The notes beneath the pieces were generated by a model that did no database searches, was not told the origin of the DNA, and worked only from the letters and a program-made list of their open reading frames with translations. Made by a program: the position numbers and the translations under genes. From Acidobacteriota bacterium (GTDB lineage: Bacteria > Acidobacteriota > Thermoanaerobaculia > Multivoradales > Multivoraceae): DNA of 64,000 nt. Positions within the stretch are counted from its first letter, which is position 1. Each line of letters starts with the position of its first letter. Positions 1 to 64,000 of this stretch are shown here, in pieces. The DNA is taken from positions 10,030 to 74,029 of the forward strand of contig QQVD01000007.1 of assembly GCA_003388555.1 (NCBI GenBank). Reading direction: 5' to 3'.

Positions 1-103
1 CTCCGCGCCTGCTCGGGCGGAAGCCGGGGTGCCGACCTGGAGGAGCATCGTCGTGTAGCGTCGGGTGGCGTCGTCGGCGCGGCGGCGTGTGACGGTCGCG
101 GGC

Positions 104-568
104 TCAGTCGATCTCGAAGATGGCGTCGATCTCGACCGGCACGTCGAACGGCAGCACGTTGGTGCCGACGGCGAAGCGGGCGTGGCGCCCGCAGTCACCG
201 AACACCTCGACCATCAGGTCGGAGGCGCCGTTGATCACCTTCGGCTGGTCGACGAAGTCGGGGGTGCAGTTGACGAAGCCACCGAGCTTGACGCAGCGGA
301 TCACCCGGTCGAGGTCGCCGCCGCAGGCCTGGTTGACCACCGAGATGATGTTGAGGCCGACCAGCCGCGCCGCCTCCTGGGCCTCTTCGAGGGAGTACTT
401 GTCGCCGACCTTGCCGCGGTAGGCGAGGGCGCCGTCGCGGAACGGCACCTGGCCGGAGACGAACACCTGCTGGTTGCTGATCACGAAGGGCACGTAGTTG
501 GCGGCCGGTGGCGGCGAGCCGGGCAGCTCGATGCCGAGCTCGGCGAGGCGTTCGTTGACGATCGGCAT
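104..568 (-). CDS. RidA/YjgF family protein
   Basis: MPIVNERLAELGIELP..AANYVP..VSGQVP..INGASDL..GRHARFAVG..PVEID are typical RidA-family motifs; ATG at 568. Confidence 0.9.
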   Translation of the reverse strand: MPIVNERLAELGIELPGSPPPAANYVPFVISNQQVFVSGQVPFRDGALAYRGKVGDKYSLEEAQEAARLVGLNIISVVNQACGGDLDRVIRCVKLGGFVNCTPDFVDQPKVINGASDLMVEVFGDCGRHARFAVGTNVLPFDVPVEIDAIFEID

Positions 569-815
569 TCCGGGTTCCCCTTCGGTCTCTGGCGGGCGTA
601 GCGCTGCGCTGCGACCCGTGGCTCTCAGACGGCGGAGCGAAAGCGTCACGATACCAGCAATCGGAGCCTCGGCCCTGTCGCGGCGGGCGGGCGCGTCGCG
701 CTCCGCCCACGGTGGGCGGAGGAACCGACGGCGAGCCATGGCGTGAACCGCCGCGTGCACGCCGCGTGCACGCCGCGGCCGCGTGCGCAGCCTGCGCCGC
801 TAAGATGCGCGCACC

Positions 816-1706
816 ATGCGCAACCCGCTCGCCGACATCGTGGGGCCGGCGTCCCAGTTCTACGTCTCCCAGCGCCTGCGTCTGCACTACCTCGACTGGG
901 GCAACGAAGAGAAGCCGCTGCTGCTGCTGGTGCACGGCGGGCGCGACCACGCCCACAACTGGGACTGGGTGGCCAAGGCGCTGCGCGACGACTTCCACAT
1001 CGTCGCTCCCGATCTGCGCGGTCACGGCAACAGCCAGTGGGCGATCGGCGGCATGTACGCGATCTCCGATTTCGTGCTCGACATCGCCCAGCTGCTCGAG
1101 GCTCTCGATCAGTTCCCGGTGGCGATCGTGGCGCACTCGCTCGGCGGCATGATCTCGCTCCAGTACACCGGCCTGTATCCCGACCGGGTGTCCAAGATCG
1201 TCGCCATCGAGGGCCTGGGCCCGTCGCCCGAGCGCCTCGCCGAGCTGCGCCAGCGCGAAGCCCACGAGCGCTTGGTCGGCTGGATCAGCGAGATGCAGGG
1301 GCTCGCCGCGCGCCACCCCCGTCACTACCCGTCGGTCGAGGCGGCGGCGCGCCGCATGCAGGAGGTCAACTCCTTCCTCTCGGCCGAGCAGGCGCGGCAC
1401 CTCACGGTGCACGGCGTCGCCCGCAACGAGGACGGCACCTACGGCTGGAAGTTCGACAACTACGTGCGCGCCGGCGCCCCCTTCCGCATGGACGAGGACG
1501 AGATCCGCGCCATCTGGAACCGCATCACCTGTCCCACCCTGCTGGTGCGTGGCACCGAGAGCTGGGCCAGCGACCCGGTCGAGGACGGCCGCATCGAGGC
1601 CTTTCGCAACGCCGAGCTGCGCAACTTCGACGGCGCCGGCCACTGGGTGCACCACGACCGCACCGACGACTTCATCGAGGTGGTGCGCGAGTTCCTGCTC
1701 GGCTGA
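816..1706 (+). CDS. Alpha/beta fold hydrolase
   Basis: LLLVHGG, APDLRGHG, AHSLGG nucleophile elbow and GAGHWVH catalytic His. Confidence 0.9.
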   Translation: MRNPLADIVGPASQFYVSQRLRLHYLDWGNEEKPLLLLVHGGRDHAHNWDWVAKALRDDFHIVAPDLRGHGNSQWAIGGMYAISDFVLDIAQLLEALDQFPVAIVAHSLGGMISLQYTGLYPDRVSKIVAIEGLGPSPERLAELRQREAHERLVGWISEMQGLAARHPRHYPSVEAAARRMQEVNSFLSAEQARHLTVHGVARNEDGTYGWKFDNYVRAGAPFRMDEDEIRAIWNRITCPTLLVRGTESWASDPVEDGRIEAFRNAELRNFDGAGHWVHHDRTDDFIEVVREFLLG

Positions 1707-1833
1707 GGGAGTCGAGACCCGTGAGCTCGGCCGACCCGAGCTCCGTGGTCGAGCCCCGCACGAACGGTGTGGCGAGTCATCGGCAGGGACAACCCCGCCC
1801 CAATCTCATCCTTGCAGGCAAGCCGCTTCCGAT

Positions 1834-1891
1834 CCTCCCCCTTCAGGGGGAGGGCAGGGTGGGGGTGTCTCGTCGAGCGATTCCTTCTCAG
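1834..1891 (+). repeat. Palindromic intergenic repeat (family A), copy 1
   Basis: CCTCCCCCTTCAGGGGGAGG hairpin followed by GGTGGGGGTGTCTCGTCGAGCGA; recurs 8 times in the window. Confidence 0.85.
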
Positions 1892-2135
1892 GGCAAGGCC
1901 GGGTCTTGTCGGTTTTGGGGGTTTCCCAGTCGTCCGGCTCGCCGCGCCTCTCTCCTCCAACCACCTATGGAACAGCGCCCGTCTCCCCTCGTAGGAGAAG
2001 ATGCGATACGGCGCTGCAGCTCGTGCCGGTCAGGCACTCTCGAGGATCGGCCTCTTCGTCGCACGGCCGGTCCATCCATTCCGCCTCAGGTGGAGGCGAC
2101 GCCACGTGCGGCGGCTGACGCTGAGGAGACATCCG

Positions 2136-2483
2136 ATGAAGACCAGCTCGATCTCTAGCAGTCCCGGATGGCCACCAAGGGCTGCCAGCGCAGACTCGGC
2201 CGACGAGCTGCCGCCCACTCCTGCCGTCCGAGGTTTCGGCGCCCGCTGGCCTCGTGGCGCCCGCCGGTCCAGGCTGGCCGCGATCCGCCGCAACGCCACG
2301 GTGCTCCCGCTCGCCCTCGCCCTCGCCCTGGCCGTCGCGCCGGCCTTTCTGGCCAGCGCCCAGCCCGCGGCGCCCTCTGCTTCCGCAGCTGCCGAGACCG
2401 GCGCCTCCGACACCGCGATCTCCCCCGAGGCGCTCTGGGCGGCGGCCCAGGCGGGCGACCTCGCCGGCGTCGGGGGGTCTTGA
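2136..2483 (+). pseudogene. Truncated secreted protein, possibly the start of an ankyrin-repeat protein
   Basis: GAGGAG RBS before ATG; hydrophobic signal-like segment LPLALALALAVAPAFLASA; ends abruptly after ankyrin-like EALWAAAQAGDLAGV. Confidence 0.45.
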
Positions 2484-2530
2484 CATCTATCCGGGCGGGC
2501 AACCGCACGGAGGAGTGTAAGGATCTACCA

Positions 2531-2821
2531 ATGAAATGCGTCACCGCCACGGAAGGCCGTCGCCTTCTCTTCCGTCTGCTCGACGAGGTCGAGCGCGGCG
2601 AGGAGGTCGTTCTGGAGCGCGCCGGCGTGCGTTTCCGGCTCTCCCTCGAAGCCTCGACGTCCGCACCCGCCGCGTCTGCGCAGAGCCCGTTCGTCGTCCG
2701 CGATCCCACCCTGCTCGACGGGGAGTGGTCGTGGGTCGGCGACCAGCACGGCAAGCTGAACTACCGGCCGCATGGTCACCCCTCATCGGCCAGTGGCACG
2801 GATCGTTCTCACGATCCCTGA
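2531..2821 (+). CDS. Phd/YefM-like antitoxin (no toxin partner seen)
   Basis: MKCVTATEGRRLLFRLLDEVERGEEVVLER matches the Phd/YefM N-terminal DNA-binding pattern. Confidence 0.75.
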   Translation: MKCVTATEGRRLLFRLLDEVERGEEVVLERAGVRFRLSLEASTSAPAASAQSPFVVRDPTLLDGEWSWVGDQHGKLNYRPHGHPSSASGTDRSHDP

Positions 2822-3106
2822 TCCCGCCCCGGCACTCACCCGATGGTCGGAGCACGACCGCGTTCGGCTACGTCTCCACATCCACGGCGCGGGTGCCAGC
2901 CGAAGCCCTGAACGGTCGAAGGCCGCAGACCAGGGTTTTCGGATCGGATCTTCCCTGACGCGCTGGGCGAGAGCTCCGAGGGCGGGACGCCTCTCCGACT
3001 CGTCGCCGCCGCTGTCGCGGGTCTCCGGCAGCCATTCTCTCGTTCCCGAGTCGCTCTCTCGCCGACGCTCGACTGCATCCGCCGACCGGTTTCCGGAGTC
3101 ACTTCC

Positions 3107-4990
3107 TTGTCCTCTCCCTTCCTCACCCGCCTCGCGGGCAGCAACCCAGCCAGCGAAGCCGACTTCGACCCGGCGTCGCGGCGCTGGCTGTTCGTCGCCT
3201 ACGACCAGCTGAGCGACCAGATCGGTCCGCTCGCCGAGGAGGATCCCGGCGACCTCGGCATCGTGCTCGTGGAGACGAGCTGGAAGCCGCGCCTGCGGCC
3301 CTACCACGTGCAGAAGCTGGCGACGCTGCTCACCTCGCAGCGCCACTTCGCGCTCGAGCAGGCGGAGCGCGGCGTCGCGGTGCACTATCTCTTCTCGGAG
3401 GAGCCCTACTCCGAGGCGCTGCGCACCGCGCGCGCCGAGCTCGGCCTCGACGAGCGGGGCGAGCCGCTGCGCATGCAGGAGGCCGCCGAGTGGGAGCTGC
3501 GCCGCGTGCTCGAGCCGCTGGTCGAGGACGGCCACGTCGAGGTCGTGCCGCACGGCGCCTGGCTGACCACGACCGAGCAGTTCTGCGAGCACGCCGGCGA
3601 GGAGCCGCCGTGGCGCATGGATCGCTTCTACCGCGGCGTGCGCCAGGACACCGGTCTGCTGATGGACGGAGACTCCCCCGAGGGCGGCCGCTACAGCTTC
3701 GACGGCGACAACCGGGAGGCGTGGAGCGGCGAGCCCGAGGCCCCCGACACTCCGACCTTCGAGGTCGACGAGATCACCGCCGAGGTCGGCGCGCTGATCG
3801 AGGAGCGCTTCGCCGACCACCCGGGCGCTCTGCGGCTCGAGGCGATCGCCGCCTCGCGCGACGACGTCGAGCGGCTGTGGCAGTGGGCGCTCGAGCGCTG
3901 CATGGAGCACTTCGGCGCCTACGAGGATGCGATGAGCAGCCGCTCCAGCGGCATCTTCCACACTCGCATCTCGCCGCTGCTCAACCTCTGCCGGCTGCTG
4001 CCCGAGCGGGTGGTGCACGACGTCGCCCAGGCCGACATCCCCCTCAACAGCAAGGAGGGCTTCATCCGTCAGGTGATCGGCTGGCGCGAGTTCGTGCGCC
4101 ACGTGCACCGCGAGACCGACGGCCTGCGCCGCCTGCCGGGGAAGAGGTCGGGCCAGTCGGGCCGGAACGAGAAGAGCGAGCAGATCGACTGGCGCGAGGT
4201 CCCCGCCCTCGACGCACCCGGCGACGGCGGCCACGCGCGCTGGCAGGAGTGGCTCGAGGACCGGGATTCGCAGGCCGACGACGGAGGGGAAGATGCGGCC
4301 GACGTGCCGCCCGTCGACGCCCGCTGGCCCCTGGACGCGGATGCCGCGGAGGACTCCAGCGAAGCGGAGAGCGACCTGCTGGTGCAGCTCGGCGGCGCGG
4401 CGCCCTCCGAGCTCGGCAGCGACGGCGAGCTGCCGCCTGCCTTCTGGGGCGCGCCCTCCGGCCTGCGCTGCCTCGACACCGTGGTCGAAGACGTCTGGCG
4501 CGAGGGCTACAGCCACCACATCACCCGGCTGATGGTCCTCGGCAACCTGGCGACCCTGCTCGACCTGTCGCCGCGACAGCTCACCGACTGGTTCTGGGTC
4601 GCCTACGCCGACGCCTACGACTGGGTGGTCGAGCCCAACGTGCTCGGCATGGCCACCTTCGCCGCCGGCGAGCTGATGACCACCAAGCCCTACGTCTCCG
4701 GTGCCGCCTACATCCACCGGATGAGCGACTACTGCGGCGACTGCGCCTTCCATCCCAAGAAGACCTGTCCGATCACGCGCTGGTACTGGGCCTTCCTCGA
4801 GCGCCACGCCGAGGCCCTCGAGGGCAACCAGCGCATCGCCATGCAGCTGCGCTCGGCGCAGAAGCGGAGCGATCCCGAGCAGGAGCTCGACGCCGCCTAC
4901 TTCGAGACCGCCCGCGAGCTGCTCGAGGGCGGCGAGCGGTTGACGCCCGAGGTGTTCGCCGAGCTCGACGAGAGGCTCGGCGGCGACTGA
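3107..4990 (+). CDS. Cryptochrome/photolyase family protein (FeS-BCP, PhrB-like)
   Basis: YHVQKL, WRMDRFYR, GGRYSFDGDNR, EGFIRQVIGWREF, YSHHITRLMVLGN, YDWVVEPNVLGM, TKPYVSGAAYIHRMSDYCGDC...CP (Fe-S Cys); start codon uncertain. Confidence 0.9.
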   Translation: MSSPFLTRLAGSNPASEADFDPASRRWLFVAYDQLSDQIGPLAEEDPGDLGIVLVETSWKPRLRPYHVQKLATLLTSQRHFALEQAERGVAVHYLFSEEPYSEALRTARAELGLDERGEPLRMQEAAEWELRRVLEPLVEDGHVEVVPHGAWLTTTEQFCEHAGEEPPWRMDRFYRGVRQDTGLLMDGDSPEGGRYSFDGDNREAWSGEPEAPDTPTFEVDEITAEVGALIEERFADHPGALRLEAIAASRDDVERLWQWALERCMEHFGAYEDAMSSRSSGIFHTRISPLLNLCRLLPERVVHDVAQADIPLNSKEGFIRQVIGWREFVRHVHRETDGLRRLPGKRSGQSGRNEKSEQIDWREVPALDAPGDGGHARWQEWLEDRDSQADDGGEDAADVPPVDARWPLDADAAEDSSEAESDLLVQLGGAAPSELGSDGELPPAFWGAPSGLRCLDTVVEDVWREGYSHHITRLMVLGNLATLLDLSPRQLTDWFWVAYADAYDWVVEPNVLGMATFAAGELMTTKPYVSGAAYIHRMSDYCGDCAFHPKKTCPITRWYWAFLERHAEALEGNQRIAMQLRSAQKRSDPEQELDAAYFETARELLEGGERLTPEVFAELDERLGGD

Positions 4991-5151
4991 GGTCGGGCCG
5001 AGACCCCGACCGCGGTCTGGACCGACCCGCCGCGGCCTGTACCGACCGAGACCGAGACCCTGACCGAGCCCCCGCGAAAGACCCGGCCGAGATCTCCGTT
5101 CATCGGTGACCGAGCCCCTGGAAGTACGACCGAGCCCTTGGAAGCTCGACC

Positions 5152-5204
5152 GATCCGCCGACCGATCCGCCCACCGATCCTCTGAACGATCCTCAGAACG
5201 ATCC
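5152..5204 (+). repeat. Degenerate 12-bp tandem repeat (GATCC-N7, about 4.5 units)
   Basis: gatccgccgacc gatccgcccacc gatcctctgaac gatcctcagaac gatcc. Confidence 0.6.
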
Positions 5205-5214
5205 ATCGATTGCG

Positions 5215-5682
5215 ATGACCGCCGCCGACCTCTCCCGCCTCGCCCTGCTGGGGCAGCTCGCCACCACCCTGCCCCTGGTCGGTCTGATCTGGACCGTGCA
5301 GCTGGTGCACTATCCGCTCTTCCGCCTCGTCGGCGTGGAGCGCTTCCCCGAGTACCACGCCCAGCACTCGCTGTGGATCTCGGTGGTGGTGATGCCGCTG
5401 ATGCTCGCCGAGCTGGCCCTGGCCGTCGCCTGGGCGGCGCTGCCGCCCGACGTCGGCGCCCTGGGTCTGAGCGGCAGCCGCACAGCCCTGCTCGGCCTGC
5501 TGCTCGTCGCCGCGGTGTGGATCGCCACCTTCGCCCTCTCCGTGCCACAGCACGCGCTACTCGCCGAGGGCTTCGACGCCGCCGCCCACGCCCGCCTGGT
5601 GTCGACCAACTGGCTGCGCACCGCGGCCTGGACGGGGAGGGCGGGGCTGCTGATGGCGGTGGCGTGGAAGATGTTGCGTTGA
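5215..5682 (+). CDS. Conserved membrane protein (about 4 TM)
   Basis: GLIWTVQLVHYPLF..FPEYH..H and LVSTNWLRT pattern, hydrophobic segments; next to the photolyase gene. Confidence 0.8.
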   Translation: MTAADLSRLALLGQLATTLPLVGLIWTVQLVHYPLFRLVGVERFPEYHAQHSLWISVVVMPLMLAELALAVAWAALPPDVGALGLSGSRTALLGLLLVAAVWIATFALSVPQHALLAEGFDAAAHARLVSTNWLRTAAWTGRAGLLMAVAWKMLR

Positions 5683-5794
5683 GGCGTGAGCTTCAGCGGC
5701 TCTTGGATCCAAGAGTGCCCAGGGTGCCGTCAGGCGGCTCGTTGCATCCTCGAAGCCGATGCCACCGCTTCGTCCGGAAAGGCGACCCTCCGGG

Positions 5795-5844
5795 CCCTCC
5801 CCCTTCAGGGGGAGGGTGGGGTGGGGGTGTCTCCTCGAGCGACC
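5795..5844 (+). repeat. Palindromic intergenic repeat (family A), copy 2
   Basis: CCCTCCCCCTTCAGGGGGAGGG..GTGGGGGTGTCTCCTCGAGCGA between convergent genes, followed by a pyrimidine-rich tract. Confidence 0.85.
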
Positions 5845-5952
5845 GCTGCTCCGGGAGTCGGGCTCTCTTCCCTTCCGCCCCTCCTCTCCCTTCCGCCCTT
5901 TTCCCTTTTCCCTTGTCCCTCTTCCCCCCAGACCCCTTCCGCCCTCTGCCCC

Positions 5953-6366
5953 CTATTCCCTTGTCCCTTCCCCAAACCTGCGCCCCCGCGCCAGCCGGAT
6001 TGCTCCCTTCGCCGTCGACGCATCGACCCGCCGCCCCTTCTGCCGGATCTCCACCCGCTCCTCGGCGCAAAGGCGCCTGGCCGCGGCGCGGGTGCGCTGC
6101 ATGAGCTCGCGCCAACCGCCTGGATCGGCGACGCGTGCCGCCTCGGAGGGGCAGATCGTGGCGGCGGCCGAGCGCTCGCTCAGCAACCGCAGGATCGACT
6201 CTTCGAGCTGGCGATCGACCTCGCCGAGCGGAGTCCGCCTGCAGCGCTGCGAGCAGTAGCGCACCTGCTCCCAGTCGTCCCGCCACTTCCTGCGCCACTC
6301 GAAGGTGCGGCCGCAGCGGGGGCAGGTCTTGCTCTCTTCGGCGTCGGAGCGGTGGGGCGAGCTCAC
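5953..6366 (-). CDS. DUF2256 + DUF3253 fusion protein
   Basis: KTCPRCGRTFEWRRKWRDDWEQVRYCSQRCR (DUF2256) then TICPSEAAR..WRELM..QKGRRVD..GAIRL (DUF3253). Confidence 0.88.
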   Translation of the reverse strand: MSSPHRSDAEESKTCPRCGRTFEWRRKWRDDWEQVRYCSQRCRRTPLGEVDRQLEESILRLLSERSAAATICPSEAARVADPGGWRELMQRTRAAARRLCAEERVEIRQKGRRVDASTAKGAIRLARGRRFGEGTRE

Positions 6367-6369
6367 TAG

Positions 6370-6784
6370 GGGCTTGCTGAAAAAGTCCTGTGGGCCTCGT
6401 TTCGAGCGCCGTTGGCCTCAGATCCTGTGGCGCGCGAGCGATGGCAATGCGGTGGCATTGTAGATAGAGCGCACCCAGAGGCTGAGGCGAAGCCGAAGGC
6501 GACGGAGAGAGACCAGCGACAGCCTGCTGGCGGTGGTCTCTCAACGCAGGAGATGGTGGGGCGCCGCCGCTCTTGAACGCCCGCAAGAGCGCAAGCGCCG
6601 GAACGCGGGCCCCTCGGGGCTCGCGTTCGGCACAACCCGCAGGGCGCGGGGGTTTGCGCCGCCTGGCCGCCCTGCTGTCTCGGGCCTCCTCCACGATGGC
6701 ACCGCATCGAGTTCGTCGGCCGCGCCGGGGACCAGACGACGCAGATCCCCGCGCGAGGCTCCGCAGGACTTCTTCAGCAAGCCC
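6370..6784. mobile_element. MITE (non-autonomous IS derivative, IS5/IS1182-like ends) with CTAG target duplication
   Basis: Left end GGGCTTGCTGAAAAAGTCCTG and right end CAGGACTTCTTCAGCAAGCCC (1 mismatch in 21); CTAG at 6366-6369 and 6785-6788; no credible ORF inside. Confidence 0.85.
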
Positions 6785-6938
6785 CTAGGACCTCCGTGGT
6801 GGTTGGTGGCCGGGCGAACGGCCTGGGCGGTGACGTCGCCGCGACCTGTCCGGCCTTCGGCTGCGGATGCGGCGTGGATGAGCGTCAGGGCGGGAGCCGG
6901 AGGCCGCTCGCGGCAAAGCGCACATAGGATCGCTGGCC

Positions 6939-7556
6939 ATGGAGCTTCCGCCGCCGCCCTCGTCCGCGCCGTCGCCGACGCCGCCGTCTTCCGCCGACGC
7001 CGCTCGCACGCACGATCCTCACGGCCCGCGCTCCCACGCCTTGCGCGTCTCACTCATCCTCGGGCTCGTCGCCCTGCCGCTGGGCCTGTGGCTCTTCCTC
7101 GAGTCGCAGGGCGTCGGCGTGCCGGAGATGAGCCGTTGGTGGCCGACGATCCTGCTGCTCATCGCGCTCGGCCTGGCGATCGACTTCTTCGCCCTCAGCC
7201 GCCGCCCGCGCTCCGCCGGCCTGGCGGTGCTCTACCTCGGGATCGGCTGCGTGCTCTACGGCTTCACCCTGGGGCGCAACTCGTGGCAGCACACCCTAGA
7301 CCGCTTGCCGGCGGTGCCGCTGGTGATCGGCGCCGCCCTCATCGCCCACTGGCTCGCCGACGGCAGGCGCGGCGGCGCGATGATCGCCGCCGGAGCCGGC
7401 TTCGCGGTGCTCGGCCTCGCCGGGCTCGCCGCCCGCTTCCCGCTGCTCGAGGACCTGCTGCCGCGGGTGCAGGAGCTGTGGGCGCTGGCTCTGCTGTTGG
7501 TGGGGGGAGTGCTGCTCTGGAAGGTGGTCCGGCACCTGCGTGGCGGCGCGCCCTAG
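6939..7556 (+). CDS. Multi-pass membrane protein (LiaI/LiaF-like repeats)
   Basis: About 6 hydrophobic segments; SRWWPTILLLIALG and ELWALALLLVG motifs. Confidence 0.7.
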   Translation: MELPPPPSSAPSPTPPSSADAARTHDPHGPRSHALRVSLILGLVALPLGLWLFLESQGVGVPEMSRWWPTILLLIALGLAIDFFALSRRPRSAGLAVLYLGIGCVLYGFTLGRNSWQHTLDRLPAVPLVIGAALIAHWLADGRRGGAMIAAGAGFAVLGLAGLAARFPLLEDLLPRVQELWALALLLVGGVLLWKVVRHLRGGAP

Positions 7557-7769
7557 CCGCCTCGCGTCACGACTCCCGGTCGATGCCGGTGCGCCCCGCC
7601 GTCTCCGGGTGCACAGCGGCGCGACGCAGCAGCCGTCCTGATGGGAACGCCTCGGGAACGCCTCGGTGCCCTCCGGGGTCGATGGCTGCCCTCGAGTCGC
7701 GCTCCGTCGCGGCCGTCTTCCGCCGAGCACCGATCGCGCCGCCGGCGTTCGGTGCGACCCGAAACGAAC

Positions 7770-7795
7770 AAGGCCGGGCGCGAACGCCCGGCCTT
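7770..7795 (-). terminator. Intrinsic terminator hairpin
   Basis: AAGGCCGGGCG-TTCG-CGCCCGGCCTT followed by a T-rich tail on the minus strand, just after the 7823 stop. Confidence 0.7.
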
Positions 7796-7822
7796 CGATC
7801 AGACAGCTGAAGCCGAAGCGGC

Positions 7823-8713
7823 TCAGGCCATCCGGCGCAGCGTGAAGAGCGCTCCCAGGCCGAGCAGCAGGCCGAGGGCCACCAGGCCGACGGTGCTGGC
7901 GGTGGGGATCTCGAGCACGTTGCCGCGCACCTCGGTGCCGTTGATGACGAACGGGAAGCCCTGCTGGGTCAGTGTGCCGCTGTCGAGAGCGTCAGGGTAG
8001 GTGACGCCGGCGTCGAGGCTCTGCAACCCATTGCCCGTTGTCGACTGACCGCTGATGTTGAGCGGCGGTGCCCAGGGGCCGGAACCGAGGCTGCCGTCCG
8101 CTTGCCAGGCGAGCCAGTAGGTGCCCGGCGGCAGAGAGATGCCGACGGTGACCGTGTTGGCCATGATCGGCCGGTCGCTGGCGACGCCGGTGGTGGTCTC
8201 GGTGACGCGGTAGACGCCCGACCAGGACGACGAGGCGAGCACGTTGGTGGTCAGGTCACCGAACACCACGGTGCTGCCCGGAGCGGCGGGCGGGCCGTCC
8301 CAGATCTGCACGCGAGCACCGGTCATGGTCGAGACGGTCGTCGAGCCGGTCTGGTAGGCGAAGAAGGTGATGTCGTCGATCTGCCACTCGTCGACGTCGC
8401 CAGGAATGGTGAAGTCGTCCGCGACGACGTTGTCGAAGGCGAACTGGTGGCCGAAGCCCAGCGTGTTCATGCCGAGCGTGACGCTCTGCAGGATGCTCTC
8501 GTCGGCGCCGCCGACGCCAGTGCCGGGAGAGTCGGCGAACTGGCCGTTGTCATAGAGCACGCTGCCGCCGCGCACCCAGAGGTTGCCGAAATCGGGCTGC
8601 ACGACCGGGCCGGGCGCGACCTCAGGGTTGAAGACGTCCGCGGCGTCGGGAGTGGCGACCGCGCCGCTGCTCAGCAGCAGCAGGGCGAGGCAGGTGACGT
8701 TGAAGACTTTCAT
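7823..8713 (-). CDS. Secreted protein with IPTL-CTERM-type sorting signal
   Basis: Signal peptide MKVFNVTCLALLLLSSGAVA; C-terminal EIPTASTVGLVALGLLLGLGALFTLRR (IPT + TM + basic tail). Confidence 0.85.
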   Translation of the reverse strand: MKVFNVTCLALLLLSSGAVATPDAADVFNPEVAPGPVVQPDFGNLWVRGGSVLYDNGQFADSPGTGVGGADESILQSVTLGMNTLGFGHQFAFDNVVADDFTIPGDVDEWQIDDITFFAYQTGSTTVSTMTGARVQIWDGPPAAPGSTVVFGDLTTNVLASSSWSGVYRVTETTTGVASDRPIMANTVTVGISLPPGTYWLAWQADGSLGSGPWAPPLNISGQSTTGNGLQSLDAGVTYPDALDSGTLTQQGFPFVINGTEVRGNVLEIPTASTVGLVALGLLLGLGALFTLRRMA

Positions 8714-9006
8714 CAGAAGTGGTTCCCCTCTCGAGAGAGTCGATGGTTGGACCAGACGAGCCCCGACGACGGTCGGGCGGCCCGCCTGCACATAGCCGAA
8801 TCGAAGATCGATCCGTGAAGGATAGCAGGGAGGGGCCGGATCGCCCAAGACGGAATCTCGGTCGATCTCGGAGACCCACGCTGCCCTGGTAGCGGGCGGA
8901 GACTGGCGCGGAGATCGGCGTGTCAGTGCGAAGTGTGATCGACTCCGGGACGCTCGCGATGCCGACCTGGACGCGGTCGGCCGCCCGCAGCGGAGCTGTC
9001 GCCGCT

Positions 9007-10359
9007 TCACCGCACCTGCCCGCTCCCCCGTACCACGTACTTGTAGATCGTCAGCTCCTCGAGTCCCATCGGGCCGCGGGCGTGCAGCTTGTCGGTCGAG
9101 ATGCCGATCTCGGCGCCGAAGCCGAACTCGCCGCCGTCGGCGAAGCGGGTCGAGGCGTTGTGCAGCACGGTGGCGGAGTCGACCTCGGCGAGGAAGCGCG
9201 CCGCGGCCGCCTCGTCCTCGGTGACGATGGCGTCGGTGTGGCGCGAGCCGTGGCGCGCGATGTGGCGCAGCGCCTCGTCCAGCGAATCGACCACCCGCAC
9301 CGCCAGATCGAGCGACAGGTACTCGCGGCCCCAGTCGTCCTCTGTGGCAGGCACGGCCTCGGGCACCAGCTCGCAGGTCGCCGGATCGCCGTGCAGGGTC
9401 ACGCCGGCGTCCAGGAGCTCGCGGCCGTGGCGCGGCAGGAAGTGCGCTGCGACCTCGCGGTGTACCAGCAGCGTCTCCATCGCGTTGCACACTCCGGGGC
9501 GCTGCACCTTGGCGTTGTGGGAGATCGCCGCCGCCATCTCGAGCTCGGCGGCGCGGTCGACGTAGACGTGGCAGACGCCGTCGTAGTGCTTGAGCACCGG
9601 CATGCGGGCCGCGGCCGTCACCGCCTCGATCAGGCCGCGGCCGCCGCGCGGGATGATGAGATCGAGGCTGCCTTCCTGCTCGGCGAGATGGCGCACCCCG
9701 GTGCGGTCGACCTCATCGATCAGCTGGATCGCGTGCTCGGGCAGCTCGGCCCTCGCGGCGCCCCGCTGCAGTGCCGCGGCCAGCGCCAGGTTGGAGTGGA
9801 TCGCCTCCGAGCCGCCGCGCAGGATCGTCGCGTTGCCGGCCTTGAGGCACAGCGTCGCCGCGTCGACGGTGACGTTGGGGCGCGATTCGTAGATGATGCC
9901 GATCACTCCGATCGGCACCCGCACCTTCTCGAGCCGCAGCCCGTTGGGCCGCTGCCAGTCGCGCAGCACCTCGCCCACCGGATCCGGCAGCTCGGCGATG
10001 CGGCGCACGTCGGCGGCGATCGCCACGATGCGTCCTGCGTCGAGGCGCAGCCGGTCGAGCATCGCGTCGTCGAGGCCGGCCCGGACGCCCGCCCCGAGAT
10101 CGCGCGCGTTGGCTTCGACGATGCGCTCGGCGCCCGCCTCGAGCGAGTCCGCCATCGCCAGCAGGCCGGCGTTCTTGCGCTCGGTGGAGAGCGTCGCGAG
10201 TCGGGCTGCCGCGGTGCGGGCGTGCCGGCCCATGGCGGCGATGCGCTGGCGCAGGGAGCCGGCGGACTGTGAGACGTCGCCTGGCTGCGCGTCGCTCGTC
10301 CCCTGGCGCACGCCGCTCCGTTCTTCTCCCTGGGTGGCTTCGTGGCGATCGCCCATCAC
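9007..10359 (-). CDS. proA: Glutamate-5-semialdehyde dehydrogenase
   Basis: VPIGVIGIIYESRPNVT, RPGVCNAMETLL, NASTRFADGGEFGFGAEIGISTDKLHARGPMGL. Confidence 0.97.
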   Translation of the reverse strand: MMGDRHEATQGEERSGVRQGTSDAQPGDVSQSAGSLRQRIAAMGRHARTAAARLATLSTERKNAGLLAMADSLEAGAERIVEANARDLGAGVRAGLDDAMLDRLRLDAGRIVAIAADVRRIAELPDPVGEVLRDWQRPNGLRLEKVRVPIGVIGIIYESRPNVTVDAATLCLKAGNATILRGGSEAIHSNLALAAALQRGAARAELPEHAIQLIDEVDRTGVRHLAEQEGSLDLIIPRGGRGLIEAVTAAARMPVLKHYDGVCHVYVDRAAELEMAAAISHNAKVQRPGVCNAMETLLVHREVAAHFLPRHGRELLDAGVTLHGDPATCELVPEAVPATEDDWGREYLSLDLAVRVVDSLDEALRHIARHGSRHTDAIVTEDEAAAARFLAEVDSATVLHNASTRFADGGEFGFGAEIGISTDKLHARGPMGLEELTIYKYVVRGSGQVR

Positions 10360-11240
10360 GGCTCCGCTACGCGCGCGACGCGGCCCGGCGCCCCGCCGGT
10401 GCTGGTCGAATCGGTTGCGCTCTCGCTCCTCGGGCTGCGCGGCGCCCTCGAAGCGGCTGCGGCGTGGAAGTAGGTCCCGACGATCCCGCCTCCGGCGACG
10501 CCGGCGACGATCCCCGGCGCCCGGCCGTCGGCGATCCAGGTCGGGATGCCGGCCTCCACCGCGGTGCGCACCGCCAGCAGCTTCGAGGCCATGCCGCCCA
10601 CCGAGAGCCGGCCGTGGCCCGGGCCAGCCAGGTGCAGCACCGAGTCGACGTCCCGCACCTCGCGGATCAGCTCGCCGTTGCCGTCGGGCGAGTCGGTGAG
10701 CCCCACCGCGCCGGTGAGCAGCAGCAGCACGTCGGCGTCCGAGAGGATCGCCACCTCCGCCGACAGCTCGTCGTTGTCGCCGAACTTGAGCTCCTCCACC
10801 GCCACCGAGTCGTTCTCGTTGACGATCGGGATCGCGCCGCGTTTCTCGAGCAGCTCCTCGAGCGTGTTCTTGGCGTTGCGGTAGCGCAGCCGCGAATCGA
10901 GGTCCTGGTGAGTGAGCAGCAGCTGCGCCGCCACACAGCCCACCTCGTCGAACAGCGTGCGGTAGGTCTGCATCAGCCGCGCCTGGCCGATGGCCGCCAG
11001 CGCCTGCACCGAGGCCAGCGCCTCCGGCCGCTCCTCCAGCCCCAGCTCCATCAGCCCCGCCGCCACCGCGCCCGAGGAGACCAGCACGCAGCGGTGCCCC
11101 GCCGCCCGCAGCTCCGCGACCTCACCCACCAGCCACCGCATCTGAGGCAGGTCGAGCGCCAGCCCGCTCGGCTCGGCGAGCACGCCGCTGCCGATCTTGA
11201 TGACGATGCGCTGGGGGGGCTGGGGAAGGGAGCGAGACAT
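10356..11240 (-). CDS. proB: Glutamate 5-kinase (no PUA domain)
   Basis: IVIKIGSG, VSSGAVAAG, PIVNENDSV, FGDNDELS, GGMASK; overlaps the proA start. Confidence 0.96.
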   Translation of the reverse strand: MSRSLPQPPQRIVIKIGSGVLAEPSGLALDLPQMRWLVGEVAELRAAGHRCVLVSSGAVAAGLMELGLEERPEALASVQALAAIGQARLMQTYRTLFDEVGCVAAQLLLTHQDLDSRLRYRNAKNTLEELLEKRGAIPIVNENDSVAVEELKFGDNDELSAEVAILSDADVLLLLTGAVGLTDSPDGNGELIREVRDVDSVLHLAGPGHGRLSVGGMASKLLAVRTAVEAGIPTWIADGRAPGIVAGVAGGGIVGTYFHAAAASRAPRSPRSESATDSTSTGGAPGRVARVAEP

Positions 11241-11246
11241 CAGCCG

Positions 11247-12737
11247 ATGCTATTGAGCCGCCTCGTTCTCGCCAAGGCGAATCCGGGGGCCGATCCGGAC
11301 CTCTACGTAGAGCACTACACCTACGACGTGTTCGGCAACCGAGTTCAGGTGCGCGAGCAGCACTGGCCCTTCGTCGGTTCGACCCCCTACGAGGACTACA
11401 CCCATCTCGAGTCGACGAGTGTTTCGACGAATCAGATGACCGTCCCGGGATACGGTTTCGACCTCTCCGGCAACATGACGACTCGCCCGGGCGCGGGCGC
11501 CTCTCAGATCACGATGGCGTGGGACGACCTCGACGCCCTGCGTGAGCTGAACAACGACAACCGGCAGACCCGCTACGTCTACTCGGCGGAGGCGGAGCGC
11601 GGCATCGTCATCCGTCCGGACGACGGCACCGGCCAGAACCCGATTACCCTCTATCTGCGCGATCTGAACGGCCGCATCGTCTCCGAGTTCGAAGCCCCGC
11701 CGGGTTGTGTGGGCGGCTGCCCACCGCAGGTCTACGACGACTGGATCGCGGGCGGTGCCGGCTGGCAACGCGACTACTTCTTCGCCAACGACGAGCACCT
11801 GGTCACCATCCAGCGCGATCCGGCGGATCCACAGAGCGAGGTGCGGCGGTCCTACTGGCGCGACACGTGGGACATCATCCGCATCGTCTCATTGAGCGAG
11901 GGACTGGAGAGGAACTACGAGGATCCGAAGGATCGTGACCTCTTCCTGCTGCCCTTCGGCAACCAGGGCATCAACCTCAACATCACCTCGTTCGACCCGC
12001 GCGATCACGCGCTGCGTTTCGCCAACCACGAGCGCGACACCAACGCGCCGGACGACGCCACCGACGACGCGGACTACATGCACGCCCGCTACTACATCCC
12101 GGAGCGGGGCCGGTTCATGAGCGTCGACCCGATCAACTCGGCGGATCCGATGGTGCCGCAGAGTTGGAACAAGTATGCGTATGCGCTGAACAATCCGGTA
12201 TCGTTCCATGATCCGGATGGGCGCTTCGCGCTCGGGATCCTGAAGAAGGGCGTCAAGCTCGCGATCAAGGGCGGCGACCTCGGTGCCACCTTCGGCGGAC
12301 TCGTCGATGACGTCAAGACGGTCTTCGACAAGGATGCCTCGGGTGGTGATCGGGTGCTCGCGGCCCTCTCGGCAGCGAGTGAGGTGTTCTCGCCGGTCAG
12401 TGCGCGGGATGCGAAGGCGATTGGGACGGCGCTTGGGGCGACGAAGCGACGGCCGACCTCTGCGCAAAGGGCAGCCGCTCTTGAGAGGGCAGAGGACTCG
12501 GAAGGAGTAGCTCGGTGCACGTACTGCGAGGTCGAGCTCGATCGAACCAGTGGAAGTTCCAACTCTGCCGAAGTGGACCACTATGTTCCGTGGGCTCGCG
12601 GTGGCGAGACGGTTGACTCGAATCTGAATGCCTCGTGCCGGACGTGCAACAGGTCGGCGGGAGCGAAGGAGAAGTCCAGTGAGCCTGGTGAGGGACTGTG
12701 GGTTCCGCCGAAAGACCGAAAAGACAAGGGAAATTGA
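11247..12737 (+). CDS. 5'-truncated RHS repeat protein with C-terminal HNH nuclease toxin
   Basis: YTYDVFGNR repeats; RHS core YMHARYY..GRFMSVDP..WNKYAYALNNPVSFHDPDG; tip CTYC..EVDHYVPWARGGET..NLNASCRTCN; real start doubtful. Confidence 0.85.
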   Translation: MLLSRLVLAKANPGADPDLYVEHYTYDVFGNRVQVREQHWPFVGSTPYEDYTHLESTSVSTNQMTVPGYGFDLSGNMTTRPGAGASQITMAWDDLDALRELNNDNRQTRYVYSAEAERGIVIRPDDGTGQNPITLYLRDLNGRIVSEFEAPPGCVGGCPPQVYDDWIAGGAGWQRDYFFANDEHLVTIQRDPADPQSEVRRSYWRDTWDIIRIVSLSEGLERNYEDPKDRDLFLLPFGNQGINLNITSFDPRDHALRFANHERDTNAPDDATDDADYMHARYYIPERGRFMSVDPINSADPMVPQSWNKYAYALNNPVSFHDPDGRFALGILKKGVKLAIKGGDLGATFGGLVDDVKTVFDKDASGGDRVLAALSAASEVFSPVSARDAKAIGTALGATKRRPTSAQRAAALERAEDSEGVARCTYCEVELDRTSGSSNSAEVDHYVPWARGGETVDSNLNASCRTCNRSAGAKEKSSEPGEGLWVPPKDRKDKGN

Positions 12738-13057
12738 CGCTCGTGGTTAGGGGGGCTGAGTCTCCATTGGTTCGTCGCATCCGAGAGGCGGTTGCGGCTG
12801 AGCATGCCGCAGGGACTAAACCTACCAAGCTGCGGGTAAGCGTGGCGAGCGAGGCTAGTTGGGAACCGAGCCCGCGAGGCGACAAGATACGAGTGAGGTG
12901 GCTATGCTGGAATCTGGGGACCGATGAGCGAGAGCTCACCGCGCCAGAGTTTGAGGTGATCTCTCCACAGATTACCGAAGCTATACTTCGGTCTGAGATG
13001 CCTGGCCACTTCCCTTCTCTGCTTGTGGAAGTCGACTCAAACATCGACGTCGACTGA
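12734..13057 (+). CDS. Putative immunity protein for the RHS-HNH toxin
   Basis: TTG start overlaps the toxin stop (TTGA); small, visibly lower-GC ORF; function inferred from position. Confidence 0.6.
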   Translation: MTLVVRGAESPLVRRIREAVAAEHAAGTKPTKLRVSVASEASWEPSPRGDKIRVRWLCWNLGTDERELTAPEFEVISPQITEAILRSEMPGHFPSLLVEVDSNIDVD

Positions 13058-13079
13058 AGTAGGGTAGGGAACTTAAGAA

Positions 13080-13131
13080 TTCTTAAGGGGTCAGGGACCT
13101 GGCAGTTCTTAAGGGGTCAGGGACCTGGCAG
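13080..13131 (+). repeat. Exact 26-bp tandem duplication containing REP-like motif B
   Basis: TTCTTAAGGGGTCAGGGACCTGGCAG x2, preceded by overlapping palindrome CTTAAGAATTCTTAAG. Confidence 0.9.
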
Positions 13132-13315
13132 GACCTCCTTGGAGTCGCCGCCCCGAGAGCCCGCGTTTCAGCTGAAGCGTCTGCTGGCCAGAGCCGACGC
13201 CGACGGCCAGATACGGCGATGCCGGCACGGCACCTTCGGCATCGTGCGCTGTGTTGGCCGCCCTCTGTGCTCGGTGGACGACGAACCTTGGCCGGCTCGA
13301 GAGCCGGCGCCGGCG

Positions 13316-14299
13316 TCAGCTCGGGGCTTCGAGGGCCCTGCGGACCTCGGCGTTGAGCCTGGGCAGGTGGCAGCCTTCTGGGAACTCTCCGATCGCTTCG
13401 CGGATGCCGGAGCGCAGGCGCTCGGAGGCTTGCATGTAGGAGCTCACCCAGGCGTGGTACTGCTCCCAGAACTCGAACCTGATCTGGCGGGTGGCGGCGT
13501 GGCATAGGGGCTTCGGGCTTCGCTTGGTCTTCTCGGGTCTGGGATGGGGATCGCGGCGCAGGATCCTCTTCTTCCAGTCGTCGGGGACCTGGGCGATGAG
13601 GTGTGCGTACTTCTCCTGGATGGACTCCAGCAGGCTCAGGATCGACTCTCGAATCTGCTTCCCGCAGAAGCCCTGCCAGCAGGGGATGGGAGAGAGCACG
13701 ATGTCGAGCGAGTGGGTGTAGTCGATCTTGCGCGGCTCTGCGTGGTGCACGCGACGGTTCTTCGAGCGCTGGTTTGCCTCCCAGGCTCGGCGAGCGCGAT
13801 AGAGCCCGGTTCGGTCGATCCACTTGCCGCCGCGGATCCGCATCTTCCCCTTCATCAGCTGCTTGACGCCGCTGACCCCGGGCCAGTCCTGCGGCCGGCG
13901 GACGAGTCCCTCTTTCACCCCATGGGCGAGCAGGTAGGCGAGGCGCTCGACCTGGGCCTTCTCCTCGTCGGTGACTGGGACTGCGCTGTAGCGGCCGCGG
14001 AAGATGCCGCCCTCCCAGGAGATCTCGGTCCCGATCTCCTTGGACAGGTTGCTGCCGATGTAGCGCTGGAAGGCTTCGAGCTGCTCGTGGTCCCGCGGAC
14101 ACAGATAGAGGTGCGCGTGGTTGCTCATCACGACGACGTCGTAGATGGTCATGCCGTAGAGGAGCTGGGCCCTCGCGATGACGCCTTTGATCAGGGCGTT
14201 GACACGGTCGCTCGGCCGCAGCAGGAAACGCGACTGGAAGCAGCGCATGGTGATGACCATGGGCTTGCCTGGCGGGACGAAGCGGGGCGGGCGGGGCAG
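13316..14299 (-). CDS. REP-associated tyrosine transposase-like (RAYT, HUH/Y1 family)
   Basis: (M)PRPPR..ITMRC, VVMSNHAHL (HUH), FRGRY, AYLLAHGVKEGLV..PQDWPGVS; probable CTG start at 14299 behind GGAGGT (alternative ATG at 14260). Confidence 0.85.
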   Translation of the reverse strand: MPRPPRFVPPGKPMVITMRCFQSRFLLRPSDRVNALIKGVIARAQLLYGMTIYDVVVMSNHAHLYLCPRDHEQLEAFQRYIGSNLSKEIGTEISWEGGIFRGRYSAVPVTDEEKAQVERLAYLLAHGVKEGLVRRPQDWPGVSGVKQLMKGKMRIRGGKWIDRTGLYRARRAWEANQRSKNRRVHHAEPRKIDYTHSLDIVLSPIPCWQGFCGKQIRESILSLLESIQEKYAHLIAQVPDDWKKRILRRDPHPRPEKTKRSPKPLCHAATRQIRFEFWEQYHAWVSSYMQASERLRSGIREAIGEFPEGCHLPRLNAEVRRALEAPS

Positions 14300-14461
14300 G
14301 GCGGACCTCCGGCGGTGCGGTCCGCGCGAGTGGGTGCGCGGACGCTGTATGCCCACCAGAACGATGCCGCGCGAGCCTGGCTGACGCCGCGTGGCGAATG
14401 TGACGCCGCTTGGCGAATGAGCGGGTCCCGGCGCCTCGCTCGACTTCGGCGCCGATCTCAC

Positions 14462-14612
14462 TCAGCGAGAACGGTCGACGTTGTCGTGCAGCCTCTCGAG
14501 AACCGCGACGTGATCAAGCGCAGCTTCCAAGACGTCGCCTGCGTAGCCGCTCGCGATCGGCACCCGATGCGACGATCGCCTCGATGTCGGTGTCGGCGAG
14601 ATCCTGGGAGCC
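14462..14612 (-). pseudogene. Possible C-terminal remnant of a nucleotidyltransferase-family gene
   Basis: Reads SQDLADTDIEAIVASGADRERLR and, in a shifted frame, LEAALDHVAVLERLHDNVDRSR*; QDLAD is typical of NTase C-termini. Confidence 0.3.
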
Positions 14613-14719
14613 CTAGGGGAGTGCCAGTCGTCTGAGAGAGCTCTCCGCCGGAGAGAGCGTCTCGTTCGCGGATGATCCTGAATGGCGAGCTCGGTCGGCT
14701 GATCGAGTGGCGCCGGCGC

Positions 14720-15210
14720 TCAGTCGTCGTCGGGCGACTCACCCACCAGATCGAGAGCGTCGACGACGAGAGATGGCGCCAGGTAGAGGCCCTGCTGGAG
14801 CAGAGCTTGGAGCACTGGCCGGGCCTCCGGGACGAGACCCGCCTTCCGTGCTCTCAGGATGACGCCGAGCGTTCCCGTGGTCGAGATCTCTAGGGACGCG
14901 GCGCATCGTCGTGCCTCGAGATCGTCGACGATCGCCTCGCAACCCGCCAACCGAGAGCGACGGCCAGGACCGACGACTCCCCGGGTCCGAGATCCCACCG
15001 TTCGATCTCGACCGGGACGACCGGCGCCTCCACCACGCGAAAGCGCACAGGTAGCGAACGGACTTCGGGGTTCTGCTCGGCACCGGCGAGCACTTCCTCT
15101 CGCACAGCTTCCGGCACGACGACTTCGTCGGCCAGCTTGGTCAGGAGATCGAGACGATCGATCCGGCTCAGGAGGATGAGCGGCGAGGCATTGACGACGA
15201 AGCGCCTCAC
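14720..15210 (-). pseudogene. DUF3368 PIN-domain protein, frameshifted
   Basis: N-half VVNASPLILLSRIDRLDLL..DLGPGESSVLA and C-half IVDDLEARRCA..TGTLGVILRARKAGL are in different frames, switching near 14950. Confidence 0.8.
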
Positions 15211-15461
15211 CCGTCGCGTGCCAACTCTTGCCGCAGCTCCTCGGTCGACGTCTGGAGCGCGGGGATCCGGCGCCGGAACAGCTCCTCGAGGAATGCCGCT
15301 CGAGTCACACCGCCGATCTCGGCAGCCTTGCCCTGGGAGATCTCGCCTTGGGAGTACCAGTGGATGGCAGCAGCGAGGCGCATCTCGCGCTGGAACTCCT
15401 CAGGGGAGCGACGGAGCGCCGAGAAGACGTCGGCTGGCAGATCGAAGGTCACTGTCGGCAT
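15207..15461 (-). CDS. UPF0175 family antitoxin
   Basis: REMRLAAAIHWYSQGEISQGKAAEIGGVTRAAFL; overlaps the DUF3368 start. Confidence 0.88.
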   Translation of the reverse strand: MPTVTFDLPADVFSALRRSPEEFQREMRLAAAIHWYSQGEISQGKAAEIGGVTRAAFLEELFRRRIPALQTSTEELRQELARDG

Positions 15462-15533
15462 GGCGGCATCGTAACCCGGAACATGTGTGGGTTCGCGCCT
15501 CCCTCTACACCAATCGCCTTTGCGGGAACTAGA

Positions 15534-15549
15534 GGGTCAGGGACCTGGC
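15534..15549 (+). repeat. REP-like motif B, copy 3
   Basis: GGGTCAGGGACCTGGC. Confidence 0.8.
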
Positions 15550-15607
15550 TCTTCGGGAATCGTGGTGGAGATCTCGTAGTCTGTCCTGGATGTAGCTAAG
15601 CCTTTGA

Positions 15608-15865
15608 CACCTTAGATCACCTTGGATCACTGACTTTCCCCTCGCCGAGAACGGTCAGCCCGAGCTGCTGGACTTCACCTGCACCGACGGGGTGCGTGGG
15701 CAGGGGCTGGACGGCACGTCGGGTCTGGCGGTCTCCTCTGACGGCCGGAAGGTCTACGCCACCGGCTTCCTCGATCACTCACAGGTCGGGTTCACGGTCT
15801 TGCCATTGTTCGCGGACGGCTTCGAGGGTGGCGATGCCGGAGCCTGGAGCGCGGTTGTCGACTGA
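15608..15865 (+). pseudogene. 3' fragment of a beta-propeller (lactonase-like) protein with C-terminal FADGFE motif
   Basis: No start codon; reads ..GLDGTSGLAVSSDGRKVYATG..PLFADGFEGGDAGAWSAVVD*. Confidence 0.7.
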
Positions 15866-15933
15866 GTGTGGGGGCCAGGGCGGAGCTCGCCGGTAACGTT
15901 GACTAAGCCGATGACCAAGTCGATGCTGTGCTC

Positions 15934-16164
15934 ATGACCGAGGTCTCCGTGCGCGAAGCGAAGACGCATCTCTCGCGCCTGCTCCGTCGGGTGGCGAGTG
16001 GCGAGGAGATCGTGATCTCCAGGTCCGGCACTCCCGTGGCGCGCCTGGTGCCGCTGACGCCGCCGGGTCGGCGAGTGCTCGGAAGGGACCGTGGGGCGTT
16101 CGTGGTGCCCGCCGACTTCGACGACTCGCTGCCCGAAGACGTGCTCGCCGCCTTCGAGGGATGA
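15934..16164 (+). CDS. Phd/YefM family antitoxin
   Basis: MTEVSVREAKTHLSRLLRRVASGEEIVISRSGTPVARLVP. Confidence 0.92.
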   Translation: MTEVSVREAKTHLSRLLRRVASGEEIVISRSGTPVARLVPLTPPGRRVLGRDRGAFVVPADFDDSLPEDVLAAFEG

Positions 16165-16553
16165 GAGTCCTCCTCGATACGCACGTCTGGCTGTGGATGC
16201 AGGTCGAGCCGGAGCGTTTCTCGAGAGACACGACGGAGGAGATCCTGCTCGACTCCACGGTGGATCTGCTTCTGTCCGCGGCCAGCTCCTGGGAGATCGC
16301 GATCCAGCACGCTCTCGGCAAGCTCGAGCTGCCGCTGGCTCCGACGGAGTACGTCCCGTCGCGAATGGCTTCGAGTGGTGTGCTCGGCCTGCCGATCGAG
16401 CATGCGCACGCGCTGCACGTCGCCTCTTTGCCGCCGCACCACACTGACCCCTTCGATCGGCTGCTCGTCGCTCAGGCTCAGCTCGAATCGCTGCCGATCC
16501 TCACCGCCGACGCGCAACTGGCGGCCTACGACGTGCAGCTCCTGCAGCCGTGA
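16161..16553 (+). CDS. VapC-like PIN domain toxin
   Basis: MRVLLDTHVWLW..SAASSWEIAI..HHTDPFDRLLVAQA..ILTAD; ATGA overlap with the antitoxin. Confidence 0.93.
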   Translation: MRVLLDTHVWLWMQVEPERFSRDTTEEILLDSTVDLLLSAASSWEIAIQHALGKLELPLAPTEYVPSRMASSGVLGLPIEHAHALHVASLPPHHTDPFDRLLVAQAQLESLPILTADAQLAAYDVQLLQP

Positions 16554-16674
16554 GACACGGGACGGTGGTGCTGGCGATCCGTTACGGACGTCACCTTCTG
16601 CGCGAGTCTGAGGAGAGCGGCCTGAGCCCGATCGCTCTCTCCTCAGCCCGAGGAGGACGCAGCGACCGGGAGCT

Positions 16675-16755
16675 CCTCACTCCATCGACGAGCTCGTCGG
16701 CAGCCAGAGGTCGCCCTGGCGGGTCATCGTGACCTCGCCCTTCACCGGCTCTCCC
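16675..16755 (-). repeat. Near-exact duplicate of the 3' end of CDS 18062-18928
   Basis: 81 bp matching 18060-18140 with one synonymous mismatch, including the stop codon; ends 12 bp before motif B. Confidence 0.9.
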
Positions 16756-16767
16756 CCATTCGGTGAA

Positions 16768-16787
16768 AAGGGTCAGGGACCTGGCAG
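16768..16787 (+). repeat. REP-like motif B, copy 4
   Basis: AAGGGTCAGGGACCTGGCAG. Confidence 0.82.
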
Positions 16788-16975
16788 CACCAACCAGGAA
16801 GACGATGTCCCCCGTGGTTCGGGGGCGATTGCGGAGGCGTTTGCCGCCAGCCCTCCGGCCAGCGGGTCCGGATGCCCGCATCGGCCAGCATACGCGACAC
16901 CTCCCGCACAGCTCGCTCGTAGCCCGGAACCGGCCGTAGCGCTCGCTCGAGGTCCGGTTTCCGCCCCGGGTTCAT
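16788..16975 (-). pseudogene. Degenerate 5' fragment of a nucleotidyltransferase gene
   Basis: Across frameshifts: YERAVREVSRMLADAGIR / LAGGLAANA / RNRPRTTGDIVFLVG = GGLA..PRxTxDxD motif; stops at motif B. Confidence 0.6.
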
Positions 16976-17197
16976 GCGTCGGCTCCTCTGGATCGCGATC
17001 TGGGCGCGCATCTCCACGGGTCTACTCCTCGCGCGCGCCGAACCGTCTTCACCGGTGCACATCTGGCCTCGCCGCTGGCGGGGTTTCCAGGGAACTCGAG
17101 GGTGAGTGGTCTGGAAGGACGGATGCGGATCTCTTCCATTCCTCGGGTACCCGCGGAGGAGGGCGCATAGGGAGTGCCAGGCGTTCGAGGAGACCGC

Positions 17198-17659
17198 CTA
17201 CTCGCCTCTCCTGTCCCGCACCAGCTTCAGGACCCTCGCGTCTTCCTGATGCCGTGGGTGATCGATGTGGCGCTTGATCTCGTAGAGCCCGTCGAGGTCG
17301 ATCCATGAGGCCTCGGCGTCGCCGTAGGGCGAGAGGATTCGCCGCTCCCAGGCTTCGTCGAACGTCGGACCTCCGGCGCTCGCGGGGTCACGAAGGATGT
17401 CGATCCGGTTTGGAGCCACTCCTAGCTGGAGGATCTCCTGATCGTCGTCCGGGTCGAGGAGGTGGGGACTGCCGAACTCGACGAGCGCCCGGTTCGTCCG
17501 CTCGACGTTGTCGGTCCTGGGATCCACCCAGAGATCCATGTCTTTGGTGAATCGGGGTTTGGCGTGAAAGATGAAGGCCAGTCCGCCGACGATCAGATAG
17601 CGGACCCGATGCTCTCCGAGGATCTCCAGCAAATCCTCGAAGTCCCGGATGGTCTCCAT
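17198..17659 (-). CDS. Nucleotidyltransferase (DUF6036-like, putative TA component)
   Basis: VRYLIVGGLAFIFHAKPRFTKDMDLW..RIDIL..LYEIK..RHQED. Confidence 0.85.
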   Translation of the reverse strand: METIRDFEDLLEILGEHRVRYLIVGGLAFIFHAKPRFTKDMDLWVDPRTDNVERTNRALVEFGSPHLLDPDDDQEILQLGVAPNRIDILRDPASAGGPTFDEAWERRILSPYGDAEASWIDLDGLYEIKRHIDHPRHQEDARVLKLVRDRRGE

Positions 17660-17661
17660 CC

Positions 17662-17916
17662 TCAGTCGCCCGAGAAGCGCTTCGCGCGAGCTACCTTCTC
17701 CAGGTCGCGGTGAAGCGCGACCAGGGCTGACAGACGCTCCTGCGGCGTTCGGCGCTGCCAGAATTCCAGATCCCAGAGCTCGGCCTCTTCGAAGCTCGTC
17801 GAGGAGTGCGTTTCGATGAGTTGCCGCCGCAGCGCGGCACGTGCTGCCCTCTCCTCCTCCGCCTCGTCGCTGACCCTGCTCTGAGAGCGGAATTCGTTCG
17901 GGGAAGTGCCTCTCAT
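17662..17916 (-). CDS. Small partner protein of the nucleotidyltransferase
   Basis: SFEEAELWDLEFWQRRTPQERL pattern, 2 bp upstream of the NTase; start uncertain. Confidence 0.65.
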   Translation of the reverse strand: MRGTSPNEFRSQSRVSDEAEEERAARAALRRQLIETHSSTSFEEAELWDLEFWQRRTPQERLSALVALHRDLEKVARAKRFSGD

Positions 17917-17932
17917 CGCCTTCGGATTCTAT

Positions 17933-18017
17933 CTCCTCGATACGCACCTCTGGCTGTGGATGCAGGGGGAGCCGGAAGTTACTCGAAGCACACGACCGAG
18001 AAGGTGCTCCTCGATTC
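17933..18017 (+). pseudogene. Degenerate 5' remnant of a vapC paralogue
   Basis: LLDTHLWLWMQGEPE/YSKHTTEKVLLDS aligns with LLDTHVWLWMQVEPERFSRDTTEEILLDS of 16161-16553. Confidence 0.8.
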
Positions 18018-18061
18018 GCCCTCTCTTGATTCGGAGGAGGACGCAGCAAACGGGAGATCCC

Positions 18062-18928
18062 TCACTCCATCGACGAGCTGGTCGGCAGCCAGAGGTCGCC
18101 CTGGCGGGTCATCGTGACCTCGCCCTTCACCGGCTCTCCCTCCATCGTGCCGACGATGCGCAGCACGGCTTCGTCGCCGGAGATCGATCCGCTGACGATC
18201 TCGACGTCCTGCGGCGTCATCAGCGCCATCAGCTCGAGCGACTCGGCGGCGTCGGGCTCGTCGAGCATGGCGGCCATCTCGGCCGGGACCAGGGCGCGGA
18301 TGCGCTCGAGGTCTCCGGAGTGGATGGCCTGCGTCCAGCGCAGGTAGGACTCGCCCGGCGCGCCGCCGCCCTCGGGCAACGGGTCGCCGATCGGCGCCGA
18401 GGGGTCGACCAGCGGAGCGTGGAAGGCGAGGTCGTAAAAGTACCGGTCGTCGAAGAACTCCTGCTCCTCGGGCAGGTGGATCCTGCCGATCCAGGCGTCG
18501 CCGTCGCGCGAGGTGATCTCGAGCGTCGGCGTGGTGCCGCCGGAGAGGCTGCCGCTGTCGACGCGGAGAGTGTTGGAGAGCACCTCGAGCGCCGGCTCGT
18601 CGCCGAACTCCGAGGTCCAGGTGATGCCGATGGTGAGCGACGGATCGTGGAACGGATCGTCGATCTCGCGCGGCGCCACGGGCTCGGCGGTGAGCACCAG
18701 GGTCCACGTGGGATCGTTCTCGTCGTAGAAGCCCTTCTCCTCGGCGTAGATGGCGGCGTACGCGATCGCCAGATCGTTGCCGTTGAAGGTCGCGGTGCCC
18801 TTGGCGGTCCCGGGCTCCTGGGCGAGCGCCGGCGCAGCCGCGACGAACAGCAGCAGGGGAACGAGCGCGAGGAGGACGAGGCGCGGGCAGCGGGCGAGAG
18901 GGGAGGAGAGGAATCGGGGTCTTGGCAC
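18062..18928 (-). CDS. Secreted acidic hypothetical protein
   Basis: Signal peptide ..LLALVPLLLFVAAAPALA; strong GC3 codon usage; AAGGAG RBS upstream. Confidence 0.8.
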   Translation of the reverse strand: MPRPRFLSSPLARCPRLVLLALVPLLLFVAAAPALAQEPGTAKGTATFNGNDLAIAYAAIYAEEKGFYDENDPTWTLVLTAEPVAPREIDDPFHDPSLTIGITWTSEFGDEPALEVLSNTLRVDSGSLSGGTTPTLEITSRDGDAWIGRIHLPEEQEFFDDRYFYDLAFHAPLVDPSAPIGDPLPEGGGAPGESYLRWTQAIHSGDLERIRALVPAEMAAMLDEPDAAESLELMALMTPQDVEIVSGSISGDEAVLRIVGTMEGEPVKGEVTMTRQGDLWLPTSSSME

Positions 18929-19242
18929 AGGGTGTCTCCTTGGGACGTGGTCGTCGAAGTGCTTGCCTCGGGTCGTGCCGCGCGAAGGCGGCCGGTGTGC
19001 GACGTCCGGGGGTATGCGTCGTCGCGGGGTCTCTTGCTGGACGAGCCGAGTATCCCGCGCCGAGCACCGTAGCGTCTCGTCCAGACGGCGGCGAAGGGCT
19101 CGAGAGTCGCTGGGGTGCCGGTGTCGAGGAGATCAACGAGGACCGCGGCCGGAACCGGGCGGGGCTCAGGCGGGCGTCGGCTCGGTGCCCTCGAGGACGG
19201 GTCGGTCGGCCGGGCTTCGCGGACGAGGTGTGTTCGCCGCTC

Positions 19243-19288
19243 GTGACACCCCCACCCTGCCCTCCCCCTGCAGGGGGAGGGTTGGGGA
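19243..19288 (-). repeat. Palindromic intergenic repeat (family A), copy 3
   Basis: GACACCCCCACCCTGCCCTCCCCCTGCAGGGGGAGGG. Confidence 0.8.
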
Positions 19289-19451
19289 TGGCGGACACTC
19301 TCGCTGCACCCTCCGATGCCAGGGCTCAGATGGCGAACATCCACCCGCCCAAACCCCGTACCAGAGCGGAGCCTGAGGTCTCGGGGACCAAAGAGGCATT
19401 CGCCCTGCCGCGTGTTTGCAGCCATCGGCTGACCCTGGAGAGAGTACACCG

Positions 19452-19901
19452 ATGCAGCAGATCGTCAGGACCAGCCGGCTCGCCGCCCCGAGCGACGTCG
19501 TGTGGCGTCACGCCGCCAGTCCGCAGGGCGTCAACCGTGAGCTGGCGCCCTTCCTGCGGATGACCTTCCCGCCGGATTTTGACGACCTGACCAGCTCGTG
19601 GCAGCCGGGCGAGCGCCTCTTCCGAGCCTGGATCCTCCTGCTGGGGATCCTGCCGGTCGAGTACGACGACCTAGCCTTCGTCGAGGTCGAGGAGGGGAGG
19701 CGCTTCCTCGAGCGCTCCGAGCTGCTGACCCAGAGGATCTGGGAGCACGAGCGGATCGTGGAAGCCGCTGGCGCAGGATGCACGTTGACCGATCGGGTGC
19801 GCTTCGAGCCCCGGGTCCGCTGGCTGGGTCCGCTGGCGCGGAGGATCGTCGCTGCGCTCTTCGCCTGGCGTCACCGCAGACTGAGGCGCCTCTTCGGCTG
19901 A
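19452..19901 (+). CDS. SRPBCC/START-like ligand-binding protein
   Basis: GVNRELAPFLRMT..WEHERIVE..CTLTDRVRF..LFAWRHRRL. Confidence 0.75.
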   Translation: MQQIVRTSRLAAPSDVVWRHAASPQGVNRELAPFLRMTFPPDFDDLTSSWQPGERLFRAWILLLGILPVEYDDLAFVEVEEGRRFLERSELLTQRIWEHERIVEAAGAGCTLTDRVRFEPRVRWLGPLARRIVAALFAWRHRRLRRLFG

Positions 19902-20075
19902 TCGCGAGCGACGGCGCCAGGGACCGAGAGCACGCCGGGAGCGGGATCGTCGCCACCTCAGGGTGTGGCGGCCGGCCACCCAGTCGAGAGCGCTCCCTGG
20001 GTCTCTGCGCCTCCTCAGCGGGGGGTGCGTCGAGCGACAGATTCCCCTCGCGGCTCGTCCGACCCGACCCGCTCG

Positions 20076-20867
20076 TCAGGGTGGGTCAGGCGCCGACTCA
20101 CGGCACTGCGCGCCGTACGCCACCTCGTAGCTCTCCTCGTAGCAGCGGATCAGTCCGTTGACGACGTCGAGGTTGGCGGGCCAGGTGGGGGAGAAGCCGT
20201 ACTGCTTCTGCATCTGGCGCAGGGTCTCCTGCCAGCCTTCGGGCTCGGGGATCGCGACGAGCTCGGCGCGCGCCTTGGCGAGACGCCGTCGATCGCGCTC
20301 GAGGAACGCGATGGTGGCCTCGGCGTAGGCGCGCCAAGAGGGATCGGAGTGGTCGTCGAAGCTGCGGCGCATGAGCTGCGCGGCACGCTCGTTCTGCCCT
20401 TCCATGGCGCGCAGCTGGGCCTCGTGCCAGCAGAGGATGCCGAAACGCTGGGCCGGCGTGGCGGACCCGCCCGAGCGCTCCGGGTCGCCCGAGGCTGTCT
20501 CGGCGCCTGGCCCTTCACCCGCCGCTGTGCGCCCGGCGAGGGGCGCGGAGCTCTCGCCGGCCGACGCCGAGCCGCCTCGTGACGAGCCCTCGGCGCGCTC
20601 GCGGTACTCGCGGATCAGGTCGGCGGCGGCGAGGCGGCACTCGGGCCGCGCGGCGATCGGCCTCCAACCGCCTTCGAGGTCCTGGTCGAACGACTGCTGG
20701 TCGAGGGCGAGGAGCTCTTCGCGCTCGCCCGGTGCGATGCAGGGTGCGGCCGCGTCGCCCTCCGCGGGCGGCTGCGTCTCGAGCGCTGCGGCAGGGTACG
20801 CGGCGCCCGCGAGCAGAAGGGCGACGGCGAGGCTGCTGCGGACCGGGAACCGCTTCGCGATGCTCAT
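20076..20867 (-). CDS. Secreted hypothetical protein
   Basis: Signal peptide; LLALDQQSFDQDLEGGWR..WHEAQLRA..ATIAFL..PANLDVVNGLIRCY..Y. Confidence 0.75.
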   Translation of the reverse strand: MSIAKRFPVRSSLAVALLLAGAAYPAAALETQPPAEGDAAAPCIAPGEREELLALDQQSFDQDLEGGWRPIAARPECRLAAADLIREYRERAEGSSRGGSASAGESSAPLAGRTAAGEGPGAETASGDPERSGGSATPAQRFGILCWHEAQLRAMEGQNERAAQLMRRSFDDHSDPSWRAYAEATIAFLERDRRRLAKARAELVAIPEPEGWQETLRQMQKQYGFSPTWPANLDVVNGLIRCYEESYEVAYGAQCRESAPDPP

Positions 20868-20907
20868 GCTTCGTAGGCCCCACCGGTTTCCTCGGCGTCG
20901 CCGAAGA

Positions 20908-21324
20908 TCAGCCGGCCGCGTCCTCGATCTGCCCCACCGCCGCGACGAACTGATGCACCGGCTCGAGGTCGTGCAGCGCGGCGACGGCGCGCTCGAGATC
21001 GAAGGATACGTACTCGTGGAGCAGCACGTTGCGGAATCCGACGAGACGCACCAGCGACGAGACCAGCGCAGCATCGAACGGATCCAGCTGCTCGAGATTG
21101 CGCACCGACTCGGCGTAGGTGGTGAAGGAGAGCTCGCTACGCGAGGAGAGCTCGCCGGCGATGTCGATGACCAGCTGGCAGATGCTGAGGAGGGAGAAGA
21201 GCACGTCGTTGTGCAACGAGAGGTCGGCGCGCAGCGAGCCGGCGTCGGAGACGCGGTCGCGTAGCCCTTCGAGGTGGGCGAGATAGCGGCGCAGCTCGCC
21301 GAGTCGCTCGACCAGGAAGGTCAC
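20908..21324 (-). CDS. HEPN (DUF86) ribonuclease toxin, HepT-like
   Basis: GFRNVLLHEY contains the RX4H HEPN motif; overlaps the MNT stop. Confidence 0.9.
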   Translation of the reverse strand: MTFLVERLGELRRYLAHLEGLRDRVSDAGSLRADLSLHNDVLFSLLSICQLVIDIAGELSSRSELSFTTYAESVRNLEQLDPFDAALVSSLVRLVGFRNVLLHEYVSFDLERAVAALHDLEPVHQFVAAVGQIEDAAG

Positions 21325-21785
21325 GGTGACGCAGGCTCGCGGAGACGTTGCAGCAGGCGCCTGCGGTGGCGCTGCACGAAAGGCTCGAGGTCGGCCGCCA
21401 GGAGCTGGACATCGCGTCGGTAGGCGTGGGCGGCCTCGGCGTCACCGACGAAGATCCGCACGCCGCGCTGCACGACGGCGCGGCCGAAGAGCGGCGACGC
21501 CTGGTTGAGGACCACGACGTCGACCGCATCGGTGCCCAGCGCCTGCGACAGGTCGGTGATCAGCCGTAGCCGATGCTCGAAGGCCTGCTCGGAGTCGCTC
21601 GCCTCGCTCCACGGCAGCAGCACCGCGACGTCGACGTCGCTCTCCCGGTGGGAGCGTCCCTCGGCCTGGCTGCCGAAGAGGTAGGCCGCCGCGACCTCGA
21701 CCGCGGCGTCCGAGGCGAAGTAGTCGCGAAGGCGACGGACGAGCTCCGCGGTCTCCCTGCGAGGTTGGGGTTGCGGTGCAGGCAT
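21321..21785 (-). CDS. Minimal nucleotidyltransferase antitoxin, MntA-like
   Basis: YLFGSQAEGRSHRESDVDVAVL (GSX10DXD) and VDVVVLNQASP. Confidence 0.9.
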   Translation of the reverse strand: MPAPQPQPRRETAELVRRLRDYFASDAAVEVAAAYLFGSQAEGRSHRESDVDVAVLLPWSEASDSEQAFEHRLRLITDLSQALGTDAVDVVVLNQASPLFGRAVVQRGVRIFVGDAEAAHAYRRDVQLLAADLEPFVQRHRRRLLQRLREPASP

Positions 21786-21914
21786 GCGGAGAGCGTAGCG
21801 GAGGAGGCTGTCGTTGGCTCGGGCGAGGCCTTCCTGGGAGAACCCCCACAGCCCGGTCAACCGCGTCGCGGAGGGCTTGCGATCGGCTCTGGCTCTCTGA
21901 GGATCCCGCCCCAG

Positions 21915-23291
21915 TCAGCTCCGACCGGGGCCCACCACCGCGACCACCTCCACCGCGTGTGCCTTGAACACCAGCCAGACCCGTTTGCCGGGCACCAGGT
22001 CGAGGCGCACCGCGGTGCCGGCGGTGACGTGCGCGACCAGCTCGAGGCCGGAGCCGGGCTCGCGGCAGCGCAGCACGACGCCTGAGGGGCGTTCTGCGGC
22101 AGGGCGGTCGTGCGAGACCCGCTCGCCCGGCGATCGAGCTCGCAGCGGCGGCGGATCGTCGTCCACCGTGGCGGGCTCGCTGCTGGCCGCTTCGGCCGCG
22201 TCGGGGTCCGCCTCGCGGGTCTGGGAGTCGGCGCCGAGGCGCTCGACCAGGTCGGTGGCGATCACGTTGACCGCCGAGAGCAGCTCGGGCTCGCGGGTGG
22301 CGACGAGGATCTCTTCGCTGCCGATCGTCGCCGTGACCCGGTCGCCGACGGCGATGGCGCGCTCGCTGGCCGCGCCGGCCGATCGGGTGGCCGGCAGGCT
22401 GCTCTGCGGCACCACGATCTCGAGGCCCTGGCAGTCGAGGCGCACGACGTCGTCGTCGGCGGCGGTGACGACGCCCTGCACCAGGTTGTCGCTGGTGAGC
22501 ATCGGCGGCTCCCGATCGGCCCGGTGGGCGGCATCGACGTCCGAAGGCGCTGGCCCGCCGGAGGGGACCGCGGTCTCGGCTTCGTGGGCCTCGCTGGCAG
22601 CCCGCGACCTGGCGCCGCTCGGCCCTTCGGCGACGATCCGGCCGCGCTCGAGGCGCTGCACCCGCTCGCAGAGAACCAGCGCCAGCAGCGGATCGTGCGA
22701 GACCAGGATCAGCGGCACCGGGAAGCGCTCGCGCAGGCTCAGCAGGTCGCTGAGGATGCGGCGCTTGAGCGGCGGATCGAGGGCGGTGAGCGGCTCGTCG
22801 AGGAGCAGCAGGTCGGGCGCCGCGCACAGCGCCCGCGCCAGGCCGACGCGCTGGCGCTCGCCACCGGAGAGCTCGCCTGGACGGCGCTCCAGCAGCGCGT
22901 CGATCTCGAGCAGCTCGGCGAGCTCGCCGAGCCGGCGGTCGAAGTCGCCTTGCACGTCGACCCGCGCGTCGGCATCGCGGCCGGCGGCGCGCGCCAGCTC
23001 GACGTTGCCGCGCGCCGTGAGGTGGGGGAAGAGCAGCACGTCCTGCGGCAGGTAGCCGATGCGGCGCTGGCGCGGCGGCAGGTCGATGCCGGCCCGGGAG
23101 TCGAACAGGGTCCTGCCGCCGAGCACGATGCGGCCGCGGGACGGCCGGCGCCAGCCGGCGAGGGTCTCGAGCAGGCTGGTCTTGCCGGCCCCCGACGGTC
23201 CGTAGACGCCGAGCGCCGCGACCTCGCCGTGCAGCCGCCAGTGCACGGTGAACTGGCGCAGCGGCAGCTCGATCTCGCAGTCGAAGATCAT
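21915..23291 (-). CDS. modC: Molybdate ABC transporter ATP-binding protein
   Basis: GPSGAGKT, LSGGERQR, LLLDEP, TOBE domains; in operon with modB/modA. Confidence 0.88.
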   Translation of the reverse strand: MIFDCEIELPLRQFTVHWRLHGEVAALGVYGPSGAGKTSLLETLAGWRRPSRGRIVLGGRTLFDSRAGIDLPPRQRRIGYLPQDVLLFPHLTARGNVELARAAGRDADARVDVQGDFDRRLGELAELLEIDALLERRPGELSGGERQRVGLARALCAAPDLLLLDEPLTALDPPLKRRILSDLLSLRERFPVPLILVSHDPLLALVLCERVQRLERGRIVAEGPSGARSRAASEAHEAETAVPSGGPAPSDVDAAHRADREPPMLTSDNLVQGVVTAADDDVVRLDCQGLEIVVPQSSLPATRSAGAASERAIAVGDRVTATIGSEEILVATREPELLSAVNVIATDLVERLGADSQTREADPDAAEAASSEPATVDDDPPPLRARSPGERVSHDRPAAERPSGVVLRCREPGSGLELVAHVTAGTAVRLDLVPGKRVWLVFKAHAVEVVAVVGPGRS

Positions 23292-24028
23292 CGCCGCTCC
23301 TGCGCGGCTTCGGACCCGGCCGGCCCGTCGTGACCGGCAGCGCTGCGATCGCGGCGCTGCGCACGTTCTGCCGGCGGGTCGGTGAGCCGTCCGGCGGCGC
23401 TGACCAGCAGGAACGCCAGCGCCACCGCGACCGCCAGCAGCAGCAGCGCGCGGTCGTCGCGCCCCGCCTGGATCTCCTCGAACAGCGCCAGGGCGAGGGT
23501 CTGGGTGGCGCCGGGGATCGATCCTGCTACCAGGACCGTGGCGCCGAACTCGCCGAGAGCGCGCGAGAAGCCGAGCAGGCCGGCCGCCGCCAGGCCGCGC
23601 GCCGCCAGCGGCAGGGTCACCCGGCGCAGGATCGCGAGGCGGCCGAGCCCCATCGTCGCCGCCATCAGCTCGAGCCGTGGCGGCACCGCGGCGAAGGCGA
23701 CCCGCGCGGTGCGCACCACCAGCGGGAACGACATCACGCCGGCGGCCAGCGTCGCCCCCTGCCAGGTGAAGAGCAGGCCGAGGTCGAAGCCGAGGGTCTG
23801 GTTGCCGAGCGGGCCGTCGCGTCCGAGCAGCAGCAGCAGCGCCAGGCCGACGGCGGTCGGCGGCAGCACCAACGGCAGCTCGACGAAGGTCTCGACCAGG
23901 CGCCGGCCGGGGAAGCGTCGGCGCTCGAGCAGCAGGGCGGTGGCGGCGCCGAGCGGCAGCACGAAGACGGTCGCCACCGCGGCGACCTGCAGGCTGAGCC
24001 AGAGCGGCGCGAGCAGCGGTTGGGTCAT
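23288..24028 (-). CDS. modB: Molybdate ABC transporter permease
   Basis: LPLVLPPTAVG, FSRALGEFGATVLVAGSIPG. Confidence 0.92.
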   Translation of the reverse strand: MTQPLLAPLWLSLQVAAVATVFVLPLGAATALLLERRRFPGRRLVETFVELPLVLPPTAVGLALLLLLGRDGPLGNQTLGFDLGLLFTWQGATLAAGVMSFPLVVRTARVAFAAVPPRLELMAATMGLGRLAILRRVTLPLAARGLAAAGLLGFSRALGEFGATVLVAGSIPGATQTLALALFEEIQAGRDDRALLLLAVAVALAFLLVSAAGRLTDPPAERAQRRDRSAAGHDGPAGSEAAQERR

Positions 24029-25110
24029 GGCGTTCGGCGCTCCAGCGCGGTGCGGGTCGAAGCCATCGTGGCGTGGGCGTCTGGAGAGGTGGACCGGACC
24101 CGGACCGCGGCGACCCTGGCGTCGCCGTGATGGAGCGGGCGCTGGCTCGTCGACGCGGGCGGGCTCTGCGCCGACACCGGGAGCACCGTGAAGCCGTGAC
24201 GCTGGTAGACGGCGCGTGCCGACGGCCCGACCAGCGCGTCGAGCACGCGGCGCACCCGGGCCTCGTGGCGAAGCTCTTGCCGCGAGCCCCGAGCGCCCTG
24301 GGTGTCGTCGTCGCCGCTGCGGACCGGCGCCAGCGCGTAGCGGATCTCGGGGGCTCCGGGCGTCTCGGGCGGCACCCGGTGCACCACCACCAGCTCGGGG
24401 AAGAGCGCCGCGTCGGTGGCGTAGACGACGCCGAGCGGGGCGCCGCCGCTGCGCACCGCGGCGAGCGCGGCGCGCACGTCGGGGGTCGGCAGCAGGCGGT
24501 CTTCGAGATCGCTCCACGCTCCCAGCGCCTCGAGCCACTGGCGGGCGTAGCGGCCCGCCGGCACCGAGTCGGGGTTGCCGATCGCCAGACGCGCGGCGGC
24601 GCGCAGGCACGCCGACGGATCCGGGTCGCACGCGGGGCCTTCGCCCGCGTCGGCGGCGATCAGCACCAGCGCGTTGGAGAGCGGCTCGAGCACCTGAGAG
24701 GGATCGACACGCCCGGCGTCGATCAGGCGCTGCATCTCCTCGGTCGAGGCGGAGAAGAAGAGGTCGGCGCGGTCGGAGCGCTCGATCTGGCGCCGCAGCA
24801 CGCCGGACGAGGCGACGTTGAGGCGCACCTCGATCGGTGGCTCACCGTCCGCGCCGTCCGCCGCCTGCGCCGCGTCGGGGGCGAGTCCGGCGACGATCTC
24901 GCCCACCGCCTCCTGCAGGCTGGCGGCGACGAAGAGGTGCACCGGCCGGTCCGCGGGCGACGGGGCGCAGCTCGCGAGGCTCAGGGCGAGCAGCAGGACC
25001 AGCCCTGCCGTACCCGATGGCCGGGCGAGTCGGGGGTGCAGGTCGACCCGGGCGTCGATGTCTGGAAGCGCGGCGACCGGGCGATCGCCGCCGGGCATCG
25101 CCGTCACCAC
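24025..25110 (-). CDS. modA: Molybdate ABC transporter substrate-binding lipoprotein
   Basis: Lipobox LASC; AASL, ASSGVLRRQI, DLFFSA, AIGNPDSVPAGRYA, VYATDA. Confidence 0.9.
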   Translation of the reverse strand: MVTAMPGGDRPVAALPDIDARVDLHPRLARPSGTAGLVLLLALSLASCAPSPADRPVHLFVAASLQEAVGEIVAGLAPDAAQAADGADGEPPIEVRLNVASSGVLRRQIERSDRADLFFSASTEEMQRLIDAGRVDPSQVLEPLSNALVLIAADAGEGPACDPDPSACLRAAARLAIGNPDSVPAGRYARQWLEALGAWSDLEDRLLPTPDVRAALAAVRSGGAPLGVVYATDAALFPELVVVHRVPPETPGAPEIRYALAPVRSGDDDTQGARGSRQELRHEARVRRVLDALVGPSARAVYQRHGFTVLPVSAQSPPASTSQRPLHHGDARVAAVRVRSTSPDAHATMASTRTALERRTP

Positions 25111-25116
25111 GGGCTC

Positions 25117-26433
25117 CTAGCCGTCCGCTCCGGGCGTCGCTGCTGCGCCCGTCGGGCCGAGCACGCCTGCAGCGCGCAGGGCGGCGATGCGCTCGGCGTC
25201 GAAGCCGGCCTCGGCGAGCACCTCCTCGGTGTGCTCGCCGTGGTCGGCCGCGTGGCAACGGATCCCGCTCGGAGTCTTCTCGAAGCGCGCCGGCGGCCGC
25301 GCCCGCAGCATCGCACCGCCGCGCGGGTGCTCGACCCGCTCGATGGTCTCGTTGTGCCGCGCCTGATCGTCGCCGGCGAGCTCGGCGAGGCGGTTGACCT
25401 TGGCGCACGGAACGCCGTGCTCGTCGAGCAGGGCGCACACCTCGTCGGCGCTGCGCCGGGCGATCTCGCGCTCCTCCCAGTCGCGGATCTCGTCGATCGC
25501 CTGCATGCGGCCGAGCAGGGTGGCGAAGCGGGGGTCGTCGGCCAGCTCGGGACGCCCGAAGGCGTTGCACACGCCGCGGAACTCGACGTCGCTGCCGCTG
25601 ACGACGAGCACGTAGCCGTCGGACGCCCGGGAGATCCGGAACATGTCGGCGAGATCCGGCGTGCGGGTGAGCCCCGGGTCCTCGTCGCGGTCCGCGAGGC
25701 CTCGGGGCGGCAGGAAGGAGTGGTTCCACATCATGTCGCACCAGTGGAAGGCGATCGCCGCGTCGAGCATCGACAGCTCGACGTGCTGGCCGCCGGCGCC
25801 GCGCTCGCGCGCGAAGAGCGCCGCGGTGATCGCCTGCGCCGCGGTCAGCGCGGTGACCTTGTCGCAGACGATCGAGCGCACGAGATCCGGCGGCGCCTCG
25901 CCGGGCCGGTCGAGCGGGGCGTCACCGCCTGCCTCGGCCTCGCTCGCCGCCTGCATGCGGCGCTGCGGCGACTGGCCCTGCGCCCACGCCATGCCGCTGG
26001 CGGCCTGGATCAGCGGGTCGTAGACGCGGCGGCCGGCGTGCGGCCCGCTGCGCCCGAAGCCGGCGATCGAGCAGTAGACGAGGTCGGGATTGAGCGCCGC
26101 CATCGCGGCGTAGCCGATGCCCATGCGCTCGGCGGCGCCGGGACGGAAGTTCTGCACCAGCACGTCGGCGGTCGGCACCAGGTCGCGGAAGGCCTCGAGC
26201 CCCGGCGGCTGCGACAGGTCGAGCACGATGCAGCGCTTGCTGCGGTTGGCGGCGGCGAAGATCGCCGAGACGCCGCCGCGCTGGGTGCCCATCGGACGCG
26301 TCAGGTCGCCGACCGTCGGTGGCTCCACCTTGATCACGTCGGCGCCCTGCTCGGCGAGCATCATCGTCGCCAGCGGACCGGAGACGATCGCGGTGAGATC
26401 GAGGACGCGGATGCCGTCGAGGGGTCCTGGCAT
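25117..26433 (-). CDS. CaiB/BaiF family III CoA transferase
   Basis: PLDGIRVLDLT..GADVIKVEPP..NRSKR..DVLVQNFRPG..GEHTEEVL. Confidence 0.93.
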   Translation of the reverse strand: MPGPLDGIRVLDLTAIVSGPLATMMLAEQGADVIKVEPPTVGDLTRPMGTQRGGVSAIFAAANRSKRCIVLDLSQPPGLEAFRDLVPTADVLVQNFRPGAAERMGIGYAAMAALNPDLVYCSIAGFGRSGPHAGRRVYDPLIQAASGMAWAQGQSPQRRMQAASEAEAGGDAPLDRPGEAPPDLVRSIVCDKVTALTAAQAITAALFARERGAGGQHVELSMLDAAIAFHWCDMMWNHSFLPPRGLADRDEDPGLTRTPDLADMFRISRASDGYVLVVSGSDVEFRGVCNAFGRPELADDPRFATLLGRMQAIDEIRDWEEREIARRSADEVCALLDEHGVPCAKVNRLAELAGDDQARHNETIERVEHPRGGAMLRARPPARFEKTPSGIRCHAADHGEHTEEVLAEAGFDAERIAALRAAGVLGPTGAAATPGADG

Positions 26434-26568
26434 GGGGATCTCGGATCGGGTGGTCGATCGGGTGGTGGTGGGCGCCGGCGGTGGCGCGACGGAGGAGCGC
26501 GACGAGTCTAAGGGGCTTGGAGGGTGAGGCTGTCATGGGAGCCAGCGGGTGTGGCGCACATTCCCAGC

Positions 26569-27003
26569 CCCCTGAAGGAACTCGTTTCACGAGCCCCCCA
26601 CGCCGAGGCGAACCGCTGAGCCGAGCCGCAGGAGCGGCGGTGGGAGCCAGCGAGCACCGACGGTCCTTCCTCGGTCCTCCCCCTGAAGGGGAAGGAGGCG
26701 GAGGGTCGCGGGCGCGAGGCGTCCCATCGGTCGCGTCCGGTGAAGCGTCCGTCATCCCGGACTTGATCCAGGGATCCACGCTTTGCGTGAGACGGTGACG
26801 TTCGCTGGTGCGATGAGCTCGCTTCCCCAGCCTCCCGCTGAAGGAACCGCTTCATCAGACCCCCGGTGCCGAGGCGAACCGCGTGAGCCGAGCCGCAGGA
26901 GCGGCGGTGGGAGCCAGCTTTCCTCGGTCTTCCCTCTGAAGGAACTAGTTTCACGAGACCCCCCCCACCCGGCCTCCCCCTGAAGGGGGAGGGGCGGGAG
27001 GGG
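26569..27003. repeat. Composite repeat cluster: two family-A palindromes, a duplicated ~50-bp unit and a family-C element
   Basis: CCTCCCCCTGAAGGGGRAGG at 26676 and 26973; GCCGAGGCGAACCGC(G)TGAGCCGAGCCGCAGGAGCGGCGGTGGGAGCCAGC at ~26602 and ~26868; GTCATCCCGGACTTGATCCAGGGATCCACGC at ~26751. Confidence 0.85.
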
Positions 27004-27030
27004 CGCGGGTCCGATGCGCCCTCGCGGTCG

Positions 27031-29691
27031 TCAGCGCGGCGACAGCTCGAGCACGCTGCGCGAGCGCACGGCGGCGGCGTCGGGGTGGTCGACCTCGACG
27101 CGCAGCTGGCGCACGCCCTCTCCGGGCGACGGGGTGTAGGAGAGCAGGTAGTGGCCGGCGAGCTCGACGCGGATCTGCTCGTAGATGCGGCCGAGCGCGG
27201 CGGCGTCGAAGAGCTCGTAGAAGCGGCCGCCGCTCTGGCTGGCGAGCGTCTCGAGCACCGGATCGACGCCGCCCGCCGCCTCGCCGGAGCGCAGCCCGAT
27301 GGTGTAGATCAGCACGCCCTGGCGCCGTGCCGCGGCGACCACCTCGTCGAGGGTGAAGCGGCTGTTCTCGTCGCGGCCGTCGGAGAGCACGATCACGGCG
27401 CCGCCGCTGCCGCTGCCGCCGACCTCGCGCACGGCGGTGAGCACCGCGTCGTAGAGGGCGGTGCCGCCGAGCGGCCGCAGGCTCGCGATGGAGCGTTCGA
27501 GCGCGGCGAGGTCGCGGGTCAGCGCCTGGTCGACGGTGACGCGGTCGGAGAACGAGAGCAGCGCGACGCGGTCTACGGCAGCCGTCCCGGAGTCCCCGTC
27601 ACCGCGACCGCCCGCGTCTCCCGCACCCGCGTTCTCTGCCGCGGCGCCGGTTCCGCCGGTCGTCGGCCGCGCCAGGATCTGACGGACCAGCTCGCTGGTG
27701 GCCGCCTGCACCGTCGGCATCGCCTGCTGCATCGACGACGAGCGGTCGATCAGCAGCAGGGTCTCGAGCGGCGCATCATGGGCGGTGCTGAAGCCCGAGA
27801 TCGTCTGCGGCCGGTCGTCTTCGAACAGGGTGAAACGCGAGCGCTCGATGCCGGGAACCGGGCGGCCCCCGGGGCCGAGCACCACCGTCGGCACCAGCGC
27901 CACCTCGACCGCGATCTCTTCGCTGAGACCGCCGCCGACGACCACCGCCTCCTCGGCGCTGGCGCCGTCGGCGAGCGTCGCCACCGCGCGCACCACCGCG
28001 GCACCGCCGTCGGGTAGATCGATCTCGGCGGTGTACGGCGCCTCGGTGAGGGTCGCGACGCGCTCGTCGCCGAGGAAGAACTCGACCTTCGCCGGTGGAG
28101 TGCCGTCGGGTGTGACCACCTCGGCGCGGGCGGTCAGCGCGCCGGGGTAGATGCCGCCGGCACGCGGCTCGACGAGCTGCACGCGCAGACGCTGCGAGCC
28201 CTGGTTGAGCCACAACTGGTCGGTGGCCACCTCCTCGTCGCCGCGGTAGGCGATCGCCCTCACCCGGTGCGGCTCGGGCAGCTCACCGAGGTCGAGCTCG
28301 ACGCTGAACGGCGGTGAGTTCTTGGCGAAGATCTGCTGGCCGTCGAGCAGGAAGGCGACGCGGTCGATCTCGCCGGCGGTGCGGGCGCTGAAGCGCTGCT
28401 TGCCCGAGAGCAGGCCGCTCGAGGGCGCGATCAGCTCGATGAGTGGCGCGTCGCTGTCGAAGCGGTCGAGGCTGGGTCGGTCGATCTGAGCACGGCCCTC
28501 CGGCGACGGCACCTCGAAGGCGGCCTCGAAGCGGGCGTAGCGGTCGCCGTAGACGTCGTGGATGAGCAGCCTCAGCTCGACCGGGCCCGGCCGCAGGTAA
28601 CGCTCGAAGCCGAGTGGGATCTCCTCGCCCGCCGGGGTCGGGCCGTCGAAGCGGTAGTCGAACGACTCGAACAGCTCGCCGTCGCGCAGGATCTCGCCGA
28701 CGACGCGGAAGTCGTGGTGCGGTCGATCGCCGAAGTCGCGCAGGGTGGCGAGCTCGCGACGGATCGGCACCTCGACCTCCACCACGGTGCGGCTCTGGTT
28801 GCGGGCCGGGAACGAGATCGCGGCCCGCGCCTCGAACTGCGCAGCACCGTCGGGCACCTCGGTGGTGCCGCCACGGAAGGTGGCGAGCCACTCGCTCGAC
28901 ACCCGCGGCGGCGCCAGCACCTGGTCGAGCAGCTCGTCGTAGCGGGAGATCTGGCCGATCTCCGAGGAGGCGTAGCGGAAAAGCTCGTCGGCGCAGAGCA
29001 GCGAGGCGTCGCGCGTCGGCAGCCCGCTGCGGCGCGCGGTGCGAAGGTTCATGCCGGGACGCCAGACCTCGTAGGGCTGCGAACGCGCCCGTTGGAGGAA
29101 GACGATGGGGAAGCGTCGGTCGGTGCGCTGGCTGCCGCCGTAGAACCAGATCTCGATCTCGCTGGTGCGCGAGTAGCAGATCGAGAGGGCGCGTCCGTCG
29201 GGCAGCGTCCAGCGGCCGGGTGGGCCGTTGAGCAGGTAGGTCAGCACCCGCGGGTCGGCGGTCGTCGCCTGCGGGTTGCGCCGGCTCATCTCGTCGAAGC
29301 GCTCGCGCAGTTCGTTGCGCGGCGTCAGCCCGTCGGGGTCGCGCACCGCCCAGAACGCCTCGATGAACGCCTCGCGCCGGTAGTCGGCGTCGAGCCCCAG
29401 GAAGTACTCGAGCTCGGCCTGGGTCATCAGGCCCTGCACCCGCACCACCCAGTCGCGCTGCTCGGGCGGCAGCCGGTCGAGCCGTTCGCCGAGCGCCTGC
29501 GCCGCCGCCTCGCGCGCCTGTTCCGGCGTCGGCACGGGATCCTGGGCCGCGGCTTTGCCGGCCGCGAGCACGCCGAAGGCAGCAGCGACGAGGGCGACGA
29601 GGCGCGTGAGGGCGAGGCCGTGGGAAGCGAAGCGGTGGCTGCACCGGCGGGGGTGCGAGACGGAGGCGCTTTGGGCGGGGCGGAGACGCAT
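27031..29691 (-). CDS. GWxTD-like domain + Ig-like domains + VWA domain secreted protein
   Basis: FIEAFWAVRDPD..TPRNEL..YLLNGPP..EIWFY; C-terminal LLIDRSSSM, GGTALYDAV, LSDGRD (MIDAS). Confidence 0.85.
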   Translation of the reverse strand: MRLRPAQSASVSHPRRCSHRFASHGLALTRLVALVAAAFGVLAAGKAAAQDPVPTPEQAREAAAQALGERLDRLPPEQRDWVVRVQGLMTQAELEYFLGLDADYRREAFIEAFWAVRDPDGLTPRNELRERFDEMSRRNPQATTADPRVLTYLLNGPPGRWTLPDGRALSICYSRTSEIEIWFYGGSQRTDRRFPIVFLQRARSQPYEVWRPGMNLRTARRSGLPTRDASLLCADELFRYASSEIGQISRYDELLDQVLAPPRVSSEWLATFRGGTTEVPDGAAQFEARAAISFPARNQSRTVVEVEVPIRRELATLRDFGDRPHHDFRVVGEILRDGELFESFDYRFDGPTPAGEEIPLGFERYLRPGPVELRLLIHDVYGDRYARFEAAFEVPSPEGRAQIDRPSLDRFDSDAPLIELIAPSSGLLSGKQRFSARTAGEIDRVAFLLDGQQIFAKNSPPFSVELDLGELPEPHRVRAIAYRGDEEVATDQLWLNQGSQRLRVQLVEPRAGGIYPGALTARAEVVTPDGTPPAKVEFFLGDERVATLTEAPYTAEIDLPDGGAAVVRAVATLADGASAEEAVVVGGGLSEEIAVEVALVPTVVLGPGGRPVPGIERSRFTLFEDDRPQTISGFSTAHDAPLETLLLIDRSSSMQQAMPTVQAATSELVRQILARPTTGGTGAAAENAGAGDAGGRGDGDSGTAAVDRVALLSFSDRVTVDQALTRDLAALERSIASLRPLGGTALYDAVLTAVREVGGSGSGGAVIVLSDGRDENSRFTLDEVVAAARRQGVLIYTIGLRSGEAAGGVDPVLETLASQSGGRFYELFDAAALGRIYEQIRVELAGHYLLSYTPSPGEGVRQLRVEVDHPDAAAVRSRSVLELSPR

Positions 29692-29914
29692 CGGAGTCTT
29701 CTTGGGGGTCTCGGGGACTCGGGGAAGGTGGAGCCGGGCGCAGAACGGTGACGAGCGCAGGGTGGCGACGTCGGCGAAGCACCCCGCGGCGGATCGCCAC
29801 GCGGGAGAGTCGCCGCTCGGCCTTTGGAGATACGGAAGGGGCGACGGTTTCCGATGTGCCGGCCTCGAGCCGACCGCCGTTCCCCGCTCGACGTTCCCGC
29901 GCCCCCTTTAGGCG

Positions 29915-31258
29915 TCAGCGACGCACGACGCCGCCGATCTCCTCGTGCACGGTGACGATCTCGTCGAGCTCGAGCTCGATCTCCGTCCCCTCCGGCAGCT
30001 CGACGTCCTCGCCGCGCGAGCGTGCGACCACCGCCGCGGTGCTCGCCGCGGCTCCGGCGGCGGCGCCGGCGATCGCCCCCTCGGTGTCGCCGAAGATGCT
30101 GCCGAGGATGGCGCCGGCCACCGCCGCGCCGGCGATACGGAACTTGTCGCCGCGCTTGTCGGCGCCGAACTCGCGCAGCGAGGCGCGGATCTCGATCTCG
30201 TCGCCGCTGTCGAGCACGATGCGGTCGACGACGATGCCGAGCGTCGCCCGTCCGCCCACCTTGCGCAGCGGCTTGACTTCGGTGACGGTGCCGCGCAGTT
30301 CGGTGCCGGCCGGCACGATCACCGCGCCGGAGCCGTCGACGACGTCGCTCGCCAGCCGGGTCGAGAAGGTGTCGCCTACCTGCCGGTCTGCGCTGGAGAC
30401 GGTCTCGGTGAGCTCGATGGTGAAGCGCTGGCCGGGGCGCAGACGCTGCGCCGCTTCGCTGGCATCGACGGTCGGCCGCGACTCGCGACGGTCCTCGGCG
30501 ACCGGCGGCAGATCGGCGGCGCCGCCGCGGCCGGAGCGCCAGTCCTCGTCGCCGGTCCACTCGGCGGTCTCGCTGGGCGCCGGGATCGGGTCGGAGGCGG
30601 CCACGTCCTCGGCCGTCCGGTCGCGGTCGACGAGCACCGCCTGCTCGGTCCTCGGCTCGTCGGCGGGCGTCGCGGCGACGGATCCGTTCGGTGTGGCGGT
30701 CGACGTTCCGCTCTCGCTCTGCGCCCGCCGCGCCCGCTCGAGCTCGGCCTGCTGCGCCTCGCGGCGCAGCCGCTCCTGCTCGGCCTGACGCTGTGCTCTC
30801 TGCGCCGCAGCGACCTCGCGCTCGCGCAGCTCCCTGGCCGCGGCCTCACGCGCCTCGCGCTCGGCCGCGAGCTGCGCCTCACGCTCGGCGAGCTGGCGCT
30901 CACGCTCCTCGAGCGCGGCGCGCTCGGCGGCGAGGCGGTCGCGTTCGCTTTCGACGTCGTCCGGCACCAGCGGATCGTCGGCTCCGTCGCTCGCCAGCGC
31001 GTCGTCGACCAGCGACTGCGAGTCGGGGCTCGCCGGCTCGGGCGCCGCGGGCTCCGCCGTTTCCGAGGCTGTCGGTGTCTCCGCGGCGGTCTCGTCGTCG
31101 AGGATGCCGCAGGAGAGCGGCAGCGAAGCCGCTACGAGGAGGAGCGCTAGGGGCAGCGGGGTGGCTGCGGCTGCGCCACCGGCAACCGACGTCCCGCGGC
31201 CGGGTGTCCGAGATGGCTGCGTCGATCGTCGATCGAGACGTGGGGTGTTCTGCGACAT
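29915..31258 (-). CDS. Lipoprotein with coiled coil and VirB10/TrbI-like C-terminal domain
   Basis: Lipobox PLSC; coiled-coil middle; IELTETVSS..VGDTF..VIVPAGTELRGTV..glycine zipper..DVELPEGT. Confidence 0.75.
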   Translation of the reverse strand: MSQNTPRLDRRSTQPSRTPGRGTSVAGGAAAATPLPLALLLVAASLPLSCGILDDETAAETPTASETAEPAAPEPASPDSQSLVDDALASDGADDPLVPDDVESERDRLAAERAALEERERQLAEREAQLAAEREAREAAARELREREVAAAQRAQRQAEQERLRREAQQAELERARRAQSESGTSTATPNGSVAATPADEPRTEQAVLVDRDRTAEDVAASDPIPAPSETAEWTGDEDWRSGRGGAADLPPVAEDRRESRPTVDASEAAQRLRPGQRFTIELTETVSSADRQVGDTFSTRLASDVVDGSGAVIVPAGTELRGTVTEVKPLRKVGGRATLGIVVDRIVLDSGDEIEIRASLREFGADKRGDKFRIAGAAVAGAILGSIFGDTEGAIAGAAAGAAASTAAVVARSRGEDVELPEGTEIELELDEIVTVHEEIGGVVRR

Positions 31259-31725
31259 CGGAGGCTCCCTGAGAGGCACGAACGGCAGCGGTTGCACGGA
31301 ATGGAGGAGCGGCCGAGAGAACGAGCGGACGCGGCCGTCCGGCTGCGCGGCCGAGCAGATTGCTCCGCAGCCGACAACGCCGGCCGTCGGTGGCCCCATT
31401 CCGTACCGGATCCGCGCCGCGGCGTGCTCTCGCGCGGCGCTGTACTCTGAAACCTGGCCGCCTCCAGATGCGTTCTCTCAGTAGAGAGCAAAGAGTCGAC
31501 ACGCGCCGCGATCGCTGGGGCCCTCGCTCGCCCTCGCTCGGGGTCGGCGGCTCGGCGGCCCCGCATCGCATCGCGGCGGCCTCGTGACCGCCGCCGACTT
31601 GGCTGTACCGGAAGGGGTTCGAGTCGATCACCTTCTGCACCGCCATCATCCCTTCAGCCCCACGAACGCCCCTCGAACGCATCCGCGAACCTGCCACCAG
31701 GTCGCCAGAAACCCGGAGGAAGCCG

Positions 31726-33306
31726 ATGTCCCGCCATCGCACCCGCACCAACGCCATCCAACGTGCCTGCCTGGGCGCCGCTGCCCTCGCCCTGGTCGGC
31801 GTACCGGCGCTCGCCGCCGGTGCCGCCAACGCCAACCTCGACGCGCCCACCTATGCCGGCGAGGTCGCCGGCATCCTCTTCGACAACTGCGCCGGCTGCC
31901 ACCGTCCCGGCCAGACCGCGCCGATGTCGCTGCTCTCCTACCAGGAGGCGCGGCCGTGGGCGAAGTCGATCGCGCGCAACGTCGAGGACCGGGTGATGCC
32001 GCCCTGGCACGCCACCGGCGGCACCGCGAAGTTCGCCAACGATCGCTCGCTCAGCGAAGAGGAGATCGACAAGCTGGTGCGCTGGGCGAAGGCCGGCGCC
32101 CCGGCAGGCGACCTCGAGAAGGCGCCGTTGCCGCCCAGGTTCCCCGATTCCGAGTGGCGTCTCGGTGAGCCCGACTTCGTGGTCACCCTCGAGCAGGTCG
32201 ACGTGCCCGCCGACGGTCCCGACGTGTTCAAGGACCTGATCGGCAAGGCGGCGCTGCCGGAGGACAAGTGGATCACCGCGGTCGAGATCCTGCCCGGCAA
32301 TCCCCGCGTCGTGCACCACGTGATCACCTTCGGCGTCAAGGGCTTCGACGTCGACCCGCAGGGCGGCTGGCTCGGCGCCTGGGCCGCCGGCACCGCGCCG
32401 ATGGTCTTCCCGGAGGGCACCGGCAGGCTGCTGCCCAAGGGCTCGAACCTGGTCGCCGACATGCACTACCACCCGTCGGGCACCGCCGAGAGCGACGTCA
32501 CCAGGATCGGCCTGCACTTCGCCGACGCCGAGCCGGCCAAGGAGCTGACCAACATCTGGGTGATGAACGCCGGCTTCGAGATCCCGCCGGGTGATCCGAA
32601 TCACGAGGTGCGTGCCGACTACGTCTTCTGGCAGGACGGCAGGATCATGAGCCTGACGCCGCACATGCACTACCGCGGCAAGGACTTCCGCTACGTGCTG
32701 CATCGCGCCGACGGCACCCAGGAGACGATCATGGAGGTCGCCCGCTGGGACTTCAACTGGCAGACCGTCTACACACTCGACGAACCGGTGAAGGTGTCGC
32801 GTGGCGATCGTCTCGAGTGCATCGCCCACTACGACAACTCGGCCGACAACCCGGCCAACCCCGACCCGACCCGCGCGGTGACCTTCGGCGACGAGTCGTA
32901 CGACGAGATGATGATCGGTTTCATCGACTACATCGTCGACGACGGTGTGCGCCCGAAGTCGCCGTTCGAGATCCGCACCGAGATGATCGACGCGGTGGCC
33001 GCCGAACATCCGGGCGAGGTGTTCAAGATCTCCGGCAAGCCGCCGGAGAAGCGGGGCGAGCCGAACAGCTGGGCGCCGCTGCACCTGCCCCGTCAGGGCG
33101 ACGGCACCTTCTACGTGATCTCCAACGACACCCTGCAGGCCGCCGCGGTGACCGACATCCAGTGGTCCGGCGACTCGTTCACCTCGAAGGTCTCCCTCTC
33201 CGGACAGCAGTTCGACTTCAGCGGCGAGGTCAAGAGCGACGGCAGCATCGAGACCACCCTGCACCTGCCCGACAACGACATGCCGTGGACCGGCGAGAAG
33301 GTCTGA
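31726..33306 (+). CDS. Secreted cytochrome c / copper monooxygenase-like (PHM-fold) protein
   Basis: Signal peptide, CAGCH heme motif, MPPW, VVHH, MHYH, PHMHYRGK, WDFNWQ, DEMM. Confidence 0.8.
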   Translation: MSRHRTRTNAIQRACLGAAALALVGVPALAAGAANANLDAPTYAGEVAGILFDNCAGCHRPGQTAPMSLLSYQEARPWAKSIARNVEDRVMPPWHATGGTAKFANDRSLSEEEIDKLVRWAKAGAPAGDLEKAPLPPRFPDSEWRLGEPDFVVTLEQVDVPADGPDVFKDLIGKAALPEDKWITAVEILPGNPRVVHHVITFGVKGFDVDPQGGWLGAWAAGTAPMVFPEGTGRLLPKGSNLVADMHYHPSGTAESDVTRIGLHFADAEPAKELTNIWVMNAGFEIPPGDPNHEVRADYVFWQDGRIMSLTPHMHYRGKDFRYVLHRADGTQETIMEVARWDFNWQTVYTLDEPVKVSRGDRLECIAHYDNSADNPANPDPTRAVTFGDESYDEMMIGFIDYIVDDGVRPKSPFEIRTEMIDAVAAEHPGEVFKISGKPPEKRGEPNSWAPLHLPRQGDGTFYVISNDTLQAAAVTDIQWSGDSFTSKVSLSGQQFDFSGEVKSDGSIETTLHLPDNDMPWTGEKV

Positions 33307-33309
33307 GCC

Positions 33310-33442
33310 AAGGGACAAGGGACGAGGGACAAGGGACAAGGGACAAGGGACAGAGAGGGGTCAGGGGTCAGGGGTCAGGGGATAGGGGAAAGGGAAAAGG
33401 GAAAGGGAAAGGGAAAAGGGAAAAGGGACCCAGGGGAAAAGG
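33310..33442 (+). repeat. Purine-rich hepta/hexamer tandem tract
   Basis: (AGGGACA)n, (GGGGTCA)3, (GGGAAA)n. Confidence 0.85.
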
Positions 33443-33505
33443 TAGTAGGCCATCCTCGGCAGCGTCGGTGTGAGCCTGGGCGCCGGCGCCTCTTCCCAGT
33501 CTCCT

Positions 33506-33590
33506 CCTGAAGGCGTTCGCTTGACGAGACACCCCCACCTTCTTCCTCCCCCTGAAGGGGGAGGAGGCGGAGGGTCGCGGGCGCGAGGCG
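33506..33590 (-). repeat. Palindromic intergenic repeat (family A), copy 6
   Basis: CTTGACGAGACACCCCCACC..CCTCCCCCTGAAGGGGGAGGAGGCGGAGGGTCGCGGGCGCGAGGCG; tail also present at 26696-26721. Confidence 0.85.
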
Positions 33591-33659
33591 CCTTCGCGGA
33601 CGCGTCCATACGGGTCCGCCATACCGTCTTAGCCCGCAACCCGCTGGTACGCTCGTTCG

Positions 33660-34997
33660 GTGCACCTGAACGACAACCTGCGCCGGGTCGTCACCTCGCC
33701 GATCACCGAGGCCTACGGCTGGGTCGAGGGACGCGGAGTCAGCTCGGCGACCGCGCGCGGCGACGCCTCGGAAGAGGACGCGACGGCGCTTCTCGACGTC
33801 TCGCAGGCGGTGCCGGGCTATCCGCCGCCGCGCGAGCTGCGCGAGCACGTCGCGGAGATGGCGCGCCGCGACGACGCACACGGCTACACCGAGCAGCTCG
33901 GCCTGGCGGCGCTACGCCAGGAGCTCGCCGGCAGGGTGAGCCGCCTCTATGACGCCGCGGTGCCGATAGATCCCGGGCAGGTCGGCATCACCGCCGGCTG
34001 CAACCAGGCCTTCTGCCTGGTGGTCTCGGCCCTCGCCGCGCCCGGCGACGAGGTGGTGCTGCCGGCGCCCTACTACTTCAACCACGACATGTGGCTGCGC
34101 GCCCAGGGCGTCGTGCCGGTCTACCTGCCCTGCGACGCGGCCCAGCAGCCGCGCCTCGAGCTGCTGCCCGAGCTGCTCGGCGCGCGCACTCGGGCCCTGG
34201 TGCTGGTGACTCCCAACAACCCCACCGGCGCGGTGTACTCCGAGGCCCTCCTGCAGAGGGTCTTCGCCCTGTGCGCCGACGCCGGGATCGCGCTGGTGGT
34301 CGACGAGACCTACCGCGACTTCCTGCCCGGCGGCCACCGGGAGGCACGGGCCGATGCGAGCGCCACCGGCGCAGCGGCGGCCGTGTCCTCAGCGCCGGGG
34401 CCCGCGGCCGAAGCGCCGCACGGCCTGTTCCGCGACCCACGGTGGGATCGCACCCTGGTGCAGCTCTACAGCTTCTCGAAGGTCTACTGCCTCGCCGGCT
34501 ACCGCGTTGGCGCGATCGTCGGCTCGCCGGCGCTGCTCGAGCAGGTGGCCAAAGTGATGGACTGCGTGGCGATCTGCCCGCCGCGCCTGGCGCAGGAGGC
34601 GGCCCTCTACGGGCTGCGCCACCTGGATTCCTGGGTCAGCTCCAACCGTGACGAGATGGCGGCTCGACTCGAGGCCTTCCATGCCGCGCTGGACGCGGCG
34701 CCGGGCGGCGAGGCCGCGGGGCGATGGAAGATCGCCGGCTCCGGTGCGTACTTCGCCTACGTGCGGCATCCGTGGGATGGCATCGACTCACGCACCGCGG
34801 CGAGGCACCTGGCACGGCGTCACCGGATCCTGGCGCTCGCTGGCGGCATGTTCGGCCCCGGGCAGGAGCGCTACCTGCGGGTGGCCTTCGCCAACCTGGG
34901 TCGCCAGCGGATCGACACCCTGGCGCAGCGCCTCGGCTCCTGCGCCGGCGACCCGCCTCGCGAGGTGGTCGAGCAGCCGGTGCAGACGTCACCCTGA
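33660..34997 (+). CDS. Class I/II PLP-dependent aminotransferase
   Basis: ITAGCNQAF, LVTPNNPTG, VDETY, YSFSKVYCLAGYRVG. Confidence 0.92.
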   Translation: MHLNDNLRRVVTSPITEAYGWVEGRGVSSATARGDASEEDATALLDVSQAVPGYPPPRELREHVAEMARRDDAHGYTEQLGLAALRQELAGRVSRLYDAAVPIDPGQVGITAGCNQAFCLVVSALAAPGDEVVLPAPYYFNHDMWLRAQGVVPVYLPCDAAQQPRLELLPELLGARTRALVLVTPNNPTGAVYSEALLQRVFALCADAGIALVVDETYRDFLPGGHREARADASATGAAAAVSSAPGPAAEAPHGLFRDPRWDRTLVQLYSFSKVYCLAGYRVGAIVGSPALLEQVAKVMDCVAICPPRLAQEAALYGLRHLDSWVSSNRDEMAARLEAFHAALDAAPGGEAAGRWKIAGSGAYFAYVRHPWDGIDSRTAARHLARRHRILALAGGMFGPGQERYLRVAFANLGRQRIDTLAQRLGSCAGDPPREVVEQPVQTSP

Positions 34998-35063
34998 AGA
35001 GGGAGCGCCTGCGGCTGCAGGAGGGACGAGCGGGACGGTATGGAAGAGAGTGAGGAGGGCGCG

Positions 35064-35657
35064 ATGAAGGTCGGAACGGTACTGATGGTCATCCTGGTGC
35101 TGGCGCTGCTGCTGGTCGGCGGCGCCGCGTGGTCGACGCACAACCGGTTGGTGGGCCTGGACGAGGGCGTCTCCTCGGCCTGGGCGCAGGTCGAGAACGC
35201 CTACCAGCGGCGCGCCGACCTGATCCCCAACCTGGTCGCCACGGTGCAGGGCGCCGCGGACTTCGAGCGCGAGACCCTGGAGTCGGTGGTGCGGGCGCGT
35301 GCCCAGGCGACCCAGACGACTTTCGAGGGGCCGCCCGATGCCGAACAGCTGGCGCGGTTCCAGGAGGCGCAGGGAGAGCTCGGCTCGGCTCTGGCCCGTC
35401 TGCTCGTGGTCGTCGAGCGCTATCCCGAGTTGCGCGCCACCGAGGCGTTCCGCGACCTCCAGGCGCAGCTCGAAGGCACCGAGAACCGCATCGCGGTCGA
35501 GCGCCGTCGCTTCAACGAGGCGGCGCAGGAGCTCAATTCGGCGGTGCGCCGGTTCCCGGCCAGCATCTTCGCCGGCTGGTTCGGCTTCGAGCGCCGGCCC
35601 TACTTCGAGGCCGACGAAGGCAGCGAAGAGCCGCCGCAGGTCGAGTTCGGAGGCTGA
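35064..35657 (+). CDS. lemA: LemA family protein
   Basis: WAQVENAYQRRADLIPNLV..ERYPEL..LEGTENRIAVERRRFN. Confidence 0.95.
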   Translation: MKVGTVLMVILVLALLLVGGAAWSTHNRLVGLDEGVSSAWAQVENAYQRRADLIPNLVATVQGAADFERETLESVVRARAQATQTTFEGPPDAEQLARFQEAQGELGSALARLLVVVERYPELRATEAFRDLQAQLEGTENRIAVERRRFNEAAQELNSAVRRFPASIFAGWFGFERRPYFEADEGSEEPPQVEFGG

Positions 35658-35662
35658 CCGCA

Positions 35663-36331
35663 GTGCAGGTGGAGCGATACCTCGGTGAGGACGAGCTCGA
35701 GCGCGTGCGCTCGGCGGTGGCTGCCGCCGAGCAGCGGACGTCGGGCGAGATCGTCACCTACCTGGTCGGTCGCTGCGATTCCTACCCCGAGTCGCCCCTG
35801 CGTGCAGGGATCGTCGGCGGTGCGGTGACCCTCGCCGCGAGCATGCTGGTCTTCCTGTTCGCTCCGCTGTGGATCTCGTTCTCGAGCGAGGCCGGCTTCG
35901 CCCTGGTTCTAGCCGCGCCGGTGCTGATCGGCGCGCTGTGCGCGGGCGTCTGCGCCGCCAGCGAGCGGCTGCAGCGTCTGCTGCTCGATCGCTCCGACCT
36001 CGAGCACCGGGTGCGCCAGCGCGCCGAGGCCGCCTTCCTCGAGCAGGAGGTCTTCGCCACCCGCGAGCGCACCGGGGTGCTCCTCTTCCTGGCGCTGTTC
36101 GAGCGCCGCGCCGTGGTGCTCGCCGACAGCGGCATCGCCGCGAGGCTGCCCGAGTCGGCCTGGCGGGAGGTGGTCGACGAGCTGTGCGGCGGCATGCGCC
36201 GCGGCGAGGTGGCGGCGAGCCTGGAGCGCGCCGTCGACCGCGTCGCGGCGCTGCTCGAGGGAGCGGGGGTCGAGCGCCGCCCCGACGACGAGCAGGAGCT
36301 CACCGACCGGCCGACGGTGCGCGAGCGATGA
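35663..36331 (+). CDS. TPM domain membrane protein
   Basis: AAAEQRTSGEIV..TRERTGVLLFLALFERRAVVLADSGI; in the lemA operon. Confidence 0.88.
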   Translation: MQVERYLGEDELERVRSAVAAAEQRTSGEIVTYLVGRCDSYPESPLRAGIVGGAVTLAASMLVFLFAPLWISFSSEAGFALVLAAPVLIGALCAGVCAASERLQRLLLDRSDLEHRVRQRAEAAFLEQEVFATRERTGVLLFLALFERRAVVLADSGIAARLPESAWREVVDELCGGMRRGEVAASLERAVDRVAALLEGAGVERRPDDEQELTDRPTVRER

Positions 36332-37230
36332 GCGGCCTTCGGCGCAGGTCGGCGAGCGTCGGCGGAGGCGTGACCCGGCATCGAACCGGGTCCGTGGTCC
36401 CGGATGGCTCGCCCGGAGCTGCCTCAAGGCGAAACGGGAGGCTCTGGCCTGGGCTGCCGCGGCGACCTGCGTCCGAGATCCTGCTCCCGGTGCTCGCTGC
36501 GCTGGTCTTCGTGCTGGCGGCCGCCTCGCTGGCCGCGCGCGAGGTCCCCTTCCTCAGCGGTCGCGTGGTCGACGAGGGCGGGTTCTTCTCCAGCGCCGGC
36601 CTCGAGAGCATCGAGGACAGGCTGGTGTCGCTGGAGCAGCGCGGCGCCGCCCAGATGGCGGTGCTCACCGTCGACTCGCTCGAGGGCGATCCGCTCGAGG
36701 ACTACTCGATGCGGGTGGTCGAGACCTGGCAGCTCGGCGACGCCGAGCGCGACGACGGGCTGCTGTTACTGATCTCGCGCCAGGAGCGGGCACTGCGCCT
36801 CGAGGTCGGCTACGGCCTCGAAGACCAGATCACCGACGCCCACGCCCGCCGCATCCTCGACCGCATCGTGACGCCAGCGTTCCGAGCGCGCGAGTTCGAT
36901 CAGGGGGTCCTCGCCGCCGTCGACGCCGTCGACGCCCTGCTGCAGGGGCAGGAGGTGCCGGCCCTCGCCGACGAGGAGCCGGTGACGGGCTGGCGCGTGC
37001 TGCTGGTGATCGGCCTCTTCCTGCTGCCTCTCCTCGTGGTCTTCATCGTCATGGTGACGCTCGGAGCCCGCCTCGCCCGGGGCAGTCGGGATTGGAGCTC
37101 GCGCGGCGGCTGGAGCATCCCGATCTCCCTCGGATCGGGGCGCAGCTACTCGAGCGGCAGCAGCTTCGGCGGCGGTTTCTCGGGCGGTGGCGGCAGCTTC
37201 GGAGGTGGCGGCGCGTCGGGAGGCTGGTGA
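36328..37230 (+). CDS. TPM domain protein (YgcG-like)
   Basis: GRVVDEGG..QMAVLTV..WQLG..DDGLLLLI..EVGYGLE; C-terminal GGGSFGGGGASGGW. Confidence 0.9.
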   Translation: MSGLRRRSASVGGGVTRHRTGSVVPDGSPGAASRRNGRLWPGLPRRPASEILLPVLAALVFVLAAASLAAREVPFLSGRVVDEGGFFSSAGLESIEDRLVSLEQRGAAQMAVLTVDSLEGDPLEDYSMRVVETWQLGDAERDDGLLLLISRQERALRLEVGYGLEDQITDAHARRILDRIVTPAFRAREFDQGVLAAVDAVDALLQGQEVPALADEEPVTGWRVLLVIGLFLLPLLVVFIVMVTLGARLARGSRDWSSRGGWSIPISLGSGRSYSSGSSFGGGFSGGGGSFGGGGASGGW

Positions 37231-37278
37231 GGTGGTGGAGGTCGGCGGAGCCAGCGGAGGCTGGCGTTCGTTCCCAGA

Positions 37279-37369
37279 CTCCCCCTGAAGGGGGAGGAGG
37301 CGGAGGTGCGTGCGTGCTCGCCGCCGCTCTCTCTTTCGTCACCATGGACTAGATCCGGGATCCACGCTT
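37279..37369. repeat. Family-A palindrome (copy 7) plus family-C element
   Basis: CTCCCCCTGAAGGGGGAGGAGGCGGAGG and GTCACCATGGACTAGATCCGGGATCCACGC. Confidence 0.8.
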
Positions 37370-37537
37370 GCCTGAAGCGGTAGCGTTCTGGTTGGCAAAC
37401 CCCACCTCCATCCCGGACTGAACCGGGCCTCTGATAGAGACGTACGTCCGGGCGGTACCGCTGAAATCCGACCGCCATCCGAAGTCCCGGGTGGGCCGAA
37501 GAATCGGCACACCGAAGTTCTGCAAGGAGAAACACCC

Positions 37538-37921
37538 ATGAAGGCACGTCTCACCCGCTCTCTCCTCGTCCTCGTCGCCGGCGCGGCGCTCTTCGCCGCC
37601 GGCGTGCTCTACGCCGACAACCACGTCGAGAAGCCGACCTCGGTGATCCACGTGGTGACCCTCGACTGGGCCGAGGGCGCCAGCAAGGAGGAAATCCAGG
37701 CGGCTCTCGACGGCGTCGAGACGCTGGCGGCGGAGTACGACGGCATCACCCGGGTGTGGCTCAAGAGCATCAAGTCGCAGACCAAGGACGCCGCCTTCGT
37801 CATGGAGTTCAAGGATCAGGCCGCCCTCGAGGCCTACGCCGGCAGCGACGCGCAGAAGAAGTGGTACGAGGTCTACCTGCCGGTGCGCGGTCGCAGCGTC
37901 ACCAGCGACATCACGAACTAG
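37538..37921 (+). CDS. Dabb family (stress-responsive alpha/beta barrel) protein with signal peptide
   Basis: AAGGAG RBS; VIHVVTL.W..AFVMEFKDQAALEAYA. Confidence 0.75.
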   Translation: MKARLTRSLLVLVAGAALFAAGVLYADNHVEKPTSVIHVVTLDWAEGASKEEIQAALDGVETLAAEYDGITRVWLKSIKSQTKDAAFVMEFKDQAALEAYAGSDAQKKWYEVYLPVRGRSVTSDITN

Positions 37922-38015
37922 GGCTTCGTGGTCCTTACCACGAAGTCCGTTCACATCACTCCGCGAGCGCCAGGCAGCCTGCGGCCGGGGCCACGATCAG
38001 GGTCGGAGTCGCGAG

Positions 38016-38084
38016 CCTCCGCTTCCTCCCCCTTCAGGGGGAGGACCGAGGTGGGGGTGTCTCGTGAAGCGATCCCCTTCAGGG
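38016..38084 (+). repeat. Palindromic intergenic repeat (family A), copy 8
   Basis: CCTCCCCCTTCAGGGGGAGGACCGAGGTGGGGGTGTCTCGTGAAGCGATCCCCTTCAGGG between convergent genes. Confidence 0.85.
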
Positions 38085-38199
38085 ACGCGGAACGAGGAAC
38101 GATCTCAGCGTTCGCAGGCTGACCCAACCTCAGTCGCGCAGCGCCCCAGAAACCCGCGCGCTCAGCTCAGCGCGAACTTCCCTGCGGTAGCTCCGCCCG

Positions 38200-40071
38200 C
38201 TACATCTCCTCCAGCGCCTCGATCCCGAGCAGACCCATGCCGCCGCGCAGCACGGCGAGCACCGCCTCGAGCAGCGCCAGCCGCGAGCTCCGCTGGGGCT
38301 CCTCGGCGTCGAGCACGCGATGGTCGTGGTAGAGGGCGTTGAAGCTCTGGGCGAGCTCGAAGAGCGCCGTCGCCAGGCGCGCCGGATCGTAGCTCTGCGC
38401 CGCGTCGGCCACCGCCAGCGGGTAGAGCGCCACAGCCTGCACCAGGCGCCACTCGGCGTCGCTCTCCAGCACCAGCGGTGACGGCGCGCTCCAACCCCCG
38501 GCCTCGTCCGCCTTGCGCAGGATCGAGGCGATGCGCGCGCCGGTGTACTGCAGGTAGGGCCCGGTCTTGCCCTCGAAGGCCAGCGACGAGCGTGGGTCGA
38601 ACTGGATGTCGGTCTCGCGGCCGACGAGCAGGAAGTTGAAGGTGATCGCCGACAGCGCGATCGCCAGGGCGCGGCGCTCGAGCTCCTCGTCGGGCGGCCT
38701 CTCGCCGCCGTCGCCGAGCCGCTGCTCGAGCTCCTCGCGCGCCATCGCGCGCAGCTCGTGCACCAGGTCGTCGGCGTCGACCACGGTGCCCTCGCGCGAC
38801 TTCATCTTGCCTTCGGGCAGGTAGACCATGCCGTAGCTGAGGTGGTGCACCTCGCTCGCCCACGGCACGCCGAGCAGCTCGAGGGTGGCCTTGAGCTGCT
38901 TCATGTAGAAGTCCTGCTCGGAGCCGATCACGTAGAGCGACCGGGTGAGCTGGAACTCCTCGAACTTGATCGTCGCCAGGTTGATGTCCTGGGTGATGTA
39001 GAGGCCGGTGCCGTCGCCGCGCAGCACCACCTTGTCCTGCAGGTTGCCGTGCTTGGAGAGCGGCGCGATCACGGCGCCGTTGGGCGCCTTCTCGAACACC
39101 CCGCGCTCGAGCGCGTCGAGGATGATCTCGCGGCCGCCGCGGTAGATGTCGCTCTCGTAGTAGTGCTTGTCGAAGTCGATGCCGAGCAGCTCGTAGGTCT
39201 GGGCGAAGCCGTCGTAGACCCACTGGTTCATGGTGCGCCAGAGCTCGCGCACCTCGGGATCCTCGGCCTCCCACTGCTGCAGCAGCGCACGCGCCGACTG
39301 CATCAGCTCGGACTGCTGCTGGAACTCCTCGTCGAGCTGTTCGCGCTTCCTGGTGTCGAGCTTCTCGAGCGCCGCGGCGTCGAGGCCCTTCTGCTCGTCC
39401 CAGCGCCGCCGCTCGGCGCGCAGCTCCTGGTCGAAGCGCACGTACCAGCGGCCGACGAAGTGATCGCCCTTCTCGCCGCTGCTCTGCGGTGTCTCGCCGG
39501 CGGCGAAGTCGCGGTAGGCGATCATCGACTTGGCGATGTGGATGCCGCGGTCGTTGATGATGTCGGTCTTCAGCACCTCAGCGCCCTGGCTGGCGACCAG
39601 GCGCGCCACAGCGCGGCCGAGCACCGCGTTGCGCACGTGCCCGAGGTGCAGCGGCTTGTTGGTGTTGGGCGAGACGTACTCGACCATCACCCGCTGGCCG
39701 CTCTCGCGCTCGCTGTCGCCGTACGAGGAGCCACGCTCGCGTGCCGCCGCCACCACCCGCTCGCACAGTGCGCCGCGCTCCAGGCTGAGGTTGAGGTAGG
39801 GACCGGCGGCTTCCGCCCTCGCCACCGCCGGCGACGCGGCGATCGCGTCGGCCAGCTCGCCGGCGATCTGGGCCGGGTTCTTGCGCAGGCTGCGCGCGAG
39901 CGGGAAGCAGGCCAGCGCCAGGTCGGCACCGGTGTGCTCCGGCGCCACGGTGAGCTGCACCTCGGCTGCCGGCAGCGCGCCCCCGGTGGCCTGCTCGAGC
40001 CGTTCGGCGATGTCGCGGAAGGTCGGTTCGAGGGCGGTGCCCCGGACGCTGTCTGGGTTGAGGTTCTTCAC
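38200..40071 (-). CDS. argS: Arginine--tRNA ligase
   Basis: VEYVSPNTNKPLHLGHVRN (HIGH), GKMKSREG (KMSKS-like), FEGKTGPYLQY, C-terminal GIEALEEM; start approximate. Confidence 0.96.
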   Translation of the reverse strand: MKNLNPDSVRGTALEPTFRDIAERLEQATGGALPAAEVQLTVAPEHTGADLALACFPLARSLRKNPAQIAGELADAIAASPAVARAEAAGPYLNLSLERGALCERVVAAARERGSSYGDSERESGQRVMVEYVSPNTNKPLHLGHVRNAVLGRAVARLVASQGAEVLKTDIINDRGIHIAKSMIAYRDFAAGETPQSSGEKGDHFVGRWYVRFDQELRAERRRWDEQKGLDAAALEKLDTRKREQLDEEFQQQSELMQSARALLQQWEAEDPEVRELWRTMNQWVYDGFAQTYELLGIDFDKHYYESDIYRGGREIILDALERGVFEKAPNGAVIAPLSKHGNLQDKVVLRGDGTGLYITQDINLATIKFEEFQLTRSLYVIGSEQDFYMKQLKATLELLGVPWASEVHHLSYGMVYLPEGKMKSREGTVVDADDLVHELRAMAREELEQRLGDGGERPPDEELERRALAIALSAITFNFLLVGRETDIQFDPRSSLAFEGKTGPYLQYTGARIASILRKADEAGGWSAPSPLVLESDAEWRLVQAVALYPLAVADAAQSYDPARLATALFELAQSFNALYHDHRVLDAEEPQRSSRLALLEAVLAVLRGGMGLLGIEALEEM

Positions 40072-40287
40072 TGCGTCTCTCGCGTGGCGGCGTCCACGGG
40101 CCACGAGCCACCCGCCACGGCGGCGGGCGGCGATGGGCCGGGATGCGGGTGAGTCGGCGGGGCGAACGGCCGGGCGCCAGGGCTCTAGCATCGCCGGTCA
40201 GAGCCCGGGCGGCGGGCTGGTAGCGTAGGGAAAGGCTCCAGCCGGCGCAACCTGCCCCGGGACAGTGCCGAAGGAGGTCGAGGCGCG

Positions 40288-41349
40288 ATGAAGGCCGTCG
40301 TCTACCACGGGCCGCACGACATGCGGGTCGAGAACGTCGCCGACCCGGGACTGCAGGAGCCCACCGACGCCCTGCTGCGCATCGAGCGCACCGCGATCTG
40401 CGGCTCCGATCTGCACCTCTGGCACTCCGAGGCTTTCGCCGAGGCGGTCGAGCCCGGTTTCGTGGTCGGCCACGAGTTCCTCGGCACCGTGCTCGAGGTC
40501 GGATCGGCGGTGCGCCGGGTACGTCCGGGCGACCGGGTGCTGGTCGCCTGCACCACCGGCTGCGGCGAGTGCGCGTCGTGCCGCGCCGGGCTCGCCAGCG
40601 GCTGCCCGGTGACCACGGCCGGCTTCACCCGCCAGAACGTGTTCGGTTTCTCGCACGAGCTGTGGGGTGGCCAGGCCGAGGTGGCGCGGGTGCCGTTCGC
40701 CGACGCCAACTGCTTCGCGGTGCCGCCCGATCTGGACGACGAGCAGGTGCTCTTCCTCACCGACATCCTGCCCACCGGTGAGCTCGGCGCCGAGCTGGCG
40801 CGGGTCGGCGTCGGCGAGACGGTGGTGGTGTTCGGGTGCGGACCGGTGGGCACCTTCGCCCAGCGCTGCGCGGCGGTGCGCGGCGCGGCCCAGGTGATCG
40901 CCGTCGATCTCGATCGCGACCGCCTCGCACGCGCCGAGCGCAGCGGCGCCGTCGCCCTGCATCCCGGGGACGGCGATCTGCTGGAGCGCGTGCTCGAGCT
41001 CACCGACGGGCTCGGCGCCCACTGCGCGATCGAAGCCGTGGGCAGCAGCGAGCTGGTGCACCAGGCGGCCGCGGTGGTGCGCCCCGGCGGCCGCATCGCC
41101 GCGATCGGGGTGATCCTCGAGCCGTGGCAGATCGAATGGCCGCTCTTCTTCGCCAAGAACCTCACCCTGGCGAGCGGTCTGGTGTCGCCACAGGCGTCGA
41201 TCCATCGTCTGCTGCCGCTGATCCGTAGCGGTCGGCTCGATCCGGCCGAGATCGTCTCGCACCGCTTCCCGCTGGCCGGGGCGCGCGATGCCTACGAGCT
41301 GTTCGCGGCGCGGCGTGACGGCGTGCTCAAAGTGGTGCTCGAGCCCTGA
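40288..41349 (+). CDS. Zinc-dependent alcohol dehydrogenase (MDR family)
   Basis: AICGSDLH, GHEF, CGECASC..C, GCGPVG. Confidence 0.93.
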   Translation: MKAVVYHGPHDMRVENVADPGLQEPTDALLRIERTAICGSDLHLWHSEAFAEAVEPGFVVGHEFLGTVLEVGSAVRRVRPGDRVLVACTTGCGECASCRAGLASGCPVTTAGFTRQNVFGFSHELWGGQAEVARVPFADANCFAVPPDLDDEQVLFLTDILPTGELGAELARVGVGETVVVFGCGPVGTFAQRCAAVRGAAQVIAVDLDRDRLARAERSGAVALHPGDGDLLERVLELTDGLGAHCAIEAVGSSELVHQAAAVVRPGGRIAAIGVILEPWQIEWPLFFAKNLTLASGLVSPQASIHRLLPLIRSGRLDPAEIVSHRFPLAGARDAYELFAARRDGVLKVVLEP

Positions 41350-41365
41350 GCCCGGACGCCCCGCC

Positions 41366-43771
41366 TCACTCGCTGCGCAGCACCTCGGGCAGGTCGCTGG
41401 TCACCGCCCGGCGCGCCGGGATCAGGATCGCCACCGCCGCGACCGCCGCCAGCACCAGAGGCACCGAGAGATAGGTGGCCGGGTCGTGCGGCTCGACGGC
41501 GTAGAGCACCGAGCGCAGCACGCGGCCCGCCAGCAGCGCCGCGACCAGGCCCAGGGCGGTGCCGATGCCGACCAGGGCCATGCCCTGCGCCAGCACCCGG
41601 CCGATCAGGTCGCGCCGGTCGGCGCCGATCGCCATGCGGATGCCCAGCTCGCGGCGACGTTGGGCCACCGTGTAGCTCATGACGCCGTAGAGGCCGAGCG
41701 CGGCGAGCACCAGAGCGAGCACCGAGAAGGTCCCGATCAGCCCGGCGAGCAGGCGCTCCGAGCTGGTCGCCCGGGTCACCAGCTCGTCGAGCGTCTGCAC
41801 CTGCGAGATGGCGAGGTTGGGGTCGAGCTCGGCGATCGCGGCGCGCACCGGCGCGGTGAGCTGGTACGGGTCGCCCGAGCTGCGCAGCAGGAAGAAGAGG
41901 GTGCCGACCGGCGACTGGTCGAACGGGAAGTAGGCCGCCGGGCGGGCCGGCGCGGTGAGCCCGAAGTGGCGGGTGTCGGCGACCGTGCCAACGATCTGAC
42001 GCCAGCGCGGCGGGTCGCCGCCGAAGTGGATACGTCGGCCGATCGGGCTCTCGCCGTCGAAGTAGCGCTGCACCGCCGCCTCGTTGAGGATGGCGACGTC
42101 TAGCGCGTCCTGCCCGTCGCGGGCGTCGAAGGCGCGGCCGCGAGTGAGCTCGATGCCCAGGTGGCGGAAGAAGTCGGCGTCGACCGAGCGCACCCAGGCC
42201 ACCGGGGGCTGCGCCTCGGGGTCCTGCACCGCCCCCTCGATGACGAAGTTCGAATCGCCGTCGAAGCCGGCCAGCGGCGGCGACATGGTGTGCGACACCG
42301 AGGTGACGCCGGGCAGCGCGGCGAGGCGCTCACGGGCCTGCGCCGCGAAGGCGACCCGCTGCTCGGCCTCGGGGTACTCCGCCGGTGACAGATTGACCCG
42401 CGTCATCAGCACCCGCTCGGTGTCGACTCCGAGGTCGACGCGGGTGAGGGCGAGGAAGCTGCGCACCAGCACACCGGCGGCGAGCAGCAGCACCAGCGCC
42501 AGGGCGACCTCTGCGACCACCAGGCCGGAACGCAGCCGGCCCGTGCTGCGCGCACCCAGCGCCTGCTGCATCGAGCTCTGCAGCTGGCTGCGGCTGGTGC
42601 GCAGCGCCGGCGCGATGCCGAAGATCAGGCCCGCCGCGAGCGACAGGCCGAGGGCGAAGGCGAGCACCGTTGCGTCGACGCGCGCCGCCTCGATGCGCGG
42701 CAGCTCGCCGGCGAGGCGCACACCGAGCTGACGCACCGCCAGGGCCGCGGCGCCGGTGCCGAGAGCGCCGCCGAGCAGCGACAGCGCCAGGCTCTCCGAG
42801 AGCGTCTGCCACACCAGGTGTGCCCGTCCGGCGCCGAGGGCGGAGCGCAGCGCCAGCTCGCCGCGACGCTCCTGGGCCCGCGCCAGCAGCAGGTTGGCGA
42901 CGTTGCCGCAGCAGATCAGCAGCACCAGCCCGACCGCGCCGAGCAGCACCAGCAGCGGAGCGCGCACCGAGCCGACGACGAGATCGTGCAGCGGGATCAG
43001 GCGGATCTGCACGCCTTTGTTGGCGCCGGGATGTTCCTGCTCGAGCCGGCTGGCCACCGTCGCCATCTGCTCGCCGGCGCGCTCCACGGTGATGCCGTCG
43101 CCGAGGCGCGCGACCACCCGCAAGGTGATGCAGCCGCGGCCGCAGCTGTTGCTGGGATCGATGCGCAGCGGCGCCAGCACGTCGGCGGCGCCGATGATCG
43201 GCATCTCGAAGCCGGGCGGCAGCACGCCCACCACCTCGTAGCTGTTGCCCGACAGCCGCAGCGTGCGCCCGACGACGTCGCGGTCGCCGCCGAAGCGGCG
43301 CTGCCACAGCTCGTGGCCGAGCAGCACGACGCCTTCGCTGCCGGCGAGGTCGTCTTCGGCGGTGAGATCGCGCCCCAGCTGCGGTGGCAGCTCGAGCACC
43401 TCGAGTAGGGTGTGCGAGGCCACCGCGCCGCTGAGCATCTCGGCCTCGCCGTCGCCGGTGAGGGTCGGCCGCCATCCGCCGACCGCCGCCATCTCCTCGA
43501 ACGACGTACCCTGCGCCCGCCAGTCGGCGAAGTTGTCCCACGACGTCCACTCCTGCTCGGGGCCGTCGCGCCGCGTCTCGTCCTGCCACAGGGTCACCAG
43601 CTCGTCGGCGTCGGGATAGGCGAGCGAGGTCAGCAGCACCGAGTGCACCAGCGAGAAGATCGCCACGTTGGCCCCGATGCCGAGGGTCAGGGTCAGCAGT
43701 ACCACCGCGGTGAGCAGCGGCCGGCGCCGCAGCGAACGAAGGGTCCAACGCATCTGTCGTAGCGAGCTCAT
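41366..43771 (-). CDS. Duplicated ABC permease (ADOP, MacB/FtsX-like)
   Basis: TLTLGIGANVAIFS, CGNVANLLLAR..ELALRSALGAGR, GLYGVMSY.V.QRRRELGIRMAIGA; no ATPase gene adjacent. Confidence 0.92.
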   Translation of the reverse strand: MSSLRQMRWTLRSLRRRPLLTAVVLLTLTLGIGANVAIFSLVHSVLLTSLAYPDADELVTLWQDETRRDGPEQEWTSWDNFADWRAQGTSFEEMAAVGGWRPTLTGDGEAEMLSGAVASHTLLEVLELPPQLGRDLTAEDDLAGSEGVVLLGHELWQRRFGGDRDVVGRTLRLSGNSYEVVGVLPPGFEMPIIGAADVLAPLRIDPSNSCGRGCITLRVVARLGDGITVERAGEQMATVASRLEQEHPGANKGVQIRLIPLHDLVVGSVRAPLLVLLGAVGLVLLICCGNVANLLLARAQERRGELALRSALGAGRAHLVWQTLSESLALSLLGGALGTGAAALAVRQLGVRLAGELPRIEAARVDATVLAFALGLSLAAGLIFGIAPALRTSRSQLQSSMQQALGARSTGRLRSGLVVAEVALALVLLLAAGVLVRSFLALTRVDLGVDTERVLMTRVNLSPAEYPEAEQRVAFAAQARERLAALPGVTSVSHTMSPPLAGFDGDSNFVIEGAVQDPEAQPPVAWVRSVDADFFRHLGIELTRGRAFDARDGQDALDVAILNEAAVQRYFDGESPIGRRIHFGGDPPRWRQIVGTVADTRHFGLTAPARPAAYFPFDQSPVGTLFFLLRSSGDPYQLTAPVRAAIAELDPNLAISQVQTLDELVTRATSSERLLAGLIGTFSVLALVLAALGLYGVMSYTVAQRRRELGIRMAIGADRRDLIGRVLAQGMALVGIGTALGLVAALLAGRVLRSVLYAVEPHDPATYLSVPLVLAAVAAVAILIPARRAVTSDLPEVLRSE

Positions 43772-43985
43772 GCCGTTTTCTCCCGTGGACGGTCTGGGCT
43801 CCCTCTGGGCGCCGATCCCGAGGGCGACGAGCGCAGGCTCAGGGAGTCTGCCTCATCCGGTGGCTCGAGGCCGAGGGCTTCCCTCCTCTACGCGTCGCCG
43901 CGTCGGAGGTTGAGGCGACCGCCCGCGAGGGCTCCGGCGGCGTCGAGGCGAGGGCGCAGCCGAGCTCGCGGTTCGCCTCGGCGTC

Positions 43986-46271
43986 TCAGGGCATCGCCAG
44001 CTGCGGCGTGCGACCGGCGAGGAATCCGCGCACGGCGCTGCGCGCCCGCGTCACCGACTCCTCCTGCCAGGCTTCGGCCACCGCCTTCTTGTTCTCCGGG
44101 CTGAGCGCCCACGACAGCGGCAGGCACTGCGTCGCCGGAGTCACCGGCTGGAAGCGCACCCGGCACCAGTTGCCCTGGCACTCGGCCAGCGGTCCATCGG
44201 CGCCCGGCGCGCTGACGTCGACGGGATCCTCGAACTCGCCGAAGATCTCGGCCTCGAAGTTGCCGCGCACCCGCTGGCTCGAGCCGCGGATGCCGAACAG
44301 GGCCTGCAGCGGCACGAGCACGGTGTCGACGACGCCGAGCGTGGCGCCGTCGGACACCGGCGGGCCCGCCGGATCGTCGCCGCGGACCGCAAGGCTCGTG
44401 GCCCGGGCCGCGTCCTGAGCGCTCACCTGGGCGCCGGTCTCCGGAGCGTCTTTCGGCCCGTCGTCCTGGTCGTCGGCCGTGTCGCTGTCGCAGAGGAAGT
44501 CGCGGATCTGGATCCACAACACCCGGTGTCCCTCGCTGAGCGATCCGGCGGTACGGAAGTGGTCGAGGGTGTGCAGGATGGCCAGATCGCCGGTGTTGTC
44601 GAAGTAGCCGCCGTCGACGAAATGGGTGTCGTAGACGTCCCGGGAATCGCCCGGCACCGGAGGGCGCGGCGACGGCGAGACGATCGGGAAGGTGGCCGAC
44701 AGACGCGCCGCGGTGGCGAGATCGATGTCGTAGAGGCCGGGGTGCTGCACCGCCGGGATCTTCGAGTAGTCGGCGTTGGAGATCCACGCCGGGTCGCCGC
44801 TGCCCGGCACCGTGGAGTTGAAGACCACGATCGGCCCGTGGCCGTCTGCGGCGGCGCGCGCCAGGTCGCTCAGGCGCGCCGGCTGCACCGCCGGGCGGAA
44901 CGAGGCCAGCTGTTCCTGCCAGGCGCGCTCCAGCGCCCAGCCGCGATCGGTGCGGCGCCCGTCCTGGCGCCAGCCGAAGAAGAGGCGCACGAAGTCGGGG
45001 TAGACCAGGCCCCAGGCGGTGGCGTCGAGCCCCGAGGCGGTGGCCGCGGTGCGGATCGCCTCCAGACGTTCGCGGCTCGGCGGCTCGACGAAGTGGTCGC
45101 GCACTCCTTCGAGGAAGAAGTGCGAGCCGACGCTGCCGCCCGAGGTCGAGGAGATCATGGTCAGCCCGCGCAGGAAGGGATTGGGACCGCTGGCGGCGAT
45201 CCCGGCGGCCTCCTCGGTGAGCCCGGCGAGCACCTGGGCGGTCCAGGCCGCGGCGCGGATGCCGCCGCCCTCGGCGCTGACGAAGACGAAGCCGCGGTCC
45301 GGCACCGCGCTCACCGCCGCCTCGCCGTCGGCCGCGGAGCTGTCGGAGGCTCCGCTGTCGGTGTCGGCGGCAGCGGAGAAGCGCTCGGCGATCCGGGCCA
45401 ACGAGACGCGCTCCTGGTTGGCGGCGTAGTCGACCTCGAAGGTGTGGTCGCGGTAGAAGCCGAGCGGCAGCAGGACGACGCCGCCCAGCCAGCTGCCCAC
45501 GATCACCACCAGCAGGAGCGGGAAGCGGGTGCGGTCGAGCAGGAAGGAGAGGCCGGCGAGCAGGGTGGTCACCAGCACCAGCCAGCCGAGCAGATAGTTG
45601 ATCGCCGAGCCCTCGGCCAGCTGGTAGACGTCTTCGGTCACCCGCCAGCGCCACCAGGCGATCACGTAGACCAGGAGCGAGACGGTGAGGAAGAGGGTGG
45701 CCAGGAGATGGCCGTCGCAGATCTGCAGCCTGCCCTGCGCGTCGCGGCTCACATAGCCGGGGCCGAACCACTCCAGGAAGCGCAGGAACGAGGGCGGCTC
45801 GACACTGAGCCGCGCCAGCAGCTGCTGCCGGATCACGAAGACCGCGACGATGACGAGCGTGCCGACGAGTGCCCCGAGGACCGTCGCGAGGAGCGTGCCC
45901 TGGTCGGTTCCGCGTCCCGAGGTCGCGAAGCGGTAGAGCAGCGGCGCGGTGGTCAGGGCGGTGACCGCGGCGCCCAGCGGCAGCAGACCCAGACCGCCGA
46001 AGCTCGGCAGCGGCAGCGGGTCGATCTCGAAGCGCACTGCGGAGAGCCGCCAGGTCGTCAGCAGCGAGTGCGCCAGGATGGCGCCGGCGAGCAGCGCGAG
46101 GACTGCCCCGTAGAAGGCGATCCAGGGCTCCAGCTCGACCAGGGCACTGTGCAGGGCGACGAAACCGCCCTCGCCGGCGCCGAGGCCCAGCACGGCCAGT
46201 ACCGCCAGCGCGATCAGCGCGACCCTGGCCAACCACAGATGGGCGAGCAGGCGGGTGAGGAACAGGAACAC
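43986..46271 (-). CDS. Membrane-anchored patatin-like phospholipase
   Basis: N-terminal TM bundle; SAEGGGIRAA oxyanion motif, SSTSGGS nucleophile, FVDGGYFDN; GGAGGT RBS before GTG. Confidence 0.82.
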   Translation of the reverse strand: MFLFLTRLLAHLWLARVALIALAVLAVLGLGAGEGGFVALHSALVELEPWIAFYGAVLALLAGAILAHSLLTTWRLSAVRFEIDPLPLPSFGGLGLLPLGAAVTALTTAPLLYRFATSGRGTDQGTLLATVLGALVGTLVIVAVFVIRQQLLARLSVEPPSFLRFLEWFGPGYVSRDAQGRLQICDGHLLATLFLTVSLLVYVIAWWRWRVTEDVYQLAEGSAINYLLGWLVLVTTLLAGLSFLLDRTRFPLLLVVIVGSWLGGVVLLPLGFYRDHTFEVDYAANQERVSLARIAERFSAAADTDSGASDSSAADGEAAVSAVPDRGFVFVSAEGGGIRAAAWTAQVLAGLTEEAAGIAASGPNPFLRGLTMISSTSGGSVGSHFFLEGVRDHFVEPPSRERLEAIRTAATASGLDATAWGLVYPDFVRLFFGWRQDGRRTDRGWALERAWQEQLASFRPAVQPARLSDLARAAADGHGPIVVFNSTVPGSGDPAWISNADYSKIPAVQHPGLYDIDLATAARLSATFPIVSPSPRPPVPGDSRDVYDTHFVDGGYFDNTGDLAILHTLDHFRTAGSLSEGHRVLWIQIRDFLCDSDTADDQDDGPKDAPETGAQVSAQDAARATSLAVRGDDPAGPPVSDGATLGVVDTVLVPLQALFGIRGSSQRVRGNFEAEIFGEFEDPVDVSAPGADGPLAECQGNWCRVRFQPVTPATQCLPLSWALSPENKKAVAEAWQEESVTRARSAVRGFLAGRTPQLAMP

Positions 46272-46564
46272 CGGACACCTCCCAAGACGGAATTGCGGCT
46301 CGACGCGGTCCGGACCGGTGCCCGGCGCAAAACGATCGCCGCGCGTTCTTCGGGGGCTCGCGGGCCCGGGGGCCTCGCGGACGCCCTGCCTGTCTCGTAC
46401 ACATGGGAAGACGGACGGAAGTGACCTTCTGGCGCTTCCGACGTCCACCGTCACTGCCTACGACCGGCGCCCCGACCGCTGTCTCCGAGCGCCGTCGCCC
46501 GGAATCCGGTCCGCCGCCGTCACGGTTGGCGGCAGCGGAGGGGAGGATCGTGAGGACGCCAGAG

Positions 46565-47587
46565 ATGGACGAGAAGCGAACGCAGCGCAGCGAAGAGGCG
46601 CCGGCAGAGGCGCCGGGAGCGGGACCGGACGACGCCGCCGTCTCGTCGACGCGACCACGAGGCGGCCGCGCCACACCGCTGCTGCTGGTCGGCGCCCTGG
46701 CGCTGCTGGCGCTCGGCCTCGGCTGGAGCGTCTTCCAGGGCGCGCGCAGCGCCCAGCGCCTCGATCTGCTGCTCGAGCGCCAGGAGGCGCAGGAGCAGGC
46801 TGCCGCCGAGACGGCGCGAAGCCTCGCCGCGGTCGAGCGGCGGCTCGCCCGCGCCGAGCAGGTCGCCTCCGAAGCCACCAGCCGGGCCTACGAGCAGACC
46901 CAGCGGGCCGAGGACGCCGAGGCGCGGGCGCGCTGGGCCGAGGAGGAGTCGGCCCTGGCAGGAGAGGCGAGGAAACGTGCCGAGCGGGTGGCGCAGATCG
47001 AGCGCCAGCGCGCCCAGCGAGCGCTCTCGGAGGCGACCCGCGCCTACGCCGCCGCCACCGCGGCCCGCCAGGCCGAGCAGCAGGCGCGCAGCGAGGCCAC
47101 CGAGCTGCAGCAGCAGAGCGAGCAGACCGAGCGTGAGATGCAGCGCCTCGAGGGCGCGCTCGGCGAGCTCGCCGAGACCCGGCGCACCGCCCTCGGCCTG
47201 GTGATGAACCTCGGCACCGGCGTCGAGTTCGATCTCGACCGGGCCGAGCTGCGGCCCGAGAACCGCGAGCTGCTGGCGCGCATCGCGGGCGTGCTGCTCA
47301 CCGCCGGCGACTTCCACATCCAGGTCTTCGGCCACACCGACGACCAGGGCGGTCCCGAGTACAACCAGGACCTCTCGGAGCGCCGCGCCCAGTCGGTGGT
47401 CGACTACCTGGTCGAGTCGGGGATCGCGCCGCGCAAGATCAGCGCCCGCGGTCTGGGTGAGACCCAGCCCCTGGTCGAGAGCACCAGCGAACAGGCGCGG
47501 CAGCGCAACCGGCGGGTCGAGATCGCGGTGATCTCCTACGAGAGCGATTACGCTGGCACGGTGCGGGAAGAGGGCGAGAGCGACTGA
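46565..47587 (+). CDS. OmpA-like peptidoglycan-binding protein with TM and coiled coil
   Basis: FGHTDDQG..YNQDLSERRA..V..YL..RQRNRRVEI. Confidence 0.9.
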   Translation: MDEKRTQRSEEAPAEAPGAGPDDAAVSSTRPRGGRATPLLLVGALALLALGLGWSVFQGARSAQRLDLLLERQEAQEQAAAETARSLAAVERRLARAEQVASEATSRAYEQTQRAEDAEARARWAEEESALAGEARKRAERVAQIERQRAQRALSEATRAYAAATAARQAEQQARSEATELQQQSEQTEREMQRLEGALGELAETRRTALGLVMNLGTGVEFDLDRAELRPENRELLARIAGVLLTAGDFHIQVFGHTDDQGGPEYNQDLSERRAQSVVDYLVESGIAPRKISARGLGETQPLVESTSEQARQRNRRVEIAVISYESDYAGTVREEGESD

Positions 47588-47798
47588 GCGAATGACCGCC
47601 TGACCGACGACGTAGCCGGCGTCCGCCTGTCGGCGGACGCGGCGGCGGGCATCGAGGATCGGTCGGTCGCACCTGCGACCACTACGCCGCGGCGACAGGA
47701 GCCGTTCCTGCTGCTAGTTTTGGCGGCTTCGTGGCGACGGCGCCGCGGGTGTCACACGGCTGGGCGCGCCGCTGGCAGCGGGGCGCCGGAGAGAGGCG

Positions 47799-48650
47799 AT
47801 GAACAAGAGCGTCGGACGTAACGATCCCTGCCCCTGCGGCTCGGGCAAGAAGTTCAAGAAATGCTGTGCGCTCGGGGAGCGCGAGGTGGCACGCGAGCGG
47901 GTGCGCACCCAGCGCGGCTACGAGCAGTTCGACGACACCGTCGTGGCGTTGGGGCGGTGGCTGACGCTCGACCATCCACGCGCCATGGACGAGATGCCGC
48001 AGGTGATCTTCCGCGCCCTCTACGACGAGCACGCCGCCGAGGCGATGCCCGACCGCATCGAGGCGCACGAGCAGACCGACGCGGTGACCTGGAACGGTCT
48101 CGACGCCGCGATCGCCTACTGGGCGCCGACCGAGGTGCGCGAGCCCACCTTCGCCGATCTCGACGCCTGCCCGGAGAGTCTGCGGGACCAGCTGCAACGA
48201 GGCGCGGGAGCGCGTCTCGACGAAGGCCAGCGTGGTTGCGTGCACGACCTGCTGGCGAGCCCGATGCGCCTCTACGAAGTGAAGGTCTACCGCCCGAACG
48301 AGACCCTCGAGCTGGTCGACCTCGCGACCGGCGAGGCGGTCGTCTATCCGTATCCGACGGCGAGCTTCCAGGAGGGCGACGTGTTCGCCACGCGGGTCGT
48401 CGAGCGCTCCGGGGGCGGCCGCTGCATGATGGCCTACCTGCCGATCGCCGAGGCCCACCGTGAGGCCGCCCGCGCCGCGGTGCAATCGTACGATGGGGCG
48501 TCCGGCGAGCGCGGCAGCGACGACGAGCTGTCGGCGCGTCGAACGCTCTTCCTCGATCTCTGGCGCGCCTGGCTGGCGCCCTTCGCCGGCGACTCGGACG
48601 CCGCCGTGGGCGAGCCGCTGGAAGACGCCGGAGCCACGGCGCCGGCGTAG
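47799..48650 (+). CDS. SEC-C motif protein
   Basis: N-terminal VGRNDPCPCGSGKKFKKCC. Confidence 0.85.
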   Translation: MNKSVGRNDPCPCGSGKKFKKCCALGEREVARERVRTQRGYEQFDDTVVALGRWLTLDHPRAMDEMPQVIFRALYDEHAAEAMPDRIEAHEQTDAVTWNGLDAAIAYWAPTEVREPTFADLDACPESLRDQLQRGAGARLDEGQRGCVHDLLASPMRLYEVKVYRPNETLELVDLATGEAVVYPYPTASFQEGDVFATRVVERSGGGRCMMAYLPIAEAHREAARAAVQSYDGASGERGSDDELSARRTLFLDLWRAWLAPFAGDSDAAVGEPLEDAGATAPA

Positions 48651-48682
48651 CGGCGGTCTCGGCCTGGGCCGGCTTCGCGCGC

Positions 48683-49420
48683 CTAACCGGCGTCGGGAGG
48701 TGGCAGGTGGCCCCGCTTGGTCCACAGGGTGCAGCCGGTCTCGCCGGCGCGCAGCTCGACCTCGGCGCCCGCCGGCAACCTGAGCCAGGAACGCCGTCGC
48801 AGCTGCGCTCCGACGAGCCCCGCGACCGTGTCGTCCGAGCCGTCCGGGTCGTTCTCAGCGCCCGCGCCGCCGCCAGCCCGGGCGATCGTGCCGTCGCCTT
48901 CGAGCACCAGCAGCTCGAGGCCCCCGTCGGCGCCGAGCCGCGCGACGGCTCCCGGTGCCCAGCGCTCGGCGCGCACCAGCTCGCGCTCGTCACGGTGCAG
49001 GACGGCGCTGCGCACACCGTCCTCCTCGGGCGCCGCGCCGAGTGCGGTCTCGACGTCGAGGCGGACCGTGGCCTCGTCGTCCGGATCGAACTGCCAGAGC
49101 TTGACGAAGATCACGCAGCCGGGCCCGGAGCCGGGCGTGTGACTGCTGCCGGGCGGATTGCGCACATAGGAGCCGGCCGGGAAGTCGCCGTGCTCGTCCT
49201 GGAAGACGCCGTCGAGAACCAGGAACTCCTCGCCGCCGTGGTGGGTGTGCTGCGAGAACGAGCTGGCGGGTGCGTAGCGCACCACCGAGGTCGCCCGCGC
49301 CACCTCGTCGCCGATGCGGTCGAGCAGGCGCCTCGAGACGCCGGGCATCGGCGACGGCGACCACTCGAGCTCCTCGGTGTGGAGCAGGACGGCCTTGGTG
49401 AAGTCGTCGTTCAGTTGCAT
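48683..49420 (-). CDS. ChrR-like double cupin protein
   Basis: [59 protein letters not shown]. Confidence 0.9.
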
Positions 49421-49688
49421 CTCGACCTCTTCTTTCGGGCTCTTCTCGGTGCGCCGCGTCGGCCGCCGACTCGTCCCCTGGTTCGGTCGCTCGGTTCGGT
49501 CCGCGGCTGAGCCGGATACGTCGGGACGCGGCGCCCGGATGTCCAGGGCGACGGTGGCTCGGCGGCGAATCCGTCGGTCCGGTCCGTCTGAGCAGACCCA
49601 GGACGGTCTCACGTCACCCGCGGCCGACCACCGGTCGTGCCGGTCGCCCGGCCGCGATCCGATCCTGCACTCGCGAGCCAGCCGAAGG

Positions 49689-51164
49689 ATGCCGAGAACC
49701 CGACAGGAGCGTCACGCCCGCCCAGCGGTCCCCCGCCGGGAGTCCGACTGGCGCCTCTTCGACCAGCTGCCGATTCTGAGCCAGCCTGGTGGTGTCGGGG
49801 CGGAGATCTCGGCGGCCGGCGGGCTTCGCGCCGACCCGTCCGGCGATCCGGAACCGCCCGGTGGCTCACCCTCGCCTGCCGAGGGTCCCCGCCAGCCATC
49901 CAGGGCCGCGCCGACGAACGACGAGAGGCCGCCGCCGATCGCCTACGCCTTCTTCGCCCGCTTCCTGCGGCGCGATCTCGAGGTCTCGGCGCCCCGCGCC
50001 GCCGAATTCGCTCCACTGGTGGGTCTCGGGCTCGGCAGCGTGTACGGCGACGGCCCCGAGCGGCAGGCCTACCTCTACGACAGCGAGGACGTCGGACGGC
50101 GGGGTGTGATCGAGAAGCTTCGCGTCGGGCGCATCGCCGGCTGCGGGCTTCCCGATCTGCCGCGATACGAGGGTGGCGCGGCGTTGGTCGGCGACAGTCG
50201 TGCCGATCGCTACGTGGTCGACGCCCAACTCCACCTCGCCTTCCTGCTGGCGCACAACAAGTTGGTCGATCGCGCCCGCGCCGCAGGAGTGGAGGACGCC
50301 CGGCGGGCAGCCGCGACGACGCTGCGACGCCTCTACCACCACGTGGCCTGGCACGACTTCGCCCGCCGCTGGCTCGATCGCGAGGTCTTCGCGCGCGCCC
50401 TGCACCGCGAGCGCACGATGGAACGCCGCTGCTGCTGGCGGCACGGGCTGGAGGACGTCGTGGCGCCGCCGCTGCTCGGTCTGCCGCTCGAGCTCGTCTG
50501 CGTGCTGCGCGTCATCGAGTCGACGGCGGATGCAGCGCTGGCTTCACGTCGGCACGGCGGGCTCGATACCGTGCACGATCCGGCGCTCAACGCTCCTTTC
50601 CGGGAGCTGGCAGCCGCCGACGGGACGAGGGAGCATGGACGTGGCCCCGGCCCGCTGCGGCCGCGCGACGTCGTGCAGTGGGACTGGTTCCTCGAGCTGT
50701 CGAGCTCCGGAGGCCGCTATCCGCTGCGCGCCCAACCGCTCGGTGTCCCCAACGAGCTCGACGGCGAGGTTGCCGACCCGCAGACGGGGGAGGCTGAGCG
50801 TCTCTCGTTGCGACTGCCGGCGGCCGACGCGATGGTCCGATGGCTCGGGCTCGAGTCCTGTTTCGGATCGGGCGCTTCGCCGGTGCCGCTGAGCCGCTAC
50901 CTCGCGCTCGAGTCCGAGGCGGGGAGCAGGCTCGGCAAGCTCGGATCGGTGATCCTCGGCGCCACGCTTGCGGCGGCCCTCCTCGGTGACCCGACGTCGT
51001 GGTTTCGTTGCGATCCCGGCTGGTCGCCGGAGAGCGACCCGCTGCTGCGGCCGGGCGAGGACGACGTCGACTCGGCGCCGGAGTGGACACTGGCCTCGAT
51101 CGTGCGGCTCGCCGGCCTGGCGGGCGATGCCGAGAGTCTGCGCAGGCGCGCGGCGCTGGCCTGA
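49689..51164 (+). CDS. Divergent heme peroxidase (peroxidase-cyclooxygenase family) homologue
   Basis: [45 protein letters not shown]; the expected FGQFIDHD appears as FARFLRRD; start uncertain. Confidence 0.65.
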
Positions 51165-51297
51165 GCGGCCGCCAGAGCCGCGGTGCCCCGGGGGTCTTCG
51201 CAGACACGGTCCGTCAGCACTACGATCCGCCCATCAGCGAACGCCCGCTACACCTTCGTGTCGGCTTTTCCCGGAGGATTCCTGGAGGAGGAGTGCG

Positions 51298-52626
51298 ATG
51301 TCGCCAAGGGAGTGTCGGATTCGCCTGGGTCGATCGTGCGTGGTCGTACCGTGTCTCGAGTCGATGGGTCTGGTCGCCATCGCCGTCGCCGCTTCCGGTC
51401 AGTCGCCGCCGTGGAGCGTCTGCGACGAAGCGACTGTGCCGAGCTACGACGGGCAGACGGTGCTCGACTACCGCGAGTGCGACGTGTGGTGCGAGGGGGA
51501 GGTCGGTGGCTTCGAGTGTCGCATCACTCTCGACGCCGACGTCGGTCAGGACGAGGAGCTGGTGATCGCCTGCGGATATCTCGCAGGCGACGGCGAGCTC
51601 TGTGACGATCCCGCCGACGAGCTGCTGCTGGATCCCAACGTGGCCCTGCCGAACGGCTTCGAGCAGGTGAGCGGCCGGGACGTGCATCGCTACGAGGAGA
51701 GCGACGAGTGGGACGTTGCCGTGACCCACGGTCCCGATGTGCGCATCAGCCTGCGCAACGGCCTCGGCCTCCTCGAGCCGGTGGCGGCGGCGGGAGACCC
51801 GGTGCCAGAAGCCGAGCGGGGGGAGACCTTCATCGACTTCGGCACCGACGTCGCGATCGACGGCGGTTGGATCGTCTTCAGCGCCCGCGGCACCGGTGGT
51901 GTGAGCGGTGTGTACTCGAAGCCGCTGTCGGCGCTCGGCGGGGCCGCGACCCGCATCGCCGACAACAGCCAGGCACGTCCACGTGGAGCCGGGAACTACG
52001 ACCAGCCGACCTCGGTCGACGTCAGCGGCGGGATCGCTCTCTGGACCGATTCGTCCGGCCTCTATCGCGCTCCGGCCGACGGTAGCGGAACGCCGACCCA
52101 GCCCGCCGCGATCGGCGACAGCCTCGGCAGCGGCACCCTTGGCGGCGGTTTCTCCGCAGTGCGCTTCTGGGGCGATCGGGCGGTCTTCCGCGGCAGCAGC
52201 GGCGGCGGCGACTGCATCGCCGCTGCCGATCTGAACGCCGACGGCGTCGTCGACCTGATCGCGGGCAACACCACGCCGATCCCGGGCGGTGTGGGCAACT
52301 TCGGACCGCTGCAGAACCCTGCGGCGCTCGGCCCGACGGTCGTCTTCGAAGCGTTCAACCCCTCGTTCCAGTATCTCGGTCTGTATGCCTGGGTCGAGGG
52401 CAGCGGCTTGTCGCCACTGCTGCTGCGCGGCGACCCGCTGGCCGCCAGCACCGTGTTCGTGGCGCAGGCGAGCGAGCGGAGCCTGTTCGCCGGCGGCGCC
52501 CGCGTCGCCCTCACGGTCGAGCTGCTGAACGACGACCTGCATCTGGTGACTCTCTGCGGGCCGCCGATCTTCCGCGACGACTTCGAGAGTGGCGACGTCG
52601 CCGCCTGGAGCAGCTCGACGCCCTAG
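51298..52626 (+). CDS. Putative secreted beta-rich protein with C-terminal IFRDDFESGD motif
   Basis: GGAGGAGGAG RBS; Cys/acidic N-domain, IADxxTxxP repeats, ends PPIFRDDFESGDVAAWSSSTP. Confidence 0.75.
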   Translation: MSPRECRIRLGRSCVVVPCLESMGLVAIAVAASGQSPPWSVCDEATVPSYDGQTVLDYRECDVWCEGEVGGFECRITLDADVGQDEELVIACGYLAGDGELCDDPADELLLDPNVALPNGFEQVSGRDVHRYEESDEWDVAVTHGPDVRISLRNGLGLLEPVAAAGDPVPEAERGETFIDFGTDVAIDGGWIVFSARGTGGVSGVYSKPLSALGGAATRIADNSQARPRGAGNYDQPTSVDVSGGIALWTDSSGLYRAPADGSGTPTQPAAIGDSLGSGTLGGGFSAVRFWGDRAVFRGSSGGGDCIAAADLNADGVVDLIAGNTTPIPGGVGNFGPLQNPAALGPTVVFEAFNPSFQYLGLYAWVEGSGLSPLLLRGDPLAASTVFVAQASERSLFAGGARVALTVELLNDDLHLVTLCGPPIFRDDFESGDVAAWSSSTP

Positions 52627-52789
52627 CGATCGCGGCTCGGGCCTGGCAGTTGCCGGGCTGCCGCCGACAGCAGGCCGACGCTACATGGCCAGCTCCCCTC
52701 GGTGTCGGCGTAGACTCGCCTCGGCCGCCGCGATCGCGAGGGGGAACCGCCGCCTCGCGGCGCTGGCCGAAGGACCGAGAGCAAGGCAG

Positions 52790-53335
52790 ATGACCAGCGA
52801 GAGGCCGAGTGCCGCCACGCCACACCGTGCGTCCGCCGCGCACGCGGGTCGACCGGTGCTGCTGTTCGACGGCGTCTGCAACCTGTGCAACGCGTCGGTC
52901 GACTTCGTCCTGCGCCACGAGCGCGACGACCGGCTGCTCTTCGCATCGCTGCAGTCCCGGGTCGCCGCTCGGCTGCTCGCGGAGCACGGCACCTCCTCCG
53001 AGGAGCTGCCGGACAGCATGGTGCTGCTCGAGGACGGCAGGGTGTGGACCCGCTCCGACGCCATCTTCGGCGTCGTCCGCCACCTGCGACCGGCTTTCTC
53101 GTGGCTGCGCATCCTGAGGTGGCTGCCGCGGCCGCTGCGCGATCTCTTCTACCGTTTCGTGGCGCACCATCGCTACCGGGTGTTCGGCAGGCGCGACTCC
53201 TGCAGACTGCCGACGCCCGAGGAGCGCGCCCGCTTCCTCGATGCCGCGGAGCCCGACGAGGAGACGCCCGGGGATGCCGGTGACGCTCCGACGGACGCCG
53301 GCGGTCGGCGGGCGCTCGGCGGCGCGAAGAGCTGA
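52790..53335 (+). CDS. DCC1-like thiol-disulfide oxidoreductase (DUF393)
   Basis: LLFDGVCNLC, FASLQS, RDLFYRFVAHHRYRVFGR..C. Confidence 0.92.
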   Translation: MTSERPSAATPHRASAAHAGRPVLLFDGVCNLCNASVDFVLRHERDDRLLFASLQSRVAARLLAEHGTSSEELPDSMVLLEDGRVWTRSDAIFGVVRHLRPAFSWLRILRWLPRPLRDLFYRFVAHHRYRVFGRRDSCRLPTPEERARFLDAAEPDEETPGDAGDAPTDAGGRRALGGAKS

Positions 53336-53553
53336 GCCCTGGCAAAGGGTAGCGGCGAGCGATTCGGATGTCCCGGACGTCGCCGACCTGTCGGATGTCC
53401 TCTGAAACTCGTATGACTCGTATGACTCGGATGACCCATACGGCGCGCGGATCTCGAACCGACACGATCTCCTCCCGTCAAACGGTGTCGCGTGCGACGG
53501 AACCGGTGAATCGTCAGGTGACGCCTCCCGGCCCGCCTGAGCGAGCAGTCGCC

Positions 53554-54399
53554 ATGCGCCTCCGGCGGCTCGCCCCGATCGTCGCGCTCCCGATGCTGCT
53601 CGGCTCGCTCGCGGCCGCTCCGCTGTCGGCCCAGCTCGAGAGTGCCGGCGAGGGGCCGGTCGCGATGGGGCACCTGCACGTCAACACGGCCGACGCCGAG
53701 GCCAGCCTGCGCTTCTGGAGCGAGCTGCTCGGTGGCGAGCCGAAGCGGCTCGGGCCGCTCGAGGTCGTCGCGCTGCCCGATCTGCTGGTGGTGCTGACCC
53801 GTCGCGAGCCGTCCGCCGGCAGTGTCGGCAGCTCGGTGAACCACGTCGGGGTTCAGGTCCCGGACGTCGCAGCGCTGGTCGAGCGACTGCGCGCCGCCGG
53901 GGTGCCGGTGCGCACCGGCGAGCACGTGCCGACGCCGGACGTCGACGTGTTCGAGGTCCCCGACCAGGACACCCGAGTCGCCTTCGTCGACAGCCCCGAG
54001 GGGACCCGCGTCGAGCTGTTCGAGAACCGCGCGCTCGAGCGCCCGGTCGAGAACCACCATCTGCACTTCTTCGTCGACGATCCGATCGCCGCGCGCGACT
54101 GGTACGTCGAGCGCTTCGGTGCCGTCGCCAGGCGTCGCGGCTCGTTCGAATCCGCCGACCTGCCCGGCGTCAATCTCACTTTCTCGCAGGGGGAGACGGT
54201 CGGCACCGAGGGCCGGGCCATCGATCACATCGGTTTCGAGGTCGACGATCTGGAGGGGCTGGTGGAGCGCCTCGAGGCGTCCGGCGTGGTCTTCACCCGG
54301 CCGCTGACCCGCATCGACGCCCTGGGCCTGGCGTTCGCCTTCTTCACCGATCCCTGGGGCACCTACGTCGAGCTCACCGAAGGGCTCGACGCCCTCTGA
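53554..54399 (+). CDS. Secreted VOC/glyoxalase family protein
   Basis: Signal peptide; GHLHVN, NHVG, HHLHF, IDHIGFEV, DPWGTYVELTE. Confidence 0.88.
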   Translation: MRLRRLAPIVALPMLLGSLAAAPLSAQLESAGEGPVAMGHLHVNTADAEASLRFWSELLGGEPKRLGPLEVVALPDLLVVLTRREPSAGSVGSSVNHVGVQVPDVAALVERLRAAGVPVRTGEHVPTPDVDVFEVPDQDTRVAFVDSPEGTRVELFENRALERPVENHHLHFFVDDPIAARDWYVERFGAVARRRGSFESADLPGVNLTFSQGETVGTEGRAIDHIGFEVDDLEGLVERLEASGVVFTRPLTRIDALGLAFAFFTDPWGTYVELTEGLDAL

Positions 54400-54430
54400 C
54401 GGCCGAAGCCGACCTGGCCTTCGTCGGGAA

Positions 54431-56590
54431 TCAGGATGCAGCAGTGGGCGCGGAGCGCGAGGCGTCCTCGAGCACCGAGCTCAGCAGCTGGCGCAGGATC
54501 TTGGCGCCCATCGGTTTCACCACGTGCTCGTCGAAGCCGGCCTCGAGCGCCCGCAGACGATCCTCCGGCTGGCCGTAGCCGGTCATCGCCACCAGCTTGG
54601 GACCGCCGTGGTCGCCGTCCGCCGGCCAGCGCTCGCGTAGCCGGCGCGCCACTTCGTAGCCGCTGAGGCCGGGCAGGCCGACGTCGATCAGCGCCAGCCG
54701 GATCGGTCGCTGCAGGGCGATCTCGACGCCGCGGTGACCGTCCTCCGCCAGCGAGGTGTGGCAGCCCCAGAGCTCGAGCAGGGCTTCGAGCGCCAGGCGC
54801 GCGTCGGGCTGGTCCTCGACGACCAGGACCTCGAGGCCCGAGAACTCGTCGGCGGCGACCGTGGCGGGGTGGGGGGCGCTGTCGGAGTCGGCCGCTGCCC
54901 CCGGCTGATCGGACGCTCTCGCCAACGGCAGCAGGACGACCACCCGGGTGCCGCGACCGCGCCCTTCCGAGTGGATCGAGATCTCGCCTCCGTGCAGCTC
55001 GACCAGCCGCTTCACCAGAGCGAGACCGAGTCCGACGCCACCGGCGCTGCGCACCAGGTTTTGTGGCGCCTGGGCGAACGGCTCGAAGGCGTTGGCGAGG
55101 AAGTCCGGATCGATCCCGCTGCCGTCGTCCTCGATGACGATGCGGCCGCGTTCCCCGGGCTGCCGCACGACGTCGACCGCGACCCGCAGCGTCACGCCGG
55201 GAGCTCCGTACTTGATCGCGTTGTCGCAGAGATTGCGCAGGATCTGCTCCAGCCGTGTCGGATCGCCGTGCACCAGCGTCGGCTCGGTGGTCACCACGAG
55301 CCGCATCGACGCCGCCTCGACGATCGGCTCGAGGATCTGGGCGCAGGACTGGACGATCGTCTCGAGGTCGACGATCTCGGGGCGCAGGGTGAGCTTGTCC
55401 GAGTCGATGCGCGCCACGTCGAGCAGGTCCTCGACGATGCGGCTGAGGTTCGAGCCCTGTCGTTCGAGGATCGAGAGCAGCCGGCCGCGGGACCCGCTCG
55501 GCAGGTCTTCGTTCTGCAGCGCGGTCGTCGCGTTGAGCATCGCCGCCAGCGGGTTGCGCAGCTCGTGTCCGAGCATGGCCAGAAAGCGGTCCTTGGCCTC
55601 GACGGCCGCCTCGGCCGCGACCAGCCCTCGACGGGCTTCAGCCAGCAGGCGAGACCGCTCCAGGCGGGAGCGGTGTTGTGACACGGCGAGACCGGCGATG
55701 TAGGCGGCCCCCTCTACGAGGACGATCTCCTCCTCACCCGGCCCGCGGGGAGAACTGTGGTAGAGGGCGAGCGATCCGAGCACCTCCCCCTGGGGCGCGA
55801 AGATCGGCTGTGCCCAGCAGGCGCGCAGCTGCTCGCTCCGCGCCAGCTCCCGGAAGTCGGCCCACAGCGGGTCCTCTGCGGTGTCTCGGACCACCACCCG
55901 CTGGCGGCGGAACACGGCGGTGCCGCAGGAGCCGGAGGTGGGACCGATCTCGAGCCCGTCGACGGCTTCGTCGTACTTCTCGGAGAGACCGGCGCTGGCG
56001 GCGTGACGCAGCCGCCGTCCATCGTCGTCGACGAGGAGGATCGAGGCGGCGGTGCAGCCGCCGTGAGTCAGCACCTCGCCGACCAGGCGCTGCAGCGCCT
56101 GGGTCAACGGTTCACCGCGTGCGATCGACTCGAGCACCCGCTTCTCGTCGGCGAGCAGTGCCTCGGCGCGTCGTCTGCGGCCGACCTCGCGGGAGAGCTC
56201 GAGCAGGCGGGCGTTGAGCTCGGCGAAGCGCGCCAGGCCCGAGTCGTGGGCGCGCTCCTGAAGCTCGATGAAGAGGGTGTCCTCGGCGCCCCTGGCGCCG
56301 GCTGCCCTGCAGGCGACGAGGTCGCCGGCGGGACGCCGCACGTCGAGCGACGTCGGCGTCCAATCGGTGGTGCGGGCGCACTGGCGCAGCCAGGCGGAGA
56401 GGGCCTCCGGCTCGCCGTCGACCAGGCTCTGGAGCGCCTTGCCGGCGACGCTCTCGACGGGGGCGCCGAGCAGGTCGAGGGCGCGTCGGTTCGCCGCCAG
56501 GATCCTGCCGGAGCGGTCGCTCAGCAGGAGGGCCGCCGGGTGCAGGTGGGACCACTGCGAGAAGGCGTCGAGCGCCCGCGTGCGGCTCAC
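54431..56590 (-). CDS. Hybrid sensor histidine kinase (PAS-GAF-HisKA-HATPase-REC)
   Basis: FLAMLGHELRNPL, NLCDNAIKY, GVGLGLALV, LIDVGLPGLSGYEVA, GFDEHVVKP. Confidence 0.93.
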   Translation of the reverse strand: MSRTRALDAFSQWSHLHPAALLLSDRSGRILAANRRALDLLGAPVESVAGKALQSLVDGEPEALSAWLRQCARTTDWTPTSLDVRRPAGDLVACRAAGARGAEDTLFIELQERAHDSGLARFAELNARLLELSREVGRRRRAEALLADEKRVLESIARGEPLTQALQRLVGEVLTHGGCTAASILLVDDDGRRLRHAASAGLSEKYDEAVDGLEIGPTSGSCGTAVFRRQRVVVRDTAEDPLWADFRELARSEQLRACWAQPIFAPQGEVLGSLALYHSSPRGPGEEEIVLVEGAAYIAGLAVSQHRSRLERSRLLAEARRGLVAAEAAVEAKDRFLAMLGHELRNPLAAMLNATTALQNEDLPSGSRGRLLSILERQGSNLSRIVEDLLDVARIDSDKLTLRPEIVDLETIVQSCAQILEPIVEAASMRLVVTTEPTLVHGDPTRLEQILRNLCDNAIKYGAPGVTLRVAVDVVRQPGERGRIVIEDDGSGIDPDFLANAFEPFAQAPQNLVRSAGGVGLGLALVKRLVELHGGEISIHSEGRGRGTRVVVLLPLARASDQPGAAADSDSAPHPATVAADEFSGLEVLVVEDQPDARLALEALLELWGCHTSLAEDGHRGVEIALQRPIRLALIDVGLPGLSGYEVARRLRERWPADGDHGGPKLVAMTGYGQPEDRLRALEAGFDEHVVKPMGAKILRQLLSSVLEDASRSAPTAAS

Positions 56591-56598
56591 TCCACGCC

Positions 56599-57210
56599 CT
56601 ACTCGGATTCGGCAGCGCCGGGGCCGACCCGGTAGTACTCGCGCCCGGCGAGCTCGTCGACTGCTGGCGTCTTGCGCAGGTGCACCAAGACGCGGCATCC
56701 CTGGGCGCCTTCCGCGATGGTCTCCTGCAGCTCGACCTTGGCGAAGCCGAGATTCTCGGCCGAGATGGTGCCGAAGACGTTCGAGGTCATCATGCACAGG
56801 GAGGGTCGGCCGAGCACCTTGTGGCCGAACGGGCAGCGCCGGTTGCCGAGCACGATGCGCTCCTCGGTCGCCTCGATGACGAAGAAGTCGCCGTCGATGC
56901 GGCGCTTGAGGTCGACCAGGACGGCCGCGACCCGGTCGCGATCGAACGGCTCATCGCCGAGCCGCTCGTGGTAGGCGCGGTCGATCTGCTCGCCGAGGCT
57001 CTGTCCCACCACGCTGACGAAGCCCGACGCCTCGTCGACGCCGACGACGTCCTGGAGGGTCCCGGTGAGAACGCGCAGCAAGGAGCGCAGGAAACGGTCC
57101 TTGTCCAGCGCCACGTCGGCCTCGGCCAGCGTCCGCAGCGATCGCCTGATGCCGGCCGCCGAGTCGGGCGCCGCACTGCCGGGACGATCGGGGAGCGAGG
57201 GTACGGCCAT
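56599..57210 (-). CDS. Methanogen output domain 1 (MetOD1)-like protein
   Basis: [53 protein letters not shown]. Confidence 0.82.
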
Positions 57211-57398
57211 CGGCGTCTCCGTGCCTCCTTCGGGGCATCGAAGCTAGCACGCCCTCCGCCGGCAAGGACAGCCTCGCCTTGGCGTCGAGCCGGCGCAGAA
57301 AGCCGGACGGCCCGGGACGCAAGCCGCCGCAGTGCAGCTTTCGCCCGGGCCGATCCTTCACAAGGGAGTTTCCCGCCGCGCGGGATGCTCGAAAAGAA

Positions 57399-57414
57399 AG
57401 CACGCGGCGTGCCA
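57399..57414 (-). promoter_or_regulatory. Possible sigma-54 promoter
   Basis: TGGCACG-CCGC-GTGCT with -24 GG / -12 GC spacing, upstream of the MetOD1-kinase operon. Confidence 0.4.
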
Positions 57415-57573
57415 ACTGCGGCTCCTTGTCCTGCACAGCACCGAAAGCCCCTGCTTCTAAGGCCTTCGCCCGTGCAGCGGACGACGGAAGCTACGACGGG
57501 TCGTCCTGAATCCGTACGAAAGCCGGGATCCGGACGGAGTTCCTACGGTCACTCCATACGGTTTCAGGCCCAG

Positions 57574-60333
57574 CTAGGTCCGTCGCAGCACCACGGCGCA
57601 GTCGGTGCGTGCCGCACGCAGCGCCGGGAAGAGCGCGGCGACGACGGCGACGAGGACCAGGATCGCGGCTGTCGTCGCCAGCACTCCGGGATCCGACGAG
57701 TGGATCCCGAACAGCAGGTTCGAGACCAGCCGCGACAGAGGCACGGTGGCGGCCGCGCCGAGCAGCACTCCGACGAGAGCCAGGAGAGCCGTGCGCAGCA
57801 CGAGTCGCGCCACCACCCGCCGTCGCGCTTCGCCCAACGCCATGCGGATGCCGATCTCGCGGCTGCGTTCGATCACCGAGTGGGAGAGCACACCGTAGAT
57901 GCCGAGCGAGGCGAGCAGCACCGCGATGGCGGCGAACGCGGCCAGCAGCGTGAGGGTGAAGCGCCTCGGCGAGCTGGCCCTGTCGATCCGCGATGCGAGC
58001 GTCTGGTGCTCGTCGCTGGGCAGGGTCGGGTCGACCGACACGATCGTCGCCCGCACCTGGGGCACCAGGCTCGACGGTGGCAGCGTCGAGCGCACGACCA
58101 TCTCCACCTGTCCCGGCGGTTCGGCCAGCTGGGAGAGCGGCAGGTAGACCTGGAGTCCCGACTCCTGCTCCGCCGACTGGTGGAGCACGTCGGCCGCCAC
58201 ACCGACGACCTCGAAGACACCGTGCCCGAAGCGCAGCTCGCGCCCGAGCGCCGAGCCGTCGTAGAGCCGGCTGGCGAGGCTCTGGTTGACGATGGCGACC
58301 GGCGCCGATTCACGGTCGTCGCCGGCTGTGAAGGGACGGCCTTCGGCCAGCGGGATCTCGAGCGTGTCGAGGTAGGCGGCGTCGACCAGGTGCACGAAGG
58401 CGTTGATCGGCTCGTCCTGGACGACGCCCGGAACGGCGATGCCCCAGGAGCGGTTGCCGCCGAGCGGCAGGTCGTCGGTCAGTGCCACCGAGGAGACGCC
58501 GGGGCTCGAGGCGACCGCCTCGATCAGCTCGCGGTGGAAGCTCTCGACGTCGTCGGCTCCCTGCAGGCGCGCCGGTGTCCGGATCCGCCAGGCGACCACG
58601 CCTTCCGCATCGAACCCGAGGTCGGTGCGGCTGACACGCTGGAAGCTCTCCAGCAGCAGACCGCCGAAGACCAGCAGCACGCAGGCCAGCGCCACCTCGG
58701 CGACCACCAGGGTCTCACGCAGCCCGCGCGCCGAGCGGCCGCTGCTGGCTCCCCGCACCGAGGCATGAGCTGCGAGTGCCGGTCGACGACCGACCAGGTG
58801 GCTGGCCGGAGCGACTCCGACGAGCAGGCCGACGAGGGCGGCGACGAAGAGGCAGAAGACGAGAGTCGTCCCGTTCACAGAGACCGAGGAAAGCATGGGA
58901 ATGCTGATCGCCGACGTCTGCGCGATCCAGCGCGTCGCCACCGCGGCGAGAACGCCGCCCAGCAGACTCCCGCACAGCGCCAGCAGCAGACTCTCGAGGA
59001 CCAGCTGGCGCACGATCCGGCCGCGCGACGCGCCGAGAGTCGAGCGCAGGGAGATCTCGGGAACCCGGCGCGCGCCCCTCGCCAGCAGGTAGTTGGCGAG
59101 GTTGGCGCACACGATCAGCATCATCACCGCGGCGCTGGCGGCGAGCAGCACCAGCGCGGGTCGGTAGGGGCCGGAGATGCGTTCGCGCAGGGGCGTGATC
59201 TCGCCGCCGAGGCCCCAGCGCCGGGGATCGGCCTCGGCCAGTGCGGCGACCACCCGGTCGAGGTCGGCCTGGGCGCTCTCGACCGTCGCATCGTCAGCCA
59301 GGCGGCCGACGATGTGCAGCGTGTTGCCCCAGGCGTCGGTCGAGTCGTCGATCGGGAAGGGGCAGAGGAAGTCGACCCGCGTGTTGGGCGTGAAGACCGA
59401 CGAGAAGTCGAACTCCGCCGGCAGGACCCCGACGACGACCTGCGGCCGGTCGTCGATCGTGACGGTGCGGCCGACGATCCCCTCGTCGCCGCCGAAGCGG
59501 CGCTCCCAGAAGTCGTGGGAGAGGATCACGACGTCGCCGTCTGGCGAGCGCGCCTCGTCGGGGCGGAAGTGGCGGCCGATGACGGGATCGACGCCGAGCA
59601 CCGCGAGGAGGTCGTGCGCGACGTCGACTCCGATCAGGGTCTCCGGCTCACCGTCGCCGCTCAGGGTGTGGGGACTACGCTCGAAGAACGCGAACCAGCC
59701 GCTGAGCCCGTCGAACGAGTCGGTCATGGCGCGGAAGTCGCGCAGGTTGCCGGTGCGTGAGGTCACCGAGGAGAGGCCGCCGCCGTCGCCGTCGACGTTG
59801 GCGATCCAGACCAGACGTTCGGGTTCCTCGAACGGCAGTGGCTCGATCAGCAGCGGCTGCAGGACGCTGAAGACCGCCGTCGTGGCGCCGATGCCGACGC
59901 CGGTGATCACGGTGGCAAAGGCCAGCAGCTTGGGATCGCGGCGCACGGCGCGCAGCGCCGAGCGCAGATCGTGGCCCAGCCCGCGGGGGGAGAGTGCTTC
60001 GATCCAGTCCATCGTCGTGGCTCCCTCGAGCTGTCTGTCGGCTGCCCCGCCGCGGCGCAGCGAAGCCGGTGGGTCGGCTGTACGGAAGGGGTTCCAGGCC
60101 ATCTGCAGGCAGAGGTCGAGCGCCTCGAGGCGGTACCACCAGCGGGCGGCGAAGGCGCCGCGGAGATCCACCTGGCGCACGTAGTCCTCACGCAGGTCGC
60201 CGAGGGCGACGTGACGGGTCTCGCCGCCGCCCAGCAGCAGCGAGACCACTGCTTCGCTGAGGCGGGGCGGACGCGGCACGTCGCTCGCGGGGCGCCCGGA
60301 GGGAAGTCGGCGTCGGCCCGGGTCGCGGCTCAT
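57574..60333 (-). CDS. Duplicated ABC permease (ADOP family) with N-terminal prefix
   Basis: LGDLREDY prefix, GIGATTAVFS, CANLANYLLAR, GIYGVLS..REIGIRMALG; overlaps padR. Confidence 0.92.
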   Translation of the reverse strand: MSRDPGRRRLPSGRPASDVPRPPRLSEAVVSLLLGGGETRHVALGDLREDYVRQVDLRGAFAARWWYRLEALDLCLQMAWNPFRTADPPASLRRGGAADRQLEGATTMDWIEALSPRGLGHDLRSALRAVRRDPKLLAFATVITGVGIGATTAVFSVLQPLLIEPLPFEEPERLVWIANVDGDGGGLSSVTSRTGNLRDFRAMTDSFDGLSGWFAFFERSPHTLSGDGEPETLIGVDVAHDLLAVLGVDPVIGRHFRPDEARSPDGDVVILSHDFWERRFGGDEGIVGRTVTIDDRPQVVVGVLPAEFDFSSVFTPNTRVDFLCPFPIDDSTDAWGNTLHIVGRLADDATVESAQADLDRVVAALAEADPRRWGLGGEITPLRERISGPYRPALVLLAASAAVMMLIVCANLANYLLARGARRVPEISLRSTLGASRGRIVRQLVLESLLLALCGSLLGGVLAAVATRWIAQTSAISIPMLSSVSVNGTTLVFCLFVAALVGLLVGVAPASHLVGRRPALAAHASVRGASSGRSARGLRETLVVAEVALACVLLVFGGLLLESFQRVSRTDLGFDAEGVVAWRIRTPARLQGADDVESFHRELIEAVASSPGVSSVALTDDLPLGGNRSWGIAVPGVVQDEPINAFVHLVDAAYLDTLEIPLAEGRPFTAGDDRESAPVAIVNQSLASRLYDGSALGRELRFGHGVFEVVGVAADVLHQSAEQESGLQVYLPLSQLAEPPGQVEMVVRSTLPPSSLVPQVRATIVSVDPTLPSDEHQTLASRIDRASSPRRFTLTLLAAFAAIAVLLASLGIYGVLSHSVIERSREIGIRMALGEARRRVVARLVLRTALLALVGVLLGAAATVPLSRLVSNLLFGIHSSDPGVLATTAAILVLVAVVAALFPALRAARTDCAVVLRRT

Positions 60334-60689
60334 CGGTGGTCGAGCGCCCCGCCGAGGCCGTCGAAGAAGGTCAGCAGCACGGTGCGCGATTGCCGCACGG
60401 CTTCGACGCCGGCCCGGGTCACCGCCAGACGGCGCATCGGGTGGCCGCCGCGCTCCGGCACCTGGCTCGGCTCGATCTCCCACTCGACGAGGCCCTTGAG
60501 CCGCAGCCGATCGAGGGTGCGGTAGAGGGCGCCGCGGGTCACGCGGCGCGCGGCGTTCTCCTCGAGGTCGCGGCGGACCTGGTTGGCGTAGGGCTGATCC
60601 GCCTGGCGCAGGATGGCGAGCAGCACCAGGAGCTCGAACTCGCCGACCCGTGCCGGCTCCGTTTCGGGGCAGTCCTCGTCGGTACTCAC
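60330..60689 (-). CDS. PadR family transcriptional regulator
   Basis: VGEFELLVLLAI..GALYRTLDRL..KGLV..PERGG. Confidence 0.9.
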   Translation of the reverse strand: MSTDEDCPETEPARVGEFELLVLLAILRQADQPYANQVRRDLEENAARRVTRGALYRTLDRLRLKGLVEWEIEPSQVPERGGHPMRRLAVTRAGVEAVRQSRTVLLTFFDGLGGALDHR

Positions 60690-60728
60690 CGTTCTCTGCT
60701 CGGGTTCAGTTCGGGTGGAGGTCGCGGA

Positions 60729-60766
60729 GTCTGCAATGCAGACGCCGCGGAGTCTACTTTGCATGC
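60729..60766. promoter_or_regulatory. Candidate PadR operator(s) overlapping the padR -10 box
   Basis: Perfect palindrome GTCTGCA-A-TGCAGAC (60729-60743), a related GTCTACTTTGCATGC 23 bp away, and minus-strand TAGACT at 60751-60756. Confidence 0.5.
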
Positions 60767-60903
60767 TACGTGCTGCGAGGGCCCCGGGTTGCAGAAGGGG
60801 CCTGCTCGTCGTCGAGGCGGGGCGGTCGTGGTGTCGCGGTCTACACTCGGCTCCGGGGCCGGGTTCGTCGGACGTCCCGGCGGCAACCGTGGAGGGGTGC
60901 GCG

Positions 60904-61590
60904 ATGAGCGGAGCAGTGCAGGGCAAGCGGGTGGTGGTCACCTGCGCCGACCGGTTCATGGGGCCGGCGACGTGCGAGCTGTTCGCCGAGCAGGGCGCCG
61001 AGGTGGTGGCGGATCTTCGCGACCTGAGGCCGCCGGCGGCCTGCGATGAGCTGATCGACACGCACGGGTGCCCCGACGTGCTCATCGTCAACCTCGGAGC
61101 TCCGTCGTCACCCAACACGCCGGTCGAGGACCTCGACGACGACACCTGGGCAGAGAAGTTCGAGGTCATGGTGCACCCGCTGTTCCGTCTGGCGCGGGCC
61201 GTCCTGCCGACGATGAAGCAGCGCCGGGCGGGCAAGATCGTCGTCTACGGCAGCGCCACCGGCCTGCGCAGCATGGCGAAGGTGTCGGCCTACAGCGCCG
61301 CGCGCGCCGCCCAGGTGGGTTTCGTCAAGGCCGCCGGTCTCGAGGCGGCGCCGCACAACGTGCAGATCAACCTGATCGCCCAGAACTACGTCGAGAACTC
61401 GGAGTACTACCCGCCGGAGCTGGTCGCCAGCGAGCGATTCCAGCGTCATCTGGCGCGCAACGTGCCGGCGGGCCGTCTCGCCACCGGCCGCGAGGACGCC
61501 GAGCTCGCCCTCTTCCTGGCTAGCGACAAGAGCGACTTCATCGTCGGCCAGGCCATACCCTTCAGCGGCGGCTGGACGCTGCAGGGCTGA
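60904..61590 (+). CDS. SDR family oxidoreductase (halohydrin dehalogenase-like motifs)
   Basis: VVVTCADRFMGP replaces the TGxxxGxG motif; GSAT..YSAAR (Ser-Tyr-Arg); IAQNYV; VGQAIPFSGGW. Confidence 0.85.
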   Translation: MSGAVQGKRVVVTCADRFMGPATCELFAEQGAEVVADLRDLRPPAACDELIDTHGCPDVLIVNLGAPSSPNTPVEDLDDDTWAEKFEVMVHPLFRLARAVLPTMKQRRAGKIVVYGSATGLRSMAKVSAYSAARAAQVGFVKAAGLEAAPHNVQINLIAQNYVENSEYYPPELVASERFQRHLARNVPAGRLATGREDAELALFLASDKSDFIVGQAIPFSGGWTLQG

Positions 61591-61749
61591 TCGGGCGGCG
61601 CTCGCCGGAAGGCGCGCCGCACCCTTCCCTGTTGGTTCCGTGTCGAGGCGGAGGCAGGGTGAGCAGGCGCGGGTGCCGGCCGGGCCGCGCCGTCACAGCC
61701 GGCTCGCTCGGAAGCCGCCGAACCGCCTGACCGGCGCCACCACAGAAGC

Positions 61750-63078
61750 ATGAAGGAACTGATCAGCAGCGTGACGACCGACCTGACCGAGTGGGTCGCG
61801 GGTCTCGGCGTCGCCACCGAGTGGACCGACGCGGCCGCGACAGCCCTGCTGTATCTGGGCCTGCTGGCGGTCGCGATGCTCGGTCACTACGTGGCGCGGT
61901 TCCTTCTGACGCGCGTCGCTGCCGCGGCGGCGGATCGCACCCAGACCACCTGGGACGACGCCTTCGTCGACGCCGGCGTGCTGCGTCGGATCGCCCATCT
62001 GGTGCCGGCGCTGATCATCCAGCGCGGCAGCAGGGAGTTGCTCAGCCAGTACGAGGACCTCGTCGGCGGCATCGACGCCCTGATCTCGGCCTATCTCGTG
62101 CTCATCGCGGTGCTGGTGGTCGAGGCGCTGCTCACCGCGGTGCACACGATCTACGACTCGCGCGGCACGACGCATCGGTTCGAGATCAAGACCGTGATCC
62201 AGGTCGCGAAGCTGATCTCGTTCTCGCTCGGCGCGGTGGTGATCGTCGCCCTGCTGATGGGCCGCTCGCCGGTCGTCCTGCTCAGCGGACTCGGCGCCTT
62301 CACCGCCATCCTGATGCTGATCTTCCGCGACGCCATCCTCGGCTTCGTCGCCGGCATCCAGCTCTCGGTCAACAACATGGTGCGCCGTGGCGACTGGATC
62401 GAGATGCCGAGCCACGGCGCCGACGGCGACGTCATCGACGTCTCGCTGACCACCGTCAAGGTGCAGAACTGGGACAAGACGATCACCACGATCCCGACCT
62501 ATGCCCTGGTCTCGGAGTCGTTCAAGAACTGGCGCGGGATGAGCGAGTCGGGTGGCAGGCGGATCAAGCGTGCCCTCTACCTCGACGTGCACAGCATCCG
62601 CTTCTGCGATCGCGAGACGATCGACCGCTACCTGAAGATCGCCCACATCCGCGACTACGTGGTGCGTCTTCACGACGAGGTCACCGAGCACAACCGCGAG
62701 CGCGGCTTCGATTCCTCGGACCTCACCGACCTGATCAACGGACGCCATCTGACCAACGTCGGCACCTTCCGCGCCTACGTCGAGGCCTACCTGCGCGACC
62801 ATCCGAAGATCCACCAGGAGATGACCCTGATGGTGCGCCAGCTCGCGCCCACCGAGCACGGCCTGCCGCTCGAGATCTACGCCTTCTGCAACGACCAGCG
62901 CTGGGCCGTCTACGAGGCGGCGCAGGCCGACATCTTCGACCACCTGCTGGCGGTGGCGCCGCTGTTCGACCTGCGCATCTTCCAGGCACCGAGCGGCGGC
63001 GACGTGCGCGGCGTCGGTGAGCGAATGGCCGCGGCGCGCGATCAGCAGGAGGGAGACGCCTCCGGATCCGACGACTGA
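61750..63078 (+). CDS. MscS family mechanosensitive channel (YbdG-like)
   Basis: LSGLGAFTAILMLIFRDAILGFVAGIQ, TVKVQNWDKT, NWRGMSESGGRRIKR, TLMVRQL. Confidence 0.93.
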   Translation: MKELISSVTTDLTEWVAGLGVATEWTDAAATALLYLGLLAVAMLGHYVARFLLTRVAAAAADRTQTTWDDAFVDAGVLRRIAHLVPALIIQRGSRELLSQYEDLVGGIDALISAYLVLIAVLVVEALLTAVHTIYDSRGTTHRFEIKTVIQVAKLISFSLGAVVIVALLMGRSPVVLLSGLGAFTAILMLIFRDAILGFVAGIQLSVNNMVRRGDWIEMPSHGADGDVIDVSLTTVKVQNWDKTITTIPTYALVSESFKNWRGMSESGGRRIKRALYLDVHSIRFCDRETIDRYLKIAHIRDYVVRLHDEVTEHNRERGFDSSDLTDLINGRHLTNVGTFRAYVEAYLRDHPKIHQEMTLMVRQLAPTEHGLPLEIYAFCNDQRWAVYEAAQADIFDHLLAVAPLFDLRIFQAPSGGDVRGVGERMAAARDQQEGDASGSDD

Positions 63079-63180
63079 GCTGCGCCGCGGGCGGCTCGCG
63101 CGCAGCGTGCTACCTTCACGCCCCCGCGCCGGCCCGGCCCACCCCGAGGAGGCGGGAGACCGAACAACGAGGAGCTGCCC

Positions 63181-63380
63181 ATGGCCGATCGCGATGTCGA
63201 GAGAGACTGCCCGAGCGAACGCTTCGTCGAGACCCTGCGCCGCGTCGCCGATGCCCTGGAGAGTGGCGACTCGTTCCGCATCCAGGTCGCCAACCGCCGC
63301 TTCACCGTGCCGGCCGACGCCGAGCTGTCGATCGAGCACGAGGCCGGCGACGGGAATTGCAGCTCCGATGGCGCGGGTGA
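63181..63380 (+). pseudogene. Amphi-Trp domain protein, apparently frameshifted
   Basis: RDVER..FVETLRRVADALE..FRIQV..VPADAELSIEHE; the signature ELQLRW* lies in the -1 frame from 63354. Confidence 0.7.
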
Positions 63381-63503
63381 CGCCTGGCTGGCGGCGACGC
63401 CGGCTGAGGCCCTGACGGTCGGCGACGAGGGAATGGCTCGCGGCAGGGTCGCGTAGGGTTCGAGAGGACCCCACCCACGACCCGCGAGAGGAGCTCCCGG
63501 ACC

Positions 63504-64000
63504 ATGGCCAGATCAGCGAATCGGCGCGCCTGCGCCGTCGGCCGACCACTGCTGCTGGCGAGCGTCCTCCTCGCCGGCTCCCCTGCGGGTGCGATGGTGG
63601 GCGCGCAGCCCGGCGAGCCGGAGCCGTCGCCCGCGCCGGCGCAGCGGCGCTCGATCGGCGACCTGCTGACGCCTGGCGACACGGCGACCTGGTGGGTGGA
63701 GATCGAGGGCGAGCGCATCGGCCACAACAGCACGCGCTACGAAGGCCCGGTGGCGCTCTCTGGAGAGCTGACGGGCGCGCATCTGTTCCGCGAGCAGGTC
63801 GAGCTGGACGCCGAGGTGCCCGGCGGCCGCTTGGTGCAGCGCTACACCACCAGACTGTGGACCGACGCCCACGCCAGGCCGCTGCGACTGGAGTTCCGCG
63901 CCGCGGTGTCGGACGTGCGTTCGGCGATCGACGCGGTGGTCGAGGGCTCGACGATGACGGCTCGGATCCGCCAGGGGCCGAGTGAGCGCCGCCAGGAGAT
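63504..64000 (+). CDS. Secreted hypothetical protein (runs off the window end)
   Basis: Open frame MARSANRRACAVGRPLLLASVLLAGSPAGA..WWVEIEGERIGH..; no stop before 64000. Confidence 0.65.
   Translation, partial: MARSANRRACAVGRPLLLASVLLAGSPAGAMVGAQPGEPEPSPAPAQRRSIGDLLTPGDTATWWVEIEGERIGHNSTRYEGPVALSGELTGAHLFREQVELDAEVPGGRLVQRYTTRLWTDAHARPLRLEFRAAVSDVRSAIDAVVEGSTMTARIRQGPSERRQE

Follow-up and report, generated by a model that had tools for sequence, protein, structure and literature searches.

The stretch of DNA analysed, 64,000 nucleotides of a 74-contig draft genome (the window), contains between 11.3 and 18.1 kb a variable island of low GC content in which bacterial toxin modules crowd together and within which a Y1 transposase-like gene and a short repeat, hereafter repeat M, together form a multi-copy IS-like element. 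A gene-plus-repeat element of this type is not new in kind, as the published description of TIRtrons already covers it (PMC3733652). The first-pass annotation had proposed a RAYT-driven platform capturing toxin-antitoxin (TA) genes; the tie between repeat and gene, the toxin-rich loci and the cut genes speak for that proposal, and an ISL3 scar, the lack of excision joints and the lack of a TA link in relatives speak against it. We lean toward an IS-like Y1 element with a local repeat family inside a hypervariable toxin island, TA and RHS genes being its neighbours. Gene capture by the element is at this stage hypothetical, and an integron-like platform is in our judgement rather unlikely.

GC content is 59-68% over 11.5-18 kb, compared with 70.6% in the genome, and the contents of the island are an orphan RHS tip, three pairs of TA type, gene scraps and one copy of the 1.3-kb element. 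The RHS toxin C-terminal fragment (11289-12737, + strand, 482 aa) combines an RHS-associated core (TIGR03696 Rhs_assc_core, 55.2 bits) with an HNH-like tip, for which the HNH-type matches are weak; RHS similarity is limited to these 482 aa, with the best paralogue, on contig C36, being 38% identical. Directly 3' of it, a 119-aa ORF (12698-13057, +) with no Pfam or NCBIfam match may, judging by its position, be an immunity gene. Further downstream, a UPF0175 antitoxin (15207-15461, -; PF03683, 89.5 bits) is paired with a DUF3368/PIN-like toxin gene (14720-15210, -), which is frameshifted, since it is split over two overlapping ORFs (DUF3368, 48.6 bits on 14720-14998; a weak PIN match on 14890-15210); in a contig from one run (X5, depth 3.9), an extra A behind 14946 would join both frames. 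The second pair, phd/yefM (15928-16164, +; PF02604, PhdYeFM, 42.3 bits) and the PIN toxin gene vapC (16161-16553, +; PF01850, 42.2 bits), is intact. It is preceded by a 46-bp inverted-repeat stub of an ISL3-family IS (15547-15592, +), 95.6% identical to positions 66126-66170 of contig C23, which adjoin an intact ISL3 transposase gene (DDE_Tnp_ISL3, 231 bits), and by the 3' fragment of a secreted-type protein gene (15608-15865, +). The frame of this fragment is open only from about 15608, and its C-terminal tail (...DGFEGGD..W) matches the C-termini of several proteins of the genome; earlier called a beta-propeller, it has no Pfam match. The uncharacterised stretch at 16786-17197 has no match either, and the NTase 5' fragment formerly placed at 16787-17062 gave no Pfam match at E < 0.1 and no credible paralogue in the genome. 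It is followed by a possible nucleotidyltransferase-type pair (17198-17916, -), composed of a 153-aa ORF (17198-17659), which scores below cut-off for both DUF6036 (17.9 bits, cut-off 23.6) and AbiEii (13.9 bits), and an upstream 84-aa ORF (17662-17916) with no family match in Pfam or NCBIfam. From the original gene list, the Y1-type ORF, UPF0175, the DUF3368 gene (frameshifted), phd/vapC, a duplicated 3' end and a vapC remnant were thus confirmed, and both NTase labels and the beta-propeller proved weak or unsupported.

The right border of the island is an intact 288-aa gene (18062-18928, -; GC3 0.94) with a signal-peptide-like N-terminus and no Pfam or NCBIfam family match. Its 3' end is duplicated at 16632-16759 (-), stopping about 10 bp before the repeat copy M4; this segment is 91% identical to 18016-18145 over 130 nt, the last ~86 nt differing at two places, and tblastn aligns 25/25 identical residues. 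Beside the intact gene lies a vapC 5'-end remnant (17933-18017, +), 83% identical over 86 nt to 16170-16255 and lacking an internal 376 bp relative to 16161-16759. The copied segment running from vapC into the neighbouring gene has diverged unevenly, with 2 differences in ~86 positions of the gene part versus 15/86 in the vapC part; this fits an imported foreign allele ending at a repeat copy and would, from the alignment, suit such an import better than an origin on this chromosome. The blocks had been regarded as short chromosomal segments, but this gene fragment is the only one among them with a parent in the genome.

The 16-mer core of repeat M, GGGTCAGGGACCTGGC, occurs, as originally stated, four times in the window (13088, 13114, 15534 and 16770), always on the + strand, and a search allowing up to two mismatches returned no fifth copy; 0.09 matches were expected from shuffled sequence, and four copies were reached in 0/100 shuffles. 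Two copies, in tandem with a 26-bp period (13088-13129, +), make up the right-hand terminus of the Y1 element. Among the solo copies, M3 (15534-15549, +) has its 3' end replaced by the IS end, reading ...CCTGGC and then TCTTCGGG where ...CCTGGCAG would stand, and M4 (16770-16785, +) lies at a site bridged by contigs with 0 differences. The whole terminal repeat measures 26-30 bp, about GGGAAC-TTAAG-GGGTCAGGGACCTGGCAG, the 16-mer being its core, and GGGGTCAG agrees with the GGGGWSAS consensus of TIRtron ends. The name of hairpin motif had to be abandoned: the stem has 4 bp (GGTC/GACC), and single-stranded folds are no better than those of shuffles (z from -1.3 to +0.6), so that a REP hairpin reading was also rejected. 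Genome-wide, the family comprises 16 related copies, with 7 exact, all at three loci, outside which no match with E < 1 was found. Orientation is uniform within each locus (4/4, 9/9 and 3/3 copies), and the repeat is carried by the G-rich strand in 3/3 loci, which would match the use of the lagging-strand template by known Y1 elements. The majority of solo copies are clean units of 16-30 bp that retain nothing of the element interior, and so are not simply decayed element ends.

The TIRtron-like unit of the window (13108-14389, -) is made up of repeat M, a 190-bp spacer containing the near-palindrome GCTTCAGCTGAAACGC, the Y1 gene and a left end, which begins with GTCAGCC at 14379-14385 in the left-end alignment and, read by eye, bears only a degenerate inverted repeat copy (8/13 positions). 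The homology shared with the copies on contig C5 begins at 13108; identity is 85-87% to the two tandem copies there, 90-92% to the cut copies with which contigs C16 and C68 begin, and 71% to contig C21, the unit being present in at least five diverged copies within the genome. Repeat M terminates it in 3/3 complete copies, which bears out the proposed tie between repeat and gene. The Y1 ORF (13316-14461, -; conserved part from near 14300) encodes a protein of ~314 aa whose C-terminal ~180 aa are unmatched. The protein misses both curated cut-offs, with 19.2 bits for Pfam Y1_Tnp (cut-off 23) and 43.4 bits for NCBIfam REP_Tyr_transpos (cut-off 80). H48 and H50 (NHxH) and Y109 are invariant in 20/20 aligned homologues, the Tyr motif being Y-x4-G-x-KE, and the best PDB match found by Foldseek for its AF2 model (pLDDT 93) is 4ER8, E. 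coli TnpA-REP (TM 0.65 on target, rmsd 2.5 A, 135 columns), with the ISDra2, IS608 and IS200 transposases next in rank. The supposed RAYT is a Y1-HUH protein, as claimed, but of the TIRYT/TIRtron kind, already described, and a relative of RAYTs. One lead concerns the surroundings of this unit: for three of the five close copies, a PIN-type TA operon in the same orientation ends 25-330 bp upstream, and the toxins of those operons are mutually unrelated (BLASTP E > 1); under the reading favoured below, "target preference" would only be a name for this pattern.

Homologues were found in 29/41 related genomes, with up to 36 matches in a single one and, in genome G005, nests of copies whose protein ends are nearly identical among those listed. 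The best homologue outside the source genome is 49% identical, repeat M is absent from 40/40 relatives, and a metagenome scan matched the source species only. In the databases, 778 homologues bear the name RayT or transposase, with Thermoanaerobaculia or Acidobacteriota as their labels, and many of them are located on contigs of 1.0-1.5 kb. Among 20 listed homologous loci, most have a short direct repeat, specific to the lineage, ~200-300 bp 3' of the stop codon; its core, read in the sense direction, is CTGACCCC or CTGGCACC. About half of the 20 also have copies in inverted orientation 125-330 bp before the gene; from 39 further matches, a script recovered the direct-repeat pair in 15/34 full-length loci. 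Such repeats, lineage-specific yet at the same distance and with a common core (CTGRCMCC), argue for co-evolution of protein and ends. On the other hand, the neighbourhood survey proposed at the outset did not extend the TA association: no TA family recurs upstream of ~42 homologues in relatives, and in genome G007 0/43 PIN genes come within 10 kb of any of the 13 homologue positions listed. Six of the 13 G007 loci fetched had a recognisable repeat pair, and those six showed only the pair, with no local solo copies.

Out of 13 repeat sites, five or six are in immediate contact with a gene or element that has been truncated, more than would be expected of a passive intergenic repeat. The statement that fragments end within 0-60 bp of the motif holds in the window for the duplicated 3' end at 16759, but at M3 the copy touches its truncated neighbour via the ISL3 stub, which separates them. 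Elsewhere, a PIN fragment (133010-133190) and an element remnant (134468-134578) adjoin repeats on contig C5, and two 5'-cut RHS fragments of contig C32 (at 71234 and 74508) start 20-25 bp after a copy. Other transposases also meet the repeat: the C5 copy at 110241 adjoins a DDE_3 transposase fragment, and on contig L031 an rve-type transposase ORF runs into a copy. The suggested genome scan for enrichment at TA genes and breakpoints was in this sense partly favourable, with all three loci toxin-rich (TA pairs, orphan RHS tips) and several copies at cut genes; against it, most copies on C5 stand beside ordinary genes that are intact (for a kinase, a DAO-Rieske oxidoreductase and a beta-helix protein), 16-75 bp past the stop codons of intact genes, and the C5 blocks are mostly ordinary full-length genes of 0.8-9.4 kb.

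Under the reading we favour, the enzyme would bind and cut single-stranded DNA at repeat M, and strand transfer would seed tandem and solo copies near its own gene, in the way the published account describes TnpA-REP making tandem BIMEs in vitro (PMC3333891); the outcome would be a small local repeat family in a single orientation. Repeats and other insertion sequences (the ISL3 stub, DDE-type fragments elsewhere) could then act as junctions for rearrangement, where sequence is locally duplicated or lost and foreign alleles are brought in, and cut genes beside some copies may have arisen in this manner. Weighing against this reading are the clean solo copies, the excess of contacts with cut genes, the unrelated PIN-type TA operons beside three element copies and the missed cut-offs of both Y1 models. 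TA and RHS genes would be neighbours or preferred landing sites, without the status of demonstrated cargo; hicAB, according to the same account, replaces the REPtron locus in some E. coli strains (PMC3333891).

One alternative is an array assembled by chimerism, from repeat collapse in a metagenome bin; the draft state of the genome and the two Y1 unit copies at contig starts do indicate that repeats broke the assembly. This explanation is largely refuted and its probability is minimal, as Logan contigs with 0 differences, from separate runs of a single study, bridge each repeat site and both duplicated segments (X1 record 1, 12600-13258; record 6, 14524-16119; record 7, 16098-18072; X2 record 15, 16726-18110), and the mis-assembly feared by the first-pass annotation is not borne out. 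A cassette model, in which the Y1 enzyme cuts and joins same-orientation repeats and a segment with one repeat becomes a mobile cassette, toxin modules accumulating beside the enzyme gene in an HUH-run analogue of integrons, has more in its favour: the uniform orientation within loci, the placement on the G-rich strand, the order Y1 gene, TA1, repeat, TA2 block, repeat, TA3 block, the MazE/PIN pair of C5 (116957-117612) between copies at 116858 and 117635, the two RHS fragments of C32, the clean solo-copy junctions and the uneven divergence of the segment ending at M4. We nevertheless hold it improbable, because in four public runs none of the repeat copies shows a joint, deletion or circular form (contigs cannot reveal rare forms), one breakpoint is an ISL3 scar, the C5 blocks are of the ordinary kind described above, and relatives offer neither close homologues, nor repeat M, nor a recurring TA family, nor, in the six testable G007 loci, local solo copies.

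The repeat could also be passive, a local variant of the G-rich GGGGTCA satellites spread by tandem duplication or unequal crossing-over with no participation of the Y1 protein, the element simply ending in, or having landed beside, satellite-like sequence. The genome has 40 arrays with at least three perfect GGGGTCA units, many beginning right after a stop codon, and the repeat has the core GGGGTCAGGG; a TAG stop codon also borders the copy at 130192 of C5, where the degenerate copies make up a subtype of their own ending in CCTGGA, and diverged tandem duplicates are common at the repeat loci (C5 Y1 units 93%, RHS fragments 93%, PIN fragment 84%, vapC remnant 83%). We give this explanation little credit, as homologous Y1 genes elsewhere have their own repeat at the same distance, and the extended repeat with GGAAC...CCTGGCAG flanks was found at none of the heptamer arrays.

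Several known systems share features with the IS-like element preferred here. Integrons and the pdif/Xer modules of Acinetobacter plasmids consist of short modules, often TA pairs, with a fixed-orientation site and a recombinase gene. The island likewise shows short modules split by one fixed-orientation site beside a recombinase-type gene, but neither a tyrosine recombinase nor an attC-like site is present, and the window ORFs scanned gave no Phage_integrase match. IS200/IS605 elements (IS608, ISDra2) have the Y1-HUH fold in common with it, as well as same-strand, same-orientation ends, as single-strand "peel and paste" needs, and the repeat is on the G-rich strand; in contrast, the element lacks subterminal hairpins, its protein is twice as long, its Tyr motif is not Y---Q, and its copies are 85-92% rather than nearly identical. 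REPtrons (RAYT/TnpA-REP with REP/BIME; Nunvar 2010; Bertels and Rainey 2011; Ton-Hoang 2012) share the closest solved fold, 4ER8, and a gene bordered by its cognate repeats, whose number varies 3' of it; the published text also reports strand transfer to tandem repeats in vitro and an E. coli locus alternating with a hicAB TA pair (PMC3333891). They differ in their GTAG-tagged palindromes, versus a 4-bp stem here, in REPs dispersed in hundreds, versus 16 local copies, and in having one gene, versus at least five close copies, and the curated RAYT model is missed (43.4 versus 80 bits). Closest are the TIRtrons, in which a Y1 transposase (TIRYT) gene lies between terminal inverted repeats with a GGGGWSAS consensus, reported in dimers and clusters and with a well-defined Acidobacteria group (Di Nocera et al. 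2013, PMC3733652), and which correspond approximately to TnpAY1 subclass 2.1 of Quentin et al. 2018 (PMC6006769). As far as the text descriptions of these papers allow placement, the window element agrees with them in its Y1-HUH gene lying between short repeats other than REP hairpins, its small repeat family, its core fitting GGGGWSAS, its dimers and small clusters and its Acidobacteriota homologues. Measured against the same descriptions, its protein is longer (~314 aa versus a subclass 2.1 median of 238, with the ~180-aa unmatched C-terminus), the Tyr motif is Y-x4-G-x-KE and not Y---NP, the left end has only the degenerate inverted copy (8/13 positions), and the element is multi-copy and IS-like, with solo repeats confined to toxin-rich loci.

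The 16-mer GGGTCAGGGACCTGGC lies four times in the window, at 13088, 13114, 15534 and 16770 and each time on the + strand, as the first-pass annotation had reported, and its absence from the rest of the 64 kb was borne out even at two mismatches, with 0.09 occurrences expected from shuffled sequence. The copies at 13088 and 13114 form a tandem pair with a period of 26 bp. The extended repeat unit reads approximately GGGAAC-TTAAG-GGGTCAGGGACCTGGCAG; GGGGTCAG is carried by three of the window's four copies (the tandem pair in full; those at 15534 and 16770 begin GGGTCAG), and also in the copies at 132988 and 134468 of contig C5 and at 71234 of contig C32. The hairpin initially claimed for this repeat did not hold up, as its stem has 4 bp only and the single-strand DNA folds of the copies stay at shuffle level (z from -1.3 to +0.6), and on these grounds a true REP hairpin was rejected. 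A sigma-54 promoter reading of its ...TGGCAG... stretch was also discarded, with the GG-to-GC spacing off by one and the downstream element missing in most copies (as judged by eye), and we know of no resemblance of the repeat to a dif/Xer site. Separately, a true REP-like palindrome with the core CCCTCCCCCTGCAGGGGGAGGG occurs at 19245-19285 and at about 1834-1869 and 5795-5831 of the window; it gives 93 BLAST rows over many contigs of the genome, and is unrelated to the 16-mer.

The draft genome (6.8 Mb, 74 contigs, 70.6% GC) contains seven exact copies of the 16-mer, and a profile search extended these to 16 related ones: four in the window, nine on C5 (110-135 kb) and three on C32 (71-75 kb, beside the contig end), with no further match of E below 1. 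As the profile was built from the same 16 copies that it recovers, the informative part of this result is the absence of further copies. Within each locus the repeat has a single orientation (4/4, 9/9 and 3/3, respectively), and in all three it is carried by the G-rich strand, as given by GC skew; the five most degenerate C5 copies constitute a subtype ending in CCTGGA. The motif was not found in any of the 40 relatives searched, and a scan of a metagenome collection for a 21-mer returned three contigs of one assembly, all from the source species, two of them 99.85-99.96% identical to the draft genome and the third a novel one of 4 kb, about 94% identical over its RHS part. Perfect arrays of the heptamer GGGGTCA, the same as the GGGGWSA core in the end repeat of the element, were also noticed at 40 loci of the genome (3 to 17 units each, one of them at window 33357-33377); many begin directly after a stop codon, several have a common conserved right flank of about 70 nt, and GC skew does not predict their strand (13/36).

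The ORF at 13316-14461 (- strand), described in the first-pass annotation as a RAYT, scores under the cut-off with both Pfam Y1_Tnp (PF01797; 19.2 bits, cut-off 23) and the NCBIfam REP_Tyr_transpos equivalog (43.4 bits, cut-off 80), the latter covering profile positions 14-144 of 146; PF01797 is present in the precomputed annotation of many homologues. When the protein was aligned with 19 homologues from related genomes, H48 and H50 (NHxH), a Trp, a Glu and Y109 were invariant in 20/20 sequences. The AlphaFold (AF2) model built on the same alignment has a pLDDT of 93, and Foldseek places its N-terminal 135 residues closest, among PDB entries, to the E. coli REP-associated transposase 4ER8 (TM 0.65 on target, rmsd 2.5 Å), followed by the ISDra2, IS608 and IS200 TnpA proteins; the C-terminal part (about 180 residues) found no Foldseek match in the PDB. 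Judged by its motifs and predicted fold, the product is clearly a Y1-HUH enzyme despite the sub-cut-off profile scores. Around the tyrosine the window protein reads YLLAHG, and the family consensus is YLLxxGVKE (Y-x4-G-x-KE). A word-index search gave 778 homologues at E 1e-10 or better, the named ones being “REP element-mobilizing transposase RayT” or “transposase” from Thermoanaerobaculia or Acidobacteriota, and many of the 778 sit on contigs of 1.0-1.5 kb, as is typical of repeated elements.

The gene belongs to a multi-copy unit (13108-14389 in the window). The genome holds 11 matches to the Y1 protein, of which five are close copies; unit copies lie in tandem on C5 (two, 85-87% identical to the window and 93% to each other), at the starts of contigs C16 and C68, which cut them (90-92%), and on C21 (71%). 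In the three complete unit copies the repeat stands about 190 bp past the Y1 stop codon, on the opposite strand, and the other end of the unit, which begins GTCAGC, precedes the conserved coding start by about 120 bp. In the window, the unit has a clear right end; its left end shows only GGCGTCAGCCAGG, with 8/13 positions matching the reverse of the repeat. Because the homology stops at 14389, short of the UPF0175/DUF3368 pair, that pair is outside the common unit, and toxin-antitoxin (TA) genes were rejected as its conserved cargo. Of 41 related genomes, 29 have homologues of the Y1 protein, a single genome giving as many as 36 matches, and the best homologue outside the source genome is 49% identical. 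Most of 20 homologous loci have a lineage-specific short direct repeat about 200-300 bp past the stop codon, with the sense-strand core CTGACCCC or CTGGCACC; a script search found such a direct-repeat pair at 15 of 34 further full-length matches in the related genomes G005 and G007, and clear inverted copies occur 125-330 bp upstream of the Y1 gene in about half of the 20 loci. G005 also contains nests of Y1 genes (L053-L055: C2 4.456-4.494 Mb, C1 2.119-2.139 Mb), in which at least nine genes belonging to two types share one strand over 35 kb; the protein ends inspected are almost the same, an ISL3-like transposase lies among the nests, and the loci have a GC content of 62%. C21 of the source genome (99934-109711) carries three copies of a further Y1 paralogue, which shares 32-34% identity with the window protein. 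They are spaced about 4.4 kb apart on one strand, and behind each there is a repeat of about 65-70 nt, arranged in tandem at two of them; the first copy has a HigA-like ORF immediately upstream.

In the window, the repeat copies are set in an island whose GC content across 11.5-18 kb is 59-68%, against 70.6% for the genome. Just before the tandem pair, at 11289-13057, there is an orphan RHS C-terminal fragment of 482 aa with an HNH-type tip, together with a 119-aa ORF that belongs to no known family; the sequence upstream holds no full-length RHS gene. The TA genes proposed for the region were recovered by family searches (UPF0175, 89.5 bits; PhdYeFM, 42.3 bits; PIN VapC, 42.2 bits), and DUF3368 was so in part: the family match is there (48.6 bits), but two overlapping frames (14890-15210 and 14720-14998) make up the gene, which is thus frameshifted. 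An extra A behind 14946 on one seawater-run contig (depth 3.9, weak) would unite the two frames; as it stands, a frameshifted toxin gene (14720-15210) is paired with an intact UPF0175 antitoxin gene. Other names given to the block contents found less backing, with DUF6036 at 17.9 bits only, under the cut-off, for the “NTase”, no Pfam match for either the “NTase 5' fragment” or the “beta-propeller” fragment, and low-complexity noise only in a tblastx search of 16786-17197 against the genome.

The 3' end of the gene at 18062-18928 (- strand) is duplicated at 16632-16759 (91% over 130 nt), and a 5' remnant of vapC remains at 17933-18017 (83%), so that the right-hand copy equals the left-hand segment 16170-16759 minus an internal 376 bp. 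Differences within this vapC-to-gene segment are uneven, numbering 2 over about 86 positions of the conserved gene part and 15 over 86 of the vapC part, a pattern that, on sequence comparison, agrees better with two diverged alleles having been joined than with a recent duplication in place, and by which the blocks would not simply have been captured from this chromosome, as had been suggested. The statement that fragments end 0-60 bp from the motif applies to the duplicated gene fragment, about 10 bp before the copy at 16770, but not to the one after 15534, which is split off from the repeat by an ISL3 stub: the 3' end of that copy is replaced by a 46-bp ISL3 inverted-repeat stub (15547-15592) fused directly to the repeat, so it was an IS-associated event, rather than one at the repeat, that cut the next gene fragment. 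C23 holds an intact ISL3 with a matching end at 64884-66170, which encodes a 414-aa transposase and lies beside an RHS-like fragment. Finally, a C-terminal tail of the type ...(L/F)xDGFE(S/G)GDxxxWS..., encoded at 15800-15865, recurs on many large secreted-type proteins of the genome and is sorting-signal-like.

The other two loci are likewise mixed. On C5, a MazE/PIN pair (116957-117612) has repeat copies on both flanks, and a DDE_3 transposase fragment is found close to one copy; most of the other copies are 16-75 bp past the stops of intact ordinary genes (those of a 1896-aa protein, a Ser/Thr kinase with TPR and a DAO-Rieske oxidoreductase). Between the two tandem Y1 units of this contig, 165 nt from the 3' end of a PIN gene remain, with 84% identity to the intact PIN gene, followed by a 95-bp remnant of a third Y1 unit. 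On C32, two RHS fragments, both 5'-truncated at nearly the same codon, start 20-25 bp after a repeat copy. The novel metagenome contig (L031, 4090 nt, unrepresented in the draft genome) has a repeat copy at one end, into which a rve/Mu-C-type transposase ORF reads, and an ISL3 repeat at the other; its RHS fragment is 94% identical to that of C32, which points to further repeat-linked RHS blocks in the population. By our count, with tandem copies taken as one, 5 or 6 of 13 repeat sites stand against a truncated gene or element, and the remainder look like ordinary intergenic repeats.

Regarding the link to toxin genes, three of the 20 PIN matches of the genome are in or beside the three repeat loci, which make up about 0.5% of it (a territory set post hoc). 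At three of the five close Y1 copies, the left end is directly preceded on its 5' side by a PIN-type toxin gene of the same strand: the DUF3368 toxin in the window (330 bp from the left end), the PIN fragment at the second Y1 copy of C5 (25 bp) and a VapB/PIN pair at the C16 copy (about 190 bp). No two of these toxins resemble each other (BLASTP E above 1), so they are not relics of one larger duplicated unit. A bold and unlikely reading would be homing of this Y1 sub-lineage to PIN-type TA operons, at their 3' ends, and three Y1 copies beside three unrelated PIN operons offer a concrete and cheap lead on target sites. A family-wide link between Y1 genes and TA genes was rejected. None of the 43 PIN matches of G007 falls within 10 kb of 13 listed Y1 places, and about one of 18 in G005 falls within about 10 kb of a Y1 array; for about 42 homologues in relatives (two duplicate loci dropped), 101 ORFs from the 1.5-kb stretches upstream gave 48 Pfam families, with a single member each and no recurrent TA family among the first 25 listed.

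How this arrangement arose can be read in several ways. That the array was put together wrongly during assembly, a concern attached to the initial proposal, has next to no probability: zero-difference contigs of public runs, all from one biofilter study and possibly including the source sample, bridge the tandem pair, 15534, 16770 and the whole third block, so that with every junction bridged mis-assembly is rejected. The reading that we favour, and hold to be somewhat probable, is that an IS-like Y1 element of the TIRtron type lies in a toxin island that is hypervariable and fed by horizontal transfer, the element's repeat being seeded locally in one orientation and repeats and IS acting as rearrangement junctions. 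By analogy with TnpA-REP, which builds tandem BIMEs in vitro by cleavage and strand transfer (PMC3333891), the terminal repeat would plausibly have been seeded through these same activities of the enzyme; repeat copies, an ISL3 and DDE-type transposase fragments may then have served as rearrangement junctions.

On the other hand, the terminal repeat could itself be a recombination site, the stretch between same-strand copies being excised as single-stranded DNA and re-inserted beside another copy, with toxin modules (TA pairs, orphan RHS tips) arrayed at the Y1 gene in an integron-like but HUH-driven manner. For a Y1 enzyme whose sites lie on the same strand this is a reasonable mechanism, and the clean solo repeat copies, the MazE/PIN pair between two copies and the RHS fragments starting at copies speak for it; contigs of four public runs showed neither excision joints nor circles at the repeats, the joint from 13131 to 13238 in run X4 (side 20) being paralogue-like and the uncovered parts of runs X4 and X5 uninformative in this respect, and we deem the process unlikely. 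That the repeat is merely passive is a further reading, to which the 40 heptamer arrays of the genome starting right after stop codons lend weight, and which we also find improbable. To our knowledge, RAYT-like Y1 enzymes are widespread, with genomic effects that are largely unknown, and TIRtrons have so far only been catalogued. Here, one Y1 lineage in a Thermoanaerobaculia-like genome behaves as an insertion sequence, its end repeat being limited to three toxin-rich loci with several copies exactly at gene breakpoints. If the enzyme recombines these repeats, this would constitute a new way of building TA and polymorphic-toxin gene arrays; if it does not, the region is an ordinary hypervariable island scarred by several mobile elements.

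Among known systems, integrons rely on IntI with attI/attC, whereas the Pfam-scanned ORFs of 12.7-18.9 kb include no integrase family and the repeat is without attC-like structure. IS91/ISCR and Helitrons have Rep-type HUH proteins (plus a helicase in Helitrons) and oriIS/terIS; here there is a Y1_Tnp-type domain only, and no helicase in the locus. The HUH motif and the single catalytic Tyr on a Y1 fold place the protein in the Y1-HUH superfamily, although it misses the PF01797 cut-off. IS200/IS605 elements differ from it in their TnpA of about 150 aa, Y---Q motif, subterminal hairpins and near-identical copies, against 314 aa, Y-x4-G-x-KE, no hairpins and copies of 85-92% identity. The RAYT/TnpA-REP (REPtron) type is also a poor fit: its curated cut-off of 80 bits is missed (43.4), its palindromic REPs form a stable imperfect hairpin and the repeat here has a 4-bp stem folding at shuffle level, and it combines a single-copy gene with an abundant dispersed repeat, against 11 gene matches and 16 repeat copies in three loci. 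Table 1 of Quentin et al. (2018) gives Y---NP as the Tyr motif of RAYT-type class 2 and Y---Q as that of IS200, and the window protein reads YLLAHG instead; the same source assigns most TIRYTs to subclass 2.1 (PMC6006769). In some strains of E. coli, hicAB takes the place of the REPtron locus (PMC3333891). Our searches of the literature on TIRYTs, on RAYTs with TA genes and on HUH/tyrosine transposase cassettes found no description of repeats bounding TA/RHS modules or homing to TA operons, and as far as they reach this aspect, here an association in one genome, is unreported. A Y1 gene with GGGGWSAS-type end repeats is, by contrast, a known architecture: Di Nocera et al. (2013) gave the name TIRYTs to Y1 genes lying between terminal repeats of a non-REP kind and called the units TIRtrons; in their account the repeats have the consensus GGGGWSAS in many cases and occur as dimers, clusters and small families, and an Acidobacteria group is singled out (PMC3733652). 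TIRtrons have inverted repeats on both sides, and the right end is clear in the window, the left end matching at 8/13 positions and about half of 20 homologous loci being clear upstream. The end motif is fitted by the window's GGGGTCAG, and the dimers and clusters in which the moderately abundant TIRtron repeats occur have their counterpart in the tandem pair at 13088/13114 and in the clusters of C5 and C32.
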